Shown here: piece by piece, positions 1 to 26,519 of the stretch
How positions within the stretch are numbered: the stretch's first letter is position 1
How the letters are laid out: the number at the start of each line of letters is the position of its first letter
From: an uncultured Bacteroidaceae bacterium
Lineage (GTDB): Bacteria > Bacteroidota > Bacteroidia > Bacteroidales > Bacteroidaceae
Reading direction: 5' to 3'
Length of the DNA stretch: 26,519 nt
NCBI GenBank assembly: GCA_964596865.1
Contig: CAZQVW010000002.1
Coordinates: forward strand, 1-26,519
Notes under the pieces: generated by a model
Databases searched by the model: none
The model's input: only the letters and a program-made list of their open reading frames with translations
What the model was told of the DNA's origin: nothing
Program-made: the position numbers and the translations under genes

Positions 1-55
1 GAGCACTGGTCTCCAAAACCAGGTGTCGGGAGTTCGAGCCTCTCTTCCCGTGCCA
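1..55 (+). tRNA. trnW: tRNA-Trp (CCA), 5'-truncated by the window edge
   Basis: Anticodon arm CTGGT-CTCCAAA-ACCAG (6-22, anticodon CCA at 13-15), T-arm GGGAG-TTCGAGC-CTCTC (28-44), encoded 3' CCA at 53-55. Lies directly before secE, as in the conserved tuf-trnW-secE-nusG order. Confidence 0.95.
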
Positions 56-68
56 AATAATTAAGAGT

Positions 69-260
69 ATGCTTAAGAAGTTTATCAACTACTGCAAGAA
101 TTCTTACGAAGAATTAGCCCACAAAACCACGTGGCCTTCTCGCAAAGAACTCACTCACAGCGCTCTGGTTGTATTAACAGCTTCCATAATCATTGCGTTG
201 GTGGTGTTCTGTATGGACAAGGTCTTCCAGTTTGTGATGACTACTATTTATCCTCATTAA
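69..260 (+). CDS. secE: Preprotein translocase subunit SecE
   Basis: 63 aa with the SecE motif ELAHKTTWPSRKEL followed by one hydrophobic TM segment; sits between trnW and nusG. Confidence 0.95.
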   Translation: MLKKFINYCKNSYEELAHKTTWPSRKELTHSALVVLTASIIIALVVFCMDKVFQFVMTTIYPH

Positions 261-281
261 TCTGTGTTTACGAAAGGCGCT

Positions 282-815
282 ATGGCAGAAATGAAATGGT
301 ATGTGCTTCGTACAATGACAGGCAAGGAGCTTAAGGTCAAGGAGTATATCGATGCCGCTGTTGGCAAAGGTTTGCTCCATGGCTATGTAGGTCAGACACT
401 GGTGCCGACGGAAAAGGTGGTGCAGGTGCGCTCCGGCAAACGTGTTGTGAGCGAACGAGTGATGTACTCCGGCTATGTGTATGTTCAGGCAGCAATGGTC
501 GGCGAGGTGGCATCCACCCTGCGCAATATGCCGAATGTCTTTGGAATCCTGGGCGGTTTAGACCACCCCGAGGAGGTAAGGCAGTCGGATATAGACCGTA
601 TGTTGGGAGCCGCCGAGCAGGAGAACGAGGATTTGAACGCCGATGTCTCTTTCTTGGTAGGTGAACAGGTCAAGGTTACTGAAGGGCCGTTCAGCAATTT
701 CAATGGAATTGTCAATGAAGTCAATTTGGAGAGAAAGAAGCTGACGGTGCTGGTGAAGGTTTTCGGCCGCGAGACGGCTTTGAACCTTGGTTTCGGGCAA
801 GTTGAGAAACTTTAG
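282..815 (+). CDS. nusG: Transcription termination/antitermination factor NusG
   Basis: NGN-domain start KWYVLRT..GKE, GYVYV, and C-terminal KOW domain VGEQVKVTEGPFSNFNGIV..VKVFGRET. ATG at 282 preferred over GTG at 264. Confidence 0.96.
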   Translation: MAEMKWYVLRTMTGKELKVKEYIDAAVGKGLLHGYVGQTLVPTEKVVQVRSGKRVVSERVMYSGYVYVQAAMVGEVASTLRNMPNVFGILGGLDHPEEVRQSDIDRMLGAAEQENEDLNADVSFLVGEQVKVTEGPFSNFNGIVNEVNLERKKLTVLVKVFGRETALNLGFGQVEKL

Positions 816-872
816 TGTGTAATGTTACGTACACGCCAAAGTGTCTCGCTAACTATTAAATATTAAAACAAA

Positions 873-1316
873 ATGGCTAAAGAAGTTGCTGGAATAATCA
901 AATTACAGATTAAGGGCGGCGCAGCCAATCCTTCTCCTCCTGTGGGTCCGGCGTTGGGTTCTAAGGGACTTAACATTATGGACTTCTGCAAGCAGTTTAA
1001 TGCGCTCACGCAGTCCAAGGGTGGTAAGGTTTTGCCTGTTGTCATCACTTATTATGCTGACAAGAGCTTTACATTTGTTATTAAGACTCCTCCCGCAGCA
1101 GTTCAGCTTTTGGAAGCAGCCAAGGTAAAGGGTGGCTCTGCCGAGCCAAACCGCAAGAAGGTTGGATCCGTGAGCTGGGATCAAGTCAAGGCTATTGCCG
1201 AAGACAAGATGCAGGATTTGAATTGCTTTACCGTGGAGAGTGCTATGCGACTGGTAGCCGGTACTGCCCGCAGTATGGGTATAACCGTTAAGGGTGAATT
1301 TCCCGCAAACAACTAA
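873..1316 (+). CDS. rplK: 50S ribosomal protein L11
   Basis: [36 protein letters not shown]; 147 aa. Confidence 0.99.
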
Positions 1317-1328
1317 AATCTTCAAACA

Positions 1329-2024
1329 ATGAGCAAACTTACTAAAAATCAGAAGTTGACCGCAGGGAAGATTGAAGCAGGGAAGAGCTATACTTTGGCA
1401 GAGGCTGCGGCCCTGCTTAAGGAGATCACCACTACCAAGTTCGATGCTTCCGTAGACATGGATATCCGTCTGGGTGTGGATCCCAGAAAAGCCAATCAGA
1501 TGGTTCGCGGTGTGTGTACTTTGCCAAACGGTACGGGTAAGACTGTGCGCGTTTTGGTATTGTGTACGCCCGACAAAGAAGCTGATGCAAAGGCTGCAGG
1601 CGCCGATTACGTGGGTCTTGATGAATATATCGACAAGATCAAAGGTGGCTGGACTGATGTTGATGTCGTAATCACTATGCCCTCTGTGATGGGCAAGCTG
1701 GGCCCGTTGGGACGTATTCTTGGTCCGCGTGGCTTGATGCCAAACCCCAAGAGTGGTACTGTTACTATGGATGTAGCTAAGGCTGTATCTGAGGTGAAAG
1801 CTGGTAAGATAGATTTTAAGGTAGACAAGAGCGGTATCGTTCATGCTTCTATCGGCAAGATTTCTTTCCCTGCCGAAAAGATTGCTGAAAATGCCAGTGC
1901 TTTCCTTTCCACTATTATCAAGCTGAAGCCTGCTACTGCCAAAGGCACTTATATGAAGAGCGTTTTCATCTCAACTACGATGAGTAGAGGCCTCAAGGTT
2001 GATCCAAAAACTCTTACTGAATAA
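1329..2024 (+). CDS. rplA: 50S ribosomal protein L1
   Basis: [39 protein letters not shown]; 231 aa. Confidence 0.99.
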
Positions 2025-2038
2025 CAAACGCGTCAATC

Positions 2039-2554
2039 ATGAGAAAAGAAGATAAAAACGTAGTTATAGCCAATTTGGGCGAACTGCTTCAAAAATACCC
2101 TCATTTCTATGTTGTAGACTCTGAGGGTCTCAATGCTCAGCAGACCACTGATTTGCGTCGCATGTGCTTTAAGCAGAATATTAAGATGGTAATCGTCAAG
2201 AATACTCTGTTTAAGAAAGCTCTTGATGCCGCAGAGACAGATTTCAGCCCTCTGTATGATTCGCTGAAAGGTACAACGGCTATTCTCTTTAGTGAGGTGG
2301 CTAATGTGCCGGGCAAGATGCTGAAGAAAAACACTAAGACCGGTATCAAGGGGCTTAAGGCTGCATACGCCGAGGGCGGTTTCTTTGGTGCAGACCAGTT
2401 GGATGCTCTTGCTTCTCTTAAGAGCAAGGACGAATTGGTGGCCGATGTTGTGGCTTTGCTTCAGTCTCCTATCAAGAATGTTGTGTCTGCTCTCCAATCG
2501 GGTGCAAACAATATCCATGGAGTCCTAAAGACTTTGAGCGAGCGCGCCGAATAG
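2039..2554 (+). CDS. rplJ: 50S ribosomal protein L10
   Basis: GLNAQQTTDLRR, VKNTLFKKAL, LASLKSKDELVA..LLQSPI; located between rplA and rplL. Confidence 0.97.
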   Translation: MRKEDKNVVIANLGELLQKYPHFYVVDSEGLNAQQTTDLRRMCFKQNIKMVIVKNTLFKKALDAAETDFSPLYDSLKGTTAILFSEVANVPGKMLKKNTKTGIKGLKAAYAEGGFFGADQLDALASLKSKDELVADVVALLQSPIKNVVSALQSGANNIHGVLKTLSERAE

Positions 2555-2614
2555 GGTGTGTTGCTTAGAGCATCATCATTAACAATTTGTATAAACATTT
2601 AATTAGAAATAAAA

Positions 2615-2995
2615 ATGGCAGATATTAAAGCTATTGCTGAAGAATTGGTTAATTTGACAGTAAAAGAAGTAAACGAGTTGGTTACCGTTTTGAAAGAGGA
2701 TTATGGCATTGAACCTGCAGCTGCTGCTGTTGCTGTTGCCGGTCCTGCAGCTGGCGGCGAGGGTGCTGAGGCTGCTGAGGAGAAGACCTCTTTTGATGTT
2801 GTATTGAAGAGCGCTGGTTCAGCCAAACTTCAGGTTGTGAAAGCCGTGAAGGAAGCTTGTGGCCTGGGCTTGAAGGAAGCCAAGGAGCTCGTAGACGCTG
2901 CTCCTAAGGCAGTGAAAGAGGGCGTTTCCAAGGATGACGCCGAGGCTCTGAAGAAAGCCATCGAAGCTGCTGGCGGTGAAGTAGAGATTAAGTAA
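2615..2995 (+). CDS. rplL: 50S ribosomal protein L7/L12
   Basis: [10 protein letters not shown], Ala-rich hinge, [34 protein letters not shown]. Confidence 0.99.
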
Positions 2996-3020
2996 TCTCT
3001 CGTTATAAAGCATACTAAAC

Positions 3021-3058
3021 GGTTAGGAATCCTCTGGTAGGGGGTTCTTAACCTTTTT
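3021..3058 (+). terminator. Intrinsic terminator/attenuator between rplL and rpoB
   Basis: Stem GGTTAGGAATCCTCT (3021-3035), loop GGT, AGGGGGTTCTTAACC (3039-3053; complementary with G-U pairs), then TTTTT. Confidence 0.85.
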
Positions 3059-3155
3059 GTGTCCTAATGTATAGGAACGATTTCTGCTTGCAAAACAGAT
3101 GAAATTCCTTTTCTAAGTTCCATCTCTATTTTTTTCTCAATCGACAAAGCGTTTT

Positions 3156-6100
3156 ATGTCTCAACTTATTAACGGTAGAATTAACTTTGCGTCCATCAGA
3201 AAGCCGGTGCCTTATCCGGATTTCCTTGATGTGCAGCTAAAGTCTTTTCGGGATTTCTTTCAATTAGACACCCCTCCCGAACAGCGCAAAAACGATGGCC
3301 TTTATAAGGTCTTTGCGGAGAATTTCCCTATCTCGGATACGCGTAACAATTTTGTGCTGGAGTTTTTGGACTATTATATTGATCCGCCGCGCTATAGTGT
3401 GGAAGAGTGCCTAATCAACGGCCTCACATATAGTGTGCCCCTTAAAGCCAAGCTCAAGCTCTATTGTACAGATCCTGATCACGAGGATTTTGACACCCAG
3501 ATTCAGGATGTCTTCTTAGGCCCAATTCCTTATATGACAGACAATGGTACGTTTGTCATCAATGGTGCCGAACGCGTTGTCGTATCTCAGCTCCACCGTT
3601 CGCCAGGCGTATTCTTCGGTAGTTCCATCCATTCAAATGGTACCCAGCTATATTCTGCCCGTATCATTCCGTTCAAGGGCTCATGGATAGAGTTTGCCAC
3701 CGATATTAATAATGTGATGTACGCCTACATCGACCGCAAAAAGAAGTTGCCTGTAACCACTTTGCTTCGCGCTATTGGTTTTGGCACTGACAAGGACATC
3801 CTGAATGTTTTTGATTTGGCCGAGGAGGTGAAGGTGAGCAAAGCCAACCTTAAGAAATATCTTGGTCGCAAGATTGCTGAACGTGTGCTCAATACATGGC
3901 AGGAGGATTTTGTGGACGAAGACACAGGTGAGGTCTCCTCAATCTCAAGAAGTGAGATTATCGTGGAGCGCGAAAGTGTGCTGGACGAGGAGAACGCCGA
4001 GAAAATTCTGGAGAGCGGCACCAAAAAAATCCTCTTACATAAAGAAGATGAGTCTGCCACTGACTATTCTGTTATTTTCAATACTCTTCAGAAGGATAGT
4101 AGCAACTCCGAGATTGAAGGCGTATATACAGTCTACCGCTCTTTGAGAAACGCAGATCCTGCCGATGATGCCAGTGCGCGCGAGGTTATCAACAACCTCT
4201 TTTTCTCCGACCGCCGTTACGACTTGGGCGAGGTGGGACGCTTCCGTATCAATAATAAATTAGGTCTCCACACAGACATGAGCGTTCGTGTCCTTACAAA
4301 AGAGGACATTGTGGAGATTATCAAATATCTGGTAAAGCTGATTAACGCCAAGGCTCAGCTCGATGATATTGACCACTTGAGCAACCGCCGTGTGCGCACC
4401 GTGGGCGAGCAGTTGGCTAACCAGTTTTCTATAGGTTTGGCTCGTATGAGCCGCACCATTCGCGAGCGCATGAACGTGAGGGATTATGAGGTCTTTTCGC
4501 CTACTGATCTTATCAACGCCAAGACGGTTTCATCGGTAATAAACTCTTTCTTTGGCGCCAACCCCTTGTCGCAGTTTATGGACCAGACCAATCCTTTGGC
4601 TGAGGTAACGCATAAGCGCCGTTTGTCTGCCTTGGGTCCCGGTGGTCTTACCCGTGATCGCGCCGGTTTTGAGGTGCGCGATGTACACTATACTCACTAT
4701 GGTCGTCTTTGCCCGATTGAGTCGCCTGAAGGCCCAAATATCGGTCTGATTTCTTCTCTTTGCGTATATGCAAAGATTAATGACCTTGGCTTCATTGAGA
4801 CTCCTTATCGCAAGGTGAAAGACGGTAAGGTGGATCTGAAAAACGAGGACATTGTCTATCTTTCTGCCGAGGAAGAAGACGGCAAGGTTATTGCCCAGGG
4901 CAATGCACCGCTTAATGAAGACGGCACATTTGTGCGCAAGGTGGTGAAATGTCGTCAGGATGCCGATTATCCTGTAGTGCCGCCATCACAGGTGGAGCTT
5001 ATGGATGTGGCTCCCCAGCAGATTGCCTCTATCGCAGCCGCCCTCATCCCGTTCTTGGAGCATGATGATGCTCACCGTGCGTTGATGGGCTCAAACATGA
5101 TGCGTCAGGCCGTACCTTTGATTTCTACAGAGCAACCTATCGTTGGCACCGGTATAGAAAAGCAGGTTTGCGAGGATTCGCGCACGATGATTACGGCCGA
5201 AGGCGATGGCGTTATTGAATATGTGGACGCCGCAAAGATAGTCATCCGTTATGATCGCACAGAGGACGAGGAATTTGTCAGCTTTGACAGTGCAGTGAAG
5301 GAATACAAGATTCCCAAGTTCCGTCGTACCAACCAGAATATGACCATCGACCTCCGTCCTATCTGTCATAAGGGCGATAAGGTGAAGAAGGGCGACATCC
5401 TCACTGAGGGCTACGCCACCTCTCAAGGTGAGTTGGCTCTTGGACGCAATCTTTTGGTGGCTTATATGCCTTGGAAGGGCTACAACTACGAGGATGCTAT
5501 CGTTTTGAACGAGCGTATGGTAAGGGAAGACATCCTTACATCCGTTCATGTGGACGAATACTCCTTGGCTGTGCGCGAAACTAAGCGCGGGCAGGAGGAG
5601 TTTACTTCCGATATTCCAAACGTGAGCGAGGAAGCCACCAAAGACCTTGATGAAAATGGTATCGTGCGTATTGGTGTTCGCGTGGAGCCGGGCGATATTC
5701 TTATTGGTAAGATAACTCCTAAGGGTGAAAGCGATCCTTCGCCCGAGGAGAAATTGTTGCGCGCCATCTTCGGCGACCGTGCCGGTGATGTGAAAGACGC
5801 ATCGCTCAAGGCAAACCCATCGCTTTCCGGCGTTATTATTGATAAACGCATATTTGCTCGTGCAGTCAAGACACGTACTTCTCGCGCCGACGACAAGAAG
5901 AAATTGCAGGCAATCCAAGACGAGTTTGATAACGGCGTGGCCGAATTAAAGAATACCCTTATTTCTAAGCTCCTTATCCTTACCGAGGGTAAGACCTCTG
6001 TTGGGGTAAAGAATAATTTGGGAGAAACAGCTATTGACAAGGGCGCCAAGTTTACTGAGGCCTTGCTCAAGACAATTGACTATTCGTCTATCCAATTGAG

Positions 6101-6965
6101 CCGTTGGACAAACGACAATCATACCAACGAACTCATCTCTGCTCTCATCTTGAATTATCTGAAGAAGTATAATTTGAAGGACGCCGAGCTCAAGCGTAAG
6201 AATTTCGCGGTTACCATCGGTGATGACCTGCCCTCCGGCGTGCTCCAGTTGGCAAAGGTCTACGTTGCCAAGAAGCGCAAGATTGGCGTAGGCGACAAGA
6301 TGGCCGGACGCCATGGTAACAAGGGTATTGTGTCCAAGATTGTAAGGCAGGAGGATATGCCGTTCCTGGAGGATGGTACTCCCGTTGATATTGTGCTCAA
6401 CCCTCTGGGTGTGCCTTCGCGTATGAATCTTGGCCAAATCTTTGAGGCGGTATTGGGCTATGCCGGTGCCAAATTGGGAGTGAAGTTTGCTACCCCCATC
6501 TTTGACGGTGCTTCGCTAAACGACTTGGAGGAATGGACAGAAAAAGCAGGCTTGCCGCATTTGGGTTCCACGCAGCTTTATGACGGCGCCACCGGTGAGA
6601 AGTTTGACCAGAAAGCCACTGTGGGTGTAACCTATATGCTTAAGCTGGGCCACATGGTGGAAGATAAGATGCACGCCCGCTCTATTGGCCCGTACTCCTT
6701 CATCACCCAGCAGCCCTTGGGCGGTAAGGCTCAATTTGGCGGTCAGCGTTTCGGAGAGATGGAGGTCTGGGCTTTGGAGGCCTTTGGCGCTGCTCATGTG
6801 CTTCAGGAAATGCTCACCATCAAGTCTGACGACGTGAATGGTCGTGCCAAAGCCTACGAAGCAATTGTGAAAGGCGACCCCATTCCCGCTCCTGGCATTC
6901 CTGAATCGCTCAATGTGTTGCTGCAAGAATTGCGCGGCTTGGGCTTGAGCATTAAGTTGGATTAA
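3156..6965 (+). CDS. rpoB: DNA-directed RNA polymerase subunit beta
   Basis: 1269 aa; [64 protein letters not shown]. Confidence 0.99.
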
Positions 6966-6992
6966 AACACCTCTTTTACTTCATAAAATATC

Positions 6993-9900
6993 ATGGCATT
7001 TAAGAAAGAAACCAAACCAAAGACTACGTTCTCGAAGATAACCATTGGTCTTGCCTCTCCCGAGGAGATCCTTGAACGTTCCAGGGGCGAAGTCACCAAG
7101 CCAGAGACTATCAATTACCGCACCTACAAGCCCGAGAGAGATGGCTTGTTCTGCGAAAAGATTTTCGGCCCCGTAAAAGACTATGAATGTAATTGCGGTA
7201 AATATAAGCGTATCCGCTATAAGGGCACTGTCTGCGACCGTTGTGGTGTAGAGGTAACCGAAAAGAAGGTGCGCCGTGAGCGCACGGGACATATCACGTT
7301 GCAGGTGCCCGTGGCTCATATCTGGTATTTCCGTACCCTGCCCAGCAAGATGAGCTATCTGCTGGGTATCCCCACCAAACAGTTGGAGAAGATTATATAC
7401 TATGAGCAGTATGTGGTTATTAACCCTGGTATCTTTGCTCCTACAGGCGAGGACGATACTCGCAAGATGGACGAGGGCGTGCTCCGCAAACTGGATTATC
7501 TGACCGAGGAAGACTATCTTACATTTGTGGATCGTCTGCCGGAGGGTAATGCCCAGTTGGACGACAACGACCCAGCCAAATTCATCGCAAAGATGGGCGC
7601 TGAAGCCATCTACGATTTGTTGGCAGGACTGGATTTGGATAAGATGTCCTATGAACTGCGCGACCGTGCTCATAATGACACCTCCCAGCAGCGTCGTACC
7701 GAGGCCCTCAAGCGCCTGCAGGTGGTGGAGGCTTTCCGTTCCAGCCGAAATATCAACCGTCCCGAATGGATGGTGCTGAAAGTGCTGCCGGTTACCCCGC
7801 CTGACCTCCGCCCTCTTGTGCCACTCGATGGTGGCCGCTTCGCTACTTCCGATCTCAACGACCTCTATCGTCGTGTGCTTATCCGCAACAATCGCTTGCG
7901 CCGCTTGATAGAGATCCATGCCCCCGAGGTGATTCTTAGGAACGAGAAGCGTATGCTTCAGGAGGCTGTAGACTCGCTCTTAGACAACTCCCGCAAGAGT
8001 TCGTCGGTGAAGAGCGAGAGCAATCGCCCGCTCAAATCGTTGAGCGATTCGCTGAAAGGCAAACAAGGTCGTTTCCGCCAGAATTTGTTGGGAAAGCGTG
8101 TGGACTATTCCGCCCGTTCCGTGATTGTGGTGGGTCCCGAATTGAATATGGGCGAATGCGGTATCCCCAAACTGATGGCTGCCGAGCTGTATAAACCGTT
8201 TATTATCCGCCGCCTCATAGAGCGCGGTATTGTGAAGACGGTGAAGAGCGCTAAGCGCATCATAGATCGCAAAGACCCTGTTATCTGGGATATTCTGGAG
8301 TTTGTTATGCGCGGCCACCCCGTATTGCTCAACCGTGCCCCGACGCTCCACCGTCTGGGTATTCAGGCTTTCCAACCCAAGATGATTGAGGGCAAAGCTA
8401 TTCAGCTCCACCCGCTGGCATGTACGGCATTCAATGCCGACTTTGACGGAGACCAGATGGCTGTACACCTTCCTCTTAGCAACGAAGCTATCATCGAGGC
8501 ACAGACCCTTATGCTTCAGAGCCATAATATTCTCAATCCTGCCAACGGTGCGCCGATTACTGTGCCTTCGCAGGATATGGTGCTCGGCCTCTATTATATC
8601 ACCAAATATCGCCCGGGAGCTAAGGGTGAAGGCCTCACTTTTTATGGCCCCGAAGAGGCTATTATTGCCTATAATGAGAAACAGGTAGATATCCACGCCA
8701 TCGTGAAAGTGAAGGTGCAGGATTTGAACGATGCCGGCGAACTGGTGCCCACCCTGGTGGAGACTTCCGTGGGCCGTGTGATCTTCAATGAGATTGTGCC
8801 CAATGAGATTGGCTATGTCAATACTATTATTTCCAAAAAATCGCTGCGCGATATTATCGCCAAGGTAATCAAGAGCGTGGGTATGGATCGCGCTTGCAAA
8901 TTCTTGGACGGTATCAAGAACCTCGGTTACAAGATGGCCTATGAGGGCGGGTTGAGCTTCAACCTCGACGACATCATTATCCCTAAGGAGAAAGCCGAGA
9001 TCGTTCAGCAAGGTAATGACGAGGTAGACCAAATTACTGCCAACTATTCTATGGGTTTCATTACCGACACCGAGCGTTATAATCAGGTAATCGATACATG
9101 GACTCATGTTAATAATAAACTGAAGAAGACCCTCATGACACAGATGACGGAAGCCGATCAGGGCTTCAACTCTGTCTTCATGATGCTGGATTCCGGTGCG
9201 CGTGGTAGTGCCGACCAGATTGCACAGTTGGCTGGTATGCGTGGTCTGATGGCCAAGCCGCAGAAAGCCGGTGCCGAAGGTGCGCAGATTATTGAAAACC
9301 CAATCCTTTCCAACTTTAAGGAGGGTATGTCTGTGTTGGAGTACTTTATCTCCACCCACGGTGCCCGTAAGGGTTTGGCTGATACGGCTTTGAAGACGGC
9401 CGATGCCGGTTACCTCACCCGCCGCCTTGTGGATGTGGCTCACGATGTCATCATCACCGAGGAGGATTGCGGCACGTTGCGTGGATTGGAGTGCACAGCC
9501 TTGAAAGACGGCGACGAGATAATTTCTTCGCTGGGCGAGAGAATTTTAGGCCGCGTGTCTGTTCACGACATCATTCATCCCGCTACGGGCGAGTTTATCC
9601 TGCCCGCCGGAGAGGAAATCACAGAAGATATTGTAGCCAAGATAGAGGCTTCGCCTATCGAGATGGTGGAGATTCGTTCCGTATTGACTTGCGAGAGCAA
9701 GCATGGCGTTTGCCAGAAGTGCTATGGCCGCAATCTTGCCACCAGTAAGATGGTACAGCTGGGCGAGGCCGTGGGCGTTATCGCCGCACAGTCAATTGGT
9801 GAGCCTGGTACACAGCTTACTCTGCGTACATTCCACGCCGGTGGTATTGCCTCCAACGCTGCAGCCAATGCCACGGTGGTAGCCAAGCACAAGGCCCGCC

Positions 9901-11297
9901 TTGAATTTGACGAGCTCCGCACGGTAGACACCGTCAATCAGGACGGCACCCCCGGACAGGTGGTTGTGGGCCGTTTGGCAGAGGTGCGTCAGGTGGACGA
10001 GAACACCGGTATCGTGCTCTCCACCCAGAATGTGCCCTACGGTTCCAATCTCTTTGTGCATGATGGAGATGTGGTGGAGCCCGGCACTGTGATTGCCCAG
10101 TGGGATCCTTTCAACGCTGTTGTTGTTAGTGAATTTCCCGGAAAAGCAAAATTCGAGGGTGTCAAAGAAGGCGTTACTTATCGTGTGGAGGTGGACGAAG
10201 CCACTAATCTGCGCGAAATGATTATCACTGAGAGCAAGGAACGCTCACTTGTGCCCGTCTGCCATATCGTTGGCGACAATGGCGAAGAGCTCCGCACTTA
10301 CAACCTGCCCATCGGCGGCCACGTAGTGGTGCAAGACGGAGCGGAGATTAAGCCCGGTGAGATTCTTGTGAAGATTCCGCGCGCCGTAGGCAAGGCCGGC
10401 GATATTACCGGTGGTCTGCCCCGTGTTACAGAGCTCTTTGAAGCACGTAATCCCAGCAACCCCGCTGTGGTTAGTGAAATCGATGGTGAGATTACCATGG
10501 GCGCTATCAAGCGTGGCAACCGCGAGATTATCGTAACTCCAAAGGTGGGTGATGCCAAGAAGTATCTTGTGCCGCTCAACCGCCAGATTCTTGTGCAGGA
10601 AAACGACTTTGTTCGTGCCGGCACTCCGTTGAGCGAAGGTTCTATCACGCCGGCGGATATTCTGGCTATCAAGGGCCCCACTGCTGTGCAGGAATATATT
10701 GTTAATGAGGTGCAGGATGTGTATCGTCTGCAGGGCGTGAAGATCAACGACAAGCATTTTGAGGTGATTGTACGCCAGATGATGCGCAAGGTGCGTATTA
10801 TGGATGCTGGCGACACCAATTTCCTCGAGGACGACCTTGTGGATAAGATTGATTTCTCGGAGGAGAACGATCGTATCTGGGGAAAGAAGGTGGTTACCGA
10901 TGGTGGCGACAGCCAGACCATGAAGCCCGGTATGATTGTTACTGCGCGCAAGTTGCGTGATGAGAATTCCTACCTTAAACGCCGCGACCTCAAGACAGTG
11001 CAAGTGCGCGATGCCATGCCTGCCACGTCTTCGCAGGTATTGCAAGGTATCACGCGAGCAGCTCTTCAGACGTCCAGCTTTATGTCCGCCGCCTCCTTCC
11101 AGGAGACCACGAAGGTGCTCAACGAGGCCGCTATTAGGGGTCGCGTAGACTATCTGCAGGGCATGAAAGAAAACGTTATCTGCGGCCACCTCATTCCCGC
11201 CGGCACCGGTCTGCCTCTGTTCCGCGATATTATCGTGGGCAGCAAGGACGAATACCAGGAGAGCATAGAGCCCAGCTATTCCGAGCCCGAATTTTAA
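6993..11297 (+). CDS. rpoC: DNA-directed RNA polymerase subunit beta'
   Basis: 1434 aa; Zn finger CNC..CDRC, catalytic [47 protein letters not shown]. Confidence 0.99.
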
Positions 11298-11380
11298 GGT
11301 TTCATATTTCCTTTGTGGGGTAGGGCGCTCCGTTTTATCGTGAGTGTGTTCCTTTCGCCCCGCTAAAGTAAAAGATATTC

Positions 11381-11419
11381 AAAAGCCTGACTTCCATTTT
11401 TGGAGGTCAGGCTTTTTTT
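11381..11419 (+). terminator. Intrinsic terminator downstream of rpoC (likely bidirectional)
   Basis: AAAAGCCTGACTTCCA (11381-11396), loop TTTT, TGGAGGTCAGGCTTTT (11401-11416) plus further Ts; an A-tract on the left and a T-tract on the right. Confidence 0.92.
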
Positions 11420-11500
11420 ATCCCTAATCGGTCATGAGGCTTTCCTATATTTCTAATTATTGGTGCCGTGCAAAATAATAAATGCGTTTGCTGTGGCGTT

Positions 11501-11544
11501 GTAGGGGCGAATGAGCAGCGTAGCGGCGTGTTTCCCGTCCCTAT
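11501..11544 (+). repeat. GTAG-type REP-like imperfect inverted repeat
   Basis: GTAGGGGCG (11501-11509) pairs with CGTCCCTAT (11536-11544, using G-T pairs). GTAGGGGCG is also present at 15604 (+) and 17855 (-). Confidence 0.5.
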
Positions 11545-11602
11545 ATGGCTCAAAGAAAGCCCATATATGGCTCAAAGAAAGCTCCTATATGGCTCAAAGA
11601 AA
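11539..11602. repeat. 22-bp tandem repeat, 3 copies
   Basis: Identical 17-bp core TATATGGCTCAAAGAAA at 11542, 11564 and 11586 (period 22); copy 2 contains the palindrome CCATATATGG (11561-11570). Confidence 0.95.
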
Positions 11603-11667
11603 TGCGTTCTTTTCTTTCCTACACCAACAATTACCAAATGCTGAACTTTTTTCAGCTGCTTTGTATA

Positions 11668-11692
11668 AAACCCGCCCCAATAGGGCGGGTTT
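11668..11692 (-). terminator. Hairpin, probable terminator of the transporter gene
   Basis: AAACCCGCCC (11668-11677), loop CAATA, GGGCGGGTTT (11683-11692), a perfect 10-bp stem 23 nt beyond the transporter stop codon; only a short U-tract on the minus strand. Confidence 0.65.
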
Positions 11693-11715
11693 GGCACGCT
11701 TATTTTTGGACTTTC

Positions 11716-13386
11716 CTATATCATCATCAACAGAATCATCTGGACGAGGATGACGCGGGCGAACATACACAGGGGATAGACAGTGGTATAGGCAACGGAG
11801 GCCTTGTCGGACGAGGAGGTGTCGTTCACATAATCCAGAGCCATGGGATTGGCCATCGCTCCGCATAGCAGTCCGCCCACCGTAGCCAAATCCAATCGGC
11901 AGAAGCGCAGTATCAGCCAGCCGCACGCCACCACGGGCATCACCGTGATGAGAAATCCCAATGCCACCCACATTGCGCCCTCCGGCCGGATGACGGTATC
12001 GAAAAATCTGGGCCCGGCCTGCAATCCCAGGCAGGCCAGAAAGACGGCCAGTCCCAATGCGCGCAGCATCAGATTGACAGAGGAGGTGGTATATGTGAGC
12101 ATGTGGAAGCGCGGGCCGTAGGCGCCCACAAGGATACCGATGATGATGGGGCCGCCCGCGAGCCCCAGTTTCACCGGCACGCTCATCGAGGGTATCGTTA
12201 CGGGCACAGAGCCGAGGGCCACGCCCACGATTATTCCAATGAAGATTGCCACGAGGTTTGGCTCGTCCAAATTTTTCACCACGTTGCCCAGCAGGTTGGC
12301 CACGTGCTCCACAGATTTTTCTTCGCCGATGGCAGTGAGGCGGTCGCCGATACGCAATACCAAATCGGGCGTTGCCACCAGTTCCATGCCGGCGCGCTTC
12401 ACGCGGCTCACGTTCACTTGGAAGCGGTTTCTCAATTGCAGTGCGCCGAGGCGCTTGCCGTTGATTTCGCGCTTGGTGATAACAATTCTTTTGGAGATAA
12501 GATTGCGGTCGAGCTTGTTCCAATCTATTCCGGCCTTGTTCCAATCATCGCTGTCGCGCTCGCCAAAGAAGATTGTGAGGCGCTCCAAATCTTTTTTCTT
12601 TGTGATGACGAGGATACGGTCGTTGGCTTTGAGGATGGTGGTGGCATCGGGCAGGCTCACCTTGTCGTCGCGCCACAGGCGGGACACCACAAACTCGTTG
12701 CCGGTGAGCTGGGCCACCTCCTTGAGCGTCTTGCCCATCACGGCGGGGTTCTTGACGTGGAAAGACACGATAAAGGCCTCGTTTTCCTGCTCCTCGGACG
12801 CCGACTGTTTGGTGGATTTCTTGCCTATGTGGGTGAAGCGCAATACCATGTAGGCCAATATTACGCCCACCACGCCCAGCGGGTAGGTAACGGCGCATCC
12901 CAGCGACATGGAGGCCGCCTCATCGTTCATTCCCATCTGGGAGAGGGCTTGCTGGGCCGTGCCGAGGGCGGGGGTGTTGGTGGTGGCGCCGCAAAGCACG
13001 CCCATCATATCCGTTAGCGACACGGGCGTAACCCACGAGCAGGCCACGGCTAATAATGTGCCAACTATCACTACCCCTAAGGCCAACAAATTCAATGTGG
13101 TGCCCCCTCTGCGGAAGGCACTGATAAAGCCCGGGCCCACCTGTAATCCCAATGTGTACACAAACAATACCAATCCGCTGTTCATGGCATATTGCAGGAT
13201 TACGGGATTAATCCTCAATCCACAATGCCCCGCCAAGATGCCCATAAAGAATACAAACGTAACGCCCAGACCCACGCCTCGGATTTTCAGGCGGCCTAAG
13301 GAAATTCCCGTGGCGCATATCACTGCTATCAATAGCAGTGCGTAGACATCTTGAGGCAGTTGTAAAATTGTATTTAGCCAATCCAT
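11716..13386 (-). CDS. AspT/YidE/YbjL family putative transporter (aspartate:alanine antiporter-like) with TrkA-C domains
   Basis: 556 aa from MDWLNTIL; hydrophobic N- and C-terminal blocks with LFVYTLGLQVGPGF, GATTNTPALG, KLGLAGGPIIIG, GAMANPMAL..YTTVYPL; central soluble RCK_C-like repeats (VVSRLWR..D, VSRVKRAG). Start set at 13386 because the -7 promoter box lies inside the longer ORF extension. Confidence 0.88.
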   Translation of the reverse strand: MDWLNTILQLPQDVYALLLIAVICATGISLGRLKIRGVGLGVTFVFFMGILAGHCGLRINPVILQYAMNSGLVLFVYTLGLQVGPGFISAFRRGGTTLNLLALGVVIVGTLLAVACSWVTPVSLTDMMGVLCGATTNTPALGTAQQALSQMGMNDEAASMSLGCAVTYPLGVVGVILAYMVLRFTHIGKKSTKQSASEEQENEAFIVSFHVKNPAVMGKTLKEVAQLTGNEFVVSRLWRDDKVSLPDATTILKANDRILVITKKKDLERLTIFFGERDSDDWNKAGIDWNKLDRNLISKRIVITKREINGKRLGALQLRNRFQVNVSRVKRAGMELVATPDLVLRIGDRLTAIGEEKSVEHVANLLGNVVKNLDEPNLVAIFIGIIVGVALGSVPVTIPSMSVPVKLGLAGGPIIIGILVGAYGPRFHMLTYTTSSVNLMLRALGLAVFLACLGLQAGPRFFDTVIRPEGAMWVALGFLITVMPVVACGWLILRFCRLDLATVGGLLCGAMANPMALDYVNDTSSSDKASVAYTTVYPLCMFARVILVQMILLMMI

Positions 13387-13446
13387 AATAAATCTTGTTG
13401 GATAAAAAGAAGACAGAGGCAAAATAGTGTGCTTGTTCTTGCGGAA

Positions 13447-13456
13447 TGCAAAGTTA
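13447..13456 (-). promoter_or_regulatory. Bacteroidetes sigma-70 -7 element for the transporter
   Basis: Minus strand reads TAACTTTGCA, matching TAnnTTTG, 62 nt upstream of the ATG. No clear -33 TTTG was found. Confidence 0.65.
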
Positions 13457-13597
13457 GAAATTTTTCCTAACATAATCTGCTCACGTAGGACTAACGACAA
13501 TGTGCACCGCAAATTTTGCCAAAAGCCTGCTACGCCGCATTTCTTGCGTTACAAATTCCGAAAAGTCCGAGAAAAAGGCAAAAAAGCTCGCGCAAAA

Positions 13598-13702
13598 TCC
13601 ACTTCCAATCGTTTTGACTATCGTTAACAGTGCTGTAACAATAACTAAACAGTACTGTAACAATAACTAAACAGTACTGTTAAGATAATGTTACAGTACT
13701 GT
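13598..13702. repeat. Dispersed element: 22-bp-period array of ACAGTACTGT palindromes with a conserved left flank (copy 1)
   Basis: ACAGTGCTGT at 13627 and ACAGTACTGT at 13649, 13671, 13693 (period 22). 13649-13702 is a 54-bp imperfect palindrome (24/27 pairs). 13598-13654 matches 26463-26519 at 55/57. Confidence 0.95.
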
Positions 13703-13747
13703 GAACGCAAACTATCTCGGGATTTTTTGAAATTAGCAGGGCGATTT

Positions 13748-13779
13748 TTTGCCGCTTCGCGCGAAAAAGACTAAATTTG
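13748..13779 (+). promoter_or_regulatory. Bacteroidetes sigma-70 promoter for the sulfatase
   Basis: TTTG (13748-13751), 20-nt spacer, TAAATTTG (13772-13779): canonical TTTG-N19-21-TAnnTTTG. Confidence 0.75.
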
Positions 13780-13884
13780 CCGAGCAAAATGGCGGTGAAG
13801 TAGCGCTATAATCATATTGAAATGCGCGAACCGCGGCGTTCTCACTCTTAAATCTATTCTCCTCACCCATATACCTTATTTATT

Positions 13885-15483
13885 ATGAGACATCCTTCAT
13901 TGATTTTCGGCGTTCTGTCGGCAGCCGCCATAAATCCTTTGTTCTCGCTGGCGCAACAAGGACAAAACGGTGGTAATAAGCAATCTAATCCTATCGGTCA
14001 GCGTACGGGCGTGGTGGCTCAGCGCCCCAATGTGGTGTTTATCTACGCCGATGACTTGGGATATGGCGATTTGGAGTGTTATGGTGCGAAGAATGTGAAG
14101 ACACCTAATGTCAATCGCTTGGCAAAGGACGGCTGCCGCTTCACTAACGCGTTTGCGGTGGCGGCTACCAGTACGCCGTCGCGCTATTCCCTGCTCACGG
14201 GCGAATATTCGTGGAGGCGTAAGGGCACCGATATAGCGCGGGGCGATGCCGGTATGATTATCAGACCGGAACAATACACCGTGGCCGACCTATTCAAGAA
14301 CGAAGGCTATGCCACGGGCGCTTTTGGCAAGTGGCACCTCGGGCTCGGCGACAAAACCGGTGAGCAGGATTGGAACGCCCCGCTGCCGTGCGGGTTGGCC
14401 GACCTCGGGTTCGACTATTCGTATATCATGGCCGCCACGGGCGACCGTGTGCCCTGCGTCTTTATTGAGAACGGGCGCGTGGCCAACTGGGATGCCGACC
14501 ACCCCATCTATGTGAGCTACACCAAACCCTTCGCCGGCGAGCCCACCGGTAAGGACAGGCCCGACCTCTGTTATAATCAGATGTGGGATTACGACCACAA
14601 CCAAGCTATCGTGAACGGTATCGGGCGCATAGGATGGATGAAGGGCGGCGGCAAAGCGCTGTGGAAGGATGAGAATATCGCTGACTCTATCGCCGCTCAC
14701 GCCGTGGCCTTTATGCGCAAACATAAGGACGAACCGTTTTTTATGTACGTGGCTACTAACGATATTCATGTGCCCAGATTTCCCAATCAGCGCTTCCGCG
14801 GAAAAACCAACATGGGTGTCCGCGGCGATGTGATTGCTCAATTTGATTGGACGGTGGGCGAAATCCTCCAAACGCTGAAAGACCTGAAATTAGACGACAA
14901 AACCCTCGTCATACTCACCAGCGACAACGGTCCGGTGGTGAATGACGGGTATAAAGACCAAGCGGTGGAACTGCTGAACGGCCATAGTCCGGCGGGCCCC
15001 TTGCGCGGTAATAAATACAGTACTCTTGAGGGTGGCACACGCATTCCCTTTATCGTGCGCTGGCCCGGAAAAGTGAAGGCTGGCGAGCAATCCGCCGCCC
15101 TGCTCTCACAAATAGATTTCTTTGCGTCGATGGCCAACCTCCTGCAGGCCAAAATCCCTGCGGGCGCGGCAAAGGACAGTCGCAACGCCCTCAATACGTG
15201 GACAAATATCGTGCCGACCGACCGCGAGTGGGTGATTGAGCAGGCTGTGGACCACACCCTTTCCCTTCGCAACCGCACATGGAAATATATCGAGCCTACC
15301 GATTCGCGCCCCTACGTGGACGCGGCCCAGCATATTGATATGGGCTATTCCCCGCAGCCCCAATTATATAAAGTAAGCGAGGACGTCCACGAAGATAACA
15401 ACGTGGCCGCCCTCTATCCCGACACCCTCTTTCGTATGCAGACCCTTTTAAGGCATCTGGCCCGCCAGCGTGCACAATATTAG
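13885..15483 (+). CDS. Ser-type sulfatase (family S1, arylsulfatase-like), secreted
   Basis: YADDLGYGD metal ligands, formylglycine motif STPSRYSLLTG with Ser, GKWHLG, SDNG; N-terminal signal peptide ending ..LFSLA-QQ. Confidence 0.92.
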   Translation: MRHPSLIFGVLSAAAINPLFSLAQQGQNGGNKQSNPIGQRTGVVAQRPNVVFIYADDLGYGDLECYGAKNVKTPNVNRLAKDGCRFTNAFAVAATSTPSRYSLLTGEYSWRRKGTDIARGDAGMIIRPEQYTVADLFKNEGYATGAFGKWHLGLGDKTGEQDWNAPLPCGLADLGFDYSYIMAATGDRVPCVFIENGRVANWDADHPIYVSYTKPFAGEPTGKDRPDLCYNQMWDYDHNQAIVNGIGRIGWMKGGGKALWKDENIADSIAAHAVAFMRKHKDEPFFMYVATNDIHVPRFPNQRFRGKTNMGVRGDVIAQFDWTVGEILQTLKDLKLDDKTLVILTSDNGPVVNDGYKDQAVELLNGHSPAGPLRGNKYSTLEGGTRIPFIVRWPGKVKAGEQSAALLSQIDFFASMANLLQAKIPAGAAKDSRNALNTWTNIVPTDREWVIEQAVDHTLSLRNRTWKYIEPTDSRPYVDAAQHIDMGYSPQPQLYKVSEDVHEDNNVAALYPDTLFRMQTLLRHLARQRAQY

Positions 15484-15603
15484 GTAGCAAGGGACGAGAA
15501 AGTGGGGATTGGTGTTCTTGTTTTTGAGTTATCGGCGTTTGTGTTGCCCATATATGGGCGGATACAGGAAATATTGCGTAAATGTTACGCGAGAATTGAA
15601 CCG

Positions 15604-15628
15604 GTAGGGGCGGGTTTAATACCCGCCC
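15604..15628 (+). repeat. GTAG-type REP element
   Basis: GTAG, then perfect stem GGGCGGGT (15608-15615), loop TTAAT, ACCCGCCC (15621-15628). Confidence 0.7.
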
Positions 15629-15664
15629 GCCGATTGTTGATGCTGTTAATGGTGTGAATTATAA

Positions 15665-15768
15665 GGTATTATCCTGCTGTTTTGCGGGCGTCTATAAAGC
15701 ACCCCAAATTTTCGTACCTAAAATTTTGAGAACCCCGCAAAACCAGCCCTACGGGTTTGGATAATACC
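15665..15768. repeat. Long imperfect inverted repeat containing a degenerate reverse-oriented REP
   Basis: GGTATTATCC (15665-15674) / GGATAATACC (15759-15768) perfect; GCTGTTTTGCGGG (15676-15688) / CCCGCAAAACCAGC (15734-15747) with one indel; the minus strand at 15752 reads GTAGGGCTGGTTTT. Confidence 0.7.
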
Positions 15769-15801
15769 GACAATTGTGCGTAAATCGCGGTGTGAAAACA
15801 A

Positions 15802-16254
15802 TTATTTGGTTTCGATGGTGGCGTCTGCTTCTTTCAAGACCAAATGTTTAGCGGCGTATTTCTTTGGGGCTTTCACTATGAGCACGGGCTGTATCTGATA
15901 TGAGCGGCGCTCCTTGCCCAATGTCTCTTGATAAGAGAAAATGAGGCTGTCGCCGGAGAGCTTGAGGCTGACGGGCGTGAGCAAATCCTCGTAGGAAGTG
16001 GTGTCGCGGATGATGGCGATGACAAACTCCTTATCAAAATCCACCTTTGTGGGTTCTCCGTCTTTTCCCATAAAGGCGGCGGTTCCAAAGAGGCTGTCAA
16101 ATTGGGCTTGGCTCTCTATTTTATTGGGCTTTTGGGTGGCATCGTTGCGGTAGAAATAGTTGTTCACGGTTTGAAACGCGATGTCCTCGGTGGAGGAGCA
16201 CCCCATCATTAATAATGCGGCGAGTGATAGAAAAGCAATCTTTTTGAAATTCAT
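15802..16254 (-). CDS. Uncharacterised lipoprotein (150 aa)
   Basis: MNFKKIAFLSLAALLMMG-C19: basic N-region, hydrophobic core and lipobox Cys. Start set at 16254 instead of 16329. No family assigned with confidence. Confidence 0.8.
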   Translation of the reverse strand: MNFKKIAFLSLAALLMMGCSSTEDIAFQTVNNYFYRNDATQKPNKIESQAQFDSLFGTAAFMGKDGEPTKVDFDKEFVIAIIRDTTSYEDLLTPVSLKLSGDSLIFSYQETLGKERRSYQIQPVLIVKAPKKYAAKHLVLKEADATIETK

Positions 16255-16356
16255 ATTGATGAGTGTTCTTTGGTTTGTATTCTGCGGATTTTTGTGGGAT
16301 GGCCGCCACGTGGCAATTCCAAAACCCAAAGGGGCGCACCTTTTGTCGCCACTGGT

Positions 16357-16896
16357 CTATATTATATGGTGAATGGCATTGTAATTCTTGAAATACTGCC
16401 ACATTGCCATTGACGCTGCGCACGATATATTGAATGAATGCTTCGTGCCCACCTGCGGAATTTCCAAACAGTAGTCGCTCAGATCCACTACCTGTTGGCT
16501 TACGCCCTTTACCTCGTTGCCTAAGACCAAGGCCAGCGGACGCGTGTCCTCCCAATCCTGCATACTGACGCTGTCCTCCACCTGTTCCAAACTGATGATG
16601 GGCAACCCCTGCGCCCGAAGTGCCTTAACGCAATCGATGGTGTCCTTATAATATTGCCAGCTCACGGAATCCTCGGCGCCGAGGGCGGTCTTATGAATTT
16701 CGGGGTGAGGTGGGGCGGCTGTGATGCCGCAAAGACAGACCCTCTCCACCCTAAAGCCATCGGCAGTGCGCAATACCGACCCTACATTGTACATACTGCG
16801 CACATTATCCAATACCACTGTGAGCGGCACCTTCTTGGCTTGGCGAAACTGCTCCGGCGTCAGTCGCTGCATCTCTAAAACACTTAGTTTGTGCAT
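16357..16896 (-). CDS. TrmH/SpoU family (SPOUT) RNA methyltransferase
   Basis: VVLDNVRSMYNVGSVLRTAD, LVLGNEVKGVS, EIPQVGTKHSFNISCA: the three SPOUT motifs; 179 aa, catalytic domain only. Confidence 0.92.
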   Translation of the reverse strand: MHKLSVLEMQRLTPEQFRQAKKVPLTVVLDNVRSMYNVGSVLRTADGFRVERVCLCGITAAPPHPEIHKTALGAEDSVSWQYYKDTIDCVKALRAQGLPIISLEQVEDSVSMQDWEDTRPLALVLGNEVKGVSQQVVDLSDYCLEIPQVGTKHSFNISCAASMAMWQYFKNYNAIHHII

Positions 16897-16920
16897 CTAA
16901 ATTTCTTGGTTTGTGATTAA

Positions 16921-16930
16921 TGCAAAGTTA
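16921..16930 (-). promoter_or_regulatory. -7 promoter element for the methyltransferase-lipoprotein pair
   Basis: Minus strand reads TAACTTTGCA, 26 nt upstream of the ATG at 16896. Confidence 0.65.
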
Positions 16931-17076
16931 CATCTTTTTCTATCTCTGCCCGTAAAGGGCACATATAAATAATGTTATTCGCTTTGCGCGCGGGTGAAGG
17001 GGCGGCGATGATTGGATGCGGTGATAAATGGATGGTTAAATAGTTTGAAACCTGAATAGTGCGCCGTATTATTTAC

Positions 17077-17084
17077 TAATTTTG
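17077..17084 (+). promoter_or_regulatory. -7 promoter element for the DUF4294 gene
   Basis: TAATTTTG(CA), ending 8 nt before the ATG at 17093. Confidence 0.55.
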
Positions 17085-17092
17085 CAGGTGCT

Positions 17093-17773
17093 ATGAAGAA
17101 AATCAACTTCACATATTTTATAGGCGACAAATTTCGCGCTCATAGGCTGTGGATTGCCATGCTGTGCGGGTGTGCGTGCCTGTGGGTGAGTCTGCCTGTG
17201 GTTGCGCAGAATACTAATGGCAACCGCCCCGACCAGAACGACACCATTCAGGTGGCTATGTATGTGAAGATAGACCGCGCATATTATAAGGGCGATAGTA
17301 TCCCCAATATCACGCTCCACGAATTTTATAAGACGCCGCCCCCAAAATTTGCCAACGACCGCCAACGCCAGCGCTATAATAAGCTCGTGCGCGATGTGCG
17401 CTATGTTTTCCCCTATGCCAAACTAACGCGCCAAATTCTGGTGGAGACTTACGATTATCTCCAGACCCTCCCAAACGAAAAGGCTAAGCAGGCGCATATC
17501 AAGGCCGTGGAGCGAGGGCTGAAGGAGCAATACGAGCCCACTGTCCGCAAGATTACAAAAAAACAGGGCAAACTCTTGGTGAAACTTATCGATCGCGAGT
17601 GCGGTCAGACATCTTATGAAATGATTAAGGCTTTTGTAGGTTCTTTCCGCGCCAATATGTATAACGCCATCAGTTTCCTTTTCGGCAATAACCTCCGCAA
17701 ACACTATGATCCCGAGGGCGAAGACAAGGAAATAGAGATGATAGTGCGCAAAGTGGAGAGTGGCCAATTGTAA
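17093..17773 (+). CDS. DUF4294 family exported protein
   Basis: Recognised from RYNKLVRDVRYVFPYAK, QGKLLVKLIDRECG and the C-terminal YDPEGEDKEIE..VESGQL; N-terminal signal-like segment ending LPVVA-Q. Confidence 0.75.
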   Translation: MKKINFTYFIGDKFRAHRLWIAMLCGCACLWVSLPVVAQNTNGNRPDQNDTIQVAMYVKIDRAYYKGDSIPNITLHEFYKTPPPKFANDRQRQRYNKLVRDVRYVFPYAKLTRQILVETYDYLQTLPNEKAKQAHIKAVERGLKEQYEPTVRKITKKQGKLLVKLIDRECGQTSYEMIKAFVGSFRANMYNAISFLFGNNLRKHYDPEGEDKEIEMIVRKVESGQL

Positions 17774-17842
17774 AAGTACCTTTTCATATTTTATCCATTT
17801 AGGAACGAATCCGTTGCGCAGCGGTGTGCTCGTGACGACTTC

Positions 17843-17855
17843 AAACCGCCCCTAC
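17843..17855 (-). repeat. Degenerate GTAG-type REP-like motif
   Basis: Minus strand reads GTAGGGGCGGTTT, nearly identical to GTAGGGGCGGGTTT at 15604; the right arm of the palindrome is degenerate. Confidence 0.45.
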
Positions 17856-17997
17856 ATGGCTAACACAAACACGTTCTTGTCTTACCATAACACCAATAAT
17901 GCGCAAATGTGGTAATACGAGACGCAAATTCCCTGACTTTTATTTTAACGGACACCCCAAAAAAGAAGTAGAGGAAAGATGGTGGCAACAGCAATTG

Positions 17998-18609
17998 CTA
18001 AGGAATTGTCTTAAAGGAATAGCCCTCCTTTATGAGCCATTCGATGCTACGGGGCAGAGCTGTCCATAATTTGTCGGCACTGCGCAGGGAATCGTGAAAA
18101 GTGATGATGCTGCCAGGGCGAGCGAAGCGCTTCACATTCTCGAATACTTGGTTGGCGTTGAGGCGCTTGGAATAATCGCGAGTAACCAAGTCCCACATCA
18201 CCAACTTATAGTGGCGCTTCAGGAAATGATATTGCGCATGGCGAAGCCAACCGTGGGGTGGGCGGAAGAGGTCGGTATGGATATAGGTATTGGCCTTGTG
18301 GATATTGCGCAGATAAGTGCCGGTGGTATGACGCATTCCGCTATAGTGGTTGAATGTGTGATTACCCAGGCGATGGCCGCGCTCTTTCACCATCTGGAAT
18401 ACTTCGGGGTACTTCCTCACATTGTCGCCCACCATAAAAAACGTGGCTTTGATGCCATAGTGGTCAAGAATATCGAGCACACGCGGCGTTACCTCGGGTA
18501 TTGGGCCATCATCAAAGGTAAGATAGATGGCTTTCTCGCCTGTGTTGATGCGCCATATTGCGTTGGGATACAGGATACGGAGCCAAGGGGCGGGCTGCTC
18601 GATAAACAT
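17998..18609 (-). CDS. Polysaccharide deacetylase (CE4/NodB family), no signal peptide
   Basis: YLTFDDGP, ATFF, GNHTFNH (H-x-x-x-H), FRPPHG, WDLVTRDY, IITFHD. Confidence 0.93.
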   Translation of the reverse strand: MFIEQPAPWLRILYPNAIWRINTGEKAIYLTFDDGPIPEVTPRVLDILDHYGIKATFFMVGDNVRKYPEVFQMVKERGHRLGNHTFNHYSGMRHTTGTYLRNIHKANTYIHTDLFRPPHGWLRHAQYHFLKRHYKLVMWDLVTRDYSKRLNANQVFENVKRFARPGSIITFHDSLRSADKLWTALPRSIEWLIKEGYSFKTIP

Positions 18610-18649
18610 AGGTTATAAGTGGTGATAAAAAGGAAAAATGAGTGTATAT

Positions 18650-18710
18650 AAAAGCGAGCTATCCCAAAGTTCGGTTGCCTTTGAGGGCAGGGGGCTTTGG
18701 AATAGCTCGC
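18650..18710 (-). terminator. Long hairpin between the DUF2723 gene and the deacetylase
   Basis: GCGAGCTAT (18654-18662) / ATAGCTCGC (18702-18710), CCAAAG/CTTTGG, inner TGCC/GGCA; followed by TTTTATAT on the minus strand. Confidence 0.65.
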
Positions 18711-18747
18711 TGTGATTGTCAGACACTCATTTCTGAAAACTTTATTG

Positions 18748-21700
18748 TTAGTTTATAGAGGGTTCGATGCCGGCGTTGTTGAGAGCCGTGTAGTAATGAT
18801 TGAATACTTCGGTGTATTTCTTGGCTTGGGCAGCGAAGCCGGCGTCCTCCAGCCCGATAACGGCCTCGTAGAGGGTGCGCATATTCTGATTGATGCTGGC
18901 CTGGCTCATCTGCATGGGCTTGCTTTGCACATTGATATACCAATTCAGATATTGCTGGGCGGTGTGGGCCATGGTGTTGAGCAATTCGCCGGCTTTCTTC
19001 TTGTTGCCCACGGCCACCCACGCGGCAGCCAAATCTGGGGTGCCGCCCAGTTCATCGCTATAGGAGACACTGGTCTCCGGCAACACCTTGTCGGATTTCT
19101 CCAATACCAGTTTGGCGCGCTTGAGGTCGCCCTGTTTCACCAATTGCTGCGCCAAGATAGCGAACATACGGCGCATAGTGAGACACATGTGGGCGGTGGT
19201 CTCGTCCAAATAGACATTGGGGGCGCCCACGTTGCCAAAGCGGAATTTGTTCATCACGTTGTCGTACATCTTATCCACATCCACGCTCATTCCGTTGTAG
19301 AAAGCGGGGAACGGACTGATTCGATAGGCCAATCCCTCCTGGATTAGGTTGGCATCGAGGCCGAGATAGTTGTCGCGACCCACGGTGATGGCGATATACA
19401 TCGGGCGTGTCCAGTTGCAATTCTGCAGCATCTCCAGCATCATCAGCGAGGGCTTGTATAATGCCTGTCTGCCCTTGAGGGAAATCACCATATAATCGGG
19501 GATGCTGTCGTTGGGGCTGGCAATGAGCATACCGGATTTCCTCACAGCCTGTTTGTCTATCTTCATCACGATGGAATCGGTGGGGATGAAGTGGTATTGT
19601 GGATCTGGATTGCGCACCCAGTATTTCAAGATGTTTTTCAGCTCAAACGGATTGTCGCCCCATTGGGCTTTAGCCTCTTCGGGATTGTCGATGTAGGCTT
19701 GTTTGAGTGCGTCCTTCATATCTTGTATGCGCACATACTCGTTTTGGCCGGTTACATACTCAGCTCTTGCCCATTTAATGGGCACGGCGGGCGAAGAGTA
19801 GGCCGGACGCGCCATTTGGTCGATATACCAGTCGGTCTGGAGGTAGGAAAGGTTGCAAACGCGCGCATCTTGGCGCACTCCCTCCGTGTCTTGATTATAC
19901 CACAAGGGGAATGTGTCGTTATCTCCGTTGGTAAAGATGATTGGGTTGCCTTTTTCTTGCAGGCTGTTGAGGTAATTTTGGCCAAAATCGCGGCAGGAAT
20001 AGCGGTTGGAGCGGTCGTGGTCGTCCCAGTTTTGGGAGCCCATCTGAATAGGCACCAATAGGCACAGTAATGTTACCACCACAGCCATGGCGGGCGCCAG
20101 ATTCCATTGCTTTTGGAAGATTTTGGCGCGGCTAATCCAATCTATCAGTGCGGTAACGCCCATACCAATCCAAATGGCGAAGGCGTAGAACGAACCGGCG
20201 TAGGCATAATCCCTTTCGCGAGGCTGCGAGGGCGTCTGATTCAAATAAAGCACGATGGCAATGCCCGTCATAAAGAACAGGAAGAAGACAACCCAGAATT
20301 GTTGCGCACCTTTACGTCCGCGGAACGCCTGCCAGAATAATCCCAGCAAACCCAGCAATAATGGCAGGGCGTAATAAACATTGTGCCCCTTGTTGTTTTT
20401 CAGAACATCGGGCAGTTTGCTCTGGTCGCCCAAGCGCATATTGTCGATAAATGGGATACCGGTGATCCAGTTGCCGTTCTCGGTTTCTCCCACGCCCTGA
20501 ATATCATTTTGGCGACCGGAGAAATTCCACATAAAGTAGCGCCAATACATGAATCCGAGCTGATAGGAGAGGAAGAACTTGATATTATCAATCTGAGATG
20601 GGATTTGCACCGTCTGTATTTGGCCGTTGCCCGGGTCATAATCCACATCATGATAATGAATATCGCCAAGCCACGATTCGTAGACGGAGGCATAATCGCT
20701 GTTCCAGATACGGGGGAACAGCATGTTTTGGGCGTAGATATAGTCGCTCTTGCTGCCCACCTTTTCGTAGCTGTCTTTTTCGCCCGGGGTGGTCTTCTCT
20801 TTTCTTTCGTAGATTGCTTTTCCCTCGCTGCGGGCGGGCACAAGACGGTTTGGGTCTTCGCTGTCGCGCACCCACTTCAGTTGGCTATTGAATGTGGGGC
20901 CATAGAAAAGCGGGGTGGAGCCATATTGGTCGCGGCTGAGGTAATCGCCAAGGGTGAAGATGTCTTCGGGGGAATTTTGGTCCATCGGCGGATTGGCCGA
21001 GGAGCGGATAACGATAATTGAATAGGTGGAATAGCCAATCATCAGCATCAGGAAGCAGAGAAGCGACGTGTTGAGCACGCGCCTAAGGTCTTTGTTCTCC
21101 ACCACCCTTTTTACCTTGAACAGAGCGAACACAATCGCGCCCAAAATCACGATGCCAATCAGAATGCTCTGCCATCCGTTGCCGAAGAATGGGATACCCA
21201 GCAATGCCACCGATGCCACAAACAGCCATTTGGCGCGTGGCAGGCGGTAGTCCTTTTCTTTCAAATTGAAATAGATGGCGGCGATTACCACGGCCACTAA
21301 TATAATTAGGTAGATGATAAGTCCGGTGTTGAAGGGCAGGCCTAAGTCGTTTACAAACAGCAATTCAAACCAGCCGCCCACCTTTACGATGCCCGGCACC
21401 ACGCCATAGAGGATTACTGCCACCAATAAGAAACTTATCAGCAAAGCTATCAACGAGCCCTTCACTTGTGCGTTGGGGTTGTGGCGATAATAGTAAATCA
21501 ATACGATGGCGGGGATACACAAAAGGTTGAGCAAATGGACGCCGATGCTCAATCCCATAAGATAGGCTATCAATACCAGCCAGCGGTCGGCTCCTGGTTT
21601 GGCGGCTTGGTCTTCCCATTTCAATATCAGCCAGAATACCACTGCCGTAAAGAAAGAGGAGAACGCATATACCTCACCTTCCACTGCGCTAAACCAGAAT

Positions 21701-22107
21701 GTGTCGGAAAAGGTGTAGGCCAACGCGCCCACTGCGCCGCCGCCGAGGATGGCGATGGTCTGAAGGGTGGAGGTTACCTGCCCTTTGTCGCAGATGAGGC
21801 GGCGCAGGAGGTGGGTGATGGTCCAAAAGAGGAAGAGGATTACGCCGGCGCTCAACAAGGCCGACATCGTATTCACCATCTTGGCCACATGGGAGGGGTC
21901 GGAGGCGAACTGGCTAAACAAATTGGCCAGCAGCATGAAAAACGGTGCGCCTGGCGGGTGGCCTATCTCCAGCTTGTAGCCGGTAGTGATAAACTCGGGG
22001 CAATCCCAGAAACTGGCGGTGGGCTCAATGGTGGAGCAATAGACGAATGCCGCTATTGCAAACATCACCCACCCGCAAACATTGTTGAGCAGGTTATACT
22101 TCTTCAT
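18748..22107 (-). CDS. DUF2723 family integral membrane glycosyltransferase (GT-C fold, TMEM260-like)
   Basis: 1119 aa; ASFWDCPEFI..GHPPGAPFF, FWFSAVEGEVYA, HLLNLLCIP, ERDYAYAGSFYAF, NGDNDTFPLWY; many TM helices, large periplasmic loops and a helical TPR-like C-terminus. Confidence 0.88.
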   Translation of the reverse strand: MKKYNLLNNVCGWVMFAIAAFVYCSTIEPTASFWDCPEFITTGYKLEIGHPPGAPFFMLLANLFSQFASDPSHVAKMVNTMSALLSAGVILFLFWTITHLLRRLICDKGQVTSTLQTIAILGGGAVGALAYTFSDTFWFSAVEGEVYAFSSFFTAVVFWLILKWEDQAAKPGADRWLVLIAYLMGLSIGVHLLNLLCIPAIVLIYYYRHNPNAQVKGSLIALLISFLLVAVILYGVVPGIVKVGGWFELLFVNDLGLPFNTGLIIYLIILVAVVIAAIYFNLKEKDYRLPRAKWLFVASVALLGIPFFGNGWQSILIGIVILGAIVFALFKVKRVVENKDLRRVLNTSLLCFLMLMIGYSTYSIIVIRSSANPPMDQNSPEDIFTLGDYLSRDQYGSTPLFYGPTFNSQLKWVRDSEDPNRLVPARSEGKAIYERKEKTTPGEKDSYEKVGSKSDYIYAQNMLFPRIWNSDYASVYESWLGDIHYHDVDYDPGNGQIQTVQIPSQIDNIKFFLSYQLGFMYWRYFMWNFSGRQNDIQGVGETENGNWITGIPFIDNMRLGDQSKLPDVLKNNKGHNVYYALPLLLGLLGLFWQAFRGRKGAQQFWVVFFLFFMTGIAIVLYLNQTPSQPRERDYAYAGSFYAFAIWIGMGVTALIDWISRAKIFQKQWNLAPAMAVVVTLLCLLVPIQMGSQNWDDHDRSNRYSCRDFGQNYLNSLQEKGNPIIFTNGDNDTFPLWYNQDTEGVRQDARVCNLSYLQTDWYIDQMARPAYSSPAVPIKWARAEYVTGQNEYVRIQDMKDALKQAYIDNPEEAKAQWGDNPFELKNILKYWVRNPDPQYHFIPTDSIVMKIDKQAVRKSGMLIASPNDSIPDYMVISLKGRQALYKPSLMMLEMLQNCNWTRPMYIAITVGRDNYLGLDANLIQEGLAYRISPFPAFYNGMSVDVDKMYDNVMNKFRFGNVGAPNVYLDETTAHMCLTMRRMFAILAQQLVKQGDLKRAKLVLEKSDKVLPETSVSYSDELGGTPDLAAAWVAVGNKKKAGELLNTMAHTAQQYLNWYINVQSKPMQMSQASINQNMRTLYEAVIGLEDAGFAAQAKKYTEVFNHYYTALNNAGIEPSIN

Positions 22108-22361
22108 TTTTTAATGTGAAGGTGTGTTCAGAAAAGGCCGTGCCCCGTTTGTGTTCTATTCCGTGCGTGCGGCTTTGTCTCCTGTGGAGGTGTCTTTTGC
22201 CCGTGCTGGGAATGGGTCTGGCCGTTATGCAATCTATCTGCAATTACCGGTGAGCTTTCAACAACTGCGTGTGTGTTGTCTGCCACAACTGGTGTGCGCC
22301 ATAGAGCCTTGCGGGGCCGTTTTCTGATTCGGAAATAATTTGGTTTTGCAAAATCTGACTG

Positions 22362-22393
22362 CAAAGTTACGCCTTTGCCGCCAAAAAGCCAAA
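22362..22393 (-). promoter_or_regulatory. Bacteroidetes sigma-70 promoter for the DUF2723 gene
   Basis: Minus strand TTTG (22393-22390), 20-nt spacer, TAACTTTG (22369-22362); implies a leader of about 250 nt. Confidence 0.75.
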
Positions 22394-22460
22394 TTTTTCT
22401 TCATTTTTTGGTGGCAAGGATTTGTGGGGGCGCGAGGAAAGTGCTCTTTTCTGTATACAA

Positions 22461-22506
22461 TCCGCTCCCAAAATTCCCCGATGAAATCGCGGATTTTGGG
22501 AGCGGA
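22461..22506 (-). terminator. Hairpin downstream of the DUF3857 pair
   Basis: TCCGCTCCCAAAAT (22461-22474) / ATTTTGGGAGCGGA (22493-22506), perfect 14-bp outer stem with inner CGAT-GAA-ATCG; 21 nt past the stop codon; weak U-tract. Confidence 0.7.
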
Positions 22507-22527
22507 GCTATTTCTTTAGTTGCGGAG

Positions 22528-24150
22528 TTATCTATTTTCTTTCTTAATAAACAGTAAGTGCGTTTGGGAGGGACTTATCCACATATTGAGAATTGTGCGG
22601 AGGTCGGCATATTCCCAAGGAGTGTATGTCTTCTTCGGCAGCGAGAGGTTGCGCACAACGCGGATGGTGGAGTCGTTGAGGGTGGTGAGGCTCTGTTGCA
22701 GGCGGGCGCCGCAGGGCGAGGAGATAAGCGTGTCAATCCGTGAGGCGCAGGTCAGACCCTTGTCAATAGAGATAAGAAAAGTGTCGGCCTCGTTCAGGAT
22801 GGCGGGAATCTCGATGTCGGTTTCGCGGAGGGAGGGCCAAGGATTGTAGTCCCACGCCTGTGCACCGCCGTTGTTGGCGGGCAGACCCAGAAGGAGGTAT
22901 CCATTCTTAATATTCTCGCTTTTGGCGGCGAGATGAGTTTTGGTGTGGGTGTGAATTGGCTGAGCAGGAATTATAAAAGAGGTGTCGGCGGCTTCCACTG
23001 CGATATTACTACTGTTTAGCGGCGTGAGGTCATTGGCGCGTAGCAGGCGAGGCTTGCTGTCTTTGCGCTCGATGATGGCAAACGACGTGGCGTTGGCGGG
23101 CAGGCGAAATTCTTTTGGCATTGAGGCGGGAAAAACCATAGCGGGCGAGGCCTTAATGTTGCAAGCGTTGAGTATTTGTGTGATTAAAAGGGCGTGTTCC
23201 CATGGCGTCTGGTAACCGCAATTTCTCTGCGCCTCAAAGCTGCGCGTTTTCTCCACTAAATTATAGGGGATTTTCACGATGGAATGGCTGTTTTTCGCAT
23301 AATCGAAAATGCTGTTTTCGCGTTTGGACACATCGGACTCTTCTTCCACGATATTTTTGCCCCATTCTGTGATTTTAGGGTCTGCTGAATTTTGGATTAC
23401 TTCAGTCCATTCCGTTTTGGGGTCTGATAGGGTGGTCATCCATCGCCACTGTGTCCGTATGTCGCTCACTTGCCACGCTTCGCGACGGCGTGCGGGAATA
23501 TTGTTTACTACATATTCTGTTACGCTGTTTTCTCCGATGAAATCGTGGTTTTTCGGAGAGATTTCGCCTTCAGGAGAGTAGACAGAAATTCGAGGATTTT
23601 CTGTTTTTGGTACACGGATAGTGAGCGTACGCTTGAGAATGGGCGACGACTGGTTGAATTCCCCGATGAAATCGAAGTTTTTGTTGAATCCCGGGCGCGA
23701 ATGTAAGGTGTATGTAAGGTGGATAGTGGAACCGAGGTCGAGGCCCGTATGGACGATGACTGCCTCGCGCAGGTGATTAAAGTCGGACGCCTTGGCCGCC
23801 CACGAGGGAAGCACCTCCACGAGGGCATTTTCCGGCATTGTGATGCGCGTGCCGTCGCGGCGAACGGTGTAGGCTGTGTCGATGTGGAGAGTCTGGTAGT
23901 CCGGATTGTAACAAACGAATGTCTGCCCGTAGGTGGAATTCATTGCCGTGTGGGTAAACAGTGTAAGTGAGAAAGAAACGCGGTGGTCGGTGGACCCATC
24001 GGCATTGCGCACAAGGCTTTCGTCCAGAAAGTTGTAGATAGCTTCGCAGGGATCGTCCATGAAGGTCTTTTTGATGGCGTTGTCAGTAACGGATTGTGCC
24101 GAGAGGGTGGTGGATAGAATGGAGGCAACCAATAATATCTGTGTGCGCAT
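22528..24150 (-). CDS. DUF3857-domain protein with a degenerate transglutaminase-like domain (540 aa, secreted)
   Basis: Signal peptide MRTQILLVASILSTTLSA-Q; DUF3857-type motifs YNPDYQTLHIDTAYTVRRDG, HTGLDLGSTIHL. The core helix GYQTPWEHALL lacks the catalytic Cys. Second Met chosen as start. Confidence 0.75.
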   Translation of the reverse strand: MRTQILLVASILSTTLSAQSVTDNAIKKTFMDDPCEAIYNFLDESLVRNADGSTDHRVSFSLTLFTHTAMNSTYGQTFVCYNPDYQTLHIDTAYTVRRDGTRITMPENALVEVLPSWAAKASDFNHLREAVIVHTGLDLGSTIHLTYTLHSRPGFNKNFDFIGEFNQSSPILKRTLTIRVPKTENPRISVYSPEGEISPKNHDFIGENSVTEYVVNNIPARRREAWQVSDIRTQWRWMTTLSDPKTEWTEVIQNSADPKITEWGKNIVEEESDVSKRENSIFDYAKNSHSIVKIPYNLVEKTRSFEAQRNCGYQTPWEHALLITQILNACNIKASPAMVFPASMPKEFRLPANATSFAIIERKDSKPRLLRANDLTPLNSSNIAVEAADTSFIIPAQPIHTHTKTHLAAKSENIKNGYLLLGLPANNGGAQAWDYNPWPSLRETDIEIPAILNEADTFLISIDKGLTCASRIDTLISSPCGARLQQSLTTLNDSTIRVVRNLSLPKKTYTPWEYADLRTILNMWISPSQTHLLFIKKENR

Positions 24151-24253
24151 AGTGGTTGCTGATAATTTCAATATGTTTGTTGGAAAGTTCATGATGCCTA
24201 TAGTATATCGCTTATAATAATATGATGAGATTTTTGTTTTGCTCGCAATTCGC

Positions 24254-26389
24254 TCATTTACTGATGAAAATATTGCTTTGCAGGTCGCGGAAACTGTCTC
24301 TCACTTCCTTAAATTCCTGCCAGTCGGCGGCGTCATAGACGCGCTTAAAGAACTTGGCATTGGCCGTGAGCTTGAGCGTCTGTCCGGATTGGGCGAGCGA
24401 GGCTTTGAGCGTGGCGGGGGCGTGGGTGATGTCCTCGTTGATGGGGTCTGTCTGCATTTTCATGCCCGCGGGCAGGAGCATGGTCTCGTCCACCACCACT
24501 TGGCGTGAACACCTATCCCTAAAGGCGTATTGGCGCGTGGAATTGTTGCCGCCCACGTTGAGGAACGAGAGGATGTGCGTGTAGAAATTGTTCATTGTGA
24601 GGGGCTTGAATAGCATTCCCTCGCTTCCGCCCACGGCATAGTTGGGTATGCGGAAGCGGAATGTGATTTTAATGGGGGCGCGTTGGTAGTCTTTCGGGTC
24701 TGGGCCGTAGTCTACGTCAAGTATCTGCGCCTGTGGCGACACTTTCAGCATCTCGCCCTCCATACTTTGCTGCCAGTTGCTTTGCCATCCGCGTGTGAAC
24801 ACACTGCGCACGCTGGCATCGCTCTGGCCCTCGGCCTGCACGGTGGCTATGCCGACGAGTGTGCCATCGGCCTGCAGTGTGTCTCTGGCAATGAGGCGGA
24901 TATAATGATTTTCGGGCGGCGAGAGGGGCGTTTCCTTGAGGTCGCTACCCTCCGGAATGCCGGGCAGATAATTTTGCTGCTGTTCGGCACTGCTCCACAG
25001 CTCCCTGCAGAACGGCACCCACGTAGGATCCATTGGCATCAGCGTGCCATTTTTCAGTTTCACCACGCACACGCAGTGGTTGAAGTGGTCGGCGGGTATT
25101 TGTTCCACTCGGCTGCCCGCCATCGTCATGGCTGGCCACGCCTGGAAGCCCGCAGTGCGCAATAGTCCGATGAGCGTGCCGGCGATGTCCTTGCATACGC
25201 CGCCGCGGTCGGTGAGGTCCATATTCAGCGAGTGGAGCGTATAGCCTTCGCCCTTGCCCATGGTCAATCCCACGTAGCGGATATTGTCGGCCACCCAGTG
25301 GGTGAGGGCGGCAATCTTCTCCATTTCCGTTTTCTTGCCCTTAAGGATTTCTTTTACCAATTTCTTGGCCTCCGGCGTGGTGCGAAATGAACCGTAATTC
25401 TCGTTTACATGGTTAAACCACAGGGATTTGGCTTTCCAATCCTTGGTGGTGGACAGCATCAGTTTGGGAGCCACGTCAAAGAGGTCTACCATAGAGGTCT
25501 CTTTGCGGAAAGGCACTTGGTTGGCGAGCGCTATCCTTAGTGTTTGCCGCCCGTTGGCGGTGGATTTCACTTCCTCTTTCGCACCATTGTATTGATAGAG
25601 ATGGTATTGCAACTTGCAGGTGTCGGGCAGCTCCACTTGATACACCTTTCTGCGCGTGGGTTCGTCCACCCACATAGGCACGATGTCGTAGAATTGCCCT
25701 CGCATCGGCGGAGTAAAGCGTTCTTCGTCTGCGTCCGCCAAAGGGGTTGCCGAAACTGAGGAATAAGAGTGTGTTCTGCCCCCTATCGCGCCCGTGCCTA
25801 CTTTTAAGGTGTTCGCCCCTCCTCCAAAAGTGCTGAAACCGGTGGGATTGTCGGCCAGCAGCGCATAGGTAAAACCTTTCTTTTCTATCTCATATTCAAT
25901 GGTGTCGCCCTTGTCAATCGGGCCCAGCTCCAGCATTATCTGGCGCGCGCCCCAATAGATGGAGCGGGCGGGAGCGGCGTAATCCTTGGCCGCGCGGACG
26001 TCCACTTCTTTCACACTGCCGTCAGCCTTGCAAATTCGTGCATACTTAAATTGGGCGAACGCCGTGAGAGGGTCGTAATCATATACTACGCAGTGGCGAG
26101 CAAGGCCGGCAGACGCGCTTTGTATCACTTCTTTCTTTACTATATAAAATGTGCCCGAGCCGCTACCACTGACATTGACGTAAGTGCTATCGAGCAGCAT
26201 CACCGCTTCCGCGTTACTAAAAGCCTGTTCCACATCTGTTTGGGCTGTGGATTTGGCCATGGCCTGCGCCCCCGTGAATAACGGCATTATCGCCACGGCA
26301 GTAGCGCCCAGCATCAAGGTTGTGTTCCTGCGTCCGCAACGCATGGCGGAGCGTAGACGCCCACAAATAGTCTTATGAAATCTTTTCAT
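24254..26389 (-). CDS. DUF3857 + transglutaminase-like domain protein (711 aa, secreted) with an intact catalytic triad
   Basis: GGVCKD (Cys), FNHCVC (His), MDPT (Asp); WVADNIRYVG precedes the core. Signal-like N-terminus ending GAQAMA. Start 26389 chosen because the promoter lies in the ORF extension. Confidence 0.85.
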   Translation of the reverse strand: MKRFHKTICGRLRSAMRCGRRNTTLMLGATAVAIMPLFTGAQAMAKSTAQTDVEQAFSNAEAVMLLDSTYVNVSGSGSGTFYIVKKEVIQSASAGLARHCVVYDYDPLTAFAQFKYARICKADGSVKEVDVRAAKDYAAPARSIYWGARQIMLELGPIDKGDTIEYEIEKKGFTYALLADNPTGFSTFGGGANTLKVGTGAIGGRTHSYSSVSATPLADADEERFTPPMRGQFYDIVPMWVDEPTRRKVYQVELPDTCKLQYHLYQYNGAKEEVKSTANGRQTLRIALANQVPFRKETSMVDLFDVAPKLMLSTTKDWKAKSLWFNHVNENYGSFRTTPEAKKLVKEILKGKKTEMEKIAALTHWVADNIRYVGLTMGKGEGYTLHSLNMDLTDRGGVCKDIAGTLIGLLRTAGFQAWPAMTMAGSRVEQIPADHFNHCVCVVKLKNGTLMPMDPTWVPFCRELWSSAEQQQNYLPGIPEGSDLKETPLSPPENHYIRLIARDTLQADGTLVGIATVQAEGQSDASVRSVFTRGWQSNWQQSMEGEMLKVSPQAQILDVDYGPDPKDYQRAPIKITFRFRIPNYAVGGSEGMLFKPLTMNNFYTHILSFLNVGGNNSTRQYAFRDRCSRQVVVDETMLLPAGMKMQTDPINEDITHAPATLKASLAQSGQTLKLTANAKFFKRVYDAADWQEFKEVRDSFRDLQSNIFISK

Positions 26390-26412
26390 CCTTTTATAAT
26401 TTATTTTGCCCA

Positions 26413-26443
26413 CAAAAATACCACTTTTCCCCCTCCTGCCAAA
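26413..26443 (-). promoter_or_regulatory. Bacteroidetes sigma-70 promoter for the DUF3857 operon
   Basis: Minus strand TTTG (26443-26440), 19-nt spacer, TATTTTTG (26420-26413), 23 nt upstream of the ATG. Confidence 0.7.
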
Positions 26444-26462
26444 ATTTTCCCCCGAGAGAGTT

Positions 26463-26519
26463 TCCACATCCAATCCTTTTGACTATCGTTAACAGTGCTG
26501 TAACAATAACTAAACAGTA
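26463..26519. repeat. Second copy of the 22-bp palindrome element, truncated at the window end
   Basis: TCCACATCCAATCCTTTTGACTATCGTTAACAGTGCTGTAACAATAACTAAACAGTA matches 13598-13654 with two substitutions, in the same orientation. Confidence 0.95.

Follow-up and report, generated by a model that had tools for sequence, protein, structure and literature searches.

Results

Genes and palindrome array of the window

The window, which is the whole stretch of DNA analysed here, is the entire contig C2 (26,519 nt) of the uncultured Bacteroidaceae genome G000, a metagenome-derived assembly of 2.2 Mb in 235 contigs that is 85% complete and from which contigs shorter than 2.5 kb are missing. Between the genes of an Asp-Al_Ex/TrkA_C transporter and a sulfatase lies an element of ~130 bp (13599–13728, copy 1), which consists of arm A, four boxes of the form ACAG-YR-CTGT, and arm B (Table 1). 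The boxes start at 13627, 13649, 13671, and 13693, exactly 22 bp apart as an earlier note on this DNA had read them, and TRF also gives 22 bp as the period of the array. The first box is ACAGTGCTGT and the other three are ACAGTACTGT, while the spacers between them are, in order, AACAATAACTAA, AACAATAACTAA, and TAAGATAATGTT. The motif ACAGTRCTGT has eight strand-wise matches in the window, where 0.03 would be expected, and none of 100 shuffles reached eight. The inverted repeat of 54 bp (13649–13702) with its dyad around 13670–13681, also pointed out in the earlier note, was confirmed to be 89% self-complementary (48 of 54 bases, i.e., 24 of 27 pairs), and so was the recurrence of the left 57 bp of the array at the end of the window (26463–26519, 96.5% identity). 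This second copy is cut short because the window is a whole contig. The 28-bp sequence that precedes box 1, once described as a nonrepetitive flank, is indeed present at both places, but it is a part of the family, namely arm A.

A putative promoter of the sulfatase gene can be read from the sequence, with a −33 TTTG at 13747–13750 and a −7 box TAAATTTG at 13772–13779, by inference from the Bacteroidetes TTTG/TAnnTTTG consensus, and the position proposed earlier for this promoter is thus plausible. Its −33-like TTTG falls inside the first degenerate flank unit next to arm B. Searching metagenome contigs via the sulfatase protein yielded no conspecific locus, the best match having 79% protein identity, no synteny, and no boxes, and the search of Logan contigs for the sulfatase gave one contig, which breaks at the right end of the element.

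Table 1. Coordinates of the genes and element parts in the window
Feature	Position	Strand	Remarks
Asp-Al_Ex/TrkA_C transporter gene	11716–13512	−	Longest ORF; true start probably further downstream; bystander
Arm A, copy 1	13599–13626	+	CCACTTCCAATCGTTTTGACTATCGTTA, 28 bp; one of two alternative left arms
Core	13627–13702	.	Four ACAG-YR-CTGT boxes and three 12-bp spacers, orientation + + −
Arm B	13703–13728	+	GAACGCAAACTATCTCGGGATTTTTT; right end of every complete copy
First degenerate flank unit, ~21 bp	13729–13752	+	GAAATTAGCAGGGCGATTTTTTGC; weakly shared with some other copies
Sulfatase gene	13885–15483	+	Bystander; relatives in other species without upstream element
DUF3857/transglutaminase-like gene	24254–26473	−	Longest ORF; likely ATG near 26391; bystander of copy 2
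Copy 2, cut by contig end	26464–26519	+	Arm A variant CACATCCAATCCTTTTGACTATCGTTA, box 1 at 26492, one spacer, half of box 2

Copy number and independent contigs

BLAST and pattern counts revealed 391 boxes in 181 arrays across G000, so the label “dispersed” given to the array in the earlier note was, if anything, an understatement. The element stops 147 of the 470 contig ends, which therefore identifies the copy at the end of the window as an assembly break, and a further 30 arrays are contig-internal, which together correspond to ~100 copies in 2.2 Mb. All of the assembled copies are intergenic.

Four public metagenome runs from two studies yielded contigs in which the element and its junctions recur. 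The locus of copy 1 is occupied in three of the four runs, where flank contigs enter the element from both sides and carry SNPs that mark different strains, while the fourth run was uninformative; no contig of the four runs skips the element at this one locus compared, i.e., no empty site was found. The summed depth over the core is 300 to 670 times the flank depth, a sum that overcounts because k-mers repeat within an element, and it agrees with a copy number of the order of 100 or more.

Anatomy of the element family

The anatomy of the family was derived from an alignment of 40 complete copies. Complete arrays always contain four boxes, the distance from box 1 to box 4 is 66 bp in all 40, and no array among the 181 has more than four boxes. 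Because of this fixed span and box number, the array is not a variable minisatellite. Arm B forms one side of every complete copy, and the opposite side is either arm A (24 of 40) or an inverted arm B, here called B′ (16 of 40). Genome-wide, there are ~49 to 59 A ends and 164 B ends, 158 of which adjoin box arrays. The 12-bp spacers, which are AACAATAACTAA and a few variants, are inserted in either orientation and make up seven patterns, with + + − accounting for 25 of the 40 copies. The boxes are ~40-fold less variable than the spacers, with two substitutions in 1280 noncentral positions versus ~6.6%, whereas the dinucleotide at the box center varies among TA, TG, and CA. Conservation is highest at the center of the element and decays outward without a sharp end, and a CG/GGG signal recurs every 21 bp outward from the element. 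Loose contig ends of the public runs show where other copies diverge from copy 1, and they put the boundaries at 13719–13735 on the right and near 13580–13600 on the left.

Arm A translates into ..TSNRFDYR followed by a TAA stop codon abutting box 1, in the same frame in all of the ~59 arm-A copies. No long ORF precedes this frame, and no protein ending in ..TSNRFDYR was found. The idea that arm A is a remnant of the C terminus of DUF6078, a protein family treated below, was dropped because none of 151 family members ends in this way.

The dominant + + − form is predicted to fold into a stem of ~32 bp with a 12-nt loop, with a fold energy of −28.8 kcal/mol as DNA (z −6.5) and −47.7 kcal/mol as RNA (z −6.3), and none of the shuffled sequences folded as well. 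The spacer orientations of 15 of the 40 complete copies, however, break the long stem, and no covariation was seen between the centers of boxes 1 and 4, which such a hairpin would bring together. A search of Rfam gave only sub-threshold matches to microRNA-type hairpins, the best having 26.8 bits against a threshold of 56.

Relation to genes and to ~21-bp tandem arrays

The intergenic regions that contain copies of the element may be convergent, divergent, or tandem. Whichever the arm type, it faces a gene start in ~60% and a gene end in ~40% of cases, at scattered distances with medians of ~260 to 340 bp, and −7 boxes (TAnnTTTG) have no fixed offset to the element. The earlier proposal of a portable operator that rewires nearby promoters therefore finds no backing in the distance or orientation of the copies. 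Because neither orientation nor offset is fixed across the genome, the proximity to promoters in the window is incidental: it follows from the residence of the element in long intergenic regions and is not that of a designed control region.

Most copies are flanked by tandem units of ~21 bp, nAGGnCGGGA-W5-TnGnATTn, which are homogenized per locus, and the flank of copy 1 has weak similarity to the flanks of some other copies. Such repeats are abundant throughout G000: TRF reported 357 rows of period 21, 139 of period 22, and 127 of period 42, and merging gave 381 intergenic arrays of 21 to 22 bp that cover ~40 kb, or ~11% of the noncoding DNA as estimated with crude gene calls. Small samples of four sister genomes contained seven to 12 such arrays per 100 kb where present, versus 21 in G000. 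The periods 21, 22, and 42 dominate all other tandem-repeat periods in G000, and the arrays have locus-specific units with 60 to 100% matches and up to ~13 copies, an example in the window being 11542–11602. A second dispersed family in G000 is made of ~3.8 tandem copies of a 22-bp unit, GCAGCGTTCCCTTCGGTGCGCA, with 75 core matches at ~34 loci (e.g., C1:5494-5576, C1:14736-14819, and C100:2751-2834), none of which is in the window.

Distribution of the element and private families of sister species

The element was not found in 25 genomes of sister species, and BLAST with the element found no match in 18 species of the same genus or in 12 other families. The box pair was found in none of 400 sampled genomes of the order, while the same search gave 137+135 matches in G000 and 0 with the reversed-pattern control; viral contigs scanned for the box pair gave 0 matches, and the metagenome contigs searched included none that was conspecific.

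Sister species possess arrays of their own. In G425, the box TATAAGAATT forms 99+38 pairs at 22-bp phase; in G009, the box GGAAYRTAMGTTCY forms 86+95 pairs at 21-bp phase; and in G016, the box GTTTCNTGTACANGAAAC has 95+95 matches. The boxes of G425 and G009 were not found in the other four genus genomes tested, and that of G016 has a single match with two mismatches in G013, a yield that does not exceed that of the reversed-pattern control. All four genus members that were properly examined carry a private family of ~50 to 100 copies with the same build of four dyads two helical turns apart and with its own palindrome. Array positions on one 46-kb contig of G425 are only partly matched in G000. 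Of only three arrays that are comparable between the two species, one precedes a gene that has a G000 copy upstream as well, and at another locus G000 has a different ~21-bp array. At G000:C23:1-127 and C28:15380-15470, there are unrelated ~21-bp arrays where the G425 counterparts carry the private array of G425, a hint that arrays may turn over in place.

A scan of species-representative genomes extended the search to other genera. Among the matches listed, the ACAG-YR-CTGT box recurs between spacers and arms that are unrelated to those of G000, at 22-bp phase in Parabacteroides sp. PFB2-10, Parabacteroides sp. 52, Dysgonomonas sp. 521, and a Bacteroides MAG, and at 22- to 23-bp phase in a Treponema MAG. 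The arrays in those genera likewise lie between housekeeping genes. The family of Parabacteroides sp. PFB2-10 has ~23 to 30 copies of fixed length with crisp inverted ends of 20 bp. Eight contig ends of this strain stop ~18 bp into a four-box element and continue as poly-G; their interpretation as the ends of a longer element (“IS ends”) was rejected because they represent poly-G sequencing failure at the hairpin. No protein family was found that is common to the neighborhoods of the array loci in five genomes.

Search for transposases and signs of transposition

Neither Y1/RAYT (PF01797) nor rve nor DDE_Tnp_1 was found in G000, an assembly that is 85% complete and of a kind in which insertion sequences often fail to assemble. 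Y1/RAYT is also absent from G009, G425, G016, and G013, and three of the five genus genomes are at least 98% complete. Y1 genes do exist in the genomes of Parabacteroides, Dysgonomonas, and Bacteroides, but none of them lies close to a box. In the 16 B′/B copies, the inverted arms match over 10 to 43 bp, and no target-site duplication adjoins the arm ends of any of them, while the other 24 copies have the unlike arms A and B. No longer element sharing the ends was found, and ends of the element are almost absent outside arrays.

The earlier note had supposed an undescribed nonautonomous mobile element and had looked to copy number, target-site duplications, and empty sites for evidence of it. 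BLASTN gave a high copy number, ~100 in the genome, and the element is dispersed, apparently undescribed, and nonautonomous. Mobility itself found no support: no target-site duplication was found in the 16 B′/B copies, and no empty site at the one locus compared, which is occupied in all three informative runs.

DUF6078 proteins beside phased palindrome arrays

A palindrome array with a period of 22 to 23 bp lies ~20 to 40 bp behind five of six genes for DUF6078 (PF19555) proteins, found in G034, G035, G016, and G013. In G016, the array that starts ~25 bp after the DUF6078 gene has the box that is dispersed in that genome over at least 25 contigs. The own array of the gene is the palindrome GTTTCATGTACATGAAAC, and dispersed copies are 70 to 82% identical to this home array, with the similarity starting at the stop codon. 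In the Treponema-labelled MAG, a DUF6078 gene (G035:C161:4001-4402) has a 22-bp array of ATGAAACA..TGTTTCA directly behind it; the presence of DUF6078 in a genome so labelled, outside Bacteroidota, may reflect horizontal transfer or a binning error.

HMM, tblastn, and motif searches found no PF19555 member in G000, which is weak evidence because the assembly, 85% complete, lacks contigs shorter than 2.5 kb, and a gene with arrays on both sides would have gone missing. PF19555 was not found in G009 (99% complete) and G425 either, nor in three isolates with ACAGTACTGT arrays, and the DUF6078 genes found sit beside other palindromes, never beside ACAGTACTGT arrays. The family has 355 representatives at E ≤ 0.001. 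DUF6078 is modelled with confidence (pLDDT of 94.6), and a Foldseek search with it against the PDB gave nothing at E ≤ 0.001. The best hit of a wide VIA fold search, with rows for Aca10 and Xre-type helix-turn-helix proteins, has a Z score of 4.9; because this is below the stated noise level of the tool, no fold can be assigned to DUF6078. The term “DUF6078” occurs in no paper found.

Discussion

We consider, with a probability of roughly 55%, that the array belongs to a species-private, ~130-bp intergenic repeat of phased palindromes, whose boxes are recognition sites of a protein and whose copies arose in a lineage-specific burst. This reading builds on the observed copy number, modular build, intergenic position, absence from the sampled relatives, and private families of the sister species. 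The four ACAG-YR-CTGT dyads, which presumably lie on one face of the helix, would be sites for a dimeric, cooperatively binding protein that presumably coevolves with the repeat, and a DUF6078-type protein is a candidate for this partner by analogy with the sister species G016. The copies might have spread between intergenic regions that already held degenerate ~21-bp tandem arrays, driven either by the binding protein or by gene conversion in which the flanking arrays served as homology.

Among the alternatives, it is hardly credible that the array arose by neutral local duplication or through faulty assembly. The window itself might suggest so, since it contains only two copies, one of them at a contig end, and the earlier note had named such a pair, if it came with no defined ends, polymorphism, protein binding, or effect on expression, as the mark of a neutral local duplication. 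That case is refuted by the 181 arrays of the assembly, and the copies are, moreover, imperfect and fall into subfamilies, while the reproduction of the element and its junctions by independent contigs of four runs from two studies speaks against an artefact. Very unlikely, too, is a private multi-operator that would control the transporter and sulfatase genes diverging from it and, independently, the DUF3857 operon. The array does lie between two divergent promoters, ends 45 bp from the −33-like TTTG, and presents four dyads on one helical face, but ~100 copies adjoin genes that are unrelated to each other, point toward gene ends in 40% of cases, and keep no fixed spacing to a −7 box, and the array is missing upstream of sulfatase relatives in other species. 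What survives of the multi-operator for a dimeric protein proposed in the earlier note is that the boxes look like sites of a dimeric protein; the regular relation to promoters does not.

An ordinary MITE, that is, an insertion sequence shortened by deletion and mobilized in trans by the transposase of its parent element, which binds the inverted arms, would account for the high copy number, the strictly intergenic position, and the restriction to one species, and both the inverted arms of 10 to 43 bp in the B′/B copies (16 of 40) and the crisp 20-bp inverted ends and fixed length of the comparable Parabacteroides family would fit it. We nevertheless regard this explanation as rather improbable, given that arm ends are undefined, that the center and not the ends is most conserved, that 24 of the 40 copies have unlike arms, and that the assembly contains neither Y1, rve, or DDE_Tnp_1 nor a longer element with the same ends. 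A classical MITE is at odds with the blurred borders of the element, with the lack of a target-site duplication in every B′/B copy, and with the embedding in ~21-bp arrays. These three features would fit a spread through conversion between related arrays, a step that we infer. A REP/BIME-like hairpin that acts in RNA or single-stranded DNA as a stabilizer, a terminator, or a barrier, with the palindromes kept for folding, is an unlikely alternative. In its favor, the ~32-bp stem of the + + − form, with a z score of about −6.5, beats all shuffles, copies occur in convergent, divergent, and tandem regions, and sequencing reads break off within the element in the Parabacteroides family. The long stem is broken by spacer orientation in 15 of the 40 copies, though, no RAYT was found in the five genus genomes and no GTAG head in the element, and the box sequence itself, beyond mere pairing, is identical in unrelated genera. 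Recognition by a dimeric protein is favored over the hairpin because the boxes are invariant, the spacers are flippable, the centers of boxes 1 and 4 do not covary, and the box is kept across genera. Still, the strong core hairpin predicted for the main subfamily leaves room for a role in RNA or DNA structure.

Comparison with known systems places the element apart from each of them. A literature search for the exact box returned only microRNA primers and the like, and one on the class of phased palindrome arrays found nothing relevant beyond BrickBuilt. BrickBuilt of Porphyromonas gingivalis is composed of one to 22.8 direct repeats of 23 nt without spacers, has leader and tail segments of ~300 nt, and is bounded by 12-bp terminal repeats of the IS5 type, GAGACCTTTGCA (Klein et al. 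2015, PMC4596501). The two elements share a Bacteroidales host, an always intergenic position near promoters, a period of ~22 to 23 bp, restriction to one species or its close kin, and ~20 to 100 copies. The element of G000, however, always has four palindromic boxes and arms of ~26 bp, and it comes with neither IS5-like ends nor DDE_Tnp_1. BrickBuilt is therefore the nearest published element and yet different in every defining feature. The other analogues named in the earlier note fail in the same way: plasmid iterons are direct repeats located next to the rep gene or origin of a replicon, whereas here dyads stand in ~100 chromosomal copies between housekeeping genes, and Tn7 ends are directional 22-bp TnsB sites that bracket cargo, whereas here the sites are palindromic and form one 76-bp block with no cargo and no rve.

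The REP/BIME (REPIN)-RAYT systems resemble the element in being high-copy intergenic palindromic mosaics that form species-specific families, and in the idea of a single-copy gene whose product recognizes its own flanking repeat. Here, in contrast, neither arm has a GTAG/CGTC head, and no Y1/RAYT was found in G000 and the four sister genomes; four dyads phased strictly at two turns are foreign to REP. REP-like motifs of the type GTAGGGGC do occur in G000, 188 of them at ~160 loci, including 11501, 15604, 15752, and 17855 in the window. The BOX elements of Streptococcus pneumoniae consist of a repeated middle module enclosed by two end modules, exist in ~100 copies, and have no known transposase, and the element agrees with them in its modular build, copy number, and lack of a known transposase, but the number of boxB modules varies, these modules are not palindromic dyads, and there is no sequence relation. 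LytTR sites, 9 bp long with 12-bp spacers, would be a further conceivable parallel. The DUF6078-linked phased arrays share with the element short palindromes at 21- to 23-bp phase, dispersed intergenic copies, and a different palindrome in each species. They differ in that, for the element, no DUF6078 gene or home array was found, while it has an unusually high copy number of ~100, two alternative arms, and flippable spacers.

A further possibility, which we put forward tentatively and consider doubtful, is that a small protein of the DUF6078 type, or an analogue of it, and the repeat form a fast-evolving pair with a species-specific palindrome code, present at ~100 intergenic sites as four dyads on one helical face, which would spread without target-site duplication, possibly by conversion among ~21-bp arrays that existed before. 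On a practical level, a single element of ~100 copies accounts for 31% of the contig breaks of the assembly, and this class of repeats therefore limits the short-read assembly of such genomes. Whatever makes the 21- to 22-bp tandem repeats shapes promoter regions genome-wide, and the private palindromes of each species imply a rapid turnover of the recognition code, as in REPIN-RAYT. If the partner of the repeat is the DUF6078 family, that would give a function to a protein family absent from searchable papers, and if the fast-evolving pair of protein and repeat is real, it would represent a new class of selfish or architectural DNA in bacteria that is distinct from both MITEs and REPIN-RAYT.

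Follow-up and report, generated by a model that had tools for sequence, protein, structure and literature searches.

The closest described relative of the larger enzyme considered here is human TMEM260 (CAZy GT117; PDB 9RQL/9RQM/9RQN), an ER protein O-mannosyltransferase with which it has PF11028 in common. In TMEM260, D52 and H67 recognize the sugar by binding mannose, D441 is the catalytic base, and the protein as described features no beta-rich periplasmic insertion (10.64898/2026.03.17.711096). The general O-glycan of Bacteroidota is attached to protein through a reducing-end hexose (mannose); as of 2025 the enzyme attaching this first sugar was described as undiscovered, and homologues of the eukaryotic O-mannosylation enzymes as worth seeking (PMC12871550). 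Points of comparison for the smaller enzyme, a deacetylase, are rhizobial NodB, which acts on chito-oligosaccharides; the L-Ara4N lipid A pathway (arnBCADTEF); and the aminoglycolipid modules HexSDF of C. difficile (PMC10128005) and GpgSDF of P. aeruginosa (PMC12713373), each built from a synthase, a deacetylase and a flippase-like protein of MprF/AglD2 type. Gtr-type three-component systems, comprising a GT2 polyprenyl-phosphate-sugar synthase, a flippase and a GT-C enzyme, provide the mechanism expected for any GT-C enzyme that uses a polyprenyl-monophosphate sugar. In archaea, too, Dol-P-sugar routes (AglD) that supply GT-C enzymes pair a GT2 enzyme with a PF03706-type flippase. Our search of papers and preprints found no publication on the bacterial gene pair described below or its proteins.

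The window analysed here is a stretch of 26,519 nucleotides from an uncultured Bacteroidaceae bacterium, whose gut Bacteroidales genome (85% complete) holds one copy each of a GT-C gene and a CE4 deacetylase gene. Both genes lie on the minus strand with the deacetylase gene directly behind the DUF2723 gene, just where a sequence-only reading of this DNA had placed them (Table 1). Their neighbors encode DUF4294, SpoU methylase, sulfatase and DUF3857/3858 proteins, and Pfam annotation found no GT2 or flippase-like gene adjoining the pair in the window. Elsewhere in the genome, an ArnC/GtrB-like GT2 of 318 aa is found on another contig (168 bits against the ArnC model, below cut-off), and the genome also holds two flippase-like genes.

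Table 1. Features of the GT-C/deacetylase locus, in window coordinates
Feature	Position	Strand	Basis or remark
GT-C glycosyltransferase, DUF2723/TMEM260 (GT117) family, 1119 aa	18748-22107	-	PF11028 match
GT-C membrane part, residues 1-700	20008-22107	-	first periplasmic loop holds D35 and H50
D35, first periplasmic loop of GT-C	22003-22005	-	HMMER, opposite TMEM260 D52
H50, first periplasmic loop of GT-C	21958-21960	-	HMMER, opposite TMEM260 H67
Beta-rich periplasmic insertion between membrane helices, residues ~372-504	20596-20994	-	AF2 secondary structure
Periplasmic Rossmann-like domain, residues ~704-960, with G728-D729-N730-D731-T732	19228-19998	-	alignment to TMEM260
D729, Rossmann-like domain of GT-C	19921-19923	-	aligned opposite TMEM260 D441
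C-terminal helical-repeat (TPR-like) domain, residues ~969-1119	18751-19203	-	AF2: seven helices
Leaderless CE4/NodB-fold deacetylase, 203 aa	17998-18609	-	PF01522 match, AF2 and Foldseek, invariant catalytic residues
N-terminal basic/aromatic motif of deacetylase, residues 6-20	18550-18594	-	conserved in 46/46 members
17-bp-stem hairpin followed by T-rich tract, inside the 138-bp intergenic gap	18653-18711	-	folding
Candidate Bacteroidetes-type -7 box (TAACTTTG)	22362-22369	-	pattern search; ~255 nt upstream of GT-C start

The GT-C enzyme matches PF11028 (TMEM260-like) with an E-value of 2.6e-77 and 259.1 bits (gathering cut-off 24.2 bits), the only Pfam family above cut-off, and no NCBIfam model matches it. 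TMEM260 (9RQL) is its sole sequence match in the PDB (profile E 3.3e-28). Foldseek searches with the AF2 model (mean pLDDT 89) place protein-modifying GT-C enzymes first (Pmt1-Pmt2, PglB, AglB and STT3), with ArnT (5f15) in 15th place (E 1.2e-2). The resemblance to TMEM260 extends to the active site: the donor-binding Asp/His pair is retained in the first loop (D35/H50 for D52/H67), and the extracytoplasmic domain of Rossmann-like type keeps the catalytic Asp (D729 for D441, within the stretch where residues 683-768 align with TMEM260 398-480). D35 and H50 are invariant across 32 sequences, as are G728, D729, N730 and T732. A helical-repeat C-terminal domain, modeled by AF2 at residues 969-1111 of the bacterial enzyme, may be a further likeness; Pfam TPR models do not match the enzyme itself, and TPR_19 is present in one homologue (P0304). 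Unlike TMEM260, the bacterial protein spans 1119 aa (729 aa in the solved chain), features the beta-rich periplasmic insertion, would use a bacterial carrier lipid, lacks IPT-domain clients, and is followed by a deacetylase gene. From the conserved residues alone, a polyprenyl-phosphate mannose donor and a protein Ser/Thr acceptor would be expected.

The deacetylase matches PF01522 (E 1.8e-27, 96 bits) and retains all five CE4 motifs (TFDDG at 31-35, H84/H88, R116-P-P, D145 and H172), including the Asp-His-His metal triad, which bears out the earlier claim of complete catalytic motifs; D33, D34, H84, H88, R116, P117, P118, D145 and H172 are invariant among 46 family members. Its nearest types are PgdA, PdaA and NodB. 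Eight NCBIfam models match at E up to 0.01 (PdaB, three PgdA models, NodB, PdaA, YlxY and the XrtA-associated deacetylase), and the AF2 model (pLDDT 97) returns PdaA, Bc1960, PdaC and SpPgdA as top Foldseek matches. The PgdA equivalog models score ~100 bits against cut-offs of 400-800, and DUF2334, the family of GpgD (COG3233/DUF2334), matches at an E-value of 0.004, below cut-off. The protein resembles NodB as a leaderless single NodB domain of ~200 aa with intact catalytic motifs, but scores 96 bits against that model's cut-off of 240 bits and has no NodA/NodC partners in the window. The lack of a signal peptide or transmembrane anchor noted previously holds across the family by hydropathy analysis, which detects a TM-like stretch, signal peptide or lipobox in 0/46 members. 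Moreover, the reading frame starts at the first start codon past a stop, so no hidden upstream leader can be added. Residues 8-13, within the conserved N-terminal basic/aromatic motif, form a helix in the AF2 model, and the motif is possibly a membrane-interface helix.

Across the sampled genomes, the GT-C gene lies directly upstream of the deacetylase gene on the same strand in 74/79 assessable named genomes, mostly Bacteroidales; in a second family the same order is found in 19/19 of the genomes that hold the deacetylase. The two genes are separated by a median of 18.5 bp and sometimes overlap. The genes flanking the pair are not conserved. This adjacency is not due to chance, and the pairing is an old, conserved operon whose genes are probably co-transcribed; the sequence-only reading had named unconserved adjacency as grounds for its own rejection, and thus withstood that test. 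The tRNA-modification gene queG is packed equally tightly behind the deacetylase gene in 22/64 loci, so tight packing is no proof of a shared pathway.

The co-occurrence survey proposed alongside gave a one-sided result: GT-C is present in 300/301 sampled genomes of the phylum, whereas a deacetylase orthologue is present in 107/301, and in 0/112 of two families (f21 and f28). In two genomes (G290 and G294) the deacetylase is cleanly deleted and the GT-C gene intact. Between lineages in which the deacetylase is adjacent, unlinked or absent, 95 GT-C positions are conserved and only 10 differ, tracking phylogeny; the catalytic and donor-binding positions are the same whether or not a deacetylase is present. 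Position 28, near the donor-binding loop, is Glu in the class that holds the deacetylase, and Ala in most lineages that lack it. GT-C is therefore probably independent of the deacetylase; the clean loss of the deacetylase and the unchanged active site speak against the suggestion that it prepares the GT-C donor.

Where unlinked, the deacetylase is often found among membrane GT2 and flippase-like genes in several lineages, and no GT-C gene was found within 7 kb at 20 unlinked loci. In other classes the clusters are ordered GT2 - flippase-like (PF03706) - GT2 - CE4 - GT2; in family f15 the deacetylase gene sits between GT2 genes, and one Flavobacteriaceae-like genome has its best homologue of the cluster GT2 next to a flippase-like gene. 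This recurrent context fits cytoplasmic-side deacetylation of a lipid-linked sugar. These clusters of distant relatives resemble HexSDF/GpgSDF, whose three-gene adjacency is partly found there (loci L148-L152 and L138/L139) and absent in the window, where no synthase or flippase adjoins the pair. The synthases also differ, being GT2 enzymes beside this deacetylase family, whereas GpgS is a GT4 enzyme and HexS resembles MGDG synthase. Adjacency to membrane GT2 enzymes in some lineages is a further likeness to NodB. Housekeeping genes also neighbor the deacetylase gene, namely TatD downstream and gltX upstream in other families, and queG in Bacteroidales.

The proposal that the pair forms an ArnT/ArnD-like module stands in part. 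As in the L-Ara4N pathway, a GT-C enzyme adjoins a NodB-fold enzyme without an export signal (fold by AF2/Foldseek, leader by hydropathy only), and modification of a lipid-linked sugar before flipping is a possible common logic; the conserved adjacency and the GT2/flippase-like context in other lineages also favor it. The first periplasmic loop of GT-C bears an acidic residue (D35), a feature common to all GT-C enzymes. However, the enzyme is a relative of TMEM260 (GT117) and not an ArnT (GT83): neither the PMT/PMT_2 Pfam families nor the ArnT NCBIfam model match it, and ArnT is not among its PDB sequence matches. Its likeness to ArnT ends with the GT-C fold, as a large periplasmic lobe of protein-binding type replaces the small domain of ArnT. 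Identity of the deacetylase with ArnD is not supported, as the ArnD model is absent from its NCBIfam matches at E up to 0.01. Unlike the arn operon, the pair has no ArnB, ArnC, ArnA, ArnE or ArnF neighbors, and GT-C is widespread without the deacetylase. An ArnT/ArnD-style pathway is thus possible rather than likely. Gtr systems are matched by the ArnC/GtrB-like GT2 in the genome, but here the components are unclustered, and the deacetylase has no part in the classical system. Francisella NaxD, to which the pair had also been compared, belongs to the YdjC family and not to CE4, and so this analogy is one of logic only.

We favor, with about as much belief as doubt, a reading of the pair as an operon of a candidate GT117 protein O-glycosyltransferase and an accessory cytoplasmic-face deacetylase of lipid-linked sugars; it is probably not a donor-preparing pair. 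GT-C would most likely draw, on the periplasmic side, on a hexose carried by polyprenyl phosphate and pass it to the hydroxyl of a Ser or Thr in an unfolded, exported protein, gripped by the Rossmann-like and helical-repeat lobe of GT-C. [quoted passage not shown] Transport of the product outward by a flippase-like protein would follow, in keeping with the synthase-deacetylase-flippase logic of HexSDF/GpgSDF; the product is possibly an aminoglycolipid of the membrane or else a lipid-linked glycan destined for the envelope. In this scheme the deacetylase would be an accessory partner of GT-C and not its obligatory donor maker. Against this reading, adjacency across two large clades usually denotes a shared process, no acceptor can be assigned to the GT2 neighbors of the deacetylase, the class that holds the deacetylase has Glu28 close to the donor loop, and the pair in the window lacks an adjoining GT2 or flippase-like gene.

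The conserved gene order in Bacteroidales and the second family, the leaderless deacetylase and its GT2 and flippase-like neighbors elsewhere, Glu28, and the sub-threshold ArnC/GtrB-like GT2 and two flippase-like genes of this genome would also suit a coupled, Arn-like route, in which polyprenyl-phosphate-HexNAc from a GT2 enzyme is deacetylated by the CE4 enzyme at the cytoplasmic face and moved outward by a flippase, after which GT-C places the free-amine sugar on a protein or on an acceptor in the envelope. We consider this coupling doubtful: GT-C far outnumbers the deacetylase and survives its clean loss with unchanged catalytic and donor positions, which are the mannose-binding ones in TMEM260 (10.64898/2026.03.17.711096), the sugar known to join Bacteroidota O-glycans to protein is a hexose and not a hexosamine (PMC12871550), ArnT and ArnD models do not match, and GT-C is absent within 7 kb of the deacetylase at the 20 unlinked loci. 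Its more specific form for Bacteroidia, with HexNAc loaded on undecaprenyl phosphate and the free-amine sugar placed by GT117 on exported proteins or LPS, is unlikely. The NodB-like size, leaderless build and sub-threshold NodB score, along with the TatD, gltX and queG neighbors, suggest instead a soluble cytoplasmic substrate (a chito-oligosaccharide, nucleotide sugar or recycling intermediate), with only a promoter shared with GT-C; the recurrence of GT2 and flippase-like neighbors, an N-terminal motif suited to a membrane interface, and the adjacency to a membrane glycosyltransferase kept across two large clades make this quite improbable. The nearest sequence and fold matches are peptidoglycan GlcNAc/MurNAc deacetylases, but export of the enzyme to act on peptidoglycan, as for PgdA/PdaA, is highly improbable given the leaderless 46/46 members (by hydropathy only), the lack of an upstream in-frame start, and scores far below the PgdA equivalog cut-offs.

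If GT-C transfers a hexose to Ser/Thr of exported proteins, it is a candidate starter of general O-glycosylation in Bacteroidota, and its presence, as an enzyme of TMEM260 type whose catalytic residues are intact, in nearly every sampled genome of the phylum makes this candidate direct and testable. The steady deacetylase partner suggests that these bacteria have an amino-sugar lipid or glycan. Were the Arn-like route true, it would imply a cationic envelope modification in gut and marine Bacteroidia that affects resistance to host antimicrobial peptides.

A pattern search for TAnnTTTG found a single candidate -7 box upstream of the pair (Table 1) and none on the minus strand within the 138-bp gap between the genes, in agreement with the earlier observation that the deacetylase gene has no -7 box of its own. 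The same gap contains a very stable hairpin that the sequence-only reading had not mentioned. Same-genus relatives, with GT-C/deacetylase gaps of 6-22 bp, do not have it; here it is present as a single copy in the genome, and the whole gap folds at -44.6 kcal/mol (z -8.2).

The source genome of the window, an uncultured Bacteroidales (NCBI label Bacteroidaceae; 2.2 Mb, 85% complete), carries one copy each of the genes for the candidate membrane glycosyltransferase (GT-C) and the CE4/NodB-fold deacetylase. Coordinates, strand and Pfam matches confirm the observation, made from sequence alone, that the CE4 gene lies directly behind the DUF2723 gene; the two are separated by 138 bp. No fusion of the two domains was found among long deacetylase matches or the longest GT-C relatives: the former are multi-CE4 repeats without DUF2723, and the latter are without a CE4 part.

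Features of the gene pair and its intergenic gap (window coordinates)
Feature	Position	Strand	Details
GT-C gene	18748-22107	minus	1119 aa; PF11028 (TMEM260-like, formerly DUF2723), E 2.6e-77
CE4 deacetylase gene	17998-18609	minus	203 aa; PF01522, E 1.8e-27
Hairpin, 17-bp stem and T-rich tail	18653-18711	minus	in the gap; gap energy -44.6 kcal/mol, z -8.2

The deacetylase family profile, run on one genome per species, returned 80 loci from Bacteroidaceae, Prevotellaceae, Muribaculaceae, Porphyromonadaceae, Tannerella, Dysgonomonas, Odoribacter, Paludibacter, Tangfeifania and some Flavobacteriales MAGs. Of the 79 assessable loci, 74 have a GT-C gene immediately upstream in the same orientation, with a median of 18.5 bp between GT-C stop and deacetylase start (at most 10 bp in 27 loci, overlapping in some). 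This adjacency exceeds chance, and general synteny was rejected as its source because the flanks are variable, with no gene at positions -2 to -4 shared by more than six of about 50 loci. Coordinates cross-read with fetched loci place the genes side by side in 5/7 genomes of the same order and in 19/19 deacetylase-holding genomes of f8, a second family of the phylum sample. The pairing is real and old, and the adjacency anticipated from the window is conserved; by these counts it is restricted to two clades of the class. It was found in none of the assessable genomes of families f7, f9, f11, f12, f13, f15, f16 and f17, where a clear orthologue lies elsewhere, and no GT-C gene occurs within 7 kb of the unlinked deacetylase in 20 such loci.

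Phylum-wide co-occurrence of the two families, by which the sequence-only reading was to be judged, proved one-sided. In 300 evenly drawn genomes plus that of the window, the GT-C is present in 300/301; the deacetylase, scored as an orthologue at a profile E of 1e-45 or less, occurs in 7/7 genomes of the same order and 62/68 of the same class, in only 38/225 from other classes, and in 0/112 from two large families. Two f8 genomes show a clean absence of the deacetylase between an intact GT-C frame and the next conserved gene, and a third f8 genome also lacks it. Across deacetylase-adjacent, unlinked and deacetylase-less lineages, 95 GT-C positions are conserved, among them all charged residues close to the catalytic motifs; fixed differences are confined to 10 positions and track the class boundary. 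Since the GT-C is near-universal without the deacetylase, survives its clean loss and keeps these positions unchanged, it looks independent of the deacetylase and would not need it. One of the 10 differing positions, E28 (window 22024-22026), lies seven residues before the predicted donor-binding D35; it is Glu in all deacetylase-holding Bacteroidia aligned and Ala in most deacetylase-less lineages, again following the class boundary, and gives a weak hint that the GT-C might need the deacetylase.

Among solved proteins, the GT-C sequence matches only human TMEM260 (profile E 3.3e-28). HMMER aligns D35, H50 and D729 of the GT-C, all invariant in a 32-sequence alignment, with TMEM260 D52, H67 and D441, respectively. 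A 2026 preprint on TMEM260 (10.64898/2026.03.17.711096) assigns binding of the Dol-P-Man mannose to D52 and H67, and the role of catalytic base to D441, which lies in the luminal Rossmann-like domain. The AF2 model of the GT-C (pLDDT 89) comprises a membrane core, a beta-rich insertion, a Rossmann-like domain and a C-terminal helical-repeat domain; in Foldseek, where all matches were weak, Pmt1-Pmt2, PglB, AglB and STT3 came first and ArnT 15th. The GT-C is a member of GT117, not an ArnT. The Bacteroidota O-glycan begins with a hexose (mannose), and its transferase is described as undiscovered in a 2025 review, which advises a search for homologues of O-mannosylation enzymes (PMC12871550). Our literature search found no publication on the bacterial GT-C or deacetylase proteins.

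The deacetylase carries the full CE4 motif set, and D33, D34, H84, H88, R116, P117, P118, D145 and H172 are invariant in all 46 members of a family alignment drawn from 50%-identity clusters. Its ORF begins at the first start codon following a stop, the same basic/aromatic motif opens all 46 members, and a membrane-like segment is present in none, in keeping with the initial description of complete motifs without signal peptide or TM anchor. The AF2 model (pLDDT 97) is nearest to the solved folds of PdaA, Bc1960, PdaC and SpPgdA, and model scans returned PgdA-, PdaA- and NodB-type models far under their cut-offs; the ArnD model gave no match. Export to act on peptidoglycan, the outcome that was to count against the proposed ArnT/ArnD-like module, is not borne out: no leader was found in the 46 family members, and we reject an exported peptidoglycan enzyme as highly improbable.

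Other lineages suggest a different company for the deacetylase. In five loci of other classes it lies within GT2 – flippase-like (PF03706/TIGR00374) – GT2 – CE4 – GT2 clusters, in f15 a GT2 gene flanks it on either side, and in f7 and f12 it is preceded by gltX and followed by TatD. The GT2 genes near the unlinked deacetylase are of the HpnI/PgaC-like membrane type. The GT2/flippase-like/CE4 clusters share their layout with the synthase-deacetylase-flippase modules HexSDF of C. difficile (PMC10128005) and GpgSDF of P. aeruginosa (PMC12713373), which make amino-sugar membrane lipids. Matches to such a GT2 partner in Bacteroidales are only 22-27% identical; the top homologue in one f8 genome is 180 kb away from the pair and adjoins a flippase-like gene. 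Deacetylase action on a lipid-linked sugar at the cytoplasmic face is a plausible part of the ArnT/ArnD-like module first proposed, and the pairing itself also stands; membership of ArnT and ArnD was rejected on model scans, and dependence of the GT-C on the deacetylase is at odds with its apparent independence. On these two grounds we regard an Arn-like coupling, in which the deacetylase would prepare the sugar that the GT-C transfers, as unlikely. That the deacetylase acts on a soluble substrate seems to us decidedly doubtful. We favour, at roughly even confidence, the GT-C as a candidate protein O-glycosyltransferase, with the deacetylase as an accessory enzyme acting on a lipid-linked N-acetyl sugar at the cytoplasmic face.

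The observation that the deacetylase gene lacks its own -7 box agrees with a pattern search, which found no TAnnTTTG in the 138-bp gap; upstream of the pair the motif occurs only at 22362-22369. The window as a whole contains 26 TAnnTTTG boxes, a number reached in no shuffle, against 14.2 expected, consistent with Bacteroidetes -7 boxes being in use throughout. The gap hairpin has a single copy in the genome and none in three genomes of the same genus, and was thus rejected both as a dispersed repeat and as a conserved RNA element. Gaps in these relatives measure 6, 22 and 21 bp, so a tight predicted operon is taken as the ancestral state and the hairpin as a recent insertion, which may act as a transcriptional terminator or attenuator ahead of the deacetylase gene. 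In 22/64 Bacteroidales loci (L045, L046, L050, L055, L062, L063 and 16 more), queG (epoxyqueuosine reductase) directly follows the deacetylase, often overlapping it, giving a predicted GT-C – CE4 – queG operon; close packing in this putative operon thus extends to an unrelated gene.

Several further observations concern the surroundings of these genes. An ArnC/GtrB-like GT2 of 318 aa (G000:C26:9550-10506 in the source genome; L153:1504-2460 in the fetched locus), flanked by DUF4199 and DUF6452 genes, aligns along the entire ArnC model with a score of 168 bits, below the cut-off, and could supply a polyprenyl-phosphate sugar donor. A SpoU-type RNA methyltransferase gene lies at most a few genes away from the GT-C in four unrelated loci: the window (16357-16896, minus strand), L019, L024 and L025. 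Loci L005 (genome G242) and L017 (G258) hold two GT-C paralogues in tandem, and in L005 the deacetylase comes after the second copy. In eight loci from other classes (L026-L029, L034, L037, L038 and L041), the GT-C belongs to a fixed block with the order hemW-like radical SAM gene – GT-C – LpxA – ROK kinase, in which the neighbouring LpxA could hint at a link to lipid A or reflect plain synteny.
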